This document shows positions 1-64,000 of a stretch of DNA of 64,000 nt, piece after piece. A program made the translations under genes and the position numbers. The notes below the pieces were generated by a model. It did not search any database. It saw nothing but the letters and a program-made list of their open reading frames with translations, and had not been told where the DNA came from. Source of the DNA: Spirochaetaceae bacterium. Lineage in GTDB: Bacteria > Spirochaetota > Spirochaetia > DSM-2461. The stretch's first letter is position 1, and each line of letters starts with the position of its first letter. Where the stretch lies: contig OZ245056.1 of NCBI GenBank assembly GCA_965224705.1, positions 224,001 through 288,000 of the forward strand, in the 5' to 3' direction.

Positions 1-241
1 CGTGTTGTTCGTGTGGTTCGTTGTTTATAAAAAAAGACAGGAAGCAGATTGAAAGGACCGTTCTGGTTCTGGGACTTTTGGGCTAGGAGGATTTTTTACC
101 GCGAAAGGCACGGAAATTTGGTGGTTTCCTTTCCAGGGTTCCTGATTAACCCGCCCCACCAGGGCAATCGTATCTCATTCTGTTCCCGATAAAATAAGAA
201 TAATGGTTCTGGGGGATCGAAATGAGTTTTTTTGGGATGTT

Positions 242-413
242 TCTCACGGAGGCACGGAGGTGATGGCCCGAATGTCGAGGGGCTTTCGCAGGGGGCCTTG
301 GGGAAGTTTGGAGAGGGGTGTTTCTCTCGGAGGTGGGGAAATATATAGAGATATCCCTGTTATGTGTAAGGGAAGTATTGAATAATCTCCGTGAACTCCG
401 TGCCTCCGTGAGA
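242..413. repeat. Inverted repeat family C, the only two-armed copy
   Basis: tctcacggaggcacggag (242-259) and its perfect reverse complement ctccgtgcctccgtgaga (396-413); single left arms recur at ~1560, 3049, 4572, 6099, 7245, 8408. Confidence 0.9.
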
Positions 414-475
414 GGTTTTCGGTGGTGGAGGAGTTGCCAATGCAGGGGGCGTTTGCTGGGGGAGATTTGTTTCTG

Positions 476-664
476 TTAGAGCTTTTGGATCTCTTCTTCG
501 CTTAGGCCGGTGGCCTTGATGATGATGTCAAAAGAAACTCCGGCGGCTTTTAAGCGCCTGGCTGTTTGGGTTATGCCTGCTTTTTTGCCTTCTTTTATTC
601 CGTCATCCCAGGCCTTTTCCAGTTGAGGCCTCATCAGTTCTGTTACATCGGCAACAGGTACCAT
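476..664 (-). CDS. Putative internally initiated small C-terminal protein (RpnS-like antitoxin), 62 aa; equivalents at 1624-1836, 3097-3297, 6190-6378, 7301-7537, 8472-8672
   Basis: In-frame AAGGAG(GA) Shine-Dalgarno 6 nt before ATG (GKENNM/GKEDNM) in all six copies; product MVPVADVTELMRPQLEKAW...GLSEEEIQKL. Confidence 0.7.
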   Translation of the reverse strand: MVPVADVTELMRPQLEKAWDDGIKEGKKAGITQTARRLKAAGVSFDIIIKATGLSEEEIQKL

Positions 665-1229
665 ATTGTTCTCCTTGCCTTCGAAAATTGATAATCTCAT
701 TATAACGCCCTTAAGTAGCTTGTCAATAATCTGCTTGGGGAGACCGGACTCCTTGATTTCGATCTGGTCGGATAAGCGGTCGATATTCCGGCAGAATTCG
801 GATAGAAACACGCCGTCAGGCCCCGATAATTGGATGATTTCAATGTTGATGATGTGAATTTTGTACATTCCATAGTTGCCGATGAAGTGGCCGGGACATG
901 TCTCGATGAAATACTCTTTGTGTTCCCGGATGAATTTCCTCGGGGTTCTGGAGCAGATGAGTGTGATGGTTGTGTTGCTGTAGTTGGCTTTGGGGTTTTC
1001 TCTTAGGTAGAGGTTTGTGTATATGGAGAGGTCGTAAATGTCCTCTGTTCTTACGGCATCGCCGTATGATTTGTAGCTGACCAGGTTGAACGGAGCGAAG
1101 TAGTTGAAGATGTCGAATTCTACGCTGGCGGTGTTTTGTTTGATAAGGAGGACATCCAGCCTCTTGGGGCTTTTGAGCATTTCATGTTCCGTTTCAACCA
1201 GATATCCGCAAGAGCCAAAAAACTCCCTT
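476..1229 (-). pseudogene. Rpn-like PD-(D/E)XK protein copy 1, 5'-truncated (lacks first 23 codons); C-terminal small ORF 476-664 intact
   Basis: Homology to full copies ends at cctt 1226-1229, with an in-frame TAA immediately upstream on the minus strand. Confidence 0.8.
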
Positions 1230-1316
1230 TAACCCTCTGCGCTCTCTGCGTCCTCTGCGGTTAAAAAACCATGAGGGGGATATAAACCGCAGAGATCGCA
1301 GAGATACGCAGAGAAA
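1230..1316. repeat. Inverted repeat family A (ctctgcg units / cgcagag units); 7 copies at ~1230, 2745, 4215, 5768, 6944, 8103, 9565
   Basis: Left arm ctctgcgctctctgcgtcctctgcggtt, right arm aaccgcagagatcgcagagatacgcagag, ~22-nt loop. Confidence 0.9.
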
Positions 1317-1623
1317 TATGGGATAGAAAGATTGGTGAGTAATTACCTTCATTTGATGAAATAGAGTTACGGTATAAGGAATAATTGATGAAATCCTTTT
1401 GTGATTCTTGTGTGGTTTGTGGTTCATAAAAAAGGTTGGAAGCAGATTGAGAGGATTCTTTACCACGAAAGGCACGAAAATTTGGTGGTTTCCTTTTCAG
1501 GGTCCCGATAAGATGAGAATAATGGTTCCGGGGGATCGAAATGAGTTTTTTTGGGTGTTTCTCACGGAGGCACGGAGGGCACGGAGGTGGGGAACTCGAA
1601 ATGCAGGGGGAGATTTGTTTCTG

Positions 1624-2469
1624 TTAGAGCTTCTGGATCTTTTCTTCGCTCAGGCCGGTGGCCTTGATGATGATGTCAAGGGAGACTCCGGCGGCTTTTA
1701 AGCGCCTGGCTGTTTGGGTTTTTTCCTCATTTTTGCCTTCTTTTTTGCCCTCTTTTTTACCTTCTTTTATTCCGTCATCCCAGGCCTTCTCCAGTTGAGG
1801 CCTCATCAGTTCCGTTACATCGGCAACAGGTACCATATTGTCCTCCTTGCCCTCAAAGATAGATAGTCTCATTATAATGCCCTTAAGCAGTTTGTCAATA
1901 ATCTGTTTAGGGAAACCGGACTCCTTGATTTCGGTCTGGTCGGATAAGCGGTCAATATTCCGACAGAATTCGGATAGAAATATGCCGTCAGGTCCCGATA
2001 GCCGGATGGCTTCAATGTTGATAATGTGTATTTTGTACATCCCATAGTTGCCGATGAAGTGGCCGGGACATGTCTCGATGAAATACTCTTTGTGTTCCCG
2101 GATGAATTTCCTCGGGGTTCTGGAGCAGATGAGTGTGATGGTTGTGTTGCTGTAGTTAGCTCTGGGGTTTTCTCTCAGGTAGAGGTTTGTGTATATGGAG
2201 AGGTCGTAAATGTCCTGTGTTCTTACGGCATCGCCGTATGATTTGTAGCTGAGCAGATTGTACGGCGCAAAATAGTTGAAGATGTCGAATTCTACGCTGG
2301 CGGTGTTTTGTTTGATAAGGAGGACATCCAGCCTCTTGGGACTTTTAAGCATTTCATGTTCCGTTTCAACCAGATATCCGCAAGAGCCGAAAAACTCCCT
2401 TGCCTGTCTCTTGAAGAAGGTGTCCAGGGAGATTTGAGCTTTTGGTACTGATTTGGGCAGGGGCATCAT
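1624..2469 (-). CDS. Rpn-like PD-(D/E)XK nuclease-fold protein copy 2, full length (281 aa)
   Basis: LDTFFK, RLDVLLIK and NLLSYKS motifs; typical Rpn/TIGR01784-like tail EGKKEG...TARRLKAAGVSLDIIIKATGLSEE. Confidence 0.8.
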   Translation of the reverse strand: MMPLPKSVPKAQISLDTFFKRQAREFFGSCGYLVETEHEMLKSPKRLDVLLIKQNTASVEFDIFNYFAPYNLLSYKSYGDAVRTQDIYDLSIYTNLYLRENPRANYSNTTITLICSRTPRKFIREHKEYFIETCPGHFIGNYGMYKIHIINIEAIRLSGPDGIFLSEFCRNIDRLSDQTEIKESGFPKQIIDKLLKGIIMRLSIFEGKEDNMVPVADVTELMRPQLEKAWDDGIKEGKKEGKKEGKNEEKTQTARRLKAAGVSLDIIIKATGLSEEKIQKL

Positions 2470-2473
2470 ATTT

Positions 2474-2482
2474 AGAGTAGCA
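2474..2482 (-). promoter_or_regulatory. Putative extended -10 (TGcTACTCT) just before the start codon of full-length copies; also 3936-3944 and 9310-9318
   Basis: TGn-TACTCT lies 4-7 nt upstream of ATG and there is no Shine-Dalgarno, suggesting a leaderless mRNA. Confidence 0.5.
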
Positions 2483-3096
2483 TGATTTTTGAGAAGTGTT
2501 TAGGGCTGTGCATAGGGACACTGTGCAAGGAGTAATTTATGAAATCCTTTCGTGTGGTTCGTGGTTCACAAAAAGAGGCAGGAAGCAGATTGAAGGGACC
2601 TTCTGGTTCTGGGACTTTTGGGTTAGGAGGATTCTTTACCGCGAGAAACACGAAATTTTGGCGGTTTCCTTTTCAGGGGTACTGATTAAACCTCACCTTA
2701 AAAGTCAAACATGGCATGAATAAAGTTTGATGAGTAATTACCTTTAACCCTCTGCGCTCTCTGCGTCCTCTGCGGTTAAAAAATCATGAATGGGGATATA
2801 AACCGCAGAGATCGCAGAGATACGCAGAGAAATATAGTATAAAAAATTTGGTGAATAATTACCTTCATTTGATGAAATAGGGTTACTGTATAAGGAATAA
2901 TTGATGAAATCTGTTCGTGCCTTTTGTGTGGTTCGTGGTTTCTAAAAAGAGGCAGTAAGCAGATTGAGAGGATTCTTTACCACGAAAGGCACGAGAATTT
3001 GGTGGTTTCTTTGATTCCGGGGGATCGAAATGAGTTTTTTGGGGTGTTTCTCACGGAGGCACGGAGGTGAGGCTGTCGGATGCAGAGGATTTTTTG

Positions 3097-3930
3097 TTAG
3101 AGCTTTTGGATCTCTTCTTTGCTTAGGCCGGTGGCCTTGATGATGATATCAAGGGAAACTCCGGCGGCCTTGAAGCGCCTGGCTGTTTGCGCTATGCCTT
3201 CCTTTTTGCCTTCCTTTTTGCCTTCTTCTATGCCGTCATCCCAAGCTTTTTCCAGTTGAGGCCTCATCAGTTCCGTTACATCGGCAACAGGTACCATATT
3301 GTTCTCCTTGCCCTCGAAAATTGATAATCTCATTATAATGCCCTTAAGCAGTTTGTCAATAATCTGTTTGGGGAAACCGGACTCCTTGATTTCGGTCTGG
3401 TCGGATAAGCGGTCGATATTCCGGCAGAATTCGGATAGAAACACTCCGTCAGGTCCCGATAATCGGATAGTTTCAATGTTGATGATGTGAATTTTGTACA
3501 TCCCATAGTTGCCGATGAAGTGGCCAGGACATGTCTCGATGAAATACTCTTTGTGTTCCCGAATAAATTTCCTCGGGGTTCTGGAGCAGATGAGTGTGAT
3601 GGTTGTGTTGCCGTAGTTGGCTCTGGGGTTTTCTCTAAGGTACAGGTTGGTATAGATGGAGAGGTCGTAAATGTCCTGTGTTCTTACGGCATCGCCGTAT
3701 GATTTGTAGCTGACCAGATTGTATGGAGCGAAATAGTTGAAGATGTCGAATTCTACGCTGGCGGTGTTTTGTTTGGTAAGGAGGACATCCAGTCTCTTGG
3801 GGCTTTTGAGCATTTCATGTTCCGTTTCAACCAGGTATCCGCAAGAGCTAAAAAACTCCCTTGCCTGTCTCTTGAAGAAGGTGTCCAGGGAGATTTGGAC
3901 TTTTGGTACTGATTTGGGCAGGGGTATCAT
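3097..3930 (-). CDS. Rpn-like PD-(D/E)XK protein copy 3, full length (277 aa)
   Basis: Near-identical to copy 2. Confidence 0.8.
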   Translation of the reverse strand: MIPLPKSVPKVQISLDTFFKRQAREFFSSCGYLVETEHEMLKSPKRLDVLLTKQNTASVEFDIFNYFAPYNLVSYKSYGDAVRTQDIYDLSIYTNLYLRENPRANYGNTTITLICSRTPRKFIREHKEYFIETCPGHFIGNYGMYKIHIINIETIRLSGPDGVFLSEFCRNIDRLSDQTEIKESGFPKQIIDKLLKGIIMRLSIFEGKENNMVPVADVTELMRPQLEKAWDDGIEEGKKEGKKEGIAQTARRFKAAGVSLDIIIKATGLSKEEIQKL

Positions 3931-4752
3931 GTATTAGAGTAGCATGTTTTTTGGGAAGTGTTTAGGGCTGTGCAAGGGTCACTGTATAAGGAATAACTGA
4001 TGAAATCCTTTCGTGCTTTTCGTGTGGTTCGTGGTTTATAAAAAGATGCAGGAAGTAAATTGAAGGGAGCGTTCTGGTTCTGGGGCTTTTGGGTCAGGAG
4101 GATTCTTTACCGCGAGAAACACGAAAATTTGGCGGTTTCCTTTTCAGGGTTCCTGATTAAAACTCTCCTTAAAAGTCCAGAATGGCATGAATAAAGTTTG
4201 ATGAGTAATTACCTTTAACCCTCTGCGCTCTCTGCGTCCTCTGCGGTTAAAAAACCATGAATGAGGATATAAACCGCAGAGATACGCAGAGAAATATGGG
4301 ATAAAAATTGGTGAATAATTACCTTCATCTGATGAAATAGGGTTACTGTATAAGGAATAATTGATGAAATCTGTTCGTGCCTTTTGTGTGGTTCGTGGTT
4401 TATAAAAAGAGGCAGGAATCAGATTGACGGGACCGTTCTGGTTCTGGGACTTTTGGGTTAGGAAGATTTTTTTACCGCGAAAGACACGAAAATTTGGTGG
4501 TTTCCTTTTCAGGGTCCCGATAAGATGAGAATAATGGTTCCGGGGGATCGAAATGAGTTTTTTTGGTTTTTCCCACGGAGGGCACGAAGGTGGGGCTGTC
4601 GAATGCAGGGAGGCTGGGAAAGTGTTTTTGGAGGGATTTTTGAGGTTTTTCACGCCGGAAGGCACAGACATTCTTGATGAGATTTCCTTGTGGACACGGA
4701 AAGGAAATGCCTGTAGAATATAAAAATCCCTTAGAATCAGGAGATATTCCCC

Positions 4753-5022
4753 ATGCCTTCAATCTCAATGTTTTACGGACTTATCGTTTACATGTATTTC
4801 AAGGACAATAAACAGCACAAGCTTCCACATATCCATGTCAAATATCAAAATGACGAAGTCATCGTGCAAATACCGGAAGGAACAGTGCTTGAGGGGAAAA
4901 TCCCGACTTCCAGAATGAAACTGCTTCAGGCATGGATTGAATTACACAAAGAGGAATTGATCGCTGACTGGGCTCTTGCGGTTTCAGGTGAACAGCCATA
5001 CAAAATAGAACCATTGAGGTGA
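4753..5022 (+). CDS. DUF4160 family protein (DhiT-like toxin)
   Basis: MPSISMFYGLIVYMYFKDNKQHKLPHIH...AWIELHKEELIADW...IEPLR is typical DUF4160; AGGAG RBS. Confidence 0.9.
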   Translation: MPSISMFYGLIVYMYFKDNKQHKLPHIHVKYQNDEVIVQIPEGTVLEGKIPTSRMKLLQAWIELHKEELIADWALAVSGEQPYKIEPLR

Positions 5023-5029
5023 TACGGCG

Positions 5030-5272
5030 ATGAACCCCAGAGTAAAACATGTGGAAACAATTCCCGGCTATAAGTTGAAGCTGCACTTCAGCAATGGTGA
5101 AAAAGGAATTTATGACTGCTCCCCTCTGCTTGATTTTGGCGTGTTCAGGGAGCTTAAAGATGTCAGCTATTTCCAGTGGGCCAGTGCGAAAGACGGCACG
5201 GTTGTCTGGCCGCATGAGCAGGATATCTGTCCCGACACATTGTATCTGGATTCAGTGAAAATAGAGGTGTGA
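5030..5272 (+). CDS. DUF2442 family protein (DhiA-like antitoxin)
   Basis: YKLKLHFSNGE...GVFRELKD...GTVVWPHEQDICPDTLY; directly downstream of DUF4160. Confidence 0.9.
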   Translation: MNPRVKHVETIPGYKLKLHFSNGEKGIYDCSPLLDFGVFRELKDVSYFQWASAKDGTVVWPHEQDICPDTLYLDSVKIEV

Positions 5273-5278
5273 GTTGTT

Positions 5279-5320
5279 TTTTGCGCGGATATTGTCATTG
5301 AAAACAAGGTGATTTTTGAA
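5279..5320 (+). pseudogene. Fragment of a GxxExxY (PD-(D/E)XK-like) gene
   Basis: Translates FCADIVIENKVIFE, matching the family motif (F/Y)xADxxVExKVIxELK; cut by the MITE. Confidence 0.55.
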
Positions 5321-5488
5321 GGCGCCTCTAAAAAACACCCATTCCGTTTCTGACTTGATCTTTACCACTGCTGCTGCGTTGCTAAAATGCTCAAGCGCAG
5401 CTTAAGCTGCGCTTGAGCTTTTGTCGCCTTGTATCAGTGAAAAATCTCTGCGCCAGATTCCGAAAGCGGGTTTTTTTAGAGGCACCTT
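5319..5488. mobile_element. MITE (~170 bp) with terminal inverted repeats and a central perfect palindrome
   Basis: aaggcgcctctaaaaaac ... gtttttttagaggcacctt; 30-bp palindrome gctcaagcgcagcttaagctgcgcttgagc at 5389-5418. Confidence 0.8.
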
Positions 5489-6189
5489 TATAGCTACCGG
5501 AAAAACAAGTGAAATACGGCGAATGCGGCAGAGCTTGAGGTTGGCTGTGAAGCCAATCTATTCAGCAGGCTATGGACGAAATCAACAACGGGGGATACAG
5601 GCCGGGAAAATCGTTGGCTTTTATTGTGGAAAGACCGATAAAGCGGGAAATTTTCGCCGCCGATTTTTGTGGCCTCAGTGTGTATCATCTCATCATCGCT
5701 AAAATTTACAAGTTGGTTTGATTATTAGTTTCGACACGTTAAAAGTCAAACATGGAATAATTACCTTGAATCCTCTGCGCTCTCTGCGTCCTCTGCGGTT
5801 AAAAAACCATGAATGGGGATATAAACCGCAGAGATCGCGGAGATACGCAGAGAAATATGGGATAAAAAGATTGGTGAATAATTACTTTCATCTGATGAAA
5901 TAGGGTTACTGTATAAGGAGTAATTGATGAAATCCTTTCGTGCTTTTCGTGTGGTTCGCGGTTCATAAAAAGAGGTAGGAAGCAGATTGAGAGGATTCTT
6001 TACCACGAAAGGCACGAAAATTTGGTGGTTTTCTTTTCAGGGTTCCCGGTAAAATGAGAGTAATGGTTCTGGGAGATCGAAATGATTTTTTTGGTGTTTC
6101 TCACGGAGGCACGGAGGGCACGGAGGTGGGGAACTCAAAATACAGGGAGGCTTGCGGAGTTATGGGAGCTTGGGGGAGATTTGTTTCTG

Positions 6190-6943
6190 TTAGAGCTTCT
6201 GGATCTTTTCTTCGCTCAGGCCGGTGGCCTTAATGATGATGTCAAGGGAGACTCCGGCGGCTTTTAAGCGCCTGGCTGTTTGGGTTATGCCTGCTTTTTT
6301 GCCTTCTTTTATTCCGTCATCCCAGGCCTTTTCCAGTTGAGGCCTCATCAGTTCCGTTACATCGGCAACAGGTACCATATTGTCCTCCTTGCCCTCAAAG
6401 ATTGATAATCTCATTATAATGCCCTTAAGCAGTTTGTCAATAATCTGCTTTGGGAAACCGGACTCCTTGATTTCAGCCTGCTCGGATAAGCGGTCGATAT
6501 CCCGGCAGAATTCGGATAGAAACACGCCGTCAGGTCCCGATAATCGGATGGCTTCAATGTTGATGATGTGTATTTTGTACATCCCATAGTTGCCGATGAA
6601 ATGGCCGGGACATGTCTCGATGAAATACTCTTTGTGTTCCCGGATGAATTTCCGCGGGGTTCTGGAGCATATGAGTGTGATGGTTGTGTTGCTGTAGTTA
6701 GCTCTGGGGTTTTCTCTCAGGTAGAGGTTTGTGTATATGGAGAGGTCGTAAATGTCCTGTGTTCTTACGGCATCGCCGTATGATTTGTAGCTGACCAAAT
6801 TGTACGGAGTGAAGTAGTTGAAGATGTCGAATTCTACGCTGGCGGTGTTTTGTTTGATAAGGAGGACATCCAGTTTTTTCGGGTTTTTAAGCATTTCATG
6901 TTCCGTTTCAACCAGATATCCGCAGGAGCCGAAGAACTCCCTT
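6190..6943 (-). pseudogene. Rpn-like copy 4, 5'-truncated; small C-terminal ORF intact
   Basis: Same junction as copy 1 (cctt 6940-6943). Confidence 0.8.
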
Positions 6944-7300
6944 TAACCCTCTGCGCTCTCTGCGTCCTCTGCGGTTAAAAAACCATGAGGGGGATATAAA
7001 CCGCAGAGATCGCAGAGATACGCAGAGAAATATGGGGTAAAAGATTGGTGAATAATTACCTTCATCTGATGAAATAGGGTTACTGTATAAGGAATAATTG
7101 ATGAAATCCTTTCGTGCCTTTTGTGTGGTTCGTGGTTTCTAAAAAGAGGCAGTAAGCAGATTGAGAGGATTATTTACCACGAAAGACACGAAAATTTGGT
7201 GGTTTCCTTGATTCCGAGGGATCGAAATGAGTTTTTTTGGGTGTTTCTCACGGAGGCACGGAGGTAGGGAACTCGAAATGCAGGGGGGGATTTGTTTCTG

Positions 7301-8102
7301 TTAGAGCTTCTGGATCTTTTCTTCGCTCAGGCCGGTGGCCTTGATGATGATGTCAAGGGAGACTCCGGCGGCTTTTAAGCGCCTGGCTGTTTGGGTTATG
7401 GCTTTTCTTTCGCCTTCTTTCTTGCCCTCTTTTTTGCCTTCTTTCTTGCCCTCTTTCCTGCCCTCTTCTATTCCATCACCCCAGGCTTTTTCCAGTTGAG
7501 GCCTCATCAGTTCCGTTACATCGGCAACAGGTACCATATTGTCCTCCTTGCCCTCAAAGATTGATAATCTCATTATAATGCCCTTAAGCAGTTTGTCAAT
7601 AATCTGTTTGGGGAAACCGGACTCCTTGATTTCAGCCTGGCCGGATAAGCGGTCAATATTCCGACAGAATTCGGATAGAAATATGCCGTCAGGCCCCGAT
7701 AATTGGATGGTTTCAATGTTGATGATGTGAATTTTGTACATTCCATAGTCGCCGATGAAGTGCCCAGGGCATGTCTCGATGAAATACTCTTTGTGTTCCC
7801 GGATGAATTTCCGCGGGGTTCTGGAGCAGATGAGTGTGATGGTTGTGTTGCCGTAGTTGGCTCTGGAGTTTTCTCTCAGGTAGAGGTTTGTGTATATGGA
7901 GAGGTCGTAAATGTCCTGTGTTCTTACGGCATCGCCGTATGATTTGTAGCTGACCAGATTGTACGGCGCAAAATAGTTGAAGATGTCGAATTCTACGCTG
8001 GCGGTGTTTTGTTTGATAAGGAGGACATCCAGCCTCTTGGGACTTTTAAGCATTTCATGTTCCGTTTCAACCAGATATCCGCAAGAGCCGAAAAACTCCC
8101 TT
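7301..8102 (-). pseudogene. Rpn-like copy 5, 5'-truncated; small C-terminal ORF intact with the longest repeat tract
   Basis: Same junction (cctt 8099-8102). Confidence 0.8.
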
Positions 8103-8471
8103 TAACCCTCTGCGCTCTCTGCGTCCTCTGCGGTTAAAAAATCATGAATGGGGATATAAACCGCAGAGATCGCAGAGATACGCAGAGAAATATAGTATAA
8201 AAAATTTGGTGAATAATTACCTTCATTTGATGAAATAGGGTTACTGTATAAGGAATAATTGATGAAATCTGTTCGTGCCTTTTGTGTGGTTCGTGGTTTC
8301 TAAAAAGAGGCAGTAAGCAGATTGAGAGGATTATTTACCGCGAAAGGTGCGAAAATTTGGTGGTTTCCTTGATTCCGAGGGATCGAAATGAGTTTTTTTG
8401 GGGTGTTTCTCACGGAGGCACGGAGGGCACGGAGGTGGGGAACTCGAAATGCAGGGGGAGATTTGTTTCTG

Positions 8472-9305
8472 TTAGAGCTTCTGGATCTTTTCTTCGCTCA
8501 GGCCGGTGGCCTTGATGATGATGTCAAGGGAGACTCCGGCGGCTTTTAAGCGCCTGGCTGTTTGGGTTATGCCTTCTTTTTTGCCTTCTTTTTTGCCCTT
8601 TTTTATTCCGTCATCCCAGGCCTTCTCCAGTTGAGGCCTCATCAGTTCCGTTACATCGGCAACAGGTACCATATTGTTCTCCTTGCCCTCGAAAATTGAT
8701 AATCTCATTATAACGCCCTTAATCAGTTTGTCAATAATCTGCTTTGGGAAACCGGACTCCTTGATTTCGGTCTGGTCGGATAAGCGGTCGATATTCCGGC
8801 AGAATTCGGATAGAAACACGCCGTCAGGTCCCGATAATCGGATGGCTTCAATGTTGATGATGTGTATTTTGTACATCCCATAGTTGCCGATGAAGTGGCC
8901 GGGACATGTCTCGATGAAATACTCTTTGTGTTCCCGGATGAATTTCCGCGGGGTTCTGGAGCAGATGAGTGTGATGGTTGTGTTGCTGTAGTTAGCTCTG
9001 GGGTTTTCTCTCAGGTAGAGGTTTGTGTATATGGAGAGGTCGTAAATGTCCTGTGTTCTTACGGCATCGCCGTATGATTTGTAGCTGAGCAGATTGTACG
9101 GCGCAAAATAGTTGAAGATGTCGAATTCTACGCTGGCGGTGTTTTGTTTGATAAGGAGGACATCCAGCCTCTTGGGACTTTTAAGCATTTCATGTTCCGT
9201 TTCAACCAGGTATCCGCAAGAGCCGAAAAACTCCCTTGCCTGTCTCTTGAAGAAGGTATCCAGGGAGATTTGAGCTTTTGGTACTGATTTGGGCAGGGGC
9301 ATCAT
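8472..9305 (-). CDS. Rpn-like PD-(D/E)XK protein copy 6, full length (277 aa)
   Basis: Near-identical to copy 2. Confidence 0.8.
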   Translation of the reverse strand: MMPLPKSVPKAQISLDTFFKRQAREFFGSCGYLVETEHEMLKSPKRLDVLLIKQNTASVEFDIFNYFAPYNLLSYKSYGDAVRTQDIYDLSIYTNLYLRENPRANYSNTTITLICSRTPRKFIREHKEYFIETCPGHFIGNYGMYKIHIINIEAIRLSGPDGVFLSEFCRNIDRLSDQTEIKESGFPKQIIDKLIKGVIMRLSIFEGKENNMVPVADVTELMRPQLEKAWDDGIKKGKKEGKKEGITQTARRLKAAGVSLDIIIKATGLSEEKIQKL

Positions 9306-9382
9306 ATTTAGAGTAGCATGATTTTTGGGAAGTGTTTAGGGCTGTGCATAGGATCACTTTGCAAGGAGTAATTGATGAAATC

Positions 9383-9477
9383 CTTTCGTGCTTTTCGTGT
9401 GGTTCGTGGTTCATAAAAAGAGGCAGGAAGCAGATTGAGAGGATTCTTTACCACGAAAGGCACGAAAGACACGAAAA
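9383..9477. repeat. Inverted repeat family B (ttcgtg units / cacgaa units); about 10 copies at ~1, 1395, 2548, 2910, 4007, 4370, 5934, 7109, 8269, 9383
   Basis: ctttcgtgcttttcgtgtggttcgtggtt ... taccacgaaaggcacgaaagacacgaaaa; short-loop and long-loop variants. Confidence 0.85.
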
Positions 9478-9739
9478 TTTGGTGATTTTCTTTCCAGGGG
9501 TACTGATTAAACCTCTCCTTAAAAGTCCAGAATGGAATAAAAAGTTTGGTGAATAATTACCTTGAATCCTCTGCGTCCTCTGCGGTTAAAAAACCATGAG
9601 GGGGATATAAACCGCAGAAATCGCAGAGATACGCAGAGAAATATGGGATAAAAAATTGGTGAATAATTACTTTCATATGATGAAATAAGGTTACTGTACT
9701 TCATTAAACAGTGTAAAAAGAGTCCTGAAGAGCCACTGC

Positions 9740-10065
9740 TTTGTTGAGGAAAGGAAACGGCGTAAACAGCTTGTGCTGCAGAAGCTCGCAGATTACCATC
9801 CCGTGCAGGCTCCAAACGATGTGTGAACGGTTGATTTTAAATGCTGGTGGTATGCTAAAGACCGTCCCGCTGTGAGCCATTGACAGTCAGAGATGAGCTG
9901 TTTTATTCTGGAAGCGGTGATTTTGCCTTCCCCCCGCATAGAAGATGTTTAAATGACCTTTGAGAGGGTTTTTAAGCTGTATGGACTGCCCGGAGTCATC
10001 AAAAGTGATAATGGAAGTCCCTTTGCCAACGCTCGTTCAGTCCGAGGCCTCACACGCCTTTCTTA
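9740..10065 (+). pseudogene. Degraded DDE integrase-core transposase (IS481-like)
   Basis: VQAPNDV*TVDFK.WW...CEPLTVRDE, then FERVFKLYGLPGVIKSDNGSPFA...GLTRLS, with stops and frameshifts. Confidence 0.75.
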
Positions 10066-10214
10066 CAGCTGTGGCGCAGGGAATTCAACACCGTCAGGCC
10101 TCATGAAAGGTCATGTCGGCAGTTGTGGCATGGACAAGCTAAAAAGGCATATTTGCCGTGTTTTACTCGGCTTAATCCATTCACTACTGCATATTTCTGA
10201 TTTAAGATAACAGC

Positions 10215-11342
10215 ATGACAGGCGCCGATAATTATAATATTCAGGACATTATGTCCCATTTTGATCTACTGGGTGATTTTACCGATGCCGCTCCCTATGG
10301 GAACGGACATATAAACGATACCTTCGCAGTGAACTACCTGCAGGCCGGAGTTGAGATTCGCTATATTCTGCAGCGTATAAACGGTTTCGTATTCAAGGAA
10401 CCCGAGAAGCTGATGGAGAACGTAGGGCGGATATGTGATGAACTGCAGCGCCAGCTGAAGGCCGACGGCGTTCCTGATCCGTCGAGGCGCGCACTTACCA
10501 ATGTCAATGAGTTGTCGGGCCTTCCGTATTATAAGGATCCGGACGGAAACGTCTGGCGCGTCTATCTGTTTATAGAAGGCGCCGTGGGGTTCGATATAAT
10601 CGAAAATGAAGAGCAGGCTTATCAGGCCGCCGCCGCCTTCGGCGAGTTTCAGAAGCTCCTGACCAATATACCGGGTGGAAGACTGCATGAAACGATACCC
10701 GGATTCCATGATACGCCTAAGCGATTTGGAAGGTTCAGGGAGGTTCTTCTCCTGGACGCTGGGGGCCGGGCGGAGTCGGCAGGCTCCGAGATCGACTTCT
10801 TTCTGTCGTATGAATCACAAGTCGGCAGGCTTCTTGATCTGCATCGGCAGGGACTAATTCCGGAACGGGTAACTCATAACGATACGAAGCTGAACAATGT
10901 GTTGATTGATCTTAAAACCCATGAAGCGGTTTGCGTTATAGATCTCGATACCTCAATGCCGGGGCTCGCGCCCTATGATTTTGGTGACCTTGTCCGTACC
11001 TCGACTACTTCAACTGCCGAAGACGAGACAGATCTCTCGAAGATTGTATTCCTTCCCGAAATGTTCAAGGCTACAATTCGGGGATATCTCTCTACTGCGG
11101 GAGACTTTCTCACGAAGGCCGAACTTGATAACCTCGTGTTCGGCGGAATCCTGATGACTTATGAGGTCGGATTGAGATTTTTGACCGATTACCTCAAAGG
11201 CGATGTCTACTTCAAGACGGCCTACTCCGAACATAACCTTATCCGCTGCCGGACTCAAATGACTCTCGTGAAATTGATGGAAGAGAATCGTGATTCACTT
11301 GAGAAATATGCACTGGAGGAGTACAACCGACTGTCGTCATGA
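10215..11342 (+). CDS. Phosphotransferase (APH/choline kinase fold), N-acetylhexosamine 1-kinase-like
   Basis: YGNGHINDT, LQRIN, ETIPGFHDT, RVTHNDTKLNN, VIDLDT, YDFGD. Confidence 0.85.
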   Translation: MTGADNYNIQDIMSHFDLLGDFTDAAPYGNGHINDTFAVNYLQAGVEIRYILQRINGFVFKEPEKLMENVGRICDELQRQLKADGVPDPSRRALTNVNELSGLPYYKDPDGNVWRVYLFIEGAVGFDIIENEEQAYQAAAAFGEFQKLLTNIPGGRLHETIPGFHDTPKRFGRFREVLLLDAGGRAESAGSEIDFFLSYESQVGRLLDLHRQGLIPERVTHNDTKLNNVLIDLKTHEAVCVIDLDTSMPGLAPYDFGDLVRTSTTSTAEDETDLSKIVFLPEMFKATIRGYLSTAGDFLTKAELDNLVFGGILMTYEVGLRFLTDYLKGDVYFKTAYSEHNLIRCRTQMTLVKLMEENRDSLEKYALEEYNRLSS

Positions 11343-12251
11343 TTCTCTCCAGCCCTCGCTCTTGAGCTTTATCGATGACGAGTACTCCGAGGGAGTAAAT
11401 CCGGTAAAACGCTTGAACATCTTTGAGAAATACTGCTGGGATGAAAATCCCAGAATATCACAGATCTGAGTAAAATTATATTTCCCCTCGCGTATAAGCT
11501 GTTTAGCTTTTTCAAGCTTCACTCTTTTGTAATACTCCATGACGCTGTGGCCCGTTCTTTCCCGGAACACCTGATATAGATATGAACGACTGTATCCAAT
11601 CGAGCCGCAGATGTCGTCGAGGTGAAATTCCGCGGACATATTATTTTCGAGGAAGTTGACAACCCTATTGAAGGCCCACTCTTTCGTTCGCTGGTTAATC
11701 GAACTCGAGATCTTGTCTCTCGTCGAAATATCGGTGCCGCGTCTTATCAGCCTTACCAGCATCTCCTCAAGATAGAGCAGAATCATATTCTCGCATCCGA
11801 ACGGAGCCGCCTCCCGCCGCACAAGTCCCTGGCTCAGGGGATCGTCGAGCGGTGAGCTGAACGCGCGTCCGGCCTCATGGATAATCTGCGCAAGCAGGGT
11901 ATGTTCCTGTTCGGCAATCCTCAGTATCTTTTCGGAAAACCAGGCGGCTGCGGGGCTCCGGCAGCTGTAGGATACCACAACGAGGTTGGGGGCGGTTTCG
12001 CCGTTTGCTCGCAGTCTGTGAAATTCTCCCGGCTGGTGAAATATCAGATCTCCCTTGAAGAGGGTGTGGTGTTTTTTATCGGTGAATACCTCGACTAAGC
12101 CGTTATCCACATAGAGCAGTTCCCAGAAATTATGGGCTTCGCCGGGGAAGTAGAAGTCCTTCGTATACTCGAAGTAGTGGATCGTATATATTTGATCGAC
12201 TGCGATTTCCTTCTTCATCGTGGTTCCATAATATTTGGGATTCTCCCTCAT
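11337..12251 (-). CDS. AraC family regulator with cupin domain
   Basis: GEAHNFWELLYVD; C-terminal LEKAKQLI...LGFSSQQYFSKMFKRFTGFTPSEY. Confidence 0.92.
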   Translation of the reverse strand: MRENPKYYGTTMKKEIAVDQIYTIHYFEYTKDFYFPGEAHNFWELLYVDNGLVEVFTDKKHHTLFKGDLIFHQPGEFHRLRANGETAPNLVVVSYSCRSPAAAWFSEKILRIAEQEHTLLAQIIHEAGRAFSSPLDDPLSQGLVRREAAPFGCENMILLYLEEMLVRLIRRGTDISTRDKISSSINQRTKEWAFNRVVNFLENNMSAEFHLDDICGSIGYSRSYLYQVFRERTGHSVMEYYKRVKLEKAKQLIREGKYNFTQICDILGFSSQQYFSKMFKRFTGFTPSEYSSSIKLKSEGWRES

Positions 12252-12398
12252 TGATACAGAATAGTTCTAAAGTACCGTAAAAACAAGCAAAAAAAATAAC
12301 CGTATAGACCAAAAGATAGGGATTCTATAACTCTAACCCATGCTATACTTTTTCAGTGAGCAGTTGTGCTCAAGGAACATTTATATAAGGAGTGTTTA

Positions 12399-13676
12399 AT
12401 GAAAAGGATAGTCCTATTACTGATTATCGCGGCAGTATTAATTCCGTCGATGCCGTTATTCGCTAAAGGCGAGCAGGAAGCTGGCGAATCTGTTAATCTT
12501 GTATACTGGTCGATGTGGAACGAAACAGAACCGCAGGCCATGGTACTCAAAAAAGCAATCAAGGATTTCGAAGACAAGAACCCCGGCGTCAGAGTGGACG
12601 TGCAGTGGAACGGTCGTGAGATCAGAAAAACTCTGCAGCCTGCACTTGATGCAGGAACGAAGATCGATATCTGGGATGAGGATCTTGAGCGTATCGTCAA
12701 GACATGGCAGAGCTATGCAGTCAGCATGGATTCATACTACGACAACACATACCCGACTACCGGCGGGAAGGCTTTCAAAGATACGGTTATGGGTTCGCTC
12801 CAGGCGCTGCTGAAGAGTTTCTCCTCCGACGGAAGTCTCTATGCGGTTCCCTATCAGCCGATGGTTCTCGTAACATTTTACAACAAGGATCATTTCAGGA
12901 AGGCAGGCATCACAAAACCTCCGACTACCTGGGATGAGTTCCTCGACGTCTGTGAAAAACTGAAATCAGCCGGATTTATCCCGATGACCCTCGACGACGC
13001 CTACATGGAGCTTCCACTCGGCATGCACCTGAACAGAGTCTTCGGAAACTATCAGGATGTTGAGGCTCTCGCAAAAGACAAGACCGGCAAACTCTGGGAC
13101 GACCCCCGGGTCCTTGAAGCTGCAAAGGCCTTTGAATCTCTTGCAAGCAGAGGTTATATCTCACCCCAGCTTGAATCGAACAAATGGCCTGCAGGTCAGC
13201 AGGAAGTTGCGACCGATCAGGTTTCAATGTATATGCTCAACGGCACCTGGCTTCCCAATGAAGTAAAGGGCACCACCGGCCCGGATTTTCCGTGGGGACA
13301 GTTTGCATGGCCGGTTGTTGATTCTGCAATCGGTTCGGACGCAGGTACCTACGGTGCACAGGGTTTTCAGATTAGCAAGGACTGTGCTAATCCCGATGCT
13401 GCATTTGCTCTTCTTGCCCACCTGACAACAGGAAACTGGGACAAGGAAATGGCTGCGAACACTCTGGGTGCTCCGATGGACACATCCATGCCGTGGCCGG
13501 AAGCAATTGCCGACTGTAAGGTTGTCTTCGAAGGACTCAAATCATGGGTACCCTGGAGCGGCGGTCTTGCTGCCGACACCGACGCCTTCCCCGTCATTAA
13601 GGCGGAATACACGGCTCTTCTTGCCGGAACGATTACTGCTGAAGAATTTGTTGAAAACATCAAAGCCAAGCTATAA
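12399..13676 (+). CDS. Carbohydrate ABC transporter substrate-binding protein
   Basis: AAGGAG RBS, spirochaete-type signal FAKGEQE, YWSMWNETEPQ, FYNKDHF, PTTWDEF. Confidence 0.92.
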   Translation: MKRIVLLLIIAAVLIPSMPLFAKGEQEAGESVNLVYWSMWNETEPQAMVLKKAIKDFEDKNPGVRVDVQWNGREIRKTLQPALDAGTKIDIWDEDLERIVKTWQSYAVSMDSYYDNTYPTTGGKAFKDTVMGSLQALLKSFSSDGSLYAVPYQPMVLVTFYNKDHFRKAGITKPPTTWDEFLDVCEKLKSAGFIPMTLDDAYMELPLGMHLNRVFGNYQDVEALAKDKTGKLWDDPRVLEAAKAFESLASRGYISPQLESNKWPAGQQEVATDQVSMYMLNGTWLPNEVKGTTGPDFPWGQFAWPVVDSAIGSDAGTYGAQGFQISKDCANPDAAFALLAHLTTGNWDKEMAANTLGAPMDTSMPWPEAIADCKVVFEGLKSWVPWSGGLAADTDAFPVIKAEYTALLAGTITAEEFVENIKAKL

Positions 13677-13690
13677 TATCTGACCAATCG

Positions 13691-13719
13691 GCCCTCCCTC
13701 ATTGAGGGAGGGCTTTTTT
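13691..13719 (+). terminator. Stem-loop with T tract after the SBP gene (terminator or stabiliser)
   Basis: gccctccctc-att-gagggagggc-tttttt. Confidence 0.75.
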
Positions 13720-13746
13720 CTTATTCCATTCATCAGGATTATTTTT

Positions 13747-14661
13747 ATGAAACGAAATAGAACAATGATGATTACCTTCCTGACTCCGGCTCTTGTATGT
13801 TTTGCAATTGTCTTTCTGTATCCGATTACTCGTACTGTTTTCATGAGCTTTTTCTATGTTCAAACGGTAACGGACGGGTTGGGGAAGTGGGAATTTGTCG
13901 CTCTGAGCAATTACGCGAAACTTTTTGAAAGTCCCATGTTTATTCAGTCTCTGAAAAATATTTTTAGTATCTGGCTGTGGGGCGGAATCGGAGTATTCAT
14001 CACGGCAGTTTTTTTCTCGGTGCTGCTGACATCCGGCTTCAAGGGAAAGTCGTTCTATCGGGCGGCGATCTATCTTCCAAACGTAGTTTCAGCAGTCGCA
14101 ATGGCTACGATGTGGATACAGTATGCCTTTAACAGTAAATATGGCTTATTTCATTCGGTTTTTGAATTTCTAGGTATGGAAAAACTGGCGGCCTTCCCCT
14201 GGACGAGCCCCGAGAATCAGTTTGTCGCAATGACGATTGCATACTGTTTCGGTATGGTCGGTTATTTCGTACTGATATTCATGGCTGGTATCGAGAAGAT
14301 TCCAACCGACTATTATGAAGCCGCAACGATCGAGGGTGCCAACATCTTTAAAAGTTTTACTCATATAACTATCCCGTTAATCCAGGGAGTAATGAGGACT
14401 GCAATCGTCATGTGGTCGGTCGGTTGTATCGCCTTCTTCATCTGGTCGATGATGTTCTCGCCGCTGGATCCGGACGTAGGCACCATTACTCCGATGGTTT
14501 ACATGTATAATCTTGTATTCGGGCGGAATCTGACACCGACTGATCCGAGACTTCTTAACGCCGGCGCAGGTGCGGCCGTAGGCGTCCTGATGACTGTACT
14601 GACGATATTCGTATTCGGGATTGTAAACCTCGTCTTCAAAGATAAAAAGCTACAGTATTAG
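13747..14661 (+). CDS. Carbohydrate ABC permease
   Basis: Hydrophobic; EAA loop YYEAATIEGA. Confidence 0.92.
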   Translation: MKRNRTMMITFLTPALVCFAIVFLYPITRTVFMSFFYVQTVTDGLGKWEFVALSNYAKLFESPMFIQSLKNIFSIWLWGGIGVFITAVFFSVLLTSGFKGKSFYRAAIYLPNVVSAVAMATMWIQYAFNSKYGLFHSVFEFLGMEKLAAFPWTSPENQFVAMTIAYCFGMVGYFVLIFMAGIEKIPTDYYEAATIEGANIFKSFTHITIPLIQGVMRTAIVMWSVGCIAFFIWSMMFSPLDPDVGTITPMVYMYNLVFGRNLTPTDPRLLNAGAGAAVGVLMTVLTIFVFGIVNLVFKDKKLQY

Positions 14662-14668
14662 AGAATGG

Positions 14669-15529
14669 GTGAGTAAAATGGTTACCAGTAAATCGACACT
14701 TAATAAATACACTCTGAGAAAGATTCCCGGTTATATATTACTGAACCTCTGGGTTCTTTTTACTGCTGTTCTGATCGGCTGGATCGTTGTGGCCTCTTTA
14801 TCATCGACCAGAGAAATCTTCACCAATACGCTGCTGGAATCCGGACTGCATTTTGAGAATTATGTCAATGCGTTTACTACTCATCATGTAGGTCAGTATC
14901 TGCTCAACAGTATAATCTATACGCTGACCGGAAGCGTCGGTATAATCGTCATAGCCGCTCCATGCGCCTATGTTCTGGCGAGGTATCCGTTTCGCGGCAA
15001 TAAACTCATTCAGAATATGTTCGTCGGTTCGCTGGGCGTCCCGCAGATAATGATTATTCTCCCGCTGTTTTTTCTTGCGTCGATTACGAAGCTTACCAAC
15101 TCGAGAACGCTGCTGATTTTTCTGTATATTGCAATGAATGTACCGTTTACGGTATTTTTCCTGATCAGTTTTTTTGCTACTCTCCCTACTTCCTTTGAAG
15201 AGGCGGCCGCTATAGACGGATGTTCGCCGATCAAAACTTTCTGGACTATCATGTTTCCGCTGGCGCAGCCCGGAATAATCACGGTCGGGATTTTCAATTT
15301 CATCGTGCTCTGGAACGAGTTTTTCATTGCGCTGATCTTCGCAAATACCTCTGAACTGAGACCGCTTGCCGTCGGTTTGTACACCATGGTTCAATCCATG
15401 CGGTATATCGGTGACTGGGCAGGGATGTTTGCGGCGGTCGTTATTGTTTTCGTTCCGACGTTCATTCTCTACCTCTTCCTGTCTCAGAAGATAATCGCAG
15501 GCGTGACCGGTGGGGCAATAAAAGAATAA
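14669..15529 (+). CDS. Carbohydrate ABC permease
   Basis: EEAAAIDGC, WNEF, GVTGGAIKE. Confidence 0.92.
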   Translation: MSKMVTSKSTLNKYTLRKIPGYILLNLWVLFTAVLIGWIVVASLSSTREIFTNTLLESGLHFENYVNAFTTHHVGQYLLNSIIYTLTGSVGIIVIAAPCAYVLARYPFRGNKLIQNMFVGSLGVPQIMIILPLFFLASITKLTNSRTLLIFLYIAMNVPFTVFFLISFFATLPTSFEEAAAIDGCSPIKTFWTIMFPLAQPGIITVGIFNFIVLWNEFFIALIFANTSELRPLAVGLYTMVQSMRYIGDWAGMFAAVVIVFVPTFILYLFLSQKIIAGVTGGAIKE

Positions 15530-15533
15530 GAAT

Positions 15534-17555
15534 ATGAAGGCATATATCGAGACTCTGAATATAACCGGCTCGCTGCCGGGCGGTGAAAATCCGCTCCCGG
15601 CATTGAGGAGCTTCGAAACCGAGAAACCGCTGTCTTATGACGACAGTTTTCTCAAAGAAGATAAGGTGCTCTTCGGAGCCGAAACAGGATTCAGGATTCT
15701 GCCCTACCGGATGCAGGATGTTTACGGTAGAGATCGAACGCAGCTTGAGCTGAAATCAATTATTCTTGAGAATGAACACCTTCAGGCGGTCTTCCTTCCG
15801 GAATACGGCGGACGTCTATCCTCGTTGACCGAGAAAGATTCCGGACGTGAACTGCTCTTTAAGAATCCGGTGTTCCAGCCCGCCAACCTCGCTCAGCGCG
15901 ATGCCTGGTACTCCGGGGGTATCGAATGGAATATCGGGCGGTTCGGCCATACGGTCTTCACATGCTCACCTTTGTTTTTTGCTAAATTGATTGATGACGA
16001 CGGCAATGAGTTTCTGCGCGCCTGGGAGTATGAGAGAGTCAACCGGACCTTCTTCTCTATGGATTTTCATTTGCCCGGCGGGGCGAAGCAGCTTGCCGTT
16101 CATGTTCGTATAATAAACGACAATCCTCATGAAGTTCCGATGTACTGGTGGACGAATACGGCCGTGCGTGAAGAGAAAAATGTCAGGATTCTGAGTTCAA
16201 CAGAAGACGTCCTCTACATTAAACCTGAATCAAACCGGAAACAGAACAGTATACATGAGTTCGGCCGCGGTACAATGACCGATCTGGGTTCGCTGCCAGG
16301 GAAGGATCCGTCCTACCCCCAGCAGTTTGACTTCTCGTCGGAGTATTTCTTTCAGACTCAGCCTGACAAAGCCTGCCCCTGGGAGGCCGCAGCCTATGAC
16401 GACGGCTTTACTTTTTTCGAAAAATCGACAGCGATGCTGCGATATCGAAAGATGTTCTGCTGGGGAATGCATAAGGGCGGCCGGCATTGGTGCGATTACC
16501 TCTCGGAGCCCGGAAAAGGCGACTACCTCGAAATACAGGCGGGGCTCGCGCCGTCGCAGGTTCACGGTCTCATGATGCCCGGCGCATCCGAATGGAGTTT
16601 CACCGAATTCTTCGGTGCCTTTGATGCCGATCCGGGCAGGGTGTCCGGAGATTGGGATGATTCGAGCAGATACATTGAGTCGGTAATCGACGGGCTTCTT
16701 CCCGACCGGGAACTTGAGCTGCTCGACGAAGGTTATCGGAAATATTCCGTGCGGACTCCTATAGAACTGCTGCATTCCGGCTCCGGCTGGGGCGCCCTTG
16801 AAGCCCGTCGTCGTGAGGCCGACGATGACGACAGGAAAATGCCGACAGGACTGCTGTTCGAAAATGAACAGATGGAATCGGAGCAGTCTCCCTGGTTGGG
16901 GCTGCTGAACGGTAAGCCGCTGACGGAGTTAACGTCGTGGATGACTGATCCGAACTGGGAGGCCCGTCTGCAGCAGGTGGCCGATTCGGATTCGGAGAAC
17001 CCTCTGCCGCTGCTCCATCTCGGACTGCTTTATCATGAGGAGGGCAGGACCGACGACGCACTCAGGCTGTGGATCGATTCGCTGCGTCGTGAAGATACTG
17101 CGCTTGCACGACGGAATATAGCGATGCTGCAATACGGCCGCGGCAATACGGCAGAGGCCGTTGAATCGCTGCGGCGAGCGTTTGAACTCGAGCAGCCCGA
17201 ACCTTCTGCGGCTCTGACCGTCGAACTCATCGGCATGCTGTGCAAAACCGGCGGACACGCCGGGGCCTGGGAACTGTTTGAAGACCTGCCTGATGAGACT
17301 AAGACGGATGAAAAAATCGCAGTCGCCGCAGCCGAGGCTGCCTCCGAACTCGGGAACGACGATTATCTTCATGATGTATTCGGCCGTCCGCTGGCCTACA
17401 TAAAGGAAGGTGAGACGAAGTTAGTTGAATACTGGTACCGGATGCAGGCGCGGCGGATCGCTGCAGAGAAGGGGGTAGACGCTGGCGACGCCGAGTTTGA
17501 GGAGGCCCGTAAAAACTGTCCTCCGCCCGCAGCGATTGATTTCATGATGGTTTAG
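15534..17555 (+). CDS. DUF5107-like protein with C-terminal TPRs
   Basis: LENEHL..VFLPEYGGRL, NPVFQPANLAQRDAWYSGGIEWN, MYWWTN, YLEIQAG. Confidence 0.8.
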   Translation: MKAYIETLNITGSLPGGENPLPALRSFETEKPLSYDDSFLKEDKVLFGAETGFRILPYRMQDVYGRDRTQLELKSIILENEHLQAVFLPEYGGRLSSLTEKDSGRELLFKNPVFQPANLAQRDAWYSGGIEWNIGRFGHTVFTCSPLFFAKLIDDDGNEFLRAWEYERVNRTFFSMDFHLPGGAKQLAVHVRIINDNPHEVPMYWWTNTAVREEKNVRILSSTEDVLYIKPESNRKQNSIHEFGRGTMTDLGSLPGKDPSYPQQFDFSSEYFFQTQPDKACPWEAAAYDDGFTFFEKSTAMLRYRKMFCWGMHKGGRHWCDYLSEPGKGDYLEIQAGLAPSQVHGLMMPGASEWSFTEFFGAFDADPGRVSGDWDDSSRYIESVIDGLLPDRELELLDEGYRKYSVRTPIELLHSGSGWGALEARRREADDDDRKMPTGLLFENEQMESEQSPWLGLLNGKPLTELTSWMTDPNWEARLQQVADSDSENPLPLLHLGLLYHEEGRTDDALRLWIDSLRREDTALARRNIAMLQYGRGNTAEAVESLRRAFELEQPEPSAALTVELIGMLCKTGGHAGAWELFEDLPDETKTDEKIAVAAAEAASELGNDDYLHDVFGRPLAYIKEGETKLVEYWYRMQARRIAAEKGVDAGDAEFEEARKNCPPPAAIDFMMV

Positions 17556-17559
17556 AACC

Positions 17560-18025
17560 CCAGACGTTCCGACGGTCGGTCCATCGGTAGGAGTATCTGC
17601 TCAGGATGTAAATACTGACGCCGGGTAGCCGGATATCTTCACGGTTCCGGCTGTGCTCGACCATTATGCTGCGGCTTATCGGCTTGAGGGCCTGATTCCA
17701 GATGCGTCTCGCTGCCGTTGGGGAGGATGGATCTGATGCCCTGTTCCACATGATACCCGAAAGAGCCCATAGAGATTTGTCCAGTACACTTCAACATCAA
17801 TGATCTTCAATTCCTTCTCCATATATTCGGGAGTATTCTTCTGACAGTGCTATTTGCCCGGTCGAAGTTCACAGTCCAGCATATACCCCCTGTACGGGTC
17901 AAAGTTTCTGTGGTAGTATCTATCTTCATAGGGCTCACCTCCTGGGTAAATTGGATTTTCGATATTAATTCACTATATCACAGAAGATTGAGCCTTTGTT
18001 TTTTACTTTTTCATACGGATTCAGG
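17560..18025 (-). mobile_element. Degraded IS1380-like remnant (left end plus N-terminal transposase fragment)
   Basis: End cctgaatccgtat (18013-18025, minus); GGAGG-led MKIDTTTETLTRTGG; PSSPT motif; stops. Confidence 0.45.
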
Positions 18026-18057
18026 ATAGGTCATAAACATTCCCGTGGAAGATCTAA

Positions 18058-19178
18058 GTGGAAAAACAGTACCATTTAAGACTTGATGAAGCTGTTATGA
18101 ATCAGGTCAAAATAACCGCCGCTTTACAGGATATGACCGTGAAGAAGTATACCTCTTATGTCTCCGAAGTCGCCGAAGCCACATCTGAATACGGGATTTG
18201 TGCTTTTCGTTTTATTGACCTTTTTGCGGGAATTGGGGGCTTGAGAATCGCTTTTGAAAGAGCAGGGGGGAAATGCGTATTTTCTTCTGAATACAATAAA
18301 TTTTCCAAGGAGACCTATGCCGCCAATTTTCTGGAAATGCCGAAAGGTGATATTACCCAGATTCACGAAAAACTTATACCGGACCACGACCTTCTTGTCG
18401 CCGGTTTCCCCTGCCAACCCTTTTCCATCGCCGGAGTGTCAAAGAAAAAAAGTCTGGGTAAATCCCGCGGATTTCTTGATAAAACACAGGGAACACTGTT
18501 TTTTGATATAGTAAGAATTCTACGACATAAAAGACCGTTGGCTTTCCTGTTGGAGAATGTTAAAAATCTCACATCCCACGATAAGGGAAACACCTTTCAG
18601 ATTATAAGCGAAACGCTTCACAATCTTGGTTATGAGATGTTTTATCAGGTTCTTGAGGTAAGTATTACACACCCCAGCACCGGGAGCGGATTTTTATCGC
18701 TGGGTTTGATAGAATGATATACGGAAATAACATCCCTTTCGTTTTTCCCGATATACCCCAAACGACTCCCAGGCTGAAAGATATTCTGGAAAAGAAAGTA
18801 GACCCCAAATATACATTGACTGATCATTTATGGGACTATCTACAAAGATACGCCAAAGAACATAAAAAGAAAGGGAACGGTTTTGGATTTGGTGTGGCCA
18901 ATTTAAACGGGATCACGAGAACATTGAGCGCAAGATATTATAAAGATGGATCGGAGATACTCATTCCACAAAAAGATAAAAATCCCCGAAGACTGACACC
19001 GAGAGAATGCGCCCGATTGCAGGGATTTTCTGATGATTTTAAAATTGTAGTCTCCGACACGCAGGCGTATCGGCAGTTCGGCAATTCCGTTGTCGTACCG
19101 CTTGCATGTGAAGTTGCAGAGAAGATAGTCAACGTCATGGATATGGGAAATGCTCATACAGGGGTGGTTTCACTATGA
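18058..19178 (+). pseudogene. dcm: C5 cytosine methyltransferase, Dcm/M.EcoRII-like, split by a frameshift at ~18655
   Basis: [28 protein letters not shown] in the other frame; [27 protein letters not shown]. Confidence 0.85.
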
Positions 19179-19251
19179 AATCAAGCGCGGGAACTATTAT
19201 TAAAAAGTGTATTTTGAACACGTTTATTGAATTCACAGAACAAAAAACGGC

Positions 19252-19935
19252 ATGACCACCGTTCAGGATCAGCTCATCGAGAACCATCCTCTGTACTTGA
19301 GAGATTTCATCTGGCGGCATGATATAACACCATACAGGATTTTAATAGCTGAATTCATGCTCCACAGAACGAAAGCGGAACAGGTTGAACCGGTCTATAG
19401 AGAATTCCTGAAAACGTATCCTGATGTTGAAAGTCTTTCACAGGTTTCCATTAAAGATATCTCATCAGTGACACAAAATCTTGGTCTGCATTGGCGTGCT
19501 CAACACTTTCGGGATGCGGCTATATATATCAGAGATGAATGGGATGGCATTATTCCTGATGAAAGAAAAAAACTTCTAAAGATTCCCGGTGTCGGTGATT
19601 ATGCAGCTGGAGCAATTTTGACGATCTGTTTTAAAAAACGTGAATATGTTATCGACAGTAATATTGCCCGTTTTATTAACCGTTATTTTGATTTGAACCT
19701 TTCCGGAGAGATAAGACGATTGAAAATTATCAGGGAACATGCTGTTGATCTTTTTAATTATAGAGACACAAGTGGGTTTTTATTTGCCCTGCTAGATTTT
19801 TGCGCTCTGATTTGCAAACCGATAAGTCCGATCTGTGCGAATTGTCCTGTGAAATCAGAGTGTCGCTTTAATATTTACAGGATTATGGATAACGATGCAG
19901 AATTGTATGCGGCGGAGAGGGGTAATATGACCTGA
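19252..19935 (+). CDS. HhH-GPD DNA glycosylase with 4Fe-4S motif (MutY/Mig-like, probably T:G mismatch)
   Basis: PYRILIAEFMLHRT, LLKIPGVGDYAA, IDSNIAR, CKPISPICANCPVKSEC; no MutY C-terminal NUDIX domain. Confidence 0.85.
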   Translation: MTTVQDQLIENHPLYLRDFIWRHDITPYRILIAEFMLHRTKAEQVEPVYREFLKTYPDVESLSQVSIKDISSVTQNLGLHWRAQHFRDAAIYIRDEWDGIIPDERKKLLKIPGVGDYAAGAILTICFKKREYVIDSNIARFINRYFDLNLSGEIRRLKIIREHAVDLFNYRDTSGFLFALLDFCALICKPISPICANCPVKSECRFNIYRIMDNDAELYAAERGNMT

Positions 19936-20170
19936 ATCCGTATAAAGAAGGTGTACTGTGGAAATGATGCTTATGCCACTCTTTTACCTGTATTCTGGGA
20001 GCCTGGCGGAGAGGTATTTGATGGGCTGGGTATAGTCACCGTCCGTACCTTTTCTGTCCTGGATCTTCGTATTGTATCTTCAATTCATCGAGAAATTTTC
20101 TGTCAATTCATGCTTTCTTCTTTACCTGTGCTCTTCACATTCTTGAAGCGCAAATGAATAACCGGATACT
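19931..20170 (-). mobile_element. Degraded IS end matching 18013-18025 (possible 3' part of an IS1380-like element)
   Basis: cctgaatccgtat at 19931-19943 is the exact reverse complement of 18013-18025. Confidence 0.45.
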
Positions 20171-20379
20171 GCCCCTATGCCCAGTTGCAAGGTTCGCATA
20201 ATTTTGCATTATAGCGGAATGCTATGGGGAATGGGAGCAATAGCAGAAATCTGACAGATTTTATGCAAGACTGAGCAACAGCATAACGGGTTCCGGCTGA
20301 CCCGGCCTGCAGATTGAAATGCAGGATGATTTCAATCTGCTCATATTTGATTTGTTTCCTGATAGCCGAATGGTGTGGA

Positions 20380-20900
20380 TTATGCCTCACAATACAGAGA
20401 CAAATCCTTCCCCCGGAAACCGATCCCCAGCACCAACAATTTCTTCGGATGCCATTTCTCCCTGACCCCGTCAAGGTATCCCTCCACAGCCTGGGCATAA
20501 GCAGCCCGGGCCAGCACTTCCAGGGAGGTATCAGCAGCAGTATTTCCCTGCTTGAACTCAAACACAAAAACCTCTTCGACCTGGGCAGGATTACTCCCCT
20601 TCCTGACCACCACAATGTCCGAGCGGCCTCTCCCGTACTCCCGGTTGCTGTCCACGGCATAAGCCGGACCAAGACAGGCCAGAAGCCCCAGTACCAGGCC
20701 ATGGTAGAAGTTTTCCCGCCTGTCTTCCTCGTCCCGTGGGCTATCGTAATAGAAGGTTTGCACCATGAAGCTGCGGACGAAGACATCATCTGATCGTAGT
20801 AGTTATCCACATGGGCTGAATGCAGGGGGGTGTCATACTCGTCCAGAAGGATGTATGACGGTTTGCCATAGGTGCGGTGAAGCCAGGCAGGTGGTATGCT
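20380..20900 (-). pseudogene. AAA-ATPase-like / PD-(D/E)XK fusion gene with a large internal deletion
   Basis: ILLDEYDTPL (Walker B region) joined out of frame to ENFYHGLVLGLL...SNREYGRGRSDI...FEFK. Confidence 0.8.
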
Positions 20901-21409
20901 AAAGGCGTAATAGTTGGAATCATTGATCTTGATGAATCGCATTTTTTGGCTTATTTTGATTGTATTGAGTTGGGATTGATCGAAAGAGACACGTACTGTT
21001 TCAATCCGTTCAATCAGAAGAACTTGCCCCTCAAAAAGTGGGGGTTGATGCCATGTCTGTCATGAGCTTTGGAAACAGCTGGTTTTCGACAGAGTTTTCA
21101 AGAACTGTCAGGCCGCCCCTGAAACGCTGCTGATTCTGGAAGCATGTATCCCGGCTCATTGAACCAGGCAGCGTGAGAGACAGAAGAGTGGAAAGGATAA
21201 CCCATCTCTGCTAATGGAGGAATCCAGGATTGAGATTGGGTTGGTTCATCTCTTTGTGTATCAGAGCACGGGGACGAAATCCCATTTTTTCAATACCAGA
21301 ATAATAAAAAAATACAATATTGTCGGTTACATACAAACTCAATTCTGATATTATCATTAAAGATTGTATCTTGTAGCTTGCCATGAATTGCAAGCGGTAA
21401 AGGAAAAAA

Positions 21410-23203
21410 ATGAAACCGACTGATACCAGTGATCCTGATTACTATCATAGAGTTGTGGATTGTCAGTGGGCATGTCCAGCCCATACACCCGTTCCTGCAT
21501 ACATCCGACTCATTGCCCAGGGCAAATACTCGGATGCATACATGCTTAACAGGGAATCAAATGTATTTCCGGGAATTCTTGGACGTGTTTGTGATCGGCC
21601 TTGTGAACCGGCATGCCGACGACGGAGAATTGAAGAGAAACCAGTGGCTATATGCCGACTGAAGAGAACCACGGCAGATTTCAGGGACGAGATTAAAGAT
21701 CAGCTTCCAAAGGCTCCTGCAAAGAAGAATGGGAAGCGCATAGCACTCATCGGGGCAGGACCCGCATCAATGACTGTCGCCAATGACTTACTTCCTCTTG
21801 GCTATGAAGTTGTTATTTTTGAGAAGCTCAGCACGACCGGGGGATTGATGAGAACCAGCATTCCTGCCTTTCGGCTTCCTGCGAGCATAATCGATGAAGA
21901 AATCGGCATGATTCTTGATATGGGTGCCGACCTTCGGTTGAATACACCTGTGGACAGCCTTAAGAAACTGCTTGAAGAAGGGGATGATGATGGATTTTTT
22001 GATGCTGTCTTTGTCGGCAGTGGAGCCCCTCAGGGAAAGGAACTTGAAATTCCCGGTAGACATGAAACAGACCAGATCTACGTTGGTCTGAATTGGCTGG
22101 AATCTGTTGCTTTTGGACATGTGAACAGCATTGCTCCCCGAGTTGTGATTATCGGAGGGGGGAATACAGCCATGGACTGCTGCCGTACGGCAAAACGTAT
22201 TGGCGGAGAGAATGTCAAGGTTGTAGCTCGAAAACCCTATAACATGCTCAAGGCTTCGGAGTGGGAACTGGAAGATGCCGAAGAAGAGGCCATCGACATT
22301 GTCACCAACTATTCTCCTGAACACTTCATTATTAAAGATGGTAAGCTAACTGGTGTCCTATTCGAGAATGTGGAATGGTATCGTGATGATTCAGGGAAAC
22401 TGAAATCCCAGAAGATCAAGGATGTAACGATACCATGTGATGCTGTCATACTGGCTGTTGGTCAGGAAAACGCCTTCCCATTTATTGAGACAGATATCGG
22501 GATTGAATTTGATGACTGGAACTGTCCTGTCGTGAATAAAACCAACTACCAGTCAACACGTCCTGGAGTATTCTTTGGTGGAGATGCGGCGTTTGGTCCC
22601 TTGAATATTATATGGGCCGTTGCCCATGGCCACGAAGCAGCCATATCCATCCATAACTACTGCAACGGCATCTCCATTGACCAACGTCTTCCCAGAGGCA
22701 TCAACCTCATCAGCCAGCGAATGGGTATTCACCAATGGAGTTACAGCAATACATGGGATGCGTCCAAACGTCGAAGAGTTCCACAGATGTCCCTTAAGGA
22801 ACGGTTTCTTGACCTCAAACTTGAAGTTGAACACGGCTTCGACAAGGCTGAAGCAGCCAAAGAGGCGGAACGCTGCCTGAATTGTGACATGCAGACCGAT
22901 TTCACCGCTTCACTTTGCATTGAATGCGATGCCTGTATTGATGTTTGTCCTGTAGACTGCCTCACCATCACTCATAACGGAGAAGAGACCGATCTTCGCT
23001 CCAGACTCACCGCCCCATCCATCAACCCTGAGCAGGCGCTGTTTATCTCCGAAGATTTGCCTCAAACTGGCCGGATAATGGTCAAGGATGAAGATGTCTG
23101 TATTCATTGTGGACTCTGCGCCGAACGCTGTCCAACAGGAGCCTGGGATATGAAAAAGTCAATTATAAGAATTCCACTTGCTGAGGATTACAATGGAAAA
23201 TAA
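21410..23203 (+). CDS. GltD-like FAD/NAD(P) oxidoreductase with C-terminal 4Fe-4S ferredoxin domain
   Basis: CQWACP, GRVCDRPCEPAC, IGAGPA, IGGGNTAMD, CIECDACIDVCP, CIHCGLCAERCP. Confidence 0.9.
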   Translation: MKPTDTSDPDYYHRVVDCQWACPAHTPVPAYIRLIAQGKYSDAYMLNRESNVFPGILGRVCDRPCEPACRRRRIEEKPVAICRLKRTTADFRDEIKDQLPKAPAKKNGKRIALIGAGPASMTVANDLLPLGYEVVIFEKLSTTGGLMRTSIPAFRLPASIIDEEIGMILDMGADLRLNTPVDSLKKLLEEGDDDGFFDAVFVGSGAPQGKELEIPGRHETDQIYVGLNWLESVAFGHVNSIAPRVVIIGGGNTAMDCCRTAKRIGGENVKVVARKPYNMLKASEWELEDAEEEAIDIVTNYSPEHFIIKDGKLTGVLFENVEWYRDDSGKLKSQKIKDVTIPCDAVILAVGQENAFPFIETDIGIEFDDWNCPVVNKTNYQSTRPGVFFGGDAAFGPLNIIWAVAHGHEAAISIHNYCNGISIDQRLPRGINLISQRMGIHQWSYSNTWDASKRRRVPQMSLKERFLDLKLEVEHGFDKAEAAKEAERCLNCDMQTDFTASLCIECDACIDVCPVDCLTITHNGEETDLRSRLTAPSINPEQALFISEDLPQTGRIMVKDEDVCIHCGLCAERCPTGAWDMKKSIIRIPLAEDYNGK

Positions 23204-25004
23204 TTTTATTAACGATTTCGTTCTCAAGATTGCCAATGTCAATGGTTCTGGATCGGCCAGCGCAAACAGCCTGATCTACAAATCCATATTCCGCTCCGGT
23301 GTCCCGGTGTCGGCAAAAAATATCTTTCCTTCCAACATACAGGGATTACCCACATGGTTTGAGGTAAGAGTGAATGCTGATGGTCACATTGCCCGGTCTC
23401 CCAGAGTGGATATACTCATCGCCATGAATCCACAAACAATGAAAGAGGATGTGGCCTCAGTTCGACCCAACGGATACTTCCTGTACGATTCCACCTGGCC
23501 GCTGAGAGAAGATTTGAAGCGTGAAGATCTACACTTCCTTCCTGTTCCATTTTCCAACCTGAACGTAGAAGCTTTCCCCGATGTAAAAGTCAGAATTCTA
23601 ATGAAGAACATCACCTATGTGGGAGCAACTGCGGCCTTTCTCAACATTGAACTTTCTGTCCTCCAAACATTGATAGAAGAAACATACAATCGAAAACCAG
23701 AGCTGGCCGATGCCAATATGAAGGCAATAACAATGAGTCACAGTTACGTTACAGAGAATTTTGACTATCCATTGCCTGTTCGTGTAAAACAATTGGATAA
23801 AACCCGAGATTGTGTTCTGATGACCGGAAACGCCGCCACTGCCCTGGGCTGTATTTATGCCGGAGCAACCGTTGCCGCATGGTATCCCATTACTCCGGCC
23901 ACCTCGGTTTCCAGCGTTTTTGGTCAATTAAGTGAACGCTTTCATCGGGATCCAGAGACAGGTCGCTTGAATGTTATCATTGTCCAGGCTGAAGATGAAC
24001 TGGCCGCTGCCGGAATTGCAATTGGGGCCGGCTGGGCCGGGGCACGTTCATTTACGGCCACCAGTGGGGCTGGAATATCCTTGATGAACGAATTCATTGG
24101 ATTTGCCTACTTTACTGAGATTCCGGTTGTATTCATTGATGTCCAGCGTGTAGGCCCATCCACAGGTCTGCCTACCCGGACCCAGCAGGGGGATATTCTA
24201 TTCGCTGCCTATGCCTCTCACGGAGATACGAAGCACATCCTTCTTTTTCCATCCGATCCCGAAGAATGCTTCTACTTCAGCGTTGCCGCCTTCGATCTTG
24301 CAGAACACTTTCAAACACCTGTTATTGTTCTCTCCGACCTTGACATTGGTATGAATGAGTGGTTGATACCACGACTGCAATGGGATGACTCATATCGTCC
24401 TGACCGTGGGAAAGTGCTCACGGCTGAACAACTCGAGAAAATGGAAAAGTTTTATCGCTATCTGGATACCGATGGAGATGAGATCGCTGCTCGCACCCTC
24501 CCTGGTGTTCATCCTAAAGGAGCCTATTTCCTCAGGGGATCCGGGCACAACAAGTACGGACAATACACTGAGAAATCTGAAGAATATATTGAAGTTGTTG
24601 ATAGACTCCTTCGAAAGGTTGAGTCTTCTGCCGACCAGGTTCCAGGTCCTGTGATAGAGAGTCAAAAAGGAAGCAAGTTTGGAGTCATTACTGTCGGCGG
24701 CTGCAATCTTGCCGTAAGAGAGGCTCTTAAACGGCTTGCTGACGAAAACATACATTTTGACTTCATGCGTATCCGGGCCTTTCCGTTTTCAAAACAGATT
24801 GAAGCCTTCATCACAGCTCATGAACGCTGTTTTGTCGTTGAACAGAATCGTGATGCTCAGCTCAGGAGTCTTTTGATTCTGGAAAGTGCTGCAACTAAAT
24901 CTCAGTTGATTTCAATCCTGGAGTACGGCGGTATGCCGATAGATGCTGATGCTGTTACAAAGAAACTGAGGGAAGCATATAAAAAAGAGGAGATTCAACA
25001 ATGA
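23193..25004 (+). CDS. korA: 2-oxoacid:acceptor oxidoreductase alpha subunit
   Basis: WYPITP, QAEDELAA, ATSGAG, QRVGPSTGLPTRTQQGD. Confidence 0.88.
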   Translation: MENNFINDFVLKIANVNGSGSASANSLIYKSIFRSGVPVSAKNIFPSNIQGLPTWFEVRVNADGHIARSPRVDILIAMNPQTMKEDVASVRPNGYFLYDSTWPLREDLKREDLHFLPVPFSNLNVEAFPDVKVRILMKNITYVGATAAFLNIELSVLQTLIEETYNRKPELADANMKAITMSHSYVTENFDYPLPVRVKQLDKTRDCVLMTGNAATALGCIYAGATVAAWYPITPATSVSSVFGQLSERFHRDPETGRLNVIIVQAEDELAAAGIAIGAGWAGARSFTATSGAGISLMNEFIGFAYFTEIPVVFIDVQRVGPSTGLPTRTQQGDILFAAYASHGDTKHILLFPSDPEECFYFSVAAFDLAEHFQTPVIVLSDLDIGMNEWLIPRLQWDDSYRPDRGKVLTAEQLEKMEKFYRYLDTDGDEIAARTLPGVHPKGAYFLRGSGHNKYGQYTEKSEEYIEVVDRLLRKVESSADQVPGPVIESQKGSKFGVITVGGCNLAVREALKRLADENIHFDFMRIRAFPFSKQIEAFITAHERCFVVEQNRDAQLRSLLILESAATKSQLISILEYGGMPIDADAVTKKLREAYKKEEIQQ

Positions 25005-26056
25005 GCTACGGTCAAAAACCAGAAGTAAGCCATCCTTCAATATCTCTGAATGAAGTGGGTTTAACTCGACGAGATTACGAGGGTGCCCTTTCCACTCTCT
25101 GTGCCGGATGCGGCCATGATTCGATTACAGCTGCTATAATTCAGGCCACCTGGGAACTCTCCCTGCCGCCTCATCGAATTGCCAAACTCAGCGGTATTGG
25201 CTGTTCGTCGAAAACACCCACATACTTTGTTTCAGAAGCTCATGGTATTAACTCCGTCCATGGTAGAATGGCGGCTGTGGCCACCGGAGCATCAGCGGCC
25301 AACCGTGATCTATGGCTGATTGGAGTCTCCGGGGATGGGGACTCCCTTTCCATCGGCCTTGGTCAGTTTGCCCATACTGCCCGTAGAAACGTAAATATGC
25401 TGTATGTTCTGGAGAATAACGGCGTTTATGGCTTAACCAAGGGACAGTTTTCTGCCTCTGCCGATGTTGGTTCCAAGCTGAAGAAGGGGGAACTAAATCC
25501 TTTCGGACCCATCGATCCCGCCCAGCTTGCCATCAGCATCGGGGCATCCTTTGTCGCCCGTTCATTCTCAGGCGACAAAGCCCAGCTTGTTCCGCTCATC
25601 AAGGCAGGCCTCACTCACCGCGGTTTCGCTGTCATCGACATTATTTCTCCCTGTGTCACTTTTAACGACCATGAAAGCTCTACGAAAAGTTATATACATA
25701 CCCGGGAGAACATAACTGAGGCGGTTCACATAGATTTTATTGAGGACTCTGAAGAAATAACAACAAGCTATGATAAAGGCACGAAGACAAAACTGACCTT
25801 ACATGATGGTTCCAATATAATCCTCGACAAAGTTGCCGAAAACTATGATCCTACTGATTCCCTGGAAGCACTTGCATACATTCGCCGATGTGCGATGAAA
25901 GGACGGGTTGCAACAGGATTGCTCTATATCAATAAAGATGCCGAGGACATGCATGACCATGCGTCAACATGTGATAATCCCCTGGTTAATCAGTCATTTG
26001 AACTACTCAATCCAGGCAATGAGGCATTGCAAAAACTTCAGAACTCCCTGTGCTGA
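25001..26056 (+). CDS. korB: 2-oxoacid:ferredoxin oxidoreductase beta subunit
   Basis: LCAGCGH, SGIGCS, HGR, SGDGD, NNGVYGLTKGQ. Confidence 0.88.
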   Translation: MSYGQKPEVSHPSISLNEVGLTRRDYEGALSTLCAGCGHDSITAAIIQATWELSLPPHRIAKLSGIGCSSKTPTYFVSEAHGINSVHGRMAAVATGASAANRDLWLIGVSGDGDSLSIGLGQFAHTARRNVNMLYVLENNGVYGLTKGQFSASADVGSKLKKGELNPFGPIDPAQLAISIGASFVARSFSGDKAQLVPLIKAGLTHRGFAVIDIISPCVTFNDHESSTKSYIHTRENITEAVHIDFIEDSEEITTSYDKGTKTKLTLHDGSNIILDKVAENYDPTDSLEALAYIRRCAMKGRVATGLLYINKDAEDMHDHASTCDNPLVNQSFELLNPGNEALQKLQNSLC

Positions 26057-26230
26057 GATGTTAGCCTTTGGAGCTGGCAATATATACCATTGATGACTCT
26101 GACCCGGATGTGAGGGAGCAATGCTGAAACAACTTCTATACTGAGTCTCTGTCGGCCATTTCAGGGATCCCCTGGAGGCTCGTACCACAGTAGAAGGATC
26201 CTGTCTGTGGATTTTCTTGTGAGTTAATAA

Positions 26231-26459
26231 CCCAGTGTCAGAAAGCCTGTAAAACCCCCTTCAACCCATCCCGGGAGTCCACTCTCATCCTAAACCTTCA
26301 CATATCCTCCTGAGATTGGCAAACCCGGTCTCATAGATGAACTCGGACTCACTTCTGGCAAAATGGCATGGTCGAACTCCTTTATAAATTGTTTTCTTAC
26401 TATGTTATAACGAGCCTGACAGGAGTTTTTGCTGCATTAACAAGCTTTCTGACACTGGG
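26231..26459. mobile_element. 229-bp IS-derived MITE with 20-bp terminal inverted repeats
   Basis: cccagtgtcagaaagcctgt / acaagctttctgacactggg (19/20 match); a lone matching end at 34399-34418. Confidence 0.75.
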
Positions 26460-26465
26460 AATGAT

Positions 26466-28025
26466 CTACAATGGCATGCATCCATGCTTACGTGTTGGCA
26501 TCATGTCACTTTTCTCTGCTAGAATCTCCAGAGCCCTGATAATCCTGGGGCGAGTTTCCTCGGGAATTATCACATGGTCAATATAACCCCGTTCTGCTGC
26601 CCTGTAGGGATTGAAGAAGTAACTCTCATACTCCTTCTCTTTCATGGCAATGAATTTCTCCGGATCAGGGTTTTTGGCGGCTTCTTTCTTGTATATTATT
26701 TCTGCTGCACCGTGGGCACCCATAACCGCAATCTCGGCAGTCGGCCATGCATAAACAACATCTCCCCGAAGATGCCGGGAGCTCATAATGATGTAGGCCC
26801 CACCGTATGCTTTGCGTAGAATAATTGTTATCTTGGGTACTGTAGCCTCTGCGTAGGCATAGAGCATCTTAGCACCATGACGGATAATTCCTCCATGTTC
26901 CTGAAGAGTTCCCGGCATGAATCCCGGTACATCCACGAAAGTAATGACAGGAATATTGAAGGCATCACAGAACCGGATGAAACGGGCAGCCTTTGAAGAA
27001 GCATCAATGTCCAGCACTCCTGCCTTAATCATCGGTTGATTGGCTACAACTCCTGTTGAATGCCCATTCATCCTGCAGAATCCAATAACTATGTTGGCAG
27101 CATATTCTTTGGCAATTTCAAGAAAAACATTGGAGTCTGCAATCTCCTTGATGATTTCCCTTACATCGTAGGGTTTATGACTATCTTCAGGAATAATGGA
27201 ACCTATACGGTTGCTGATTCTGCTTTTTTTGTCCGAAGGAGGGCTGTAGGGCGCCTTTTGTCTGTTATTAGAAGGAAGATATGATAGTATACGGCGGATA
27301 GTGAAAAGGACAGATTTTTCATCATCTGCAATAAAATGTGCTACCCCACTCCTGGTACCATGAACCACGGAACCTCCAAGTTGCTCCGCACTGACATCTT
27401 CATAGATGACTTTTTTGACCACTTTGGGACCGGTGACAAACATATAACTGTTGTTTTTACTCATCACCACGAAATCCTGAATAGCTGGAGAGTAGACGGC
27501 ACCGCCAGCACAGGGACCAAGAATTGCTGCGATCTGAGGGATAACCCCGGAACACAGGACATTCCTCTGAAAAACCTCACCATAACCAGCCAGAGCATCA
27601 ATGCCGTCCTGAACTCTGGCTCCTCCAGAATCATTGAGACCAATGACAGGAACACCGGCTTTCATGGCCATATCCATCACCTTGCAGATTTTGTCGGCAT
27701 GAGTGCGCGAGAGCGTTCCTCCATTAATTGTGGCATCCTGAGCGTAAAGATAAACTGGACGTCCATCAATTCTGGCACAGCCGACAACCACCCCATCTCC
27801 ATACCATGCTATGCTGTTATCATCAAAACCGTGACTACGGTGGAGCCGAAGCATGTCGAATTCCTCAAAACTGTCTTCATCCACCAATGCCATGATGCGT
27901 TCACGAACGGAAAGCTTTCCCTTTTCATGCTGTGCCTTTATTTTTTGTTCACCACTACCTGCCATGGCCTCGGCAAGCTTTGATAGCAGTACGGCTGTTT
28001 TTTGATTCTCAGTTTTTTTCGACAT
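26466..28025 (-). CDS. Acyl-CoA carboxylase/decarboxylase carboxyltransferase subunit (PccB/MmdA-like)
   Basis: QHEKGKL..RERI, DSGGARVQDG, GPCAGGAVYSPA, DVPGFMPG, RKAYGGAY, RKHG. Confidence 0.93.
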   Translation of the reverse strand: MSKKTENQKTAVLLSKLAEAMAGSGEQKIKAQHEKGKLSVRERIMALVDEDSFEEFDMLRLHRSHGFDDNSIAWYGDGVVVGCARIDGRPVYLYAQDATINGGTLSRTHADKICKVMDMAMKAGVPVIGLNDSGGARVQDGIDALAGYGEVFQRNVLCSGVIPQIAAILGPCAGGAVYSPAIQDFVVMSKNNSYMFVTGPKVVKKVIYEDVSAEQLGGSVVHGTRSGVAHFIADDEKSVLFTIRRILSYLPSNNRQKAPYSPPSDKKSRISNRIGSIIPEDSHKPYDVREIIKEIADSNVFLEIAKEYAANIVIGFCRMNGHSTGVVANQPMIKAGVLDIDASSKAARFIRFCDAFNIPVITFVDVPGFMPGTLQEHGGIIRHGAKMLYAYAEATVPKITIILRKAYGGAYIIMSSRHLRGDVVYAWPTAEIAVMGAHGAAEIIYKKEAAKNPDPEKFIAMKEKEYESYFFNPYRAAERGYIDHVIIPEETRPRIIRALEILAEKSDMMPTRKHGCMPL

Positions 28026-28547
28026 TTAGCGGTTCCATTTCTAATATTACGACTTCAACTCCAATGCACCTCAAGAACCTCTCTGCTGAACAAATCCTCA
28101 TATTGGTTCCGTACCGGGATGGGAAGGGATATCCATGAAGTATTCATCAGATTCTCTTGAAAGTGACATTTTCTCTGGCACTGTTCCTGGTACTGGGTGC
28201 AGCCGGAATTTCTTCGGTTATTCTGTTTTGCACAGGCGATGACCGCCTGACTCCTGCCCTGGAGCCTGTCGGACTTACGCCTCAAAGTCTTAAAGTCCGA
28301 CAGACTTTTTGTTCGCTGCGTTCCAGAGGAGCCAAGTATCACTATATCGGGAATACAACCTCTCAGGATCTGAATAATATCAACTATTGTAATAAGTGCT
28401 CAGAATATTTTCAAGGGCGAAAAAGTTCCGAAAACACTGGAACTGCCTTTGATAATCCCATTCTGATTCTGCAATAATTCTTGTTGATGCGATGCCTGAT
28501 ACGTGTGCATGAAGAAATCCAGGGCCTGGATACAACTGACACCGTCC

Positions 28548-29762
28548 CTAAAATACCCGGTCCTTTCGAAGCAATGGTAGTACGAACAGACTGGATATAA
28601 GTGCCATGCTGCCAGAGATAAAACCTATCTGCTGGAATGTGAATTTTTGGAGAATCGCAAACCCGATGAAAGGGGCAAGTACACCACGTATACCGGAAAG
28701 AAGGGCATGGGCAGATTGATAGATCCGGACTTCGCCAGCCCCAACAATTCGGGTCACCCAGAGCTGCCAGATAAACAGTGATCCGGAGAGTCCTATCCCT
28801 ATAAGCATTGCGGATATGATGATAACAGGCAAAGACCTGGTGAGGAAACACAGTGGTACACCAACGGCAAAGATCAAATTAATATAAATCCTCATCGCCG
28901 GGAAACTCAATCTATGGTAAAGAGTGGCTGAAAATCGATTAAAGATGAGTTGAAATCCTGATGGAATGACGACCAGTATCAATGTTGCCATGAAAGGAGA
29001 GATACCCAGACCCCTTCCCGGTTCAGCAAGATAGACAGCCCTCAGCGGTATGGTGCATAAATTGGCGAAACCTATAAACATCCAGCAGAATTGAACATAG
29101 ACAAACCGGAGATCTCTAAACGGCAGGGTCATGGCATGCAGCCAGGATTCAGATCTGGGCGACGGCTTTGTCCCCGGGAGCCTGGCCAGAAGAAAAGCAC
29201 TGACTATGAGTACACTGATGGCGGCCAGATTGATCCACCTCCACCAGAAAAGATTAAGATCCAGAATGTACCCGCATCCAAGACCAGAAAACAGAGTAAC
29301 AATGAGATTCAATCCCGAACCATGAGAAATCCTGCGGGCACGTTTCTTATGGTGGTAAAACTCACCGTAGAGGTCCGTAAAGAAAGGCTGCCTCAGGTGA
29401 AAGGCCGCTGAACATAGAGTGACTGCAATTGTATAGGTCATACCATTCTGGACAATGGTCCCGACAGCTAAAGACACAGCGGCAGTTATAGTCAGCAGAA
29501 AAAGTATTCGGGATCGAGGTATATGAGTGCGATTGAGAAGTCCAATAAGGGGTGAGGACAATAGAAACCCAATGAACTTTGATGAAGCGATGAGACCTTT
29601 CCAAAAATCTCCAACAGAAAAGTACCGTATTGCTATAATGATGAAAACGGAATCAATGAGAGTTATAATAATACCATCGGTACTCTGCCTTATTGTGTCT
29701 ATAAGCCATGTGCGCTTTTCGTCAGTCATTAATGAACTCATGAGGCATAGTCTGTGAATCAA
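28548..29762 (-). CDS. MFS-type membrane transporter
   Basis: ~12 hydrophobic segments, 404 aa. Confidence 0.7.
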   Translation of the reverse strand: MIHRLCLMSSLMTDEKRTWLIDTIRQSTDGIIITLIDSVFIIIAIRYFSVGDFWKGLIASSKFIGFLLSSPLIGLLNRTHIPRSRILFLLTITAAVSLAVGTIVQNGMTYTIAVTLCSAAFHLRQPFFTDLYGEFYHHKKRARRISHGSGLNLIVTLFSGLGCGYILDLNLFWWRWINLAAISVLIVSAFLLARLPGTKPSPRSESWLHAMTLPFRDLRFVYVQFCWMFIGFANLCTIPLRAVYLAEPGRGLGISPFMATLILVVIPSGFQLIFNRFSATLYHRLSFPAMRIYINLIFAVGVPLCFLTRSLPVIIISAMLIGIGLSGSLFIWQLWVTRIVGAGEVRIYQSAHALLSGIRGVLAPFIGFAILQKFTFQQIGFISGSMALISSLFVLPLLRKDRVF

Positions 29763-29838
29763 CCGATATCTGCAAGAGTACAGAAGACTGAGCTGTTGCA
29801 GGCAGATTCACTACGCTGTCAGCGGCTATGGACAACTT

Positions 29839-30201
29839 TCAGCCAATATTCTTTTCCATCTGATTCAAAGATCCGCCCACAAAAACCTTACTGTATCCCA
29901 TCATACGCAGTAGGCGAGCTCCTTTCCTGGCACGACTGCCCGTAGAACAGTAAAGGATGAGGGGTTTGGATTTGTTGCCAAGCCGCTTGCCGCTTTTTGT
30001 AATTTTTTCAACAGGAATGCTCATAGCTCCAGGAAAATGCTTGGCCCTGTACTCATCACTTGATCTGACATCAATGATATCAGCAGAGCGTATCAGTTCA
30101 CGGAGACGTTTTTCATGACGACCGGATGTGAGCATTCGGCCATATCCATACACTGTGAGTCCCACCAAAACTATGGCACCAATGATTGTACTTCTATCCA
30201 T
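29839..30201 (-). CDS. Membrane-anchored rhodanese-like protein
   Basis: IIDVRS..EY...HFPGA.SIP, LYCSTGSRA. Confidence 0.9.
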   Translation of the reverse strand: MDRSTIIGAIVLVGLTVYGYGRMLTSGRHEKRLRELIRSADIIDVRSSDEYRAKHFPGAMSIPVEKITKSGKRLGNKSKPLILYCSTGSRARKGARLLRMMGYSKVFVGGSLNQMEKNIG

Positions 30202-30367
30202 AGGGTCTCCTCTGGGGCATTTTAATTGATTTCCAAGTCAATGCCAATGGAGAAATCAATGCCTGCTCCAATTTGGTGAATTGTACCGTTAACTGTTCGC
30301 GATAAGAGGGGAAAAAGCCCCATGAAACTCATGTTACTACTCAAGAATCAAATGGGTCAGCATTGAA

Positions 30368-30460
30368 GTTTCTCCATCGCTTTCTAAAAGTCTCAAGATC
30401 ATTCCGAAGCCAGATACTTCTCACACCACCAGAAGAGATGAAAATACCCTTTTCCTTGCA
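30368..30460 (-). pseudogene. IS481-family transposase fragment
   Basis: Translates KEKGIFISSGGVRSIWLRNDLETFRKR. Confidence 0.7.
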
Positions 30461-30498
30461 ATAATCTCCTGGGAATTTACTCCAGAGTCAGTGTCGGA

Positions 30499-31581
30499 TT
30501 AAACATCCTTCAGAAAATCAGGATCAGCAATATCCTCGCTGGTAAAATCATCGAAATCCACATCCGAAATGCTTGCTAATTCATCAACAGGAATTCTATC
30601 TGAATTCCCTGAAGCATTTGGTGCGGCTGCACCTGCTGGTGCAGGGGGAGGATTTGTTCTTATCGGGTTGTTTTTGAATGGTTTAGTTTTTTTTTTGGCC
30701 GCACCTCTTGTGGCTTCATTTCCCGGCAGGTTGCCAGCGGTGCTGAATGCCTGAGGTTTGCGATTGCTTTCATTCCATTTTCGGACATAGATACCAGTGA
30801 GGAAGAGGTCAAAAAAGTGACCCAATCCAAGAAGTCCTCCGGTAAGCAGCCAGATGAGCCCACTCACCCGTCGGCCAAGGTAAAAGCGGTGTATCCCCAG
30901 AAGCCCCCAATGCAGGAAGCAGGCATATGCCGTAACATAGCTTTTTCGTCCTTCGCCGGATACTGCAATCGCTACAACCACGGGAAGAAGTATACCTGTG
31001 GGTATACTCAACATAATCCACGCAGCAAGAAGACTCCAAAACCGCTGACGTGTCCAGTTGAATGCGGATACCAGGCCTTCCCCTTTGATAATACCATACA
31101 ACTGAGTGAAGTCATGAAACCTCCCGGTAACAAATCCTTTCACATCACTGAAACCAATCAATACGAATTTGATTTTTGGTGCTTTTCCTCCCAATTCTTT
31201 GTAGAGTTTGTTGAAAAACCGCCTGTTAACTTTTGTTTCAGAGTCAAAATGCTTCCTGGCCAGAGCAATACCTGTATCATGGGGGTATTGTTTTACCAGA
31301 AGATAATGAGCTGCTGCATACAGTGCTGATACGAGTTCCGGATCATCAATCATTGTCTGATATTGAAAACTTTTCGCCGCACGAAACATTACCACTCCAT
31401 CAGCACAGCCCTGAGTCAAAGCTCGCTGGTAAAATGCCCAGGCAGCATTGTAATCCTGCTTCCAGAAGTAGTCATTCGCGCAGAGCGCATCCTTTTCCCA
31501 TGCCTCTTCTGAAAAAACACCGGGAACTGCGCAAAAGAACAGGATTAATAACAGAATACAACGTTTTCGCTTACTTTCCAT
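30499..31581 (-). CDS. TM2-domain membrane protein with signal peptide and helical N-terminal part
   Basis: KSYVTAY...GLLGIHRFYLGRRVSGLIWLLTGGLLGLG..FDL. Confidence 0.8.
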   Translation of the reverse strand: MESKRKRCILLLILFFCAVPGVFSEEAWEKDALCANDYFWKQDYNAAWAFYQRALTQGCADGVVMFRAAKSFQYQTMIDDPELVSALYAAAHYLLVKQYPHDTGIALARKHFDSETKVNRRFFNKLYKELGGKAPKIKFVLIGFSDVKGFVTGRFHDFTQLYGIIKGEGLVSAFNWTRQRFWSLLAAWIMLSIPTGILLPVVVAIAVSGEGRKSYVTAYACFLHWGLLGIHRFYLGRRVSGLIWLLTGGLLGLGHFFDLFLTGIYVRKWNESNRKPQAFSTAGNLPGNEATRGAAKKKTKPFKNNPIRTNPPPAPAGAAAPNASGNSDRIPVDELASISDVDFDDFTSEDIADPDFLKDV

Positions 31582-31662
31582 AATAGTATTATTACCAGTA
31601 TACTCTTATCCTACACTTTTGTATTCGTCTGCACAAGGTAATAACTTAACCTGGAGATTTTT

Positions 31663-33417
31663 ATGATCAGAATACTATCCAAAGGCACGCTTGCATCAAT
31701 AAAGACCTCCCAGAACCATGTTTCTACACAGATTCGATTTGGGGGAGGAATCAAACAGTGTGATTTTTTTGCTGGAGTAGTGGAAATCCAGACTAAATGG
31801 GATGATACACAGTTGACAGCCGAACTGATCTCTTCAGAGAGCATCTTCGTAGAATCCTTTACACTGTCCTTCAAGTATAAATCGCCAAAAACATCTTCTG
31901 ATACATCTATCTGGTCAGAATCATTCAGCGATGATGTGCTGTCAGAGAGAGTCAATGGGATCCCCGGAGTTGAAACCAGTCGAAGAAATCGCCATGGTGC
32001 CTGGGCAATGTGGATCGGCGAAGCACCGGATGCAGAGGGAATGCTTCTGAGCCAGGATTCACCGGCCTATAATCATCCGTTAAGTTTTGAGTGTAAACCT
32101 CTTCGTCATCGCATCAATGTTACATGGTCGATAAACAGTCAACTCTCCAGGAAGCAGAAAATCCTGCTGTCCAGAGTTGTTGTCAGTCAGGGCAGGAGAA
32201 TTCAGACTGTTGATTACTGGCAGAAACAATGGCTGATGACCAGAGGTGAAAAAAAAAACAATGTCCGTTTGACAAAGGGATGGATAGGGGAGAGCAGTAT
32301 TTCCTCTCCTGACGATATTCTGGAAAGCTTGAAATTCTTAAAAAAAGAAAAAATCAAACTGGACTGGTTTGCCATTGATTCTGGTTTTGCAGGAAATTCT
32401 GATGACTGGATGAAACCAACCGATCAATACCAGAAAAAAATGAATACGACTGCCCGTTATATCAGTGATGCACAGCTTGTTCCAGGAATTCGTTTCTCCC
32501 CATTCCTGGTATCCCGGAATTCGAAAATTGCAGAGGAACACAAGGGCTGGCTGGTACACACTGAAAAAGGGTCGCCTGTCATAAAAAAGAACTGTATGGG
32601 TAATAAAGCATGCTGCATTTTGGACGCAACAAATCCCAAAGTCAAAGATCATATTTTGAACACACTCACTGTAATGAAGAATCAATGGGGATTTCATGCT
32701 TTCGTGCTTGACAACATCACTGACCTGGCTATTCCCGGTAAGCGAACAAATAATACTCTCAGCCCTGGAAGACTTATTTCGGGAATAGTAAAACTCATAA
32801 GGAAAACTGTTGGGAATAACGTTCTTCTGGTTGGCATGAAATCTCCACTACTTTCTGCCACAGGTATGTGGGATATTCAAACCATTGCCAATGAGATAAA
32901 ACTGTCTCTTCCCGAAAAAGCCCTGATCAATATCGCTTCATCAATGATCCACCGAGCAAGATGGAATAAAGGTGCATGGCTCAATGCATCGGGGCCGATT
33001 TCCATTGAACTGTTCGGCAGCACTGACCGCTGCTCCATAAATATGTTGAGGGATGCCATACCTTTATCCGCCGGATCTGTGCTTCTCAGTGGAGATCCCA
33101 GGGCCCTGGATAAGAGCGCCAGCAGCAATATTAAAAGTTTTATGACAATGTTTGAAGAATGCCAAAATGGAAATATCATGATCGGGAACCAGTCAGGAGG
33201 AGGGAGAAAAAAGGTACTGGTTGTGAGAAATAACCGTGGTTGGCTTGCTCTGTTCAATTTTTCTCCTGATAGAACCACTGTCTGCCTGAGCCGTAATACA
33301 CTCCGGAAAGAACTCGGTATCATTTCTCCACTCTCCGCTGAGGACAGAACACTTCTTGACAGTCAGGAAATTCATCTTGCCTTACCTCCCTGGGGACACC
33401 GATTGTTGAAGGGATGA
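31663..33417 (+). CDS. Divergent GH36 (alpha-galactosidase)-like protein
   Basis: WFAIDSGF (cf. IDDGW), PGIRFSPF, LDATNP.V, WG. Confidence 0.6.
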   Translation: MIRILSKGTLASIKTSQNHVSTQIRFGGGIKQCDFFAGVVEIQTKWDDTQLTAELISSESIFVESFTLSFKYKSPKTSSDTSIWSESFSDDVLSERVNGIPGVETSRRNRHGAWAMWIGEAPDAEGMLLSQDSPAYNHPLSFECKPLRHRINVTWSINSQLSRKQKILLSRVVVSQGRRIQTVDYWQKQWLMTRGEKKNNVRLTKGWIGESSISSPDDILESLKFLKKEKIKLDWFAIDSGFAGNSDDWMKPTDQYQKKMNTTARYISDAQLVPGIRFSPFLVSRNSKIAEEHKGWLVHTEKGSPVIKKNCMGNKACCILDATNPKVKDHILNTLTVMKNQWGFHAFVLDNITDLAIPGKRTNNTLSPGRLISGIVKLIRKTVGNNVLLVGMKSPLLSATGMWDIQTIANEIKLSLPEKALINIASSMIHRARWNKGAWLNASGPISIELFGSTDRCSINMLRDAIPLSAGSVLLSGDPRALDKSASSNIKSFMTMFEECQNGNIMIGNQSGGGRKKVLVVRNNRGWLALFNFSPDRTTVCLSRNTLRKELGIISPLSAEDRTLLDSQEIHLALPPWGHRLLKG

Positions 33418-34370
33418 GATTTTCCGGTCTTGATGAAGCGGCTCTTGGGCCGCGTCTTGGACCATTCTGTGCAGGACAGATTGAGTTTACTGGAGAGAAG
33501 GATTGTTCCCTGTTAACGGATCTCTACAATTCCCTGAAAGACTCCATTGTTTCCGAAAATGATGGCAGTTGCAGGATTGTAGTCAACGATAGTAAAAAGA
33601 TGTACAACCGAGGACGGGGAATTCGGAACCTGGAGCATGGTGTTGGTGTATTTCTTGAACTGGCCGGGATTGACTTTCCAAAGAATCTTCATGACCTGGT
33701 TTCCACTCTCTGTCCCCCTGAAGATTGTAAGAAGATGAGCAGCAGTCCATGGTTTGAGGATTGCAGTCACCTGTTCCTTCCTCTGTCAAATATCGATGCA
33801 GGCCAGATCAAACGGGATTCAATGATGGTTGAGCAGAATATGAAGTCTGTGAATATCAGATTTCTGCGGCCCAGGCTTCGCTTTGTTACGGCAAAATCCT
33901 TCAATGAACTCATCGTGTCGCATCAGGGGAAATCTCATGCTGTGCGTTCAGTCCTCCACCGTCTCCTTTCCCATGATGCGAATCTCCATGACCCAGCACC
34001 AGGCCGGTTAACCATAGACAGACAGGGTGGCCGCCGGTATTACAGGGATTGGTTAACTGATCTTTTCACGAGTACACCAATAAGGGCTATCGAAGAAGGT
34101 TCCATACGATCATCTTACACGGTAGGAAACCTGCACATTGATTTTCTTGTCTCTGCCGACAGTAAACGGTTGGAAACGGCCATAGCCTCCATATTCGCCA
34201 AGTATCTAAGAGAGGCTGCCATGTTCATCTTTAACCACTGGTGGAGTGAAAGAGTTATTGGTATCCGTCCCACAGCCGGTTATCCGCAGGATGCAGATCG
34301 ATTCATTCAAAATCTTGAAGAAGCTGGTCAATTACCCAGGAACAAGGACTTACTCATCCGCCGATTGTGA
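33414..34370 (+). CDS. Ribonuclease HII-like protein
   Basis: GLDEAALGPRLGP, DSKK, DRQGGR, AD...AIASIFAKYLRE, GYP. Confidence 0.75.
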   Translation: MRFSGLDEAALGPRLGPFCAGQIEFTGEKDCSLLTDLYNSLKDSIVSENDGSCRIVVNDSKKMYNRGRGIRNLEHGVGVFLELAGIDFPKNLHDLVSTLCPPEDCKKMSSSPWFEDCSHLFLPLSNIDAGQIKRDSMMVEQNMKSVNIRFLRPRLRFVTAKSFNELIVSHQGKSHAVRSVLHRLLSHDANLHDPAPGRLTIDRQGGRRYYRDWLTDLFTSTPIRAIEEGSIRSSYTVGNLHIDFLVSADSKRLETAIASIFAKYLREAAMFIFNHWWSERVIGIRPTAGYPQDADRFIQNLEEAGQLPRNKDLLIRRL

Positions 34371-34506
34371 TAATAGAGCTTTTTCTCTCAACTGAATACC
34401 CGGTGTCAGAAAGCTTGTTATACCCTGGGAGTCTGTCGGGTTTTAAGGATCGAGGCGATTTTGAAGATTTCTTCCTGATGCAAGACAACCAGCTCATGCA
34501 ATGGGG

Positions 34507-36591
34507 TCATACTCGTTCCAGTCTCACCGCACCTGTCTTGTAGGAGGGTTCCCGGGAAAATTCGTCAAAGTCGTCGGCAACAAGATTGTTTGTTCCCAAA
34601 AAATGCATGGGGCTAAAAATATAGCCCTTGCTGACGGTATCGGTGATTTTCACTCTGGCCAGGTGTTCTCCCTGTCTTGATACAACGCGGACTTCCATAT
34701 CGTCCGTCAGATCGTAGAGACCGGCATCATGAGCATTGACTTCAATATAGGATCTGTCTGGATAAACTTCTCTGAGTCGTTTTGATCGTCCGGTCCGGGT
34801 CATCGTTTGGAATTGTACCTGGGAACCGCGACCGGTCAGCAAGTAGAGTGGATACTCATTATCCGGTTCCTGCTTTGGCCTGGTCCATTCAGCAAACAGG
34901 AATTTCGCTTTGCCATCGGCTGTGTAGAACTTGCCGTCTTCAAAAAGACGCCGCTGGTTCTGACCCAGTGGGGTTCCTTTGGGAAATGGCCATTGGATAC
35001 CGTCATGTTCCATCAGAAATTGCCGGTTTTCGATGCCGCTGATATCGCAGGGCATTCCGACACTCATCGTTTTAATCAAGTCAAAAGCGTTTTCCGGTGT
35101 TTTCCATTTTGCCAGAACGGACGAATCGACACCCCAGTGTTCCGCGATTTTCTGAAAGATCTGATAATCGGCAAGTGCCAAACCGGGGGCTTTTTTGACT
35201 GCGGGACTATAGCCCAGCCTCCGCTCTGAATTGATTAGAAAGCCTTCTTTTTCCCCTATACCGGCTGCCGGAAGAAATATATCGGCCCTTTTCGCTGTCA
35301 CTGTATCAGGATAGAGATCCTGTACAACGAACAAGTCCAGTTTGGAAATCAAACTGTTGATTCTGTTGGAATTGATCCATGAATGCAATGGGTTCGTACA
35401 AACAATCCACAATGCCTTGACTTCCCCACTTTCAACCCGGTCGATAATCCTGTCATAAGGTTTTGATGGGGAATCGGGGATCATATCATCACTTATACCA
35501 AGAATTGCGGATACCTGCTTTCGGTGCTCAGGATTGGCATAGTCTCTTCCCCCATAGAGGCAGGTGGTGTTGCTGTACAGCCGCGATCCCATGGCGTTCG
35601 TTTGTCCTGTAAGTGAATTCGGACCCGTCCCCGCCCTGCCGATATTGCCGGTCATCATTGTCAGGTTGATAATTGCCTGTATGGTTCTGGTACCTTGATG
35701 GCTTTGATTGACCCCCAGACACCACCAGAAACTGATCTTTTTGCGGGTTTCAAATATTTTTACCAGGCGGTCAAAACTTTCAATATCTATTCCGGTTTTT
35801 TCTTCAATGTCCTGTCGTTTGAAATCCTTGACAAAATCCCTGAATTGTTCAAATCCAGTGCTGTGTTCCGCAATGAATTTCCTGTCAATTGCCTTGCCGC
35901 TCTGGATCAATGCGTTTGCCAGGGTATAAAGCAGTATCAGATCGCGCTTTGGTTTTACAGGCAGATAGAGAGTCGCTTTTTCCGTGACAGGATTTTTTCG
36001 CGGATCAATGACAACAAGATCATGATCATTTTTATTATTTTTATACCGTTCCCAGACTATAGGATGAGACACAGGGGTGTTGGAACCGATGAGAATAACG
36101 CAATCGGATTCCTCAATGTCCTGATAGCTAAGCGGAGGCGCGTCAAAGCCGAATGCCTGCTTGTATCCGACCACAGCACTGGCCATGCACTGTCTGGTGT
36201 TGCCATCGCCATCTATGCCCATAATCCCCCTCAACAGTCCTAAGAGGGCGCACTCTTCTGTGAATAACTGACCTGTGCTGATAAAAGCCACGGATTTTTT
36301 GCCGTACTTATTCTGGATTTCCTTAATACTGCGGCACATCCGGTCAAGAGCCCCATCCCAGCCGGTCTCTTTCATCGTTCCATCGGACTGCCGCACAAGC
36401 GGTGTCAATCCCCGATCTTCGGCATTGATGGGGTCCATTATTTTGAAGCCTTTTGGGCAGAGCTTGCCCCGGTTGACCGCATAGGTTGGATTTCCCGAAA
36501 CCCTTACGACACTACCATCGTCCCCAACCACAAATTGCAAGCTGCATCCAACACCACAATAGTTACACATTCCTTTTACAGTGTTTGCCAT
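34507..36591 (-). CDS. Molybdopterin oxidoreductase, assimilatory nitrate reductase (NasA/NarB)-like
   Basis: CNYCGVGC, LCPKG, STGQLFTEE, NTRQCMASAV, LTGQTNAMGSR, NSERR, SREPSYK. Confidence 0.88.
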   Translation of the reverse strand: MANTVKGMCNYCGVGCSLQFVVGDDGSVVRVSGNPTYAVNRGKLCPKGFKIMDPINAEDRGLTPLVRQSDGTMKETGWDGALDRMCRSIKEIQNKYGKKSVAFISTGQLFTEECALLGLLRGIMGIDGDGNTRQCMASAVVGYKQAFGFDAPPLSYQDIEESDCVILIGSNTPVSHPIVWERYKNNKNDHDLVVIDPRKNPVTEKATLYLPVKPKRDLILLYTLANALIQSGKAIDRKFIAEHSTGFEQFRDFVKDFKRQDIEEKTGIDIESFDRLVKIFETRKKISFWWCLGVNQSHQGTRTIQAIINLTMMTGNIGRAGTGPNSLTGQTNAMGSRLYSNTTCLYGGRDYANPEHRKQVSAILGISDDMIPDSPSKPYDRIIDRVESGEVKALWIVCTNPLHSWINSNRINSLISKLDLFVVQDLYPDTVTAKRADIFLPAAGIGEKEGFLINSERRLGYSPAVKKAPGLALADYQIFQKIAEHWGVDSSVLAKWKTPENAFDLIKTMSVGMPCDISGIENRQFLMEHDGIQWPFPKGTPLGQNQRRLFEDGKFYTADGKAKFLFAEWTRPKQEPDNEYPLYLLTGRGSQVQFQTMTRTGRSKRLREVYPDRSYIEVNAHDAGLYDLTDDMEVRVVSRQGEHLARVKITDTVSKGYIFSPMHFLGTNNLVADDFDEFSREPSYKTGAVRLERV

Positions 36592-36719
36592 GTCAATTCT
36601 CCTTATACCTTAATCTTGACAAAAATGTTACAGCAAGAAAACTATAGTTGCAGTATCACGAAAATAAGATAATGTCAATTATTGTGGATGAAAAAAGTGC
36701 GAAATTCTTCAATTTATGC

Positions 36720-37501
36720 AACTTCTTCAAAGGCACTTACCTCGCAAGTCCCAGAACATTCTACCGCGTGTTGAAGCAGCGGGGACTCCTTTCTCACAGG
36801 CGAAGCTCAAAGCCGCCGAGAAAGTCCTGCAGACCGCCGGAAAGCGACCGGCCCGGATCAAGTGTATTCCTGTACATGGATGCCCTCTAATGGTCTATTC
36901 TGGTATGCCTATGCTGTCATTGACGTTTGGAGCCGTGAGATTGTTGGCTGGACCATCCATGATTCTGAGTCGGAAAAATATGCCAGGGAGTTATTCCTTA
37001 GAATTAAAACGAAACGAGATCTCAAGGGAACCTGGCTCCATGCGGATAATGGGAATCCCATGCGGGGAGCGGCCTTTGCTGTTACTCTGGCCAACATGGG
37101 TATGTTCCTTTCGCACTCCCGGCCCCTGGTGAAGAATGACAATCCATTTATGAGTCATTCTTCAGGACTCTCAAATACCATGCTGGTTATCCGCGGCGCT
37201 TTGCCACTATTGATGAGGCCAGGAGTTGGACGGCAGATTTCATCAACTGGTATAACACTATTCATAGGCATTCGGGAATCGGTTATGTCACACCACTACA
37301 GCGGCGAACAGGTGTATCATCCAATCTATTCGCCAGAAGGAACCGGACACTTCAGGAGGCATGGAAGAAGCACCCTGAACGTTTTCCGAAAAGGGGTCCT
37401 CGGATGTGGAGGGAGCGTATGGTTGTCTACCTGAATCCTTCACGGGAAACCAGAAAGTTTTTATATAAAAAAGCAGGATGATTGTGACAACTTGCTTGAC
37501 A
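36720..37501 (+). mobile_element. IS3-family remnant (frameshifted OrfB) with right end
   Basis: YLASPRTFYRVL, VIDVWSREIVGW, HADNG, SRPLVKNDNP, WYN..HRHSGI; ends gtgacaacttgcttgaca. Confidence 0.85.
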
Positions 37502-37505
37502 CTAA

Positions 37506-37745
37506 GCGTTGATGAGGTCCATTATTTTGAAGCCTTTTGGGCAGAGCTTGCCCCGGTTGACCGCATAGGTTGGATTTCCCGAAACCCTTACGACACTACC
37601 ATCGTCCCCAACCACAAATTGCAAGCTGCATTTAACACCACAATAGTTGCACATTCCTTTTACAGTGTTTGCCATGTCAATTCTCCTTATACCTTTTCTT
37701 GGCAAAAATGTTACAGCAAAAAAACTATAGTTGCAGTATCACGAA
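37506..37745 (-). pseudogene. Duplicated upstream region and first ~57 codons of the nitrate reductase gene
   Basis: Near-identical to 36422-36662; CGVGC changed to CGVKC; truncated at the IS3 end. Confidence 0.9.
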
Positions 37746-37899
37746 TATGAATTAGAAATTCGCACCTATGGGAACGCCTTCCCCCACCATTAAACCGCAG
37801 ATTTTTCCCTTAAGTGACTTTTTCAGGCACCGCATATAGCGGGCCAAAGATCTGCCTGTGCGTATCCACACGCAGACAGGCGAGTTCCGACTTGAGCTT

Positions 37900-38601
37900 C
37901 TATTTCAATTCCCTCAGCCTCTCTTCATAGCATTCGACAAGCCATTGCTGATCCTTCTCCTTCCCAATCGCATCGCAAACGCGTTCAATGCAGCGGCGGT
38001 ACTCGTGCATGGAATCGATATGGTCCAACCGGGCGGGGGTTCTCAAGTTCTTCTCCACCATGCCCCTCAATTCCTCCAATGTGCCGTTTATTCTTCGCAG
38101 GAGAGACTCGGAGATGCCGTATCGGTTCTTCTTTAAGCCGGAAACAGCGTCCGAAATTTCTCTTAAGCAATCGGGCAGGATGGTGTGTTGTTCCGTTATC
38201 AGGCAGACTTTCAGGTTGAGCAGGTTGTACTGTATTCCGCCGACAATTTCATCAAAACGGCTGTTAATCAGCAAATTCTCCTTGATTCTATCATATTTTT
38301 TCAGCTTGGTTTCAATGGATTGGAAAATTACTGCGGCTATCCAAATAACAACAATACCGAGCAGAGAGAAAAGAAAAGTCAGGGTATTGGCATTGATCAG
38401 GTTGTAGCCCAGTTCTTTGATCTTCCCCATCGGATCTTGAATTACCAGTGTGTCCGCTGCTTCATGGACATTGGATTGGATTTTATCCAGGATCGTGTTG
38501 AATCGGACAGCCGTGCAAATGTAAAGGAGAAAAGCTGTTATAAAGGTGATCAATAGCAAGCTGGCGATCCCAACAAGGATGCCCTTGCGCGTCTTCTTCA
38601 T
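37900..38601 (-). CDS. Hypothetical protein with two transmembrane helices
   Basis: 233 aa ORF overlapping the response regulator stop. Confidence 0.7.
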   Translation of the reverse strand: MKKTRKGILVGIASLLLITFITAFLLYICTAVRFNTILDKIQSNVHEAADTLVIQDPMGKIKELGYNLINANTLTFLFSLLGIVVIWIAAVIFQSIETKLKKYDRIKENLLINSRFDEIVGGIQYNLLNLKVCLITEQHTILPDCLREISDAVSGLKKNRYGISESLLRRINGTLEELRGMVEKNLRTPARLDHIDSMHEYRRCIERVCDAIGKEKDQQWLVECYEERLRELK

Positions 38602-39038
38602 TTGTCTTCTTTATCCATGTTTTGCAGGAAATCCAGCAACCTGGGAAATGGATCGTCGTCTTTTCCCTGTTTTTCCATCAGCTCAATGCCGGGGAATTGC
38701 TCCATCACCTCTCCATGTTTCTCTTTGAGCTGTTCTATGTATGCGGAAAAAATTATTGTTTTTTCTGTGAATTCGGGGTTGTTTTCCAATGCCTTCCGCA
38801 ACCAGTCCCAGCCGGCCAGGATATGCGTGTCAGGATCGTCTGATTCAAGGGATCTGCCGCAGGGGAGGTTGAGATCGACAATTAAATAGCCGATCTTATC
38901 TTTTTCGTATGTCAAAAAATAATTCGCATCCTCAACATCCATGGCGTTAATAACCTCATAGCCATTTTTTTTCAGATATTCGCGAAGATAGTAGGCCAAC
39001 TCGCCTCTGTCTTCCACATGCAGTACTGCTTTTCTCAT
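38598..39038 (-). CDS. Single-domain response regulator
   Basis: VLHVED, LIVDLNLP, IIFSAY, EK. Confidence 0.85.
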   Translation of the reverse strand: MRKAVLHVEDRGELAYYLREYLKKNGYEVINAMDVEDANYFLTYEKDKIGYLIVDLNLPCGRSLESDDPDTHILAGWDWLRKALENNPEFTEKTIIFSAYIEQLKEKHGEVMEQFPGIELMEKQGKDDDPFPRLLDFLQNMDKEDK

Positions 39039-41263
39039 CGTGCTCCTCCTTTTCTCAAACGCGGCAGCTTGGCCGTAAATTGAACTTCATAGGTTGGCGT
39101 GTCGATTTCCGATTTTATCCTTGCCGGTTGGGGAAAGTACAGAATATCACCGTTCCACTTTCCGGCAACAATCCTCCCTATCGATTTATCTGTTTTTAGC
39201 CGTTCATGCTCTTCCCTGTATTTGGCCAGTTTCCTTTCTTCAAAAAACTGTTTGACTAGCCATGGCTGTCGATCCCAGTGCTTCATCAATGCCGCAAGGA
39301 GGGGGATGTGCAATGTGGACACCTTCTTATCTTCTGCAGACAGCTCTCCCCCATGCAGATCAGCAACTTTCCGGGCGATGTAGAGACCCAGTCCAAACCC
39401 GCTCATCTCTGTCGCTCCCCTGCTGTAGAGTCCATAGATATCGATATGTGGCGGTATCGGTGTTCCATAGTCGGTCACGGTAAAAAGTGTCGAGCTAACA
39501 TCATCCGGACTGCTTCGCCACTCCACCTCTATGTTGCTTCCTCTATGGCAATATTTCAGCGCATTGGTTAGGAAATTGTACACTATTTGTTCCAAAAGCT
39601 CAAAATTGCCGTATACCGCTGGATGGTTCTCGTCCTCCTTGCCATTGATGTTCCATAGGGAGGGAATTCTCACCTGTTGTTCATTAGCGCGCTGCCGGAA
39701 ACTCTTGCGCCATTTGTAGAGGAGCTGGCCGTAAGGCAGAACCCTGCCCATTTTCGGCTTCACGCCACCGTCAGCCACAATTCCCATTCCCTCGCCGATC
39801 AACTCTATCTGATGAGTGTAATCCTGGAGATCGTCCCGCACCTCTTCGGTTTCTTTGGCTGATAAATCGCGCATGGCGGACGCGCGGAAATAGACGTGGC
39901 GGATTCCGTCTATGCCGATGGTCAATTGGTTCAATTCGTGTTTCTGGTAACGTAGATGCAGAGTGTAGATGTCCGCCAGTGAATGCGCCATTACAGTCTC
40001 ATAAGCCGAAGTGAAGGCATTGTTAAAAAGCTTAAACCCCTTCGCCAAGTTCCCTGACGACTTGTTGACAGGGCTGTTTCTGGGATTCTCTTTCGGATAA
40101 CCAACGGCAATCACAATATTCCAATTATTTTGGAGGCTGCCCAGGGGCACCAGGTTGAAATTGTCAATTTCTTTCGTTTCCGGGCTGTTTAACACAGCTC
40201 TCTTCTCACTTTCACAGGTTGGGAGTGTCTTTCCCACGTTTTTCGCATAGATGGTTTCCTTGAAGTTGCGCTTTAATTCCTCCGTATCAGGGGTGACAAC
40301 TTTGCGACTCAATGTTCCTTTCCGATTGCCCATGGGTATGCCGCGGGCATAAATGATGTAGAATGAAAAACGAAAATGCTTGATAACCGATTCCGCTGTT
40401 TGTTGCGCTATCTTCCAGAATCCATTCACCCGATCTTTAAGGATTTTTCTCTGAAGTTCTTTTGCATTCTTGTTTTCAAACTCATCAATGATTTCGGTTA
40501 TCTTGTCTGTGATTATTTCTTTTCGTCTTCTATCAAGACTTATTGAAAGCTCCTTTTCCAAATCCTGGATTGCGTCTTTCAGGCTCTGGATTATTTCGCC
40601 ATATTCCTTTTCTGTTCTTCCCCGTTTTTTCGAATCGCTCTCTATCAGAGCCAATGCTTCCGGATCTTGTACCATAGTTGACAAAAAACCATCCGAATCC
40701 GATATTTTAAATCCGGAATTTTCTTTATATCTCTGGCCGGTCATTAGCAAGCCGATCTTTCTGCCCTCAACCCGGATGGGAAAGATGAGTTTCTTGAAAC
40801 CGCTTATGGGGCAGTTGTATTCAATATATGATTTTTCTTGAGCACCGATAACTCGGGGAGGCATAGCTGCTTCATATTCTGGTTGAACAATCTCATCGAA
40901 TATCTTATCGACAGCTGCCTGGCTTATGTTTCCATCGCCATGCCAGAGGCGGGCAAAATCTTTTTCAGATTTCTCACACTTCCCGCGGTATGAGGCGACG
41001 CTGTCATTATCCTCTCTTCTGCGCCTGCAATACTCGCACATAGCGGAAAGGTTTGTGTATGGCGCGTCTATGCGCTTGGGATTACCGTCCTCACCCATCT
41101 CCATGATCGAGACAGGGAGATGAACCCGTGATGTTATCTCTGCCTGCAGCCCCCTGCAATGGAGTTCCGTGATGATGCCGCCGTTCAGGCAGGATTTTCC
41201 TCTGGTTATCCTGACAGGCTGGTAGGGCCAATTTTCGGCTGAGCTTGTAACGGCATCATTCAT
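39035..41263 (-). CDS. Cytoplasmic sensor histidine kinase with PocR-like N-terminal domain
   Basis: HEL box, NFLTNALKY, DYG, GFGLGLYIA...LHGG; N-terminal C..C and YNCPISG...FPIRVEG..IG.LMTGQ. Confidence 0.8.
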   Translation of the reverse strand: MNDAVTSSAENWPYQPVRITRGKSCLNGGIITELHCRGLQAEITSRVHLPVSIMEMGEDGNPKRIDAPYTNLSAMCEYCRRRREDNDSVASYRGKCEKSEKDFARLWHGDGNISQAAVDKIFDEIVQPEYEAAMPPRVIGAQEKSYIEYNCPISGFKKLIFPIRVEGRKIGLLMTGQRYKENSGFKISDSDGFLSTMVQDPEALALIESDSKKRGRTEKEYGEIIQSLKDAIQDLEKELSISLDRRRKEIITDKITEIIDEFENKNAKELQRKILKDRVNGFWKIAQQTAESVIKHFRFSFYIIYARGIPMGNRKGTLSRKVVTPDTEELKRNFKETIYAKNVGKTLPTCESEKRAVLNSPETKEIDNFNLVPLGSLQNNWNIVIAVGYPKENPRNSPVNKSSGNLAKGFKLFNNAFTSAYETVMAHSLADIYTLHLRYQKHELNQLTIGIDGIRHVYFRASAMRDLSAKETEEVRDDLQDYTHQIELIGEGMGIVADGGVKPKMGRVLPYGQLLYKWRKSFRQRANEQQVRIPSLWNINGKEDENHPAVYGNFELLEQIVYNFLTNALKYCHRGSNIEVEWRSSPDDVSSTLFTVTDYGTPIPPHIDIYGLYSRGATEMSGFGLGLYIARKVADLHGGELSAEDKKVSTLHIPLLAALMKHWDRQPWLVKQFFEERKLAKYREEHERLKTDKSIGRIVAGKWNGDILYFPQPARIKSEIDTPTYEVQFTAKLPRLRKGGAR

Positions 41264-41386
41264 TTATGGACACCTCCGTGATCTTCAAGTATCGCACTGA
41301 ATAAAGCCGTTGTGCAATCGAAATTCTGGTTTCATGAGAGGAAGTGAATAGAAATTCCCCAACCGCCTCCGACATTACCCAAATTC

Positions 41387-42085
41387 TCAAACAGATCGTC
41401 GATCTTCACCGAGAAGTTTTTCTTCCGCTTCAGATCGTCGCATGTATATCGGGCCAAGGTCACCGGGATCCCCTCCACCCTCCCTGTCATACAAATGACA
41501 GGCCATTTCTATCATGAGCCTGCCCCTCGAAGAATCGTACAGGGGATCAATGATAACCCTTTCTTTTCCTTCAGCCAGATGAGCATCAGGACCTGTTATC
41601 AGTATTGATTCATCATCTGGAAGTGCATCCAGGAATTGTGATAAATCAATATCACTGTCATCCATAATGCGTTTTCCATTTTGAAAGGCTGCGGTATACA
41701 CTCTGTTTCTTCCAGCATTCACTACAGGAACAACAATTCCCGGCCAGTATTCCCGGCCTGAGACCAGTAATGGTAAGGCGGGAACAGCTTTTAGATCACA
41801 ATCAGCCCCTCTGGCAATACCCTTGGCGGTCGCCATTCCAATACGCAAACTTGTGAACGAGCCAGGTCCTGCAGAACAAACAACAAGATTGAGACTTTTC
41901 GGTGAAATACTGGAATCTTTAAAGAGAAATTCTACTGCCGGCATAAGAGTTTCGGCATGCTGAGACCCGGTATCAATATAGAATTCTCTATAGTTTTCAG
42001 CAGCAAGAAGGCCGACTGACAATATTCTTCCTGAACTATCTAAAGCCAGGATATTCCAGTGTTTATTACTGTACACCTCTTCCAC
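41387..42085 (-). CDS. tsaB: tRNA threonylcarbamoyladenosine biosynthesis protein TsaB
   Basis: ILALDSS, HAETLMP, GPGSFTSLRIG, PIYMR.SEAE. Confidence 0.93.
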   Translation of the reverse strand: MEEVYSNKHWNILALDSSGRILSVGLLAAENYREFYIDTGSQHAETLMPAVEFLFKDSSISPKSLNLVVCSAGPGSFTSLRIGMATAKGIARGADCDLKAVPALPLLVSGREYWPGIVVPVVNAGRNRVYTAAFQNGKRIMDDSDIDLSQFLDALPDDESILITGPDAHLAEGKERVIIDPLYDSSRGRLMIEMACHLYDREGGGDPGDLGPIYMRRSEAEEKLLGEDRRSV

Positions 42086-42105
42086 AGAGATTCACTCCTG
42101 TTTTA

Positions 42106-43200
42106 TCAGCCAATTCCATAGAATAAGGCATTGATTTTATTGAGATTTTTAGCTGTAATTTTCGTGAACATGATATTCTTAATGAATCTCCTTCGTGCAT
42201 TGGACCTGAAGTTTTTAACCTTTCCGAATACTTCAACTCTCTCATCACTTCTGAGGAGGTTTATTTCCATTTTTATGAGAGTTCCTGTAATCACTCTGTG
42301 ACGACTCTCAATTGTGCAGCCTCCAGGAGAGATTTCAATTGTGTGGCCGGTCATTTTGTTCTTAGTATCCACTACAGCTTGACGAACAATTTTACGTTTG
42401 CGTCCTGATTCAATTATTTTGACCTGATAGAATGTACATTGGCACCTCAGTTTACTTCGAGTGTGTATTCTTTGTTCATTTGCAAGAACTCCAGTTCCAT
42501 GCTGAAGCATGAGAACATCTCTATCATCTATTTTTATAATGCCGAGAGTTCTGGAAGCAAGGATAAACTTTTTGTTGTCTTCATGTATATGAATTGTAAC
42601 CCTGGTATTTTTGCCAATAAACTTTCTATCCACGCTTTGATCCAGATCAATACCTAGAAATTCCTTTGTGTTCAATGAAACAGGCATCTCCATCCCGAAT
42701 TCCTGTTCTTTCTTCGTTCTCGATATGATTGTGATGTATTCCCCGATTTTGATTTGTATTGAGGGTTTTTTCAGTTTTTTTTTGTTAGCGTAAAGCTCGA
42801 TTTTATGGATAATTCGATATAGATCAAGTTTTTGTTTTTCAATTGTTGATTCATTTTGCTGCATCGAAGAGAATTTGATAAGTGCTTTCCCTATGGTGTT
42901 AACCAGGAGAGGAGATGGTATCAATAGATTGAAGGGGTGTTTTATATTGAATAAGGAGATACAGGTTTCGAGAAGCCGAATCTGATCCATACTCAGTCCT
43001 TTAGATACAGCTTCTCGGCGAAAAGCTCTGCGTTTGTATTTCTTTCCATATCTATTCCTGTTTCTCCAGGTAACAATACGATTGATTACTGTAAGTACAA
43101 TAACCAGTGCAATAGTTATTCCTCCCATTATCGCCACTGAACGCCAACTTGTTTCAGATTGGAAATATATTGTTGACTGTAGTAATACGATGTGCTTCAA
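42106..43200 (-). CDS. PilZ-domain (flagellar brake-like) membrane protein
   Basis: QRIHTR (RxxxR) and EISPGG (D/NxSxxG-like) motifs. Confidence 0.7.
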   Translation of the reverse strand: MKHIVLLQSTIYFQSETSWRSVAIMGGITIALVIVLTVINRIVTWRNRNRYGKKYKRRAFRREAVSKGLSMDQIRLLETCISLFNIKHPFNLLIPSPLLVNTIGKALIKFSSMQQNESTIEKQKLDLYRIIHKIELYANKKKLKKPSIQIKIGEYITIISRTKKEQEFGMEMPVSLNTKEFLGIDLDQSVDRKFIGKNTRVTIHIHEDNKKFILASRTLGIIKIDDRDVLMLQHGTGVLANEQRIHTRSKLRCQCTFYQVKIIESGRKRKIVRQAVVDTKNKMTGHTIEISPGGCTIESRHRVITGTLIKMEINLLRSDERVEVFGKVKNFRSNARRRFIKNIMFTKITAKNLNKINALFYGIG

Positions 43201-44060
43201 GATACAATTTCTCCAGCAACAGCAAATAGATCTGGCAGTTCAATGAGAAAAGGCTTAATCTCATACTCCAATATATCTCCGATAAGAACAGTATCATTCG
43301 TCTTCAAAGCTTCTTCCAATTCAGCCAGCATGTCATTCATTGCCTTATTCAATTTAGTCGAAGTATCTTTTTTTTCCATCCAGACCAGACATCGCATGAA
43401 AGCCTGGAGTAACTCTACTAAATGAATGATGACCGCCATTGCCACTTTATCTTGACCGGTTTGAAGTTGAATGGCCACTTCATCAAGTTTTTCTGCAAGT
43501 TCAACAAGGTTTGTGACAATCTTTTCCATTTGTTTTTCAGGATGAACAAGCTCTACAAGGTAATTCTTAATTACGCTGTTCAGCTGAGAAATCTCAACTC
43601 CTGTTTCCTGTAGTTTACATCCGATTTCTTCATCATTCAAAAATACAGAATCAAGTGTTTTACACATATCTGCTTGAACACTTCTGCCAATGATTTCAAA
43701 CAACACGGAACGCATTTCTTCATAAGATTTCGAAAGTTCACTCAGTGATTTTTGATCATTCTTATTCAACGCTTCATTTAAAAAAATTAAATAATTTTGA
43801 GCGTATTCAAGAAAATTTATTTGATATTCACGATTGCTGATGGATTCAATTTGAAGTTTTCGTACAGTATTTATTGGTCGGTCAAACAACTGATCATTGG
43901 TAAGGGCTGCTTCATCGACCTGTATGGAATTGATTCTCATATCTGCTTTTTCAAGCCATGTAATAATACTTTTTAAAACCTCACCAATAGTTTTTTCATT
44001 CTCCAGTTCATAATCAATTCTCTGTTCATTGATTATAATTTCCATATCAGGATTATTCAT
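43197..44060 (-). CDS. Conserved hypothetical protein downstream of fliD
   Basis: ENEKTIGEV, LQTGQD, DTVLIGDILEYEI; overlaps neighbouring genes. Confidence 0.75.
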   Translation of the reverse strand: MNNPDMEIIINEQRIDYELENEKTIGEVLKSIITWLEKADMRINSIQVDEAALTNDQLFDRPINTVRKLQIESISNREYQINFLEYAQNYLIFLNEALNKNDQKSLSELSKSYEEMRSVLFEIIGRSVQADMCKTLDSVFLNDEEIGCKLQETGVEISQLNSVIKNYLVELVHPEKQMEKIVTNLVELAEKLDEVAIQLQTGQDKVAMAVIIHLVELLQAFMRCLVWMEKKDTSTKLNKAMNDMLAELEEALKTNDTVLIGDILEYEIKPFLIELPDLFAVAGEIVS

Positions 44061-46099
44061 CTGTTACCTCCTTGTTGACGGCTGAAATTATCCAATTCTC
44101 TGGAACTGTTTTCAAGTTGATTCAGCATTGCTTCCATTGTTCCATATTGACGCTTCATTTCTGCTTCATAATCCTTCAGATATTCTTCGTAGTCAGCAAT
44201 CTCTTCCCTTGTATCCTTCAGCCGTTTATCTATCCCTGCTATACGATTGCTCGCCAATCCACCAGTCTGTGTAAGAGGAGTTAAATACCTATCTAATGAC
44301 TTCGCAACTCCAGCATCAATAATCAAATCACCAGATGTGTCATTTCCAAATAACTCCTTGACAGCATCCATTCTCGTGCTGAGAGAAGAGTCAAGCTTCT
44401 CTTCATCAATTTCCAGATAGCCTCGCAATTTTGAAAAGTCAATTGTACTTCCTGAATTACTGGAAGAGGCATTTGTGGATATACCAACCTGTGCTAAAAG
44501 GGAAAGTTCATTTCCAGCACCTGTCGTATGGGGACTACTTATAATCGTTTGGAGACGATTTCTTATCTGGTTAAGAGAAGTATCACCGCGAAAACGTCCC
44601 AGTTGTTCTTCCATTTGAACCCTCTGCTCATCATCAAGCCAGGACAATTCTTCCACAATTTTTTTATCATGACTCGTAAGAACCAGCAGCCTTGTCAACA
44701 ACTGATTATAGGAAAAAACAAATCGGATAATGCTGTCTTTTGCCACTTCACTATCGGGTTCAATAGTAAGATCGACTGCTTCTGAGGAAGGCTGCTTCAG
44801 ATTGAATGTCACACCCTCAACAAGGTCATCAATCGTGTTGGAGGATCTTGTTGCTTCAATTCCTCGAAATTCGATTATGGCATCCGCAGCGGTGCTTGTA
44901 ATTCTGGTTGGTTCAAGATCGCCATCTCTGGAAGGATCAAAAATTCGGATATTCTTAATCTCCAATGAGCGGTGAGTATTATCATTCTCAATAAGTATGG
45001 CTGATATATCATTGGGTAATCCGGCTTTCTCAACTCTGATAGTTTTATATTCTGTACTTTTGGAAATTGGCGGCAGTAACTGCGAAGTCCTTTGTCCTTC
45101 AGCTTTGAAAACATCCCAATCATCGACAATTTCTGGCGGTGACCATTCCCTGACAGATGAGGGAAGTTCAACACGGCCTGGATGTCCTGCGATAGTAATA
45201 CCTTGATACTGACCACTGGGTGCACCCGGCCATAATGGTCCCGGTGGATTAGGTGGAACAGGTTCCTCGTCCGTATCAATCTCATGAGTTCTGTATTCGT
45301 ATTCCAGCACCATTCCATTTTCAACGGAAACTGTCTCATCGAAAGGAACTCTAAGTGATGTTTCCGGCTGTATGAGTATACTTCCATTACTCACTTCTAC
45401 GCTTTGCATCTCTACCGGGGAACCTGAAACTGTTAAAAGCTCTCCTGATAGGTTTTCAGGAGTCACTCTTCCTTCCAGGGCAGGAGAAACCCGCACCATA
45501 TCTGTCTCAAGTGCCAGATTGCGAGCATCATCAAGAAATTGAATTCGATTGGAAGAACCTTGGGGAACGGCCTCTATCATCATAACCTGTGTATTTCTGG
45601 TATCACGAACTGTGGCCGCTTTTACAAGTCCAGCACCCTTACCTGTCAGCCGTTTGGTGAAATCTTCCAGGGTTCCCCCCCTGTATTGCAGAGTGACTGA
45701 TTCTTCGCCAACTTTATAGGTGTATTTACCACCCTTAACCCGGAAAGTCTTGTCCAATGAAGGAGTTACAAAACGATCTGAAGATGCTATCTGTTTGACA
45801 GTTATAGAATAAGTATCATTAGCAGCAGTGCGGCCAGCAGTTGCAGTTAGAACATTTTCATTCGAGCTGATAACTTTTTTCTCTGTGAAAGGATTTTCAA
45901 AACCATAGAGACTCTTTGAAGCCCTCTGGAGAACACCCAATTCACGACTGACCTGCTGCCATGTTAATTGAGTTTCATTGAGTTCTTCAACCTCGGCTTC
46001 CATTCGGGTGAGACGAACACGTTCAGCATTCACCAAGTCTTCAACAAGCTTGTCAGTATTGTACTTGGAAGAAACCCCAGGAATACTCATATCAGACAC
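44057..46099 (-). CDS. fliD: Flagellar filament cap protein
   Basis: SIPGVSSKYNTDKLVEDL, RSSNTIDDLVEGVTFNL, L.QVGIST, C-terminal coiled coil. Confidence 0.93.
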   Translation of the reverse strand: MSDMSIPGVSSKYNTDKLVEDLVNAERVRLTRMEAEVEELNETQLTWQQVSRELGVLQRASKSLYGFENPFTEKKVISSNENVLTATAGRTAANDTYSITVKQIASSDRFVTPSLDKTFRVKGGKYTYKVGEESVTLQYRGGTLEDFTKRLTGKGAGLVKAATVRDTRNTQVMMIEAVPQGSSNRIQFLDDARNLALETDMVRVSPALEGRVTPENLSGELLTVSGSPVEMQSVEVSNGSILIQPETSLRVPFDETVSVENGMVLEYEYRTHEIDTDEEPVPPNPPGPLWPGAPSGQYQGITIAGHPGRVELPSSVREWSPPEIVDDWDVFKAEGQRTSQLLPPISKSTEYKTIRVEKAGLPNDISAILIENDNTHRSLEIKNIRIFDPSRDGDLEPTRITSTAADAIIEFRGIEATRSSNTIDDLVEGVTFNLKQPSSEAVDLTIEPDSEVAKDSIIRFVFSYNQLLTRLLVLTSHDKKIVEELSWLDDEQRVQMEEQLGRFRGDTSLNQIRNRLQTIISSPHTTGAGNELSLLAQVGISTNASSSNSGSTIDFSKLRGYLEIDEEKLDSSLSTRMDAVKELFGNDTSGDLIIDAGVAKSLDRYLTPLTQTGGLASNRIAGIDKRLKDTREEIADYEEYLKDYEAEMKRQYGTMEAMLNQLENSSRELDNFSRQQGGNR

Positions 46100-46156
46100 T
46101 AAAGTTTCCTTCGAGGCCCTGTAACAACGCTACAAAGCATCGAAACAGGCCAATTA

Positions 46157-46513
46157 TCAGATTTCCTTGTCGAAAAGAATTCCCAATATGCGTCCTATAT
46201 GTTCATGAACCGATTGAATTTCCTTAGAGGGAATTTCTTTGATAACTTTATCGGTATCCTTGTCAATTATTCTGACGACGAAGTAACCCATTTCGTCCTT
46301 TATATCATATTTGATACGGGTATTACGAATCGCTTTATCAAGAGCAGCTTTCAACACGGCTCTGTCTTGAGTCAAGGTATTATGAGGTTTTTTTGTTTTA
46401 CTGGTCAGTGTTTTTTTTGATTGATCCGCCTGACCCTGGATCACTCCGGTCTTACCTGGTGTTACAGCATTGTTGAGGTGCACAACTTCCATGTTGTCCT
46501 CCTTGATTTTCAA
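46157..46513 (-). CDS. flaG: Flagellar protein FlaG
   Basis: VVRIIDKDTDKVIKEIPSKE...GILFDKEI. Confidence 0.9.
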   Translation of the reverse strand: MKIKEDNMEVVHLNNAVTPGKTGVIQGQADQSKKTLTSKTKKPHNTLTQDRAVLKAALDKAIRNTRIKYDIKDEMGYFVVRIIDKDTDKVIKEIPSKEIQSVHEHIGRILGILFDKEI

Positions 46514-46529
46514 TTCTCAAAAAAGGGCA

Positions 46530-46558
46530 TCTCAGGGAGGGACGCGTCCTCCCTGAGA
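46530..46558. terminator. Stem-loop downstream of the second flaB
   Basis: tctcagggagg...cctccctgaga followed on the minus strand by a T tract. Confidence 0.6.
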
Positions 46559-46625
46559 ATTCCTGATGGAAAAGATGACGTCCAGTTCTCTCTTCCATCT
46601 GCATGGACAGATATTCAGCCGAACT

Positions 46626-47480
46626 CTACCCCAATAGTTGAAGCACGGATTGAGACCGTATGTTCGCCTGTGCCAGTAAAGACATACCAGCCTGGTTTAG
46701 AATCGCATTCTTTGTGTACTCCACTACCTTTGATGCCATATTGGTATCTCTGATCTGGGATTCTGCTGCCTGAATGTTTTCTGCGGCAATTGCGACTCCC
46801 TTTGAAGCCATTTCGAAGCGATTCTGAAAAGCGCCAAGTTCAGCTCTTTGCTTGTTGACAGATTTCATAGCATCATCAATTAAACCGATCGCCCGGTTTG
46901 CTACTTCTATAGTTGAAATAGAAATAGTTCCACCCACACCCTGTTCAGCGGTCAGGCCAAGAGCCTGTGCTGTCATGGTTGCAATAGCGAATCGCTCCGC
47001 CTGGTCCATATTGGCACCGACTTGAATCTGCATGAAGTCACCTGTGACAGATGTTGATGAAAAACGCCCGGTCAAAATGTTCATTCCATTAAACTGGGCA
47101 TGAGATGCGACACGGTCAATTTCATCAACAAGTTGAGAAACTTCGACCTGAATCTGCATTCGATCTTCTGAGGAATAAACCCCGTTTGCTGCCTGAACTG
47201 ACAATTCCCTGACTCTCTGAAGAATATCTTGAGTTTCCTGCAGATATCCTTCCGTTGTCTGTATGAATGACACTCCATTTTCGATGTTTCTTTCTGCCTG
47301 ATTCAGACCACGAATTTGACTTCGCATCTTCTCGCTGACAGACAACCCGGAAGCATCATCACCAGCCTTGTTTATTCTCAGACCACTGACTAATTGCTCC
47401 AGTACCCTGGATGTAGATTTGTTCGAAACTGAAACTTGCCTGTTTGCATTGATGGCACTCATGTTGTGATTGATAATCAT
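46626..47480 (-). CDS. flaB: Flagellar filament core flagellin FlaB
   Basis: [41 protein letters not shown]. Confidence 0.96.
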
Positions 47481-47506
47481 ATTCCCTCCTTGATATGGGA
47501 CGATTC

Positions 47507-47520
47507 GGGCATCCATGCCC
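47507..47520 (-). promoter_or_regulatory. CsrA-type GGA hairpin upstream of flaB
   Basis: GGGCA-TGGA-TGCCC on the minus strand, upstream of the RBS. Confidence 0.65.
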
Positions 47521-47683
47521 TTTACCCTCTAATCACGGGATGGGGAACCGGAAAACAATGCGCGTCATAACCGGTCTGTCCTTATCCCGATGGTACGAGG
47601 AGCTATTCCCATCAATCGGATGGGAATAGCACACTCGCCCGTGATTAGTTCAAGGAAGTGCTTTTCAAAGATCAATAAACCAG

Positions 47684-47721
47684 ATGAGAGTTATACTCCC
47701 ATACGAAGAGTATAACTCTCA
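47684..47721. terminator. Stem-loop after the first flaB
   Basis: atgagagttatact...agtataactctcat. Confidence 0.6.
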
Positions 47722-47748
47722 TGAGAGAATACTTCAAGTCTTTTTTTC

Positions 47749-48609
47749 CTACTGAAGCAATTGGAGCACATTTTGAGCCCGCATATTCGCCTGTGCAAGC
47801 ATTGCGGTACTCGATTGGCTGAGTATCTGATTCTTACTGTAGTCAACCATCTTTGCTGCCATATCAAGGTCTCTGATTCTGCTCTCAGCGGCCTGCATGT
47901 TTTCAGCACTGGTATCCAGCCCCTTAACAGCCATCTCAAGTCGATTCTGGTAGGCACCAAGTTCAGCCCGTTGTGTATTCACTGTTTTCAAGACACTGTC
48001 GAGTATACCAAGATTCCGATTTGCCTGTTCCTGTGTACTGATACTGAGAGTAATACCAGTTGAGTTCTGTCTCAGTCCCAGAGCTGTTGCGGTCATGGTT
48101 CCAATGAACATCTGTATCCTTTCATCCATATTGGGACCAATATGGAACCACATTGATGAAGTTGGATTGTTGATACCATTCTCTCGTGCGAATCGACCAG
48201 TAAGCATTTGCATACCATTGAATTGTGCATGAGAAGCCACCCGATCAACTTCATCAATAAGCTGGGAAACCTCAACCTGAATCTGCATTCTATCCTCGCT
48301 GGAATAGATCCCATTGGCCGCCTGTACAGCCAATTCTCTGATACGCTGCAGAACTTCTGTTGTTTCTTCCAGATAGCCCTCAGTGAGCTGAATCAAAGAA
48401 ATTCCATCTGATGCATTTCGGCTTGCCTGATTGAGACCGCGAATCTGCGAACGCATTTTCTCGGAAACAGCCAATCCCGAAGCATCATCTGCTGCCATTG
48501 TAATACGCAGACCACTCGATAGCTTTGCCATGTCCTTCATCGTATTGATGTTGGTGTTTTTCTGAGCGCGTAAGGCATTAATAGCACTCATATTATGATT
48601 AATAATCAT
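47749..48609 (-). CDS. flaB: Flagellar filament core flagellin FlaB
   Basis: [21 protein letters not shown] (spirochaete FlaB signature). Confidence 0.96.
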
Positions 48610-48635
48610 CTATCCCTCCATGAAATGATGATAGT

Positions 48636-48655
48636 TTCAGGCATCCTTGCCTGAA
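48636..48655 (-). promoter_or_regulatory. CsrA-type GGA hairpin upstream of flaB
   Basis: TTCAGGCA-AGGA-TGCCTGAA on the minus strand. Confidence 0.7.
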
Positions 48656-48690
48656 GTATGATTTCCCCTGCTGCTGTTGACCATCAGCCC

Positions 48691-48717
48691 ATATCGGAAT
48701 CTGGCTACAGAACTTTA
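48691..48717 (-). promoter_or_regulatory. Sigma-28 (FliA) promoter
   Basis: TAAA-N15-TCCGATAT. Confidence 0.8.
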
Positions 48718-48980
48718 GAAAATCTTCTATTTCATGATCGGGCAGAAATATCGATAAACTTGACCGTATTACACAAAAAAAACTCAAGTCGCAATTGAAA
48801 CTGCCGATTGGTCGATCGTTATTGAGTCTGATCTCGGCTGCATGGAGGTCGAGATAATCATTTGAGGGTGTTCCCGTCTGACAATGTCTATTGAGGTATC
48901 AGCAGCGAGGAGCTTTCCATACTTTGAAAACAACAGGGACCGCATTCAGCGGTTCATGCAATGCAGCTCCAGTATGATTT

Positions 48981-50351
48981 CTATTTTCCCGGATTGTTTT
49001 CAATCAAAGATTGTTGAGTATACTCTTCTGGAATCTGTCTGTTGGTTGTGATACCCAGGTCTTTCAGCATCTGGGCCTGACGAATGAGATTGCCCCGCCC
49101 GGAAGACAATTTGCCTTTCGCACTCTCAAAGCTTCTACCGGCCTGAGAAATGCGGCTGCCTACATTTTCAAAATCTTCAACAAACCCAACAAGTTTATCA
49201 AACAGAGCCGTTCCTCTCCGGGCAATTTCCAGAGCATTACGGCTGCGTTGTTCCTGCCTCCATAGCTGCATGACGATTCGCATCACAAACAGTAGTGTTG
49301 AGGAACTGACTAACAGGACATTGTTTCTCCATGCGTCTTCCCAGATCCTGCCATCTTCGGAAAGAGTCAGCATGAAAGCCGGTTCCAGAGGGATGAACAT
49401 GATAACAAAATCGGGAGATTTCTCTTCATACAGTTTGTGATAGTCCTTTGCAGCCAGTTCTTTCATGTGTGTTCTTACAGAGGATAAATGTGCCTTCAAA
49501 GCTTCCGCCTGTTCCACAGCATCATCTTTATTTATGTAGTCATCATAGGCATTTAAAGAAACCTTGGAATCGATAATCATATGCCGGTCTTCCGGCAGAT
49601 GTATAACCACATCAGGCTGGACACGGCTGCCGTCGTCCCGTGTATGACTCTCCTGAAGCGTGTATTCCTCGCCTTTCCGTAAACCGGAAACCTCCAGAAT
49701 GCGTTCAAGTATCATCTCTCCCCAATTCCCCTGGGCCTTGCTGTCCCTTTTAAGCGCATTGGTAAGGTTTGATGCTTCCTGAGAAAGTCTGTCATTCATT
49801 TCCATGAGTTTTCTGATCTCATCTCTCAGCGAATGACGTTCCTTACCTTCATTTTCATAGTTCTCCTGTATCTTTGTCTGAAATTCCCCAAGCCGTTCCT
49901 TGAGTGGATTCAGTATTTCACCTATACCTGTTTTATTCTGTTCCTGAAAAGCACGTGTTTTCTCATCAAGGATATTGTTGGCCAATACCTTGAAATGATT
50001 TGTTAATTCCTCTCTTGCTTCCTTTAAGAGTTTGATCTTTTCTTCATACTGATCCCGGTCACTGCTCAGTTCCTGCATGGCAAGGGCAAGCTGCCTTTCC
50101 AGGTTGGCGATACTTCTATCCCGTACTGAAAGATCATTTTTACAGGAGTCAAGTCTTTCTTCAAGAGATTTATTCTCCTCCGTCAGCCTCATTTTATCCC
50201 TTTCAAAACCTGCTGTTCTTTCTTTGAGGACGGCATTGTCAGCGGCCAGACCACCTCTATTGTCCGGGCGGCTCCGTCGGACTGCCAGAACAATTCCAAT
50301 GGTTAGAATGAATACAAGGACAACGAGAAGAGTGAGTATAAGGTTTACCAT
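48981..50351 (-). CDS. rmuC: DNA recombination protein RmuC
   Basis: QGNWGEMILE, PDVVIHLP, IIDSKVSL, DFVIMFIP.E. Confidence 0.95.
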   Translation of the reverse strand: MVNLILTLLVVLVFILTIGIVLAVRRSRPDNRGGLAADNAVLKERTAGFERDKMRLTEENKSLEERLDSCKNDLSVRDRSIANLERQLALAMQELSSDRDQYEEKIKLLKEAREELTNHFKVLANNILDEKTRAFQEQNKTGIGEILNPLKERLGEFQTKIQENYENEGKERHSLRDEIRKLMEMNDRLSQEASNLTNALKRDSKAQGNWGEMILERILEVSGLRKGEEYTLQESHTRDDGSRVQPDVVIHLPEDRHMIIDSKVSLNAYDDYINKDDAVEQAEALKAHLSSVRTHMKELAAKDYHKLYEEKSPDFVIMFIPLEPAFMLTLSEDGRIWEDAWRNNVLLVSSSTLLFVMRIVMQLWRQEQRSRNALEIARRGTALFDKLVGFVEDFENVGSRISQAGRSFESAKGKLSSGRGNLIRQAQMLKDLGITTNRQIPEEYTQQSLIENNPGK

Positions 50352-50432
50352 GAATGCCTCCGGCCTGTGGAATCATTATCTCATTCCAGTCATCTTATCA
50401 ACCATGACAGCCTGACTATTGAAGGTGCAGGA

Positions 50433-51137
50433 TTACCGGGGAACAATTTCTGTTCCGACAAACTCCTTCCCTGCAATGATAGCCTGAAGATTGTTAAGGT
50501 TTCGGCCATCAGCCGCAATAACAGTCAATCCGATTTCTGCGGCTTTTTTCGCTGCCACCGGATCAAAAGGCATACTGGAACCTGGTGTCCATTTATCCTG
50601 GATCATTGATTTATACTCCTCCCAGGTAAGTCGAATCAAGGGCTTTGCCTGGGGATTGTTCTGAGGATCCGAATCATATACATGGGGAATATTGGAAAGC
50701 ATCACGACACGCTGAACTGAGAACCTCTCTGCAAGAATAACCGCATCGCAGTCAGTGGAGAAGCCAGGTTTCCAACCGGCAGCAATCAGTACCCGGCCTG
50801 TAAATTGAAAATCTGATGTGGGATCGGTCACAACAGGATCAAGGCAAAGTGAGCCAAGAATGCTCCGCATGAGTTCTGCATTGAGTCTGGTTGCCATCAC
50901 ACCCACCCAGTCCAATGAGTCCGAAGGAGTCCGGGGTGCTATCTCAGAAACGGCTTCCTGCCAGGCTCTGGCAGCTCCGCCGCCGCCTGTTACCATTATA
51001 AGTCGTTGTGAAGAGTCATCTTCAAGCCATTTCTGTATAAAAGCCAGGAAATCTTTCAAGAAAGATGTATCTGGAGAATCTGGAGCAATTATGGATCCTC
51101 CAATATCAAGAACAGCCAGTTCACCATGATTATTCAT
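50433..51137 (-). CDS. pyrH: UMP kinase (archaeal/spirochaete type)
   Basis: IGGS, GGGG.AR, ATRLNA, GWKPGFSTD, PFDPVA. Confidence 0.93.
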   Translation of the reverse strand: MNNHGELAVLDIGGSIIAPDSPDTSFLKDFLAFIQKWLEDDSSQRLIMVTGGGGAARAWQEAVSEIAPRTPSDSLDWVGVMATRLNAELMRSILGSLCLDPVVTDPTSDFQFTGRVLIAAGWKPGFSTDCDAVILAERFSVQRVVMLSNIPHVYDSDPQNNPQAKPLIRLTWEEYKSMIQDKWTPGSSMPFDPVAAKKAAEIGLTVIAADGRNLNNLQAIIAGKEFVGTEIVPR

Positions 51138-51248
51138 AACTTCCCCTGAGAATTACACATCATACCTGGACTATCCCTGTTCCGTACAGTGTTGACTCTT
51201 GACGATAAGGAGGAAAAAGCTATTAATACAGTGTATGAGGTTTACTTT

Positions 51249-51926
51249 TTGATTCGTTTAACCCATGTCGCTGCATTGTGTTTTATATCAGTATCGTTGA
51301 GTCTTTCGGCCCAAGAAACCGCTTCACAGTATTTTGATACAGTTTCTGAGCATTACAAAACTATTTCTGACTATACTGCAAATCTCACCATATCTCGCGG
51401 CACTGAGGTACAAACAGCTGTGGCACAGTATAAGAAACCCAATCTTCTCCGACTTGATTTCTCAAATCCTGCCGGCATGGTTATAGCGGTCAATAGTGAG
51501 AAGCTCATGGTGTGGGTCCCTGGATACAGTGTTACATTTGAGCAGGATTTACGCCCTGATGCTCAAGAACAGACGGGCACTCTGGCAACTCCTGGCGGAT
51601 TAGCATTATTGGCTCGGTATTATACAATTGCCTATGCAGAAGATCCCGCTCCGGTTGCTCTTGAAGCAGGCTCTTCTGAACGGGTAATGAAGCTGAGATT
51701 AAACTGGAAATCCAATAACGAGGGGTTTAGAGAACTGATAATAAGTGTTAATTCCAATAACAAAATGATACGCCGCATAGAAGGCCGCACAACAACAGGT
51801 GCAAGGATAGTCTTTGATTTTACCAATATCGTACTAAACAGCGGGATACCAGATACCCGTTTTGATTACGAAAGCCCGCCCATTGGGAACTCCATCGAAA
51901 ACTTTCTATTTGATCCGGGGAATTAG
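51249..51926 (+). CDS. LolA-like lipoprotein carrier (start uncertain)
   Basis: Signal peptide; YKKPNLLRLDFSNP, FTNIVLNSGIPDTRF. Confidence 0.8.
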   Translation: MIRLTHVAALCFISVSLSLSAQETASQYFDTVSEHYKTISDYTANLTISRGTEVQTAVAQYKKPNLLRLDFSNPAGMVIAVNSEKLMVWVPGYSVTFEQDLRPDAQEQTGTLATPGGLALLARYYTIAYAEDPAPVALEAGSSERVMKLRLNWKSNNEGFRELIISVNSNNKMIRRIEGRTTTGARIVFDFTNIVLNSGIPDTRFDYESPPIGNSIENFLFDPGN

Positions 51927-51930
51927 AAGC

Positions 51931-53025
51931 ATGAAGTCAATCGGAGACTCATTGAGAACCGCTCGTGAAGAACAGGGAATCTCGATAGACCAGGCAATAA
52001 AAGAAACTCATATCTCACGGCGATACTTAATAGCTCTGGAAGAAGAGGATTTCGATGTTTTTGCCGCCGATGCCTATCTGGTTGGTTTTCTACGTAATTA
52101 CTCTGACTATCTTGGATTGCTGACAGAAAGAATTCTGGGTCAATATAAAAACTACAAGCTGAATGAAACACCGGCACCCCTGGCAGAACTCATCGGTCCA
52201 CCCAGGGGATCAATCGCCAGGAAAGTTGTGCTGTGGGCGATCCTCATTCTTTTGCCTGTTACCGCAGGTATTTTCAGCCTGCCATATATATCAGCCTGGT
52301 TCAAAGATTTTCGCGAGCAGAGGCTGAATGAATCAGTAGAAGAAAAACCGCTGAATCAGCAGATTCGACCCACATTGCCTCTCTGGGAAGGAGAAGTTTA
52401 TCCAGGAGATACCCTGATCCTTGAAGATTCAGAAAAGGATCTAACACTCCTCCTGTCCAATGGCAAAGATCATCTTAATCTGGATGCAGGGGAAACTGGC
52501 AACTGGTCAATGCTGCCTGGTGAAGAAATATACTTCCCTGGAAATGATGGCCTCTCACAGTGGCGTGTATACCTGAAGGAATCCGGGCTTGCCGGAAATG
52601 GAGCCATTATAGAAATACAACAGCTATCAAGACTGGCCTCAGAGGATTTAATTCTGACAGAAGAATTAGTGATTACACCTCCAAGCGGAGTTGTAGAACG
52701 TCAGCGTGAACCTCGTATAATCCTGAGTGCCGGGACTCCGGTGAACTACTCCATTAGATTTGAATTTCAAAGCTTCTGTCTGCTCAGATACCAGGTGGAC
52801 AATGGTGATGCATTGGAGAATACATTCACAGATGGCGATGCAATACAACTCAATGTCAATAATGCAATAAAGGTCTGGGCATCCAATGCCGGTTCGTTCA
52901 ATACCAGGATCAATGATGAAGAGTTGAGGTTTGGACGTCGCGGTGAAGTAACGGTGGGGGTGATTCGATGGCTGTGGGACAAAGAGAACGGGATCTACAA
53001 CCTGACACTGTTTCCCCTGTACTGA
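51931..53025 (+). CDS. RodZ-like HTH membrane protein
   Basis: IGDSLRTAREEQG, ISRRYLIALEEE, YLVGFLRNYS.YLGL, TM helix, SNAG. Confidence 0.85.
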   Translation: MKSIGDSLRTAREEQGISIDQAIKETHISRRYLIALEEEDFDVFAADAYLVGFLRNYSDYLGLLTERILGQYKNYKLNETPAPLAELIGPPRGSIARKVVLWAILILLPVTAGIFSLPYISAWFKDFREQRLNESVEEKPLNQQIRPTLPLWEGEVYPGDTLILEDSEKDLTLLLSNGKDHLNLDAGETGNWSMLPGEEIYFPGNDGLSQWRVYLKESGLAGNGAIIEIQQLSRLASEDLILTEELVITPPSGVVERQREPRIILSAGTPVNYSIRFEFQSFCLLRYQVDNGDALENTFTDGDAIQLNVNNAIKVWASNAGSFNTRINDEELRFGRRGEVTVGVIRWLWDKENGIYNLTLFPLY

Positions 53026-53033
53026 TCCAATCC

Positions 53034-54389
53034 TTATTCACTTATCCTGGCACTGTCATATCGAACAACGATCCAACTGCCCTTTGAACCATCAGGACGG
53101 GAAAGCCGGAACGTATACTGGTTTTTTTGTTTCAGCGGACCGGCATTGGTTGGATAGACTTTCGTATTCATTACAACAACGCTGCCGGATACATCCGTGT
53201 AGTTAACGCTGATGATTTTCCAATCCTCCAGATCGGTCAAAGGCAACAAACCGGAATCAAGTTCACCATCGATAATTCTCTGCCGATAATCGGTGAGAGC
53301 AAGTTGATGCTCTGTTGAACTCATATTTTTCCATTTGTATGAGTATTCAGGTAGATTCATCACTAAATCTTCAATGCGATAATAACGAAAAACAACATCC
53401 CAATCACCACGGGTTACGGCATCAATCAGGGTTGAGATGACTTCGGCCGGATGCAATGCGTGAATCCTGAAATTCTGTGTTGTATCGGATGAAATTCCCA
53501 TCGGGAGTGTTTCAATCCGTCTTATTGACCAATAACCATCTTTCTTATGAAGGTAAAATCTGAGATCCCGTTCAAACACCTCACCGTATGTATTGTATTC
53601 AGCCGTAAGAAATACAATGGCTTCATCTCTGTAAACCTGTGATGATTGAACTTCAAAGCTGTTCAAAGGAAGATCCAATCCGGGCAATAACCGCCACGAA
53701 CCTCGAATGAGAGATTTCTCAAGAATATCCGGGCTGGAGATTGCTGGCAGATTTCGTGTCAGTGATTCTATATCCAGGTAGATGATGGCCCGGTTGAATC
53801 TGGACATTGAATGGTTCTCTATTGTCTCCAGAACAGTACTGACAGGATCAAGATCACGGCTGATGAGGGCTCTGCGGACTGAATCATCAATCTGATCCTT
53901 CCATGTATTATCAGTTTCAGGAAGAATGTTGAGATCCAGTACTGTTTCAGCTTGAAGAGTCTTCATATTGAGTCCTCTTAATCCAGGATAGAAAAAACCC
54001 TCCAGACGATACTGCTCCGCCTGGGGAATATCCACCCAATCATTGAGAGTAACGACCATTGAAAGCTCCTGCCCCGGTGAAAGGTTAAGAACTCTGTAGG
54101 CCCCGGGATTGTTCACGGCCATAGCAAAACCTTCAGCAGGATCCATAACCTCACCAGTCAGAGTACGAAGATTGAATCCAAAGCTGTGGCGTAGATCACT
54201 GGCAAGATAAAATGATTCATCCTGGGCATTTATGACGGCTGTATTTGTGAGTGTTAATTTCAGCTCAATGGGATCGCCTGGATAATAGATGTTCTTGTCG
54301 TAATAGCGTATACTGAAGCTGACGTCCGCAGAAGCATAAAAAACTCCTGTTATGACAATGAGAAAAAATGTTATCAGTCGTTTCAACAT
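53034..54389 (-). CDS. Hypothetical exported protein
   Basis: Signal peptide, long ORF, FSIRYYDKNIYYP. Confidence 0.75.
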   Translation of the reverse strand: MLKRLITFFLIVITGVFYASADVSFSIRYYDKNIYYPGDPIELKLTLTNTAVINAQDESFYLASDLRHSFGFNLRTLTGEVMDPAEGFAMAVNNPGAYRVLNLSPGQELSMVVTLNDWVDIPQAEQYRLEGFFYPGLRGLNMKTLQAETVLDLNILPETDNTWKDQIDDSVRRALISRDLDPVSTVLETIENHSMSRFNRAIIYLDIESLTRNLPAISSPDILEKSLIRGSWRLLPGLDLPLNSFEVQSSQVYRDEAIVFLTAEYNTYGEVFERDLRFYLHKKDGYWSIRRIETLPMGISSDTTQNFRIHALHPAEVISTLIDAVTRGDWDVVFRYYRIEDLVMNLPEYSYKWKNMSSTEHQLALTDYRQRIIDGELDSGLLPLTDLEDWKIISVNYTDVSGSVVVMNTKVYPTNAGPLKQKNQYTFRLSRPDGSKGSWIVVRYDSARISE

Positions 54390-54443
54390 CAAGATCTTCC
54401 TTGAAAGGTCGCAGTTATTCATTTTCCTTATCGGCAGGACTCA

Positions 54444-57400
54444 ATGCTCAATGAATTCAAGTCAGCAATAAAACAGGCTCTTGATCTTGAAACGGACTGG
54501 AAATCGCTGAGAAGGGACTGGTGCGAAGGACTATTTCCAATAGAGGTAAAGGGAACTCCCGGCCCCTGGACTGCATCCCTCCTCTCAAATCTTACCTCTA
54601 TCACCAGAGGGAATCTCCTTGTCGTCGTGCCGGATGACAATGATGCCCGAACCCTGATAAATGATCTGAGTCTGTTTACCAGTTCAGGGCTATTATTTCC
54701 ATGGTGGGGAACCATGCTGTACAGGGGAGTTTCCCCCCATTCATCAATTTTCGGACAGCGGGCCACTGTTTTAGCAGAAATGGCATTGGGAGAGAAGAAC
54801 ATTTTTGTTGCCCCTCTTAGGGCTGCTCTGGGTCATGTCCCTCCGCCTTCGGTGATTCGCAGTTCTTTGATTCAAGTTAAGACAGGGAGCCCTTTTGATT
54901 CAATCAATACGGAAATGCAGCTTATTCGTTTTGGCTACAATCGAGTTCCTCGAGTGAGTGTTCCAGGAGAATTTGCTCTTCGGGGGGAGGTGCTCGACAT
55001 CTATCCTCCTGGGAACGAGGAGGCCGTCCGCATCGTGTTTGAATGGGACAGGGTAGAAGAAATCAGGCTGTTCAATCCTTTTACTCAAGTCAGATCCAAC
55101 GATCTGGATTGCATTCTTCTACATCCGCTCAAGGAAATCCTCTGGGATGAAAACAATATCAATGCCATTATACCCTACCTGCATGGAGATCAGGGCAGTT
55201 CCATTCTGGAATCCCTGGAAATCAGCGGAGTATTTCGCGGTGAAGAATTATTCTATCCTCTTTTGTTTGAACAGCCAGCCAATCTTCAGGATTACCTGGA
55301 TGACAACGGCGTTACAGTTTTTCTGGGGAATGAGCGTCTCGTCAGTACTGAAGTCAATATGCTCAGGGAGTATGAAGTACTGTACCAGGATGCTCTCGAA
55401 AGTGAACAGCTCGTACCGGAACCAGGACAGATTCTGACTTCCCTGGAAGAAATGAAGAATGCCAGAGAACGTCGAATTGAGTTTTACTCCCTTAATACAG
55501 ATGCTTCAACTTACAACCTCTCCTGTAAGCCGGGACGTTTCTTTCTTGGAGATATTGCAGCCATGAAGGAGGAATTGACATCACTCCTTGACAATGGATT
55601 CCAGATATTCATTTTTGCGGAAAGTGAATCCCAATCTCAGCGTATTTCATATCTGCTCCGTGATATTGAAGGAATTCAAGTTGGTGCAGCCGCGATTTCA
55701 GCCGGATTCATTCTCTCGGAAGCCAGAATAATTGCTATTGGGGAAAGTGAAATTTTTGGCCGCCGGAAAAATGCTCCCGCATCGGTCATTGAAACACAAA
55801 GCGAAATCATTGACACTTTTGTCGACCTTGATCCGGGAGATTTTGTTGTTCATATCAACTATGGGATCGGGCTGTTCAAAGGTATAAAGCGCATTCAATC
55901 CATGAAAACCGAGAGGGATTACATTGAATTGGAGTATGCCGATGATGAAACAGTTTTTATACCCATTGAGCAGGTCAATTACATACAGAGATACATAGCC
56001 GGTGAGAACCGTACCCCGCGGCTGGACCGTATGGGTGGAACCTCATGGAAAAGGAAAAAAAATAGAGCAAAGAAATCGGTATCTGATCTGGCAGATCGGC
56101 TTGTCAAACTCTATGCTCACCGCCAGACAGTCACTGGCTATGCCTTCCCCAAAGATGATGACTTTCAAGTGAGTTTTGAAGCATCATTCCCATGGCAGGA
56201 GACAACAGATCAATTGACTTCCATTGCAGAGGTTAAGATGGACATGGAAAAACCCGGCCCCATGGACCGGCTGATCTGTGGCGATGTTGGATACGGAAAG
56301 ACGGAAATAGCCATGCGAGCGGCTTTCAAGGCTGTTATGGGGGGACGGCAGGTGGCCTGTCTTTGTCCAACCACCATACTTGCTGAGCAGCATTTCGAGA
56401 GTTTCCTGGAACGGTACAAACGGTTTCCTGTAAGGATTGCCATGTTGAGCCGTCTGGTCCCTCCGGTAGAACAAAAAAAAATCCTGAAAGGAATAGCCGC
56501 CGGTGATATTGAGATTGTCATTGGTACTCATCGCATTCTTTCCAGAGATGTTAACTTCAAAAATATTGGTTTGATTATAGTCGATGAGGAGCAGCGATTT
56601 GGTGTTAAAGACAAGGAGCGGCTCAAGGAACTGAAGGTTTCCGTTGACTGTCTTACTCTGTCTGCGACCCCCATTCCTCGAACTCTGCACATGTCCCTGG
56701 TGAAACTTCGGGATATGTCACTCTTGAAGACAGCTCCCAGTAACCGGATTCCAATTGAAACATTCGTCCAGGCATTTGATGAGGACTTGATTGCCAATGC
56801 TATACGTCGGGAGGTGGAAAGAGGCGGGCAGGTTTTCTTCCTTCACAATCGTATTGAAAGCCTTGAACAAATGCAGATCTTCCTGAGAAAACTTGTCCCT
56901 GAAGTCTTCATTGAAATTGCCCATGGCCGCATGTCCCCCAGGAATCTGGAAAGCATCATGCACCGGTTTGTCCACGGTGCGTTCCAGGTTCTCGTATCAA
57001 CAACCATCATTGAGAACGGGATCGATATACCAAATGTCAATACAATAATCATTGATAGGGCTGATATGTATGGTATAAGTCAGCTATACCAGTTACGAGG
57101 CCGGGTGGGACGATCCGGTCGACTGGCTTATGCCTACCTTCTGTATCAAAAGAATAAAGAAATAAGTGAACTGGCAATGAAGCGGCTTCAGGTGATTAAT
57201 GATTTCACTGAGTTGGGCAGTGGATTCAAAATTGCAATGAAGGACCTGGAGGTAAGGGGTGCCGGCAATCTTCTCGGTTCAGAGCAAACGGGAGATATCT
57301 GTGCCGTTGGTTTTGACTTATACTTGAAGCTCCTGGAAGAGGCCATCCTTGAACGAACAGAATCAAAAAGTGAAGAGATCAAGCATGAGACGTACCTTGA

Positions 57401-57824
57401 ATTGGATTATTCCGGTTTCATTCCGAATACCTATATTTCCGATGACTCAGAAAAAATGGAAATCTACAAGAAAATCGCCGCAGTTTCCAATGATGATGAG
57501 CTTCAGAGGCTGCATGCCAATCTCCATGACAGATACGGTCCTCTGCCTGATGAAGTGCACAGCTTGATTTCCATAGCAGAGATACGAGTTATCTGTAGTA
57601 AACTCAAGGTGATCAGTCTCAAGGAACGCAAGGGACATGTTGCAGTCATCTTCAGCAAAGTCTCACTGATCTCAGTCGATAAAGTTATGAGACTTATGAA
57701 TTCTTCCAGAGGACGTGTCAAACTGGACCCTTCCAGACCTGATGGTCTGTTCCTGGAAACCGGGGAAGTGCACCTGAAGGAGAAATCAATGTTTATCCGT
57801 GAATACCTGGAGAAGCTGCTCTGA
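54444..57824 (+). CDS. mfd: Transcription-repair coupling factor
   Basis: GEFALRG, VVHINYGIG, DRLICGDVGYGKTE, DEEQRFGV, QLRGRVGRS, DLEVRGAGN. Confidence 0.97.
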   Translation: MLNEFKSAIKQALDLETDWKSLRRDWCEGLFPIEVKGTPGPWTASLLSNLTSITRGNLLVVVPDDNDARTLINDLSLFTSSGLLFPWWGTMLYRGVSPHSSIFGQRATVLAEMALGEKNIFVAPLRAALGHVPPPSVIRSSLIQVKTGSPFDSINTEMQLIRFGYNRVPRVSVPGEFALRGEVLDIYPPGNEEAVRIVFEWDRVEEIRLFNPFTQVRSNDLDCILLHPLKEILWDENNINAIIPYLHGDQGSSILESLEISGVFRGEELFYPLLFEQPANLQDYLDDNGVTVFLGNERLVSTEVNMLREYEVLYQDALESEQLVPEPGQILTSLEEMKNARERRIEFYSLNTDASTYNLSCKPGRFFLGDIAAMKEELTSLLDNGFQIFIFAESESQSQRISYLLRDIEGIQVGAAAISAGFILSEARIIAIGESEIFGRRKNAPASVIETQSEIIDTFVDLDPGDFVVHINYGIGLFKGIKRIQSMKTERDYIELEYADDETVFIPIEQVNYIQRYIAGENRTPRLDRMGGTSWKRKKNRAKKSVSDLADRLVKLYAHRQTVTGYAFPKDDDFQVSFEASFPWQETTDQLTSIAEVKMDMEKPGPMDRLICGDVGYGKTEIAMRAAFKAVMGGRQVACLCPTTILAEQHFESFLERYKRFPVRIAMLSRLVPPVEQKKILKGIAAGDIEIVIGTHRILSRDVNFKNIGLIIVDEEQRFGVKDKERLKELKVSVDCLTLSATPIPRTLHMSLVKLRDMSLLKTAPSNRIPIETFVQAFDEDLIANAIRREVERGGQVFFLHNRIESLEQMQIFLRKLVPEVFIEIAHGRMSPRNLESIMHRFVHGAFQVLVSTTIIENGIDIPNVNTIIIDRADMYGISQLYQLRGRVGRSGRLAYAYLLYQKNKEISELAMKRLQVINDFTELGSGFKIAMKDLEVRGAGNLLGSEQTGDICAVGFDLYLKLLEEAILERTESKSEEIKHETYLELDYSGFIPNTYISDDSEKMEIYKKIAAVSNDDELQRLHANLHDRYGPLPDEVHSLISIAEIRVICSKLKVISLKERKGHVAVIFSKVSLISVDKVMRLMNSSRGRVKLDPSRPDGLFLETGEVHLKEKSMFIREYLEKLL

Positions 57825-57926
57825 TTGCCCCATGATAAGGGAACCTCTCATACCGTCGTCCAGTGTTGATGCCGTGCATATCTGATTTTCTGATCCCTGA
57901 CCAGAGAAAAAGGGCAATTCGGATAC

Positions 57927-57956
57927 TTGACAAATTCCGTGAATCGACCGGATAAT
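57927..57956 (+). promoter_or_regulatory. Sigma-70-like promoter of the xdh-family operon
   Basis: TTGACA-N18-GATAAT. Confidence 0.5.
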
Positions 57957-58062
57957 AGCTCATAAAACATGATTGGTGGTCGTTGTAGTCAGCATATCTG
58001 CAGCGGCGTCAAGGCAGTCAGACTTTCTCGCAAAGAGCCGCCGTCAAAAGGGGGTCAGTATT

Positions 58063-58944
58063 ATGCCAACCTGGCAACATTACCACATAGCACGATCAAC
58101 TGATGATGCTCTACGTGCGCTAGGAGAAGCTGTCGGCAGTACCCGGATTATTGCTGGCGGATCGGATTTCCTGCTGGACATTCAGCAGGGTCGTCATGAA
58201 GAAATACACACTCTTGTTGATGTCAATGATATACCTGATATGAGAGTTCTGGAAATTCGCGGCAATGAGCTGTTTATCGGAGCTTCTGTACCCCATAAGG
58301 TAATTACACAATCCTCCCTGGTTCGTGAACACGGGGAAGCCCTGGCTACAGCCAGCGGGCTTATAGGCGGTCCGCAAGTTAGAAACACTGCAACCATCGG
58401 CGGAAATGTCGCCCATGCACTTCCAGCCGCTGACGGAACCATAGCCCTCATGTCTCTTGATGCCAGAGCTGAGATAACATCGGACAGAGGGAAAAGACTT
58501 GTCCAGATGAAGGATCTTTTTCAAGGCCCCGGAAAGAATACGCTCAACCAGAAAACAGAGATTCTTACAGGTTTCAGCTTCTTCCTGAAGAAGAAGGGAC
58601 AGGCCTCCGCCTTTAATCGCATAATGAGGCCTCAAGGAGTTGCCATTGCCATCTTAAATCTATCAGTCTGGATTGAAAGGCAGGGAGAGACAATCACAGA
58701 TGTCCGGATAGCAATTGGTCCTTCCGGTCCAATACCACGGCGCATAATGCTTGCCGAAAACTCTCTGAAGGGAAAGCCCCTGACGGACAGTTCTATTGCA
58801 GAAGCTGGCAAGGCAGCTCTGGACGATGTGCAGGTTCGTACAAGTCGGCACAGGTCAACAAAGGAATACAGGCAAGCCATGGTTGGTGTACTTCTGAAAA
58901 AAACACTCACCGAAGCCTGGGAAAGAGCGGGAAGGTCAGTATGA
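58063..58944 (+). CDS. Xanthine dehydrogenase family FAD-binding subunit
   Basis: IAGGSD, QVRNTATIGGN, PAAD, RSTKEYR. Confidence 0.92.
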   Translation: MPTWQHYHIARSTDDALRALGEAVGSTRIIAGGSDFLLDIQQGRHEEIHTLVDVNDIPDMRVLEIRGNELFIGASVPHKVITQSSLVREHGEALATASGLIGGPQVRNTATIGGNVAHALPAADGTIALMSLDARAEITSDRGKRLVQMKDLFQGPGKNTLNQKTEILTGFSFFLKKKGQASAFNRIMRPQGVAIAILNLSVWIERQGETITDVRIAIGPSGPIPRRIMLAENSLKGKPLTDSSIAEAGKAALDDVQVRTSRHRSTKEYRQAMVGVLLKKTLTEAWERAGRSV

Positions 58945-61724
58945 AATTTTCAGTTAATAATAAACAATACACGATGGACGTGGTACCGGGTGAGATGCTG
59001 TCCACCCTACTCCGGGAAAGGCTGGGACTCACCGGAACCAAAATTGGCTGTAATGAAGCCGAATGTGGTGCATGCACTGTTCTTGTCGATGATGAGCCCA
59101 TCGTGTCATGCACATATCCTGCCGCAAGAGTTGAGAATAAGAAAGTTCTGACCATTGAGGGTCTTGCTGAATCGGAAGCTCACCGCCGTGAGGTCATGGG
59201 AAATCAACTCCATCCCCTGCAGGAAGCCTTTATATCCTATGGGGCCGTGCAGTGCGGTTTCTGTATTCCGGGTCAAATCATGACGGCCCAGGCACTGTTA
59301 AAGAATAATCCCAAACCGGAATCAAAGGACATTCGATATGCACTCAAGGACACTCTGTGCCGTTGTGCCGGCTATCCAACGATAGAGCGGGCCATTCTTG
59401 CCGCAGCCGAATCCCGGACAACTCATCAGCCTGTCCAACCTCCTGACTATGAGGCGTCCAGCAAGCCCCTTCACAGTGTGGGAACTATTGAACCCCGTCC
59501 CGATGCAATTGCCAAGGTCACAGGTAAGGCGATTTTTACCGACGATCTCACGTTTGACGGTATGCTGCATGCCCGTGTGAAACGGTGTGAAATCCCCCAT
59601 GGCATTCTAAAAAGTCTGGATGTCAGAGCTGCCAGGGCCCTTCCCGGAGTCGCCGCTGTTCTGACAGCGGAGGATATTCCAGGACGTCAGAATCATGGTC
59701 TGGTGGTAACGGACTGGCCCTCCATCGTTGGCATTGGAGAACGAGTCCGCTATGTTGCAGATACCGTAGCCCTTGTTGCAGCCGATACCAGGGAAATAGC
59801 AACAAAGGCCCTCAATCTGGTAAAGGCCGAGTACGAAGAACTGGAGGTCGTTGACAACCCTGTAAGGGCCAGGGATACAGAAGCCCCTCAACTCCACGAA
59901 AAGGGAAACTTGCTTAAGCACATCAAGGTTCGTAAGGGAAATGTAGAGAAGGGCCTGGAATCGGCTGATATTGTTATGGAACACACCTTCCACACACCGA
60001 CAACCGAACATGCCTTCATTGAGCCGGAGTGCAGTATTGCCGTCCCCTTGAAAAATGGCCGTATGGAGATCTATGTCGGTTCGCAGATTCCCTATGCCGA
60101 CCGGGATCAGGTAGCGGCCACTCTGAGCATGGAACCTGAGCAGGTAAGAGTCGTCGGGCAGCTTATGGGTGGTGGTTTTGGCGGCAAAGAGGATATTGCA
60201 GGTCAGATACATACGGCACTTCTGGCTCAGGCAACGGGAAAACCGGTGAAGCAGCTCTACGACCGGCATGAAAGCTTTCTGGTTCATCCGAAAAGACATG
60301 CAACACAAATTACAGTGACTGTGGGAGCCATGAAAGACGGCAAACTGTGTGCGGTGAAAACTGAACTTTATGGCGACACCGGGGCATATGCGTCTCTGGG
60401 AGAAAAGGTTATGGGCCGGGCAACCACACATTCCTCCGGCCCCTATGAAATTGGACACGTTAAGGCGGACTGCTACGCCATGTATACCAACAATCCCCCA
60501 GCCGGAGCATTCCGCGGCTTCGGGGCTTTGCAGGGGCAGTTTGCCATTGAAAACATGATGGATCGACTTGCCGTGAAACTGGATATGGATCCGGTTGAAC
60601 TGCGCCGTATAAATGCCCTGAGGGTGGGCAGTACAACAAATACGGGCCAGGTACTTCGGGATAGCGTTGGCCTGGTGGAATGTCTTGACAGGGTGGATGG
60701 CGAATTACGGCGTTTAGCTGGTGATCGGCCGTTCGAGGCTGTCAGGGTTCCTGGCCATCCTGATCTCCGCCGGGCATGGGGATTTGCAGCATCATATAAA
60801 AATACCGGTCTTGGGGGAGGGGCCCCGGACAAGGCTGGAGCCGAGGTAGAATTGCGTTCCGATGGCTCCTATCAGGTCCGCACATCTTCTGCCGAACTGG
60901 GACAGGGTTTGGTGACAGTGCTCCGTCTCATAGCGGCCGAAGAACTTAAAACCGAACCGCAGCGGGTGGATGTACTGGTAATGGATACCGATCTTACCCC
61001 TGACGGCGGGCCGACGACTGCTTCCCGGCAAAGTTATGTAACAGGCAATGCAACCCTCTATGCTGCCAGGCAGCTCAGGAAAAACATCGTGTCAGCGTTG
61101 AGCAAGGAGTTTTCCTGCTCCTCAGATGCCCTGGGTTATAGTGATGGTCACTTTGAATATGATAGCCGCCGTTTACCAATGGACAGGGCAGCAGCCGTAC
61201 TCAAAGAAGGAGGATTCGATACAACAGCCGCCTTTGAATATCATGCTCCTGAAACCAGACCTCTCGGCGAGGGCGGCGACATGCATGTCGCATTCTCCTT
61301 TGCAGCTCAAGCAATAGAGGTTGAGGTCAATACAAAAACAGGAGAGGTCAGGGTTCTTCGTGTTATTGCGGCGAACGATGTCGGCAAGGCTCTTAATCCG
61401 CTTGGACTTCAAGGGCAAATCGAAGGTGGAATCATAATGGGACTTGGTCATGCCCTCACGGAGGAATTCATTGTTGAAGACGGGATCCCATTTACCGACT
61501 ACATGGCCCGGTACCGTATCCCCAACATAACTCAGGTGCCTGAGATTATTTCATTTGTTGTGGAAGATCCGACTGGTGATGGCCCTTATGGAGCCAAAGG
61601 TGTCGGTGAAATTGTAAGCATTCCCACCATCCCTGCGATAGCGAATGCTGTTTATCGTGCGGCTGGAACAAGAATTGATACTCTGCCGATTGATCAGGAG
61701 AAGATTCAAAAAGCATTGCAGTAG
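58941..61724 (+). CDS. Xanthine dehydrogenase/aldehyde oxidoreductase family, fused 2Fe-2S and molybdopterin subunit
   Basis: GCNEAECGACTV, QCGFCIPG, CRCAGY, GGGFGGK, AFRGFG, GAKGVGE. Confidence 0.93.
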   Translation: MKFSVNNKQYTMDVVPGEMLSTLLRERLGLTGTKIGCNEAECGACTVLVDDEPIVSCTYPAARVENKKVLTIEGLAESEAHRREVMGNQLHPLQEAFISYGAVQCGFCIPGQIMTAQALLKNNPKPESKDIRYALKDTLCRCAGYPTIERAILAAAESRTTHQPVQPPDYEASSKPLHSVGTIEPRPDAIAKVTGKAIFTDDLTFDGMLHARVKRCEIPHGILKSLDVRAARALPGVAAVLTAEDIPGRQNHGLVVTDWPSIVGIGERVRYVADTVALVAADTREIATKALNLVKAEYEELEVVDNPVRARDTEAPQLHEKGNLLKHIKVRKGNVEKGLESADIVMEHTFHTPTTEHAFIEPECSIAVPLKNGRMEIYVGSQIPYADRDQVAATLSMEPEQVRVVGQLMGGGFGGKEDIAGQIHTALLAQATGKPVKQLYDRHESFLVHPKRHATQITVTVGAMKDGKLCAVKTELYGDTGAYASLGEKVMGRATTHSSGPYEIGHVKADCYAMYTNNPPAGAFRGFGALQGQFAIENMMDRLAVKLDMDPVELRRINALRVGSTTNTGQVLRDSVGLVECLDRVDGELRRLAGDRPFEAVRVPGHPDLRRAWGFAASYKNTGLGGGAPDKAGAEVELRSDGSYQVRTSSAELGQGLVTVLRLIAAEELKTEPQRVDVLVMDTDLTPDGGPTTASRQSYVTGNATLYAARQLRKNIVSALSKEFSCSSDALGYSDGHFEYDSRRLPMDRAAAVLKEGGFDTTAAFEYHAPETRPLGEGGDMHVAFSFAAQAIEVEVNTKTGEVRVLRVIAANDVGKALNPLGLQGQIEGGIIMGLGHALTEEFIVEDGIPFTDYMARYRIPNITQVPEIISFVVEDPTGDGPYGAKGVGEIVSIPTIPAIANAVYRAAGTRIDTLPIDQEKIQKALQ

Positions 61725-61767
61725 GGCACACTGAAGAGATTCTTCATAAGAGTCATTCCTGAGAAGA

Positions 61768-62604
61768 CTAAACCTGTCGACCTTCACGGAGCTTTGTTTC
61801 AAACCGTTCGGCTTCTCTGCCGCTGAGGTTATGCGGCTTACCGTCCAGCATCTGTGTGAGAGCCTCAAACTCTGCATCGGAGAAATGAATGCCTCCCATA
61901 ACATGGCGGTCAAAGGACTGGAAGGCCAGAGGGCATACTGTGGAAGCAATTTCTTTCATCACATTTGCATAGGCTCGTATTTCCAGCTGGGCATGGGGAT
62001 CCATACGCAATTTGAGGAAGTGGAAAAGATTGTGAAGATCAATCTGCCAGTACCATTCTGTGTACAGGCTGAGGGGCAGAACGATTCGAGCCAACTCCCG
62101 GGCAACACCCTTTTTAAGAAGATTTTCATATTCCCTGTAGGCCGTTTCATGGGCGGCCTGAATACTCTTCTGCACATTTTCTGCGTCTTCAGGGGCCATC
62201 GGTTCATTCTGTCGGCCCTGCTTGTTATCAGTGCTCTGCTGGGCAATATCTTTGAGTTCAGGGAGGAAGAAGTCATCATTCATCACGCTGTAGCGGCCGG
62301 AAATCTCGTTGAGTCTGGCTGTGCGGTGACGAACCCACTGCCGGGCAACAAAGATGGGCATTCTGGCATGGAAGGTGAAGTTGACCTGTTCAAAGGGAGA
62401 CGTATGCCCATTGCGCAGCAGATGATCGATGAGTCCGGCATTCTGCCGAAAAGTTCTGGTCCCTTCACCATAGGAAACCCGGGCGGCATCGACAATACGC
62501 TCATCACTGCCCAGATAATCCACCAAACGGATGAAACCCCTGTCTAAAACACTATATTCCTTATCAAGAATTGCATCCGCTTCTCTCACATGGCAGTGTC
62601 CCAT
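61768..62604 (-). CDS. thyX: FAD-dependent thymidylate synthase
   Basis: AARVSY, HTSPFE, RQWVRHR...NEISGRY, RELAR. Confidence 0.96.
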   Translation of the reverse strand: MGHCHVREADAILDKEYSVLDRGFIRLVDYLGSDERIVDAARVSYGEGTRTFRQNAGLIDHLLRNGHTSPFEQVNFTFHARMPIFVARQWVRHRTARLNEISGRYSVMNDDFFLPELKDIAQQSTDNKQGRQNEPMAPEDAENVQKSIQAAHETAYREYENLLKKGVARELARIVLPLSLYTEWYWQIDLHNLFHFLKLRMDPHAQLEIRAYANVMKEIASTVCPLAFQSFDRHVMGGIHFSDAEFEALTQMLDGKPHNLSGREAERFETKLREGRQV

Positions 62605-62617
62605 AATCCCATCCTTT

Positions 62618-64000
62618 TTATGTATTCTGATTCATTATACATGCTTCATCAGCATCTGCGACCATCTTACGGAGCCACCTGAGCAGTTTTTGCTCCTTCA
62701 ATCTATTCTCTCCCCGGATCTCGGCCATAACCCTGAAAACAGGTTCCGTACCGCTTCCTCTCATCCATAAAAATCCGGCATCATTCCCATTTTCATCCTT
62801 GAAAACCACCTTCAAACCACCTCGTTCCTCACCGCTCCTCTCTGTGGGACCTGTCCCAATTCGACTCCTTGTTCCCTCGTTATTGATCTCTACCCAGTCG
62901 GTGAAACCGAATTCCTCTTCAAGTTTATTCTTTTTTAATGACCACTCCCGCTTAAAGATTACCTCCCAGGCCGCTTTCAGTTCACCATGATTGTGCGTTT
63001 TAATCCTCATCTTTGCTCTCTCAGCTGAGGCAGGAGTTGTGGTAAAGGAAGGCAGGGTCGCAATGATATCGGCTGGAGTCAATCCTGACCTCCCAACTTC
63101 GGACCGACCAATCCGTCTGCACCAGTCTTCAAAGGGGCCGGGTAAACGTAGAAGTTTCAAAAAGGCCGTTATCATGTTCAGGGGATCCCGTACTTTTGAC
63201 GGATGAGTTATACTTCCGCCATTGGATCCTTCGCCCAGAAACCGTACCGTGTACCCTTCCTCCCTGAGTTCGATTCCCCGGTTCACCACATTGGCTTCAC
63301 CCACTTCCGTTTCAAAAACTTCCACTCCATAAACAGATGCGATACATCGCACCCGATGACTGGTGGGTCCATTGACAACAAGGGCATGCGGTGCTGCCGT
63401 CTCCCCGGTTTGCCAGAATAATGAAGCCAGTTCGGCCAATGCTGTCAGTGCAAACACCTCCTGAGCTTCAAGGCAGCGGGCCCTGCCCTGTTCTTCATCC
63501 CAGATAACCAGATTTCCCCGATCCCCGTCATTATCAGTGACATAGCCTGCAAGGGCACTTGCATTTCCAGCATGGGCCTTTTCCAGGGCAATTCGGCATG
63601 GTTCAAGGGATTTCCCTTCCGGTAGTATTGCATGAACAATGTGTCCGGCTGTTGTGTTCATGCCCTGGAATTCTGCACCAAGAGACTCCAGAAACTCCCT
63701 GTCCACTGAGGTGCAGCGGGCACTGCCATTCAAGTCTGCGAGTATAGTAATTGGGTTTTCTTTCAGCCCTGCCCTCAGGGTGGTCAGAATGTTACTGGAA
63801 GAGTTATCCCTGCCCCCTGCGGTTTCTTCCAGAAATTTTTTATAGATCTTACAGCATAGCTGTTTCTCTTTCGGATTGGCTTTCCGGGGGATTGCATCCG
63901 CCGGGAGAGGTAAATGACCTGCCATCACCTCTCTGTAATTTGAAATGAGTTCCTGGGCATCGTTTCCGCCAAGAACACCTCCGCCTGTACCGAATTTAAC
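62618..64000 (-). CDS. Phosphohexomutase-family protein (5' end outside the window)
   Basis: DNDGDRGN, VGEANVV, GEGSNGG, VRDP, MRGSGTEPVFRV; frame open to 64000. Confidence 0.85.
   Translation of the reverse strand, partial: VKFGTGGGVLGGNDAQELISNYREVMAGHLPLPADAIPRKANPKEKQLCCKIYKKFLEETAGGRDNSSSNILTTLRAGLKENPITILADLNGSARCTSVDREFLESLGAEFQGMNTTAGHIVHAILPEGKSLEPCRIALEKAHAGNASALAGYVTDNDGDRGNLVIWDEEQGRARCLEAQEVFALTALAELASLFWQTGETAAPHALVVNGPTSHRVRCIASVYGVEVFETEVGEANVVNRGIELREEGYTVRFLGEGSNGGSITHPSKVRDPLNMITAFLKLLRLPGPFEDWCRRIGRSEVGRSGLTPADIIATLPSFTTTPASAERAKMRIKTHNHGELKAAWEVIFKREWSLKKNKLEEEFGFTDWVEINNEGTRSRIGTGPTERSGEERGGLKVVFKDENGNDAGFLWMRGSGTEPVFRVMAEIRGENRLKEQKLLRWLRKMVADADEACIMNQNT

Follow-up and report, generated by a model that had tools for sequence, protein, structure and literature searches.

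A 64,000-nucleotide stretch of a Spirochaetaceae genome (hereafter the window) holds what is probably a tandem array of Rpn-type gene-within-gene toxin–antitoxin paralogues, built on a nuclease family without annotation. In Escherichia coli, RpnA–E and the plasmid-borne RpnP2 pair an RpnL toxin with an RpnS antitoxin encoded inside the toxin gene (Zhong et al. 2023, PMC10400941); RpnS has an internal start and four-residue repeats that determine specificity (PMC10400941, PMC10400984). Our reading combines gene architecture, fold class, tail homology, internal expression signals, repeat variation, mosaicism and purifying selection, as seen in the sequence and in structure models.

The paralogue family under study, here geneX, has six minus-strand copies at window positions 476–9305 with 89–98% amino acid identity, as expected from the initial annotation, which had described six near-identical Rpn-like genes in one orientation. 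One slot contains an unrelated toxin–antitoxin pair, also foreseen there, which proved to be plus-strand DUF4160 and DUF2442 genes.

476–1228 (ORF 476–1180, 234 amino acids), minus strand: geneX copy 1, 5′-truncated, two four-residue repeats
1624–2469, minus strand: geneX copy 2, full length, 281 amino acids, four repeats
3097–3930, minus strand: geneX copy 3, full length, 277 amino acids, three repeats
4753–5022, plus strand: DUF4160 gene in the odd slot, 89 amino acids, DhiT-like toxin (PF13711, 83.7 bits; NF048015, 94.4 bits with a cut-off of 100)
5030–5272, plus strand: DUF2442 gene, 80 amino acids, presumed antitoxin partner (PF10387, 49.1 bits; NF048016, only 21 bits with a cut-off of 200)
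5320–5490, no strand: separate dispersed palindromic element after this pair (more than 100 BLAST matches genome-wide)
6190–6942 (ORF 6190–6894, 234 amino acids), minus strand: geneX copy 4, 5′-truncated at the same A1 junction as copy 1, two repeats
7301–8101 (ORF 7301–8053, 250 amino acids), minus strand: geneX copy 5, 5′-truncated at the same A1 junction, six repeats
8472–9305, minus strand: geneX copy 6, full length, 277 amino acids, three repeats; sequence used for the structure model

Start-to-start distances are 1172, 1461, 3081, 1159 and 1135 nt, 300-nt blocks compared across the units are 85–96% identical, and the other copies share 98, 95, 95, 94 and 92% amino acid identity with copy 6, taken as the reference. 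Sequence retrieved to the left of the window, a check that the initial annotation had proposed, extends the array beyond the window edge to about 222.6 kb of the genome and includes one slot with a canonical PDDEXK_2 gene. At the other edge of the array, an rve-like fragment (9953–10210, by eye) marks an IS remnant. Expansion of one gene or pair by repeat mis-assembly is hardly credible: short-read contigs from public runs fragment in the array, with alternative joins on short anchors and none spanning the stretch, but the copies differ by 2–11% in sequence and also in repeat number and length, two unit types and one unique slot are present, the 3.0-Mb genome came out as one contig, and three other one- or two-contig genomes hold comparable arrays.

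Half of the copies (1, 4 and 5) are 5′-truncated. Their homology ends at about codon 23, at one identical junction with the intergenic module A1 that has 4–5 nt of microhomology and an in-frame TAA; in copy 1, for example, homology runs up to position 1228, abutting A1, and the ORF begins at the residue equivalent to M40. A single microhomology-mediated deletion may have given rise to this unit type. Helix 1, strand 1 and E37 of the long protein would thereby be missing from the truncated copies, which retain the internal promoter and the small-protein gene described below.

The spaces between the genes are filled by four repeat modules, whose order, C / gene / [B] / A1-A2-B-C, is found in every unit (none has a strand assigned).

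6943–7030: module A1, strong hairpin, inverted triplets of a 9-mer with a CTCTGCG core; further copies at 1229–1316, 2744–2832, 4215–4292, 5772–5855, 8102–8190 and 9569–9641
7039–7112: module A2, not a hairpin; further copies at 1327–1399, 2848–2911, 3975–4011 (part), 4307–4371, 5865–5938, 8206–8269 and 9650–9698
7109–7208: module B, weak imperfect palindrome of TTCGTG/CACGAA 8–9-mers; further copies at 11–130, 1408–1494, 2546–2593, 2914–3009, 4008–4141, 4374–4506, 5935–6031, 8272–8369 and 9383–9467
7209–7290: module C, CACGGAGG 8-mers, one arm, directly after each gene's stop codon; further copies at 213–261, 1526–1578, 3012–3068, 4538–4566 (part), 6075–6147 and 8370–8426

The fixed scaffold of palindromic modules proposed initially holds for the order, but A1 is the only module with a significant hairpin (−28 kcal/mol; z −9.3; none of 200 shuffles folded as well); compared with shuffles, B (z −1.1), A2 (z −0.85) and C (z +0.8) form no significant hairpin, and an inverted partner arm of C is found only at 387–413. 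The A1 family is dispersed genome-wide, with 56 of its 119 matches outside arrays, between ordinary genes, whereas B, C and A2 have 22, 15 and 15 matches inside nuclease-gene arrays (2.7% of the genome) and 0, 0 and 2 outside. REP/BIME- and MITE-type elements are dispersed palindromic elements that A1 resembles, being a roughly 75-nt hairpin that recurs in clusters and at tens of sites between genes, sometimes on either side of a gene; unlike in such elements, the stems of A1 are inverted triplets of 9-mers, and B, C and A2 are almost restricted to arrays of nuclease genes. Four kinds of cargo lie between common flanks, with C at one end and A1-A2-B at the opposite end: full-length geneX, its truncated form, the DUF4160/DUF2442 pair and the PDDEXK_2 gene. 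Spacer blocks diverge by 2–9%, less than synonymous sites (dS 0.105–0.32), a conservation for which a merely passive spacer does not account.

Integron arrays carry same-orientation genes with imperfect palindromes between them, and toxin–antitoxin cassettes are common cargo; a chromosomal integron has been reported in Treponema denticola. The geneX array shares this orientation and these palindromes, and the initial annotation had read it as an integron-like cassette array; on such a reading the modules would be recombination sites for capturing, storing and shuffling toxin and antitoxin cassettes in exchangeable slots. Identical flanks around four cargo kinds, the near-confinement of B, C and A2 to arrays and the conservation of spacers beyond synonymous sites all fit this idea, as do the A1- and C-type modules at 1171–1185 kb of the genome, which are interspersed among five tandemly arrayed AAA-ATPase_like/PDDEXK_9 genes and two PDDEXK_2 genes. 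We nevertheless regard it as improbable. The genome has no integron integrase (best score 90 bits, cut-off 265) and an attC signature was not seen by eye, both absences having been pointed out initially for the window; no tyrosine recombinase lies within about 60 kb of this array or the second one; relatives carry arrays of the same gene without the modules; significant folding is seen in A1 only, which is dispersed among ordinary genes in the manner of REP or MITE elements; the spacers are composites of 350–500 nt; and one gene family makes up most of the cargo. The single truncation junction with its microhomology fits deletion followed by duplication, not site-specific capture, and the published account of rpn arrays is one of tandem duplication (PMC10400941, SI Fig. 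S1B). On the tandem-duplication reading, the modules would be lineage-specific palindromic or short-tandem-repeat elements, amplified along with the units and probably supplying homology for unequal exchange.

Two more geneX arrays exist in the same genome; a DDE_Tnp_1_4 IS remnant adjoins the second. Among arrays in relatives, two have 3 copies each, one has 4 and one has at least 12. The comparison of related genomes suggested by the initial annotation thus bears out the arrays but not the modules: of 55 copies there, just 2 are preceded by a B-like array, and A1, A2 and C are essentially missing. The family is multi-copy and patchy, and searches of plasmid and phage collections gave no matches. 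Repeated transposition of a mobile element, a 'PD-(D/E)XK transposase' with terminal palindromes, into one locus would agree with this distribution, with palindromic modules beside the genes and with the IS remnants at array edges, but is very improbable: all copies are head-to-tail with a shared spacer and without bounding inverted terminal repeats or target duplications, copies in relatives lack such flanks, and the plasmid and phage collections yielded no match. We know of no autonomous PD-(D/E)XK transposase. Rpn genes themselves have been judged non-transposing (PMC10400941).

Residues 1 to about 205 of copy 6 form a PD-(D/E)XK-like domain with motif residues E37, D48 and S74-Y-K76. The AlphaFold2 (AF2) model of this copy has a pLDDT of 79.2 (85–94 across most of the N-domain) and shows the order α-β-β-β-α-β. 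The structural check yielded a divided result: a Foldseek search with the model against the PDB gave no match at E ≤ 0.001, whereas about 40 of 50 VIA-align rows, judged from their titles, are restriction-endonuclease-fold nucleases, with AF1548 (Z 8.5), McrC (7.8) and NucS (7.5) at the top, followed by FokI, Can2, Card1, Hjc and CdiA-CT among the best rows; every Z is below 9, a range that the tool calls common. The model and these rows support the fold class that had been anticipated. Unlike in E. coli Rpn, the N-domain is unmatched by PDDEXK_2 (PF12784), Transposase_31 (PF04754) and the N-terminal part of TIGR01784; no family model recognizes it, leaving a large family without a Pfam model, and in profile–profile comparison with the PDDEXK_2 (Rpn-type) paralogues of the same genome only the tail aligns. 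The motifs also differ, being D...S-Y-K in geneX, D...E-Y-K in the wider family and, by eye, D...E-I-Q in the co-resident PDDEXK_2 paralogue. On the evidence of these models, we assign the N-domain to a distinct PD-(D/E)XK-type family without annotation that is not the canonical Rpn domain.

Among 91 superfamily members, D48 and K76 are kept in 90 and position 37 is E or D in 88, but the ExK position is Glu in 66 and Ser in 21. S74 replaces the acidic residue of (D/E)xK in all 24 close family members, so the long protein (L) may not be an active Mg-dependent nuclease, and because the catalytic Glu is lost in the geneX clade, 'toxic nuclease' is a description that we infer. L could instead be a DNA-binding or regulatory protein with an inactive nuclease fold, the small protein (S) a dominant-negative regulator and the arrays simple paralogue expansions. 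Besides S74 itself, this fits the lack of a conserved compensating acid across the Ser clade, where we looked for one, and an HTH-like tail, with TrpR-like and FlhD rows for residues 237–277; HTH relatedness by HHpred is noted in PMC10400941. Such a non-toxic L is unlikely, with some chance of being right. D48, K76, E37 and N71 are invariant within the Ser clade, unexpected for a dead site, and E153 does not vary among close family members. Restriction enzymes of the Cfr10I type have an S-x-K motif with the acid recruited from elsewhere, and 1cfr_A appears among the VIA-align rows (Z 4.9). The hypervariable repeats, and a strong promoter within the gene that would drive an inhibitor-like fragment, fit a controlled toxin.

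This controlled-toxin reading is centred on the C-terminal tail and the signals preceding it.

8472–8672, minus strand: predicted internal small ORF of copy 6, 66 amino acids plus stop, in frame with the long form, start M212
8707–8734, minus strand: internal σ70 consensus promoter in copy 6, TTGACA-16-TATAAT (12 of 12), about 35 nt upstream of the internal ATG

Residues 212–277 of copy 6 form an RpnS-like tail. TIGR01784 aligns to residues 221–277 only (36–40 bits, below its cut-off), a profile of 24 family members matches the RpnA chain 7th0_A (E 0.0028), and the modelled tail superposes on RpnA-S with Z 6.5 and r.m.s.d. 2.5 Å over 46 of 46 residues at 28% identity, the tail of the first model giving the same Z. 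An AAGGAG Shine–Dalgarno site lies downstream of the internal promoter, the counterpart of which in copy 5 is at 7572–7599 (12 of 12). By eye, promoter, AAGGAG and ATG are found in all six copies and in the other arrays. All six copies have the equivalent small ORF; M212 does not vary across a set of 15 sequences and is kept in at least 90% of a set of 24. Relatives at 45–68% protein identity keep the −35, a −10-like site and a GGAG site even though the residues encoded there differ (II, YK or VK; KE, GR or GE). A homodimer model of S, with an interface at its residues 18–39, repeats included, supports binding (ipSAE 0.69, best control 0.00; pLDDT 88; at least 98% contact agreement between runs); 20 of 30 solved homodimers attain this ipSAE mark, as does 1 of 23 solved monomers, and since a similar complex (RpnA-S) has been solved, the pass may reflect likeness. 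The intragenic small-protein design suspected initially is supported by promoter, Shine–Dalgarno site, ATG, tail and variable repeats, and by analogy each copy probably makes its own small inhibitor from the internal start.

The main difference between the copies is the number of four-residue (12-nt) repeats, which is 2, 4, 3, 2, 6 and 3 in copies 1–6.

574–596, period-12 repeat of copy 1, 1.9 copies
1719–1768, period-12 repeat of copy 2, 4.2 copies
3192–3234, period-12 repeat of copy 3, 2.6–3.6 copies
6288–6310, period-12 repeat of copy 4, 1.9 copies
7412–7467, minus strand: period-12 tandem repeat of copy 5, 4.7 copies, K-E-G-K type (repeat analysis and translation)
8570–8604, period-12 repeat of copy 6, 2.3–2.7 copies

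In relatives, the tandem paralogues of four arrays are likewise told apart chiefly by how many GIQK/GRQE, GMQK or A(R/E)GK units they contain, and nucleotide diversity is highest at the repeats (0.11–0.20, compared with 0.035–0.073 elsewhere). The nearest neighbours of copies switch along the gene, and such mosaics point to gene conversion. Recombining copies, as first proposed, are also supported by a PHI-type statistic of 0.403 (0.473 ± 0.0165 in permutations, 0 of 2000 as low); 47% of site pairs among 68 informative sites are incompatible. Conversion is clear even between arrays 775 kb apart, and dN/dS of 0.08–0.20 at dS 0.105–0.32 in all 15 within-array pairs indicates that the copies are under purifying selection.

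We propose that a full-length copy would yield L, a PD-(D/E)XK-fold effector domain with a C-terminal helical tail, and that the strong internal promoter, ribosome-binding site and ATG would yield S, 66–70 amino acids identical to that tail, which would pair with it through the long first helix and keep L inactive. The number of repeats (2–6) in this helix would decide which S fits which L and so insulate the copies from one another; as copies 3 and 6, and likewise 1 and 4, are equal in repeat number, insulation would be incomplete. The array may have evolved by tandem duplication or unequal crossing-over, by gene conversion among copies, also from one array to another, and by slippage of the 12-nt repeats, with truncated copies acting as S-only genes and conversion donors. 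Borrelia vls and the tprK donor sites of Treponema pallidum are silent-cassette gene-conversion systems for surface antigens. They too have tandem 5′-truncated copies that lack the full-length promoter, beside full-length ones, and mosaics indicating segmental conversion; geneX differs in that its genes are cytoplasmic and nuclease-like, its truncated copies retain their own internal promoter and no direction of conversion is implied.

The core of this arrangement, of which the initial annotation knew no description, has a precedent in Zhong et al. 2023 (PMC10400941), which contains tandem rpn arrays with four-residue repeat variation, and a commentary discusses multiple rpn copies with different repeats and already proposes that repeat variation blocks inhibition in trans (PMC10400984). 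Like E. coli Rpn, geneX joins a PD-(D/E)XK-fold N-domain to a small helical C-terminal domain resembling RpnA-S in sequence and structure, has an internal promoter and start from which a small protein with the same sequence as the tail would be made, with hypervariable four-residue repeats in its first helix, and is multi-copy and patchy. The Rpn-like identity first assigned thus holds for the long/short architecture, the nuclease fold and the tail, but not for the N-domain as a canonical Rpn domain; the repeats, moreover, begin about 22 residues past the internal Met, compared with the 8–20 reported in PMC10400941. The tandem rpn arrays of that paper also comprise head-to-tail duplicated units of varying repeat number without target-site duplications; the geneX units differ in carrying fixed lineage-specific modules common to other nuclease-gene arrays, in the 5′ truncation of half the copies with the small-protein gene kept, and in clear gene conversion between distant arrays. 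By analogy with E. coli RpnL/RpnS, we infer that geneX is toxic, is neutralized by S and may act in phage defence. The toxin–antitoxin layout is already known; in geneX it occurs on a nuclease family without annotation.

The array at the left end of the window (array 1) holds six minus-strand paralogues of one gene, here called geneX, whose long form (L) consists of an N-domain and a tail and whose predicted small form (S) would be an internal tail protein of 66–70 aa. The genome is a single contig of 3.006 Mb (47% G+C), of which the window covers bases 224001–288000. In window positions, the features are:

476–1180, minus strand, geneX copy 1 ORF, 5′-truncated
1624–2469, minus strand, geneX copy 2 ORF, full length, 281 aa
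3097–3930, minus strand, geneX copy 3 ORF, full length, 277 aa
4567–5771, odd slot, DUF4160 and DUF2442 genes on the plus strand, opposite to geneX
5320–5490, dispersed palindromic element 3′ of the DUF4160/DUF2442 pair, >100 BLAST matches in the genome
6190–6894, minus strand, geneX copy 4 ORF, 5′-truncated
7301–8053, minus strand, geneX copy 5 ORF, 5′-truncated
8472–9305, minus strand, geneX copy 6 ORF, full length, 277 aa

The initial annotation had described six Rpn-like genes in one orientation, repeat modules between them and an odd slot holding a toxin–antitoxin pair, and this observation holds with amendments. Successive copies are spaced by 1172, 1461, 3081, 1159 and 1135 nt, and the array extends beyond the left edge of the window to roughly 222.6 kb, where one slot is occupied by a canonical PDDEXK_2 gene (288 aa). 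In copies 1, 4 and 5, homology ends at about codon 23, where all three abut a repeat module through the same junction, with an in-frame TAA; the ORF restarts at the residue equivalent to M40. By eye, the junction has 4–5 nt, CCTT(T), in common with the normal left flank of the module. These features fit a single microhomology deletion of roughly 300 nt that was copied afterwards, giving the array its two unit lengths. The odd-slot genes match DUF4160 (83.7 bits) and DUF2442 (49.1 bits) in Pfam and score below the NCBIfam equivalog cut-offs for DhiT (NF048015, 94.4 versus 100) and DhiA (NF048016, 21.1 versus 200); by these scores, the pair would belong to the DUF4160/DUF2442 domain-pair family rather than being a DhiT/DhiA equivalog. 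The core of the dispersed element beside it is a terminator-like hairpin at about 5372–5445.

Among assembled contigs of public sequencing runs (Logan), none spans the array, and alternative joins, anchored by <31 nt, were not counted. Contigs from RNA libraries map to the DUF4160/DUF2442 pair and to short stretches of geneX, and transcription starts are not readable from them. Runs labelled mollusc metagenome contain 0.22–0.32 of the sampled words, from which we draw no habitat inference. An Rfam scan of window positions 1–12000 returned sub-threshold chance matches only. At the right edge of the array lies an 85-aa ORF (9953–10210) without a Pfam match, whose sequence (…SDNGSPF…) is by eye similar to that of an rve-type transposase in its DDE core. 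Further right, a 219-aa ORF (18058–18717) matches positions 1–144 of the 324 in the C-5 cytosine DNA methylase model and has the appearance of a methylase gene that is truncated or split.

None of the six geneX copies has a Pfam match, and a PADLOC scan of geneX was also negative. The Rpn family model TIGR01784 aligns to the tail only (the last roughly 57 residues, 221–281), at 36–40 bits against a cut-off of 52.1, and no N-terminal Rpn-type nuclease domain (TIGR01784, PF12784 PDDEXK_2 or PF04754 Transposase_31) was found in geneX. Likewise, when the geneX family was aligned by hhalign with nine PDDEXK_2 paralogues of the same genome, the tail alone aligned. The architecture of geneX is thus Rpn-like, with an N-domain from another nuclease family. 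Among 5.8 billion proteins, a word-indexed search yielded 20 geneX matches among 1425 candidates, the closest being 84% identical (P0001) and three being similar through the tail only (P0018–P0020).

To place the N-domain, we used an AlphaFold2 model built from a 24-sequence alignment (pLDDT 79.2, pTM 0.68; N-domain mostly 85–94). The modelled elements follow the order α-β-β-β-α-β (H15–29, E32–36, E49–53, E70–76, H84–100 and E109–115). Foldseek found no match in the PDB at E ≤ 0.001 for either geneX model. An exhaustive VIA-align search placed AF1548 (Z 8.5, r.m.s.d. 3.4, 120 aligned), McrC (7.8) and NucS (7.5) in its top rows and FokI, Can2, Card1, LlaBIII, Hjc, CdiA-CT, SduA, Cfr10I and others lower down; about 40 of 50 rows are, to judge by their titles, nucleases with the restriction-endonuclease fold. 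Because single Z values are modest, the argument rests on the consistency across rows. As modelled, the N-domain is predicted to have a restriction-endonuclease-like αβββαβ core.

Searching with a profile of the N-domain only against 1.84 billion cluster representatives retrieved 1098 proteins at E ≤ 0.001, of which 204 reach ≤1e-10 and 31 reach ≤1e-30. None of 28 sampled proteins carries a Pfam family on this domain, and TIGR01784 touches 8 of 17 sampled proteins through their C-terminal part, always below its cut-off. In an alignment of geneX and those 90 listed representatives that are 255–350 aa long (shorter and longer ones were dropped), the active-site positions read as follows:

position 37, Glu or Asp in 88 of 91 sequences
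D48, Asp in 90 of 91
N71, Asn in 90 of 91
position 74, Glu in 66, Ser in 21 and another residue in 4 of 91
K76, Lys in 90 of 91

E37, D48 and K76 are present and invariant in geneX and its close relatives, and position 74 is serine in geneX and in all 24 of these relatives, so that the (D/E) of (D/E)xK is replaced and geneX does not carry the PD-(D/E)XK catalytic signature. Since 66 of the 91 sequences have glutamate at this position, the wider family has a canonical D…E-Y-K arrangement and the geneX clade lost the glutamate. Across the Ser clade, no compensating acidic residue is conserved at ≥90%; E153 is invariant in the close family only. The PD-(D/E)XK fold expected in the initial annotation is supported by the model and VIA-align, though with no Foldseek match in the PDB; S74 leaves the catalytic signature incomplete.

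The tail, in contrast to the N-domain, is of a known type. In the geneX model it superposes on Escherichia coli RpnA-S (7th0_A) over 46 of 46 residues (Z 6.5, r.m.s.d. 2.5 Å, 28% identity), and the geneX family profile matches the same entry (RpnA) among PDB sequences (E 0.0028, 20.2 bits). GeneX therefore ends in an RpnS-type helical domain. At their C-terminal end, many distant family members likewise have four-residue repeats and an HTH-like tail; 17 of the 21 sequences in the Ser clade and 27 of the 66 in the Glu clade contain a run of at least three G-x-x-x units.

Candidate signals for separate expression of this tail lie within the gene. In copies 6 (8734–8707) and 5 (7599–7572), a promoter scan identified 12/12 matches to the σ70 consensus (TTGACA-16-TATAAT), both on the gene strand; the scanned stretch has 8 promoter-like sites versus 3.6 ± 1.8 in shuffles. 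By eye, this promoter recurs within the 75 nt preceding the conserved M-x-x-V-A-D-V-T motif in each of the six copies and also in the other arrays, with AAGGAG downstream of it, 6 nt ahead of the internal ATG. The corresponding methionine (M212) is invariant in 15 of 15 sequences and conserved in ≥90% of 24. In Spirochaetaceae relatives with 45–68% protein identity, TTGACA, a −10 element of the TAAAAT/TATAAA type and GGAGG are kept despite changes in the encoded residues; the Leptonemataceae genes, which are more distant, keep the ribosome site and ATG but have a weak promoter. As read from sequence, the promoter, AAGGAG and ATG signals for the predicted S (66–70 aa in this genome) are strong and conserved. 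Upstream of the full-length copies (window 2470–2560 and 9306–9400), no Shine–Dalgarno sequence precedes the long-form ATG, and TACTCT, 4 nt in front of it, is by eye a weak −10-like element; weak, possibly leaderless expression of the long form would fit this arrangement, in contrast to the strong internal signals.

A modelled S homodimer scored an ipSAE of 0.69 versus 0.00 for the best control, with at least 98% of contacts agreeing between runs and a pLDDT of 88. It passes a mark that, among solved structures, 20 of 30 homodimers and 1 of 23 monomers reach. Its interface comprises residues 18–39, repeats included. As RpnA-S is itself a solved dimer, this pass shows likeness more than it proves binding. 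By analogy with RpnL/RpnS, toxicity of L through DNA damage, its neutralization by the cognate S and a role in phage defence are putative functions of geneX.

The first helix of the small protein contains hypervariable four-residue repeats. Copies 1–6 carry 2, 4, 3, 2, 6 and 3 units of the K-E-G-K type, and Tandem Repeats Finder (TRF) counts 1.9, 4.2, 2.6–3.6, 1.9, 4.7 and 2.3–2.7 period-12 repeats in their tails. Among the ten copies of arrays 1 and 2, nucleotide diversity is 0.11–0.20 in the repeat part versus 0.035–0.073 elsewhere. Tandem paralogues in relatives also differ mainly in unit number: the tails have 7 to 12 GIQK/GRQE units at one locus (L037, proteins of 302–322 aa) and 2–4 at another (L042), with the same variation among paralogues at L043 and L053. 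Repeat number was shown to set RpnL/RpnS specificity (Zhong et al., PMC10400941).

Within this genome, tblastn detected nine intact geneX copies, three truncated copies and several fragments. There are three main arrays, and genes for large caspase-domain (Peptidase_C14/CHAT) and Ig/FGE-sulfatase proteins flank arrays 1 and 2 alike (genome positions):

224–233 kb, array 1
998–1005 kb (L033:6717–12894), array 2, four intact copies and a PDDEXK_2 slot, with modules as in array 1
1943–1959 kb (L034), array 3, two intact copies, one frameshifted copy and fragments
217.4–221.9 kb (L031:5433–9862), caspase-domain and Ig/FGE-sulfatase genes beside array 1
L081:9989–11995, caspase-domain and Ig/FGE-sulfatase genes beside array 2

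Array 2 ends at a DDE_Tnp_1_4 insertion sequence, beside which lies a truncated 23S_rRNA_IVP fragment (genome 1007743–1007853; L081:2700–2870, minus strand; 22.9 bits, below the cut-off) with no heptamer arrays around it. A species-representative collection contains 39 geneX loci in six metagenome-assembled genomes (three Spirochaetaceae, two Leptonemataceae and one Leptospirales), and the plasmid and phage collections gave no geneX match. Among 31 related genomes, a set that includes G000, geneX occurs in four, all of the same genus and all assembled into one or two contigs; its absence from fragmented assemblies may be an assembly failure. Arrays in relatives have 3, 3, 4 and at least 12 near-full copies. 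The largest, at L037 in a related Spirochaetaceae genome (contig CBDDOY010000002.1, 953.7–974.6 kb; G012:C2), has a period of about 1.3 kb, and each of its spacers carries a different hairpin with a 15-bp stem.

All 15 pairs of array 1 copies, truncated copies included, have dN/dS values of 0.08–0.20 at dS of 0.105–0.32, so the copies are old and constrained rather than freshly amplified. Nearest neighbours switch along geneX, and some of the switches cross from array 1 to array 2 or the reverse. With 68 informative sites, the statistic of a PHI-type test was 0.403 versus 0.473 ± 0.0165; 0 of 2000 permutations were as low, and 47% of site pairs are incompatible. These mosaic relationships indicate frequent gene conversion. 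As intact copies may convert truncated ones, the low dN/dS of the latter is not proof of selection as proteins.

We divided the spacers into four modules, mapped by BLAST, which on the plus strand follow the order C, gene, (in full-length units, an A2 tail, B and a linker), A1, A2, B, C:

A1, a 9-mer (core CTCTGCG) in inverted triplets; fold z −9.3, −28 kcal/mol, 0 of 200 shuffles as good
A2, without a repeat build; fold z −0.85, not significant
B, TTCGTG/CACGAA units; fold z −1.1, not significant
C, CACGGAGG units; fold z +0.8, not significant

Blocks from A1 to C are 91–98% identical within array 1 and 89–93% identical to array 2, which exceeds the conservation of synonymous sites. Modules B, C and A2 are almost confined to five nuclease-gene array regions that make up 2.7% of the genome (matches inside/outside: 22/0, 15/0 and 15/2, respectively), and A1 is also scattered among ordinary genes (56 of 119 matches outside arrays). 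At 1171–1185 kb (L082:7070–17375; L083:2270–4704), A1- and C-type arms separate each gene of an array of five tandem AAA-ATPase_like/PDDEXK_9 genes (581–676 aa, period of about 2.13 kb) followed by two PDDEXK_2 genes; with NACHT-Mrr_cat and Schlafen/AlbA_2 genes next to it, this cluster resembles an island of defence type. At 1010.0–1014.6 kb (L081:5083–9623), A1 clusters in opposite orientation bracket an AAA_14/DUF4143 gene (PADLOC PDC-S01, 343 bits), with a PDDEXK_3 gene just past them. The block conservation, the near-confinement of B, C and A2 and the placing of A1- and C-type arms around other nuclease genes speak for modules that may be more than spacers.

The geneX arrays of relatives are without these modules. 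A B-like inverted 9-mer array lies directly before two copies in one relative, and we considered B as a conserved geneX operator; with such arrays preceding only 2 of 55 copies overall, we rejected this. Derivation of the modules from those of the 23S-rRNA-IVS four-helix-bundle family was likewise rejected, as the single truncated PF05635 fragment near array 2 lacks such arrays. In another genome of the genus, a 98-bp satellite of about 29 units (L044:3162–5872), 4–7 kb upstream of a geneX copy, contains (CACGGAGG)2–3, the module C 8-mer. Overall, the modules look like lineage-specific repetitive elements that were co-amplified with the arrays, and they probably supply homology for unequal exchange.

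The integron-like reading proposed in the initial annotation is not supported. The best match to the integron integrase model TIGR02249 reaches 90 bits against a cut-off of 265 and lies at 1067 kb, and the closest PF00589 tyrosine recombinase match to the arrays checked is about 60 kb from array 2. In A1, itself a genuine hairpin, no RYYYAAC/GTTRRRY attC cores are seen by eye. The lack of IntI and of a nearby tyrosine recombinase, the scatter of A1 and the module-free arrays of relatives count against a dedicated cassette machinery. Taken as a whole, the initial interpretation is partly supported. Another reading starts from the modules, of which A1, B and C mark the unit boundaries of several tandem PD-(D/E)XK arrays (geneX, PDDEXK_2 and AAA-ATPase/PDDEXK_9). 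These would be cis-acting sites, cut or bound by the nucleases or HTH tails of the array, that drive unequal exchange and segmental conversion, with the truncated S-only copies serving as donor cassettes as in the spirochaetal vls and tprK systems. We regard such nuclease-driven diversification as unlikely; if true, the array would be a self-diversifying library of toxin and antitoxin specificities. Module homology acting in unequal exchange remains our preferred role for the repeats.

Although the arrangement had been thought undescribed, its core is already known. Zhong et al. 2023 (PMC10400941) describe the intragenic antitoxin with an internal promoter and internal start in rpn genes, the four-residue repeats as specificity determinant, the enrichment of rpn in defence islands and rpn gene arrays ‘generated by tandem direct duplications’, and the accompanying commentary (PMC10400984) adds that, in bacteria with many rpn copies, repeat variation stops inhibition in trans. 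A search of a paper library found no further paper on such arrays. New here are the nuclease family, the Ser active-site variant and the nucleotide-level conservation of the internal promoter, as well as the truncated small-protein-only copies, the gene conversion between arrays and the array-restricted repeat modules.

Like RpnL/RpnS, geneX has an RpnS-type tail with four-residue repeats, but its N-domain is of a different family. It would extend the design of an antitoxin inside a toxin gene to a second nuclease family, hypothetical in current libraries and with 1,098 or more cluster representatives (E ≤ 0.001); with the RpnS tail present on this unannotated family, it looks as if a portable control module had been attached to nuclease domains of different kinds. 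The Ser-for-Glu clade raises the question of whether DNA cleavage is retained in such effectors. That promoter and ribosome-site motifs are kept inside coding sequence at 45–68% protein identity is a clean example of dual coding constraint, and the arrays, with 2–6 repeats in the window and many more in relatives, form a natural panel for relating repeat number to the specificity between long and short forms. How rpn duplications and repeat changes arise is an open question raised in the text of Zhong et al. (PMC10400941), and array-restricted modules common to different nuclease-gene arrays may bear on their origin.

Follow-up and report, generated by a model that had tools for sequence, protein, structure and literature searches.

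A putative gene-within-gene toxin-antitoxin system of the RpnL/RpnS type in an unclassified spirochaete nuclease family

Do the tandem nuclease genes found in a 64,000-nucleotide stretch of spirochaete DNA (hereafter the window) each harbour a second gene inside their own reading frame, and, if so, what would the small product be for? The array comprises six copies, all on the minus strand, with pairwise DNA identities of 93-97%. Copies 2 (1624..2469; 281 aa), 3 (3097..3930; 277 aa) and 6 (8472..9305; 277 aa) retain the whole long gene (L), whereas copies 1 (476..1229; codons 24 to the end), 4 (6190..6943) and 5 (7301..8102) are 5'-truncated, the long-gene start and the first 23 codons being gone. 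The truncation junction of copy 1 lies on a palindromic spacer element (1226..1304; arms 1243-1262 and 1285-1304) with a 4-nt microhomology at 1226-1229, and it recurs at 6943 (copy 4) and 8102 (copy 5). According to the original prediction, each of the six copies contains a gene within a gene; this holds for the internal Shine-Dalgarno sequence (SD) and ATG, but is overstated for the whole arrangement because three copies have lost the long-gene start, and these three are therefore probably small-protein-only cassettes. Met at codon 41 was rejected as the start of the truncated copies (SD pairing of -3.5 only, and a product without D16 and E39). Private synonymous/non-synonymous changes in the truncated copies (4/4, 2/2 and 0/0) are too few to judge relaxed selection. 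A DUF4160 + DUF2442 pair resembling the DhiT/DhiA toxin-antitoxin system, both members of which score under the NCBIfam cut-off, is located within the array on the plus strand (4753..5272).

The internal start site and its promoter

The context GGC AAG GAG (A/G)AC AAT ATG is present in frame in 6/6 copies, with 6 nt between AAGGAG and the ATG. The SD and ATG are located at 676-671 and 664 in copy 1, 1848-1843 and 1836 in copy 2, 3309-3304 and 3297 in copy 3, 6390-6385 and 6378 in copy 4, 7549-7544 and 7537 in copy 5, and 8684-8679 and 8672 in copy 6 (the element as a whole spanning 8670..8684). The small ORFs (S) encode 62, 70, 66, 62, 78 and 66 aa in copies 1-6, respectively, the RpnS-like ORF of copy 6 occupying 8472..8672. 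Sites, spacing and product sizes all agree with those originally predicted. The lengths step by 4 residues, as S lengths also do inside each congeneric genome. Pairing with the 3' end of the genome's own 16S rRNA amounts to -8.3 kcal/mol for the Asn allele and -11.2 kcal/mol for the Asp allele, which pairs through AAGGAGG (7 nt, the eighth base being unpaired); 5.6% and 1.1%, respectively, of the genome's 12,327 internal in-frame ATGs are preceded by a site as strong. The starts of the long genes have no SD (pairing of -1.3 to +0.2). It had also been proposed that the Asn/Asp polymorphism tunes the antitoxin level, which our analysis does not support. The energy gap exists, yet allele and intactness of the long gene are not linked (two intact and one truncated copy for Asn, one intact and two truncated for Asp), and any effect could have either sign because the SD is predicted to be covered by a folded leader in both cases.

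Six near-identical paralogues count as one observation; the argument against coincidence comes from homologues. When these were scanned blind, the start codon linked to the strongest SD fell 138-150 residues after the catalytic motif in 58/61 homologous genes and elsewhere in the remaining 3/61; at least one gene had its strongest site at this junction in 14/14 genomes. An SD-compatible dipeptide stands 1-3 residues ahead of the junction Met in 66/80 full-length representatives, compared with 8/240 control windows, and the SD persists across changing peptides (GKENN, NEEVDD, EGRILD and KEAGF). Both genes of one Leptospirales bin (2/2) use GTG, read as Val within L, as the junction start codon. 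Glu in the SD window is encoded by GAG in 23/28 codons versus 158/469 elsewhere in the same 19 genes, with anchors that were not blind-chosen, and per-gene synonymous tests of the SD were modest (p<0.05 in 6/19; range 0.011-0.65).

We further found a sigma-70-type promoter, TTGACA-16-TATAAT, matching the consensus perfectly (12/12) 34 nt upstream of the internal ATG in 6/6 window copies (minus strand; 726-699, 1898-1871, 3359-3332, 6440-6413, 7599-7572 and 8707..8734 in copies 1-6); in copy 6 it is embedded in the codons for I-D-K-L-I-K-G-V-I-M. Perfect consensus sites number 20 in the 3-Mb genome, against 0.54 expected per spacer length, and 14 of them are internal promoters of this family. 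Three congeneric genomes keep an 11/12 match at the same position in every family gene listed, despite amino-acid change, and the chance of such a match by synonymous choice alone is 0.010-0.039 per genome. Both hexamers and AAGGAG are invariant across 12 copies in which 73/149 other third positions vary. Promoter and SD are retained in 9/9 whole L copies of the genome, and the leader is damaged in two copies, in both of which L is already broken. Outside the genus, the promoter is at background level (7-9 of 12 at the site versus 6-11 in background windows). On these sequence grounds, the internal start is very probably used, S being transcribed and translated from inside the L gene.

Metatranscriptome contigs from related strains (similarity mostly 85-99%; four runs of one study) had high depth over the small ORF and low depth over the nuclease part; summed depth at 8603-8680 was 175-212 and 102-148 in two runs and 0-73 in the other two, with 0-21 upstream. 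We do not count this as evidence because contig depth can neither rank gene parts nor reveal a start site or an expression level, other Rpn genes share the last ~130 nt, and the runs come from a single study. Trypsin cleaves Arg-Pro bonds poorly, and the N-terminal peptide originally proposed for proteomics is for this reason likelier to extend to ...ELMRPQLEK; the peptide expected from S is (M)VPVADVTELMRPQLEK.

A nuclease domain outside the Rpn profiles and an RpnS-like tail

The structure model of copy 6 (pLDDT 89.5) comprises a PD-(D/E)XK-fold domain at residues ~12-205 (D16, E39, D48, S74, K76 and D89), a linker, a long helix with 4-residue repeats, and a three-helix tail. The best matches in fold comparison were AF1548, NucS and McrC-type PD-(D/E)XK domains, with middling Z scores of 7.6-8.4, and most further rows were also PD-(D/E)XK nucleases; Foldseek returned nothing at E<=0.001. 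D48 and K76 are invariant in 45/45 aligned rows. Ser at the Glu position of the motif pairs with an acidic residue at K+13 (27/33 versus 2/50); this pairing approximates a single split between two clades, not repeated events. At E<=0.01, the Rpn profiles PF04754 and PF12784 matched 0/45 members. TIGR01784 matched 37/45, the window protein only over residues 221-277 and at 37 bits versus a cut-off of 52.1. In profile-profile comparison with Rpn domains, hhalign gave the nuclease domain a probability of 1.7% with the PF12784 set and 0.1% with the PF04754 set (2 sequences), where the positive control between both Rpn families reached just 9%. As modelled, the N-terminal domain is a PD-(D/E)XK fold of an unclassified nuclease family that matches no Rpn profile. 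One Atlas cluster (16% PF04754) had a score of 0.93 with 132 features in common, which we regard as a lead only. The family numbers 556 representative proteins at E<=0.001 and 67 at 1e-10, some of them found via the tail alone.

The tail, in contrast to the N-terminal domain, does match an Rpn profile. The likeness to RpnS expected from the original prediction is borne out by the RpnA-S crystal structure 7TH0, to which the tail is similar both in profile (E 9e-7) and in fold (Z 6.3, rmsd 1.8 A over 46 residues), and the expected spirochaete affiliation also stands, close relatives being Spirochaetaceae. The genome carries 11 matches to the Rpn family PF12784 (PDDEXK_2), one of them ~260 nt outside the left edge of the window. 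The last ~32 codons of the family are nearly shared with these genes (84-85% in two pairs; mean best 90%), and the family has a first S helix of its own. Judging from this similarity, the tail has apparently been exchanged between the nuclease family and the true PF12784 Rpn genes of the genome. This exchange, the internal promoter and the non-Rpn N-terminal domain go beyond the original prediction.

Proposed mechanism and alternatives

Taken as a whole, the locus is probably a toxin-antitoxin system of the RpnL/RpnS gene-within-gene type. Each whole copy would be a two-product gene. L (~277 aa) would be made at a low level from its SD-less start and combine the nuclease domain with a C-terminal helix and three-helix tail for oligomerisation, while S (62-78 aa) would be the tail alone, translated from a separate transcript. 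RNA polymerase would bind the intragenic TTGACA-16-TATAAT and start transcription ~27-28 nt ahead of the internal ATG, and ribosomes would bind AAGGAG(G) ahead of that codon. Surplus S would then bind L via the common tail and hold it inactive, in the way that RpnS restrains RpnL. S-L specificity probably depends on how many 4-residue repeats are present, and the three truncated copies would serve as S-only cassettes. The elements, their conservation, the modelled fold and the tail's homology to RpnA-S are read from sequence and structure prediction. Nuclease activity and toxicity of L, and its binding and inhibition by S, i.e., an antitoxin role of S, are likely in our analysis, and the chance of an anti-phage role falls a little short of even. 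The three neighbourhoods inspected contained the DhiT/DhiA-like pair, PF12784 genes, an AAA-ATPase/PDDEXK_9 gene and transposases, and classic defence islands were not seen among them. No PADLOC model matched the nuclease protein, and 1/6 neighbourhood proteins was matched, via an HRDC domain only. The family was not found on viral contigs, nor on plasmids queried with one distant member; one metagenome scan gave nothing and another one weak locus. The 4 Rfam matches were weak, and none came close to its gathering score.

S could instead be made without being an antitoxin, acting as a dominant-negative or structural partner, or as a small DNA-binding regulator, and in either role limiting selfish duplication or recombination by L; the arrays would then have spread as genomic parasites, not as defence loci. 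The many copies per genome, tandem arrays and palindromic spacers of the family are consistent with this, as are the recombining tails, the lack of a PADLOC match or clear defence island, and weak HTH_7 matches in 2/45 members. We nevertheless consider it unlikely: rpn genes have no terminal repeats or target duplications, and the homologous tail inhibits Rpn directly (Zhong et al. 2023, 10.1101/2023.05.02.539157), while the S signals are present in all whole L copies. It is improbable that L of the Ser subclade is catalytically dead and that the locus is retained chiefly because it supplies S-type tails neutralising the canonical Rpn toxins of the genome. S74 in place of Glu, the missing L starts and the tails ~90% identical to those of PF12784 genes would fit, but D48 and K76 are invariant, the Ser clade has its acid at K+13, and, of 171 codons compared across the six copies, 39 vary synonymously only versus 21 that change the residue. 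Moreover, the first S helix is family-specific, and inhibition by E. coli RpnS is cognate-specific (Zhong et al. 2023, 10.1101/2023.05.02.539157).

We consider it very improbable that the SD and ATG arise incidentally from encoding a Glu/Lys/Gly-rich linker and a conserved Met, with no small protein made and copy identity reflecting recent duplication. The high identity of the copies, and the share of internal ATGs that reach -8.3, can be cited in its favour. Nevertheless, the SD stays while the peptide changes, synonymous choice is biased towards GAG/AAG, GTG replaces the ATG in one lineage, and a conserved consensus promoter stands just upstream.

If the toxin-antitoxin reading is true, intragenic antitoxins extend past annotated Rpn genes to an unnamed family, and cloning or annotating such 'hypothetical' genes would mean unknowingly co-expressing an inhibitor. 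The perfect internal promoter would offer a clean handle, as synonymous changes could block S at transcription or translation separately. The natural paralogues, whose small products span 62-78 aa and whose tails are swapped, would also allow a direct test of what confers specificity (first helix, repeat number or tail), a matter left partly open in Zhong et al. 2023. More speculatively, and less likely than not, the RpnS-type tail would be a portable antitoxin module that has become attached to at least one PD-(D/E)XK family outside Rpn, widespread but without annotation, with the internal promoter and ribosome site arising in the last nuclease helix. Recombination at the 12-nt repeats would pool the three-helix tails of different nuclease families within one genome, while truncated copies would be kept as antitoxin-only cassettes, making up a shared, fast-shuffling antitoxin network instead of isolated pairs.

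Comparison with known systems

PD-XXK-E migration, as described for Cfr10I (PMC3424549), offers a parallel for the active site: strand 3 lacks the motif acid, and the acid is on the next helix. The likeness is an active-site analogy only (1cfr, Z 4.4), with D89 placed by sequence alone and an array without a visible methyltransferase partner. The PF12784 genes of the same genome share the last ~32 codons with the family, and one of their subfamilies likewise carries a strong SD and an ATG inside the gene (-11.7 to -12.1). Their nuclease domain and first S helix, however, have no detectable sequence match to those of the family, their S products are 88-100 aa, and they have no consensus internal promoter (7-8 of 12).

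The gene-within-gene design itself has already been published for Rpn toxins, namely RpnL/RpnS of E. coli RpnA-E, RpnP2 and C. difficile Rpn (Zhong et al. 2023, 10.1101/2023.05.02.539157, PMC10400941). That work and a commentary were the sole relevant items in the literature searched. Zhong et al. define Rpn by eggNOG-mapper assignment to COG5464, and the present family could stand in their Dataset S1 under that entry. Both systems combine an N-terminal PD-(D/E)XK fold with a helical tail, have an internal SD and start codon at the domain junction behind an internal promoter, vary the first S helix by 4-residue repeats, and occur in tandem arrays with S-only extra copies. The family described here differs in that none of PF04754, PF12784 and TIGR01784 recognises its N-terminal domain, whose motif reads D..S-Y-K with an acid at K+13. 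Its S-only copies came about by loss of the 5' end, whereas those of RpnL/RpnS arose by downstream tail duplication, and its tails are common to a second nuclease family of the same genome.

A probable RpnL/RpnS-type gene whose nuclease-like domain matches no Rpn profile

The locus is probably an intragenic toxin-antitoxin system of the RpnL/RpnS type, with predicted expression of a long protein (L, ~277 aa; nuclease domain plus tail) and a small one (S; tail alone). One gene is present in six minus-strand copies at 476-9305 of the window (copies 1-6: 476..1229, 1624..2469, 3097..3930, 6190..6943, 7301..8102 and 8472..9305), which share 93-97% pairwise identity over codons 41-211. The nuclease family was found in 4/61 related genomes, all near-closed assemblies of the window's genus, and in 10/401 genomes across the phylum, with at most six candidates scored per genome; the relatives with titles are Spirochaetaceae, Leptonemataceae and Leptospirales bins. 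With cut-offs of E<=0.001 and 1e-10, a whole-library search yielded 556 and 67 representatives, respectively. Named homologues, including one from a Bacteroidota bin, are all 'hypothetical protein', and the closest Atlas clusters are nameless, their commonest taxa being Bacillota or Cyanobacteriota on few records. None of the 45 aligned members matched PF04754 or PF12784, and TIGR01784 matched the window protein under the cut-off, at residues 221-277 only.

In the AlphaFold model (pLDDT 89.5), the best fold matches of the alpha/beta domain are PD-(D/E)XK nucleases at middling scores (AF1548, Z 8.4; NucS, 8.2; McrC, 7.6). The modelled tail superposes on the RpnA-S structure 7TH0 (profile match, E 9e-7), and the internal Shine-Dalgarno (SD) falls in the coil that follows the final helix of the nuclease domain (residues 188-205). 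Both D48 and K76 are invariant in the family. The window's clade carries Ser at the motif position where the other clade has Glu, and the helix that follows bears an acid at K+13 in 27/33 members of the Ser clade versus 2/50. A corresponding arrangement, the motif acid having moved to the next helix, is described for Cfr10I (PMC3424549). By analogy, the Ser and K+13 acid, which reflect a single clade split, would favour an active L enzyme.

Signals for a predicted small protein

As originally predicted, an in-frame ATG lies 6 nt after AAGGAG in every copy, giving products of 62, 70, 66, 62, 78 and 66 aa. The internal SD pairs with the genome's own 16S 3' end at -8.3 kcal/mol where the codon encodes Asn and at -11.2 kcal/mol where it encodes Asp, strengths reached by 5.6% and 1.1%, respectively, of the 12,327 internal ATGs counted across 1,581 long ORFs. 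Taken by themselves, the six sites in the window are suggestive, because the six copies represent one event. For the further proposal that the Asn/Asp polymorphism tunes the antitoxin level, the energy difference between alleles was the sole support, and we do not uphold it.

A perfect TTGACA-16-TATAAT ends 34 nt upstream of the internal ATG in 6/6 copies, and 14 of the 20 perfect TTGACA/TATAAT sites in the genome belong to this family. Perfect sigma-70 consensus sites outside the family also prefer the 16-nt spacer (four at 16, two at 17, none at 18). The genes of three congeners, at 52-68% identity in nuclease-domain DNA, retain TTGACA-16-TA(A/G)AAT despite codon changes (I/L-D-K ... V/Y/H-K-M); the chance of such retention by synonymous choice is 0.010-0.039 per genome. 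Outside the genus the site was no better than background. No SD was found at the long-gene start, and the L starts at 2469, 3930 and 9305 lie ~4 nt after a TG-N-TACTCT element, suggesting that L expression may be leaderless and weak. The consensus internal promoter and the SD-less L start therefore predict far more S than L, as in E. coli, whose rpn genes yield a short, more abundant transcript from an internal transcription start (Zhong et al. 2023, 10.1101/2023.05.02.539157). The available RNA data, contigs of a single study, were left out of this assessment.

Selection, broken copies and alternative readings

Comparison among homologues argues for selection on the internal start. A first set comprised 19 genes of 13 genomes, with anchors picked non-blind after the SD lists had been seen: an SD of -7.3 or better precedes the junction Met in 19/19, whereas -7 or better was reached by 1/80 other Mets. 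In the SD window, Glu is GAG in 23/28 codons versus 158/469 elsewhere, and Lys is AAG in 10/13 versus 170/539. Synonymous tests of the SD reached p<0.05 in only 6/19 genes, and 1.5e-5 when combined over 13 genomes with kinship ignored. In a blind repeat, the strongest SD-linked ATG, GTG or TTG anywhere past the catalytic motif was taken in 61 genes of 14 genomes, 44 of them paralogues out of four genomes; it lay 138-150 residues after the motif in 58/61 and elsewhere in three, and 14/14 genomes had at least one gene with its start at the junction. The SD is kept while the encoded peptide changes, one Leptospirales bin has GTG (Val) at the start site, and the protein-level junction pattern occurs in 66/80 full-length representatives versus 8/240 control windows. 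An internal SD-ATG by coincidence, conceivable from six copies of one event, is the least probable reading.

Copies 1, 4 and 5 are truncated at one common junction, codon 24 being joined to a palindromic spacer by 4-nt microhomology; the upstream region and 23 codons, D16 among them, are removed, and promoter, SD and small ORF are undamaged. We consider it very unlikely that L is dead and kept as a source of tails. Genome-wide, promoter and SD are kept in 9/9 whole-L copies. Among seven broken copies spanning the nuclease-tail boundary, four hold a complete S unit, two have lost DNA separating the -10 box from the SD, and one keeps the promoter with S cut off 14 codons in. Damage to S signals was seen only in copies with broken L, in small numbers, as the toxin-antitoxin model predicts. 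One congener also has broken copies with intact S ORFs. Differing short deletions in two broken copies (genome positions 1268676 and 1958708) moved the -10 box right up to the SD.

Modular palindromic spacers lie between the copies (242-413, 1243-1304, 2758-2820, 5781-5843, 6957-7018, 8116-8178, 9383-9477 and 9569-9628), and the common 5' truncation stops at the edge of one. They had no Rfam match, and one motif recurs genome-wide (165 occurrences), concentrated at nuclease arrays. At the right edge, an 85-aa ORF (9953-10210; no Pfam match at 1e-3), presumably resembling an integrase-core remnant, is followed by an APH-family kinase and sugar-uptake genes. A role of S in restraining a selfish element is unlikely, though it is the strongest competitor of the toxin-antitoxin reading. 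Within the array, a DUF4160/DUF2442 (DhiT/DhiA-like) toxin-antitoxin pair (4753-5272) lies on the opposite strand, followed by a perfect hairpin and T-run (5389-5418).

Tail exchange and relation to known Rpn systems

Canonical PF12784 genes gave 11 matches in the same genome, one within a second array and one continuing the present array just left of the window (stretch L152, 14870-15736). The latter has an internal SD of its own and an ATG 92 codons before its end, and between it and the window start there is an orphan tail fragment. The last 32 codons of PF12784 genes average 90% identity to the best nuclease-family tail of the same genome, whereas congeners' nuclease-family tails are only 57-63% identical to the window genome's, in a table where one broken nuclease-family copy counted as PF12784 and affected other cells. 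The two families interleave in a tree of 35 tails, and a single clade of nuclease-family tails was rejected (p-AU 0.02; 96 columns, two long branches). Identity between their tails starts within 12-nt repeats, the likely crossover site.

PF12784-type remnants at genome positions 1402115-1402450 and 1274732-1275082 have lost all but the internal start and the small ORF, which makes them S-only copies. A third Rpn-type subfamily (533709-534794, 961115-962047) has the same tail but shows no strong internal SD-ATG at any of the listed Mets (ATG starts only). PF04754-type Rpn genes of two congeners (G001, G012; stretches L141-L151 and L140-L150) have long runs of 4-residue repeats and a GTG or ATG junction start with an SD of -8.2 to -13.0.

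A literature search, mostly of titles and abstract openings, found no paper on the nuclease family; the survey dataset of Zhong et al. 2023 could already include these genes via their tails. The gene-within-gene design itself is already published in that study (10.1101/2023.05.02.539157), which reports an rpn N-domain fused to a downstream rpnS copy, with no cross-family exchange in its text. What appears new is the Rpn-like internal design in an unclassified nuclease family, with a variant active site and a consensus promoter retained within coding sequence, together with predicted S-only cassettes and tail exchange across families. The nuclease family would work like Rpn; profiles do not place it among Rpn proteins.
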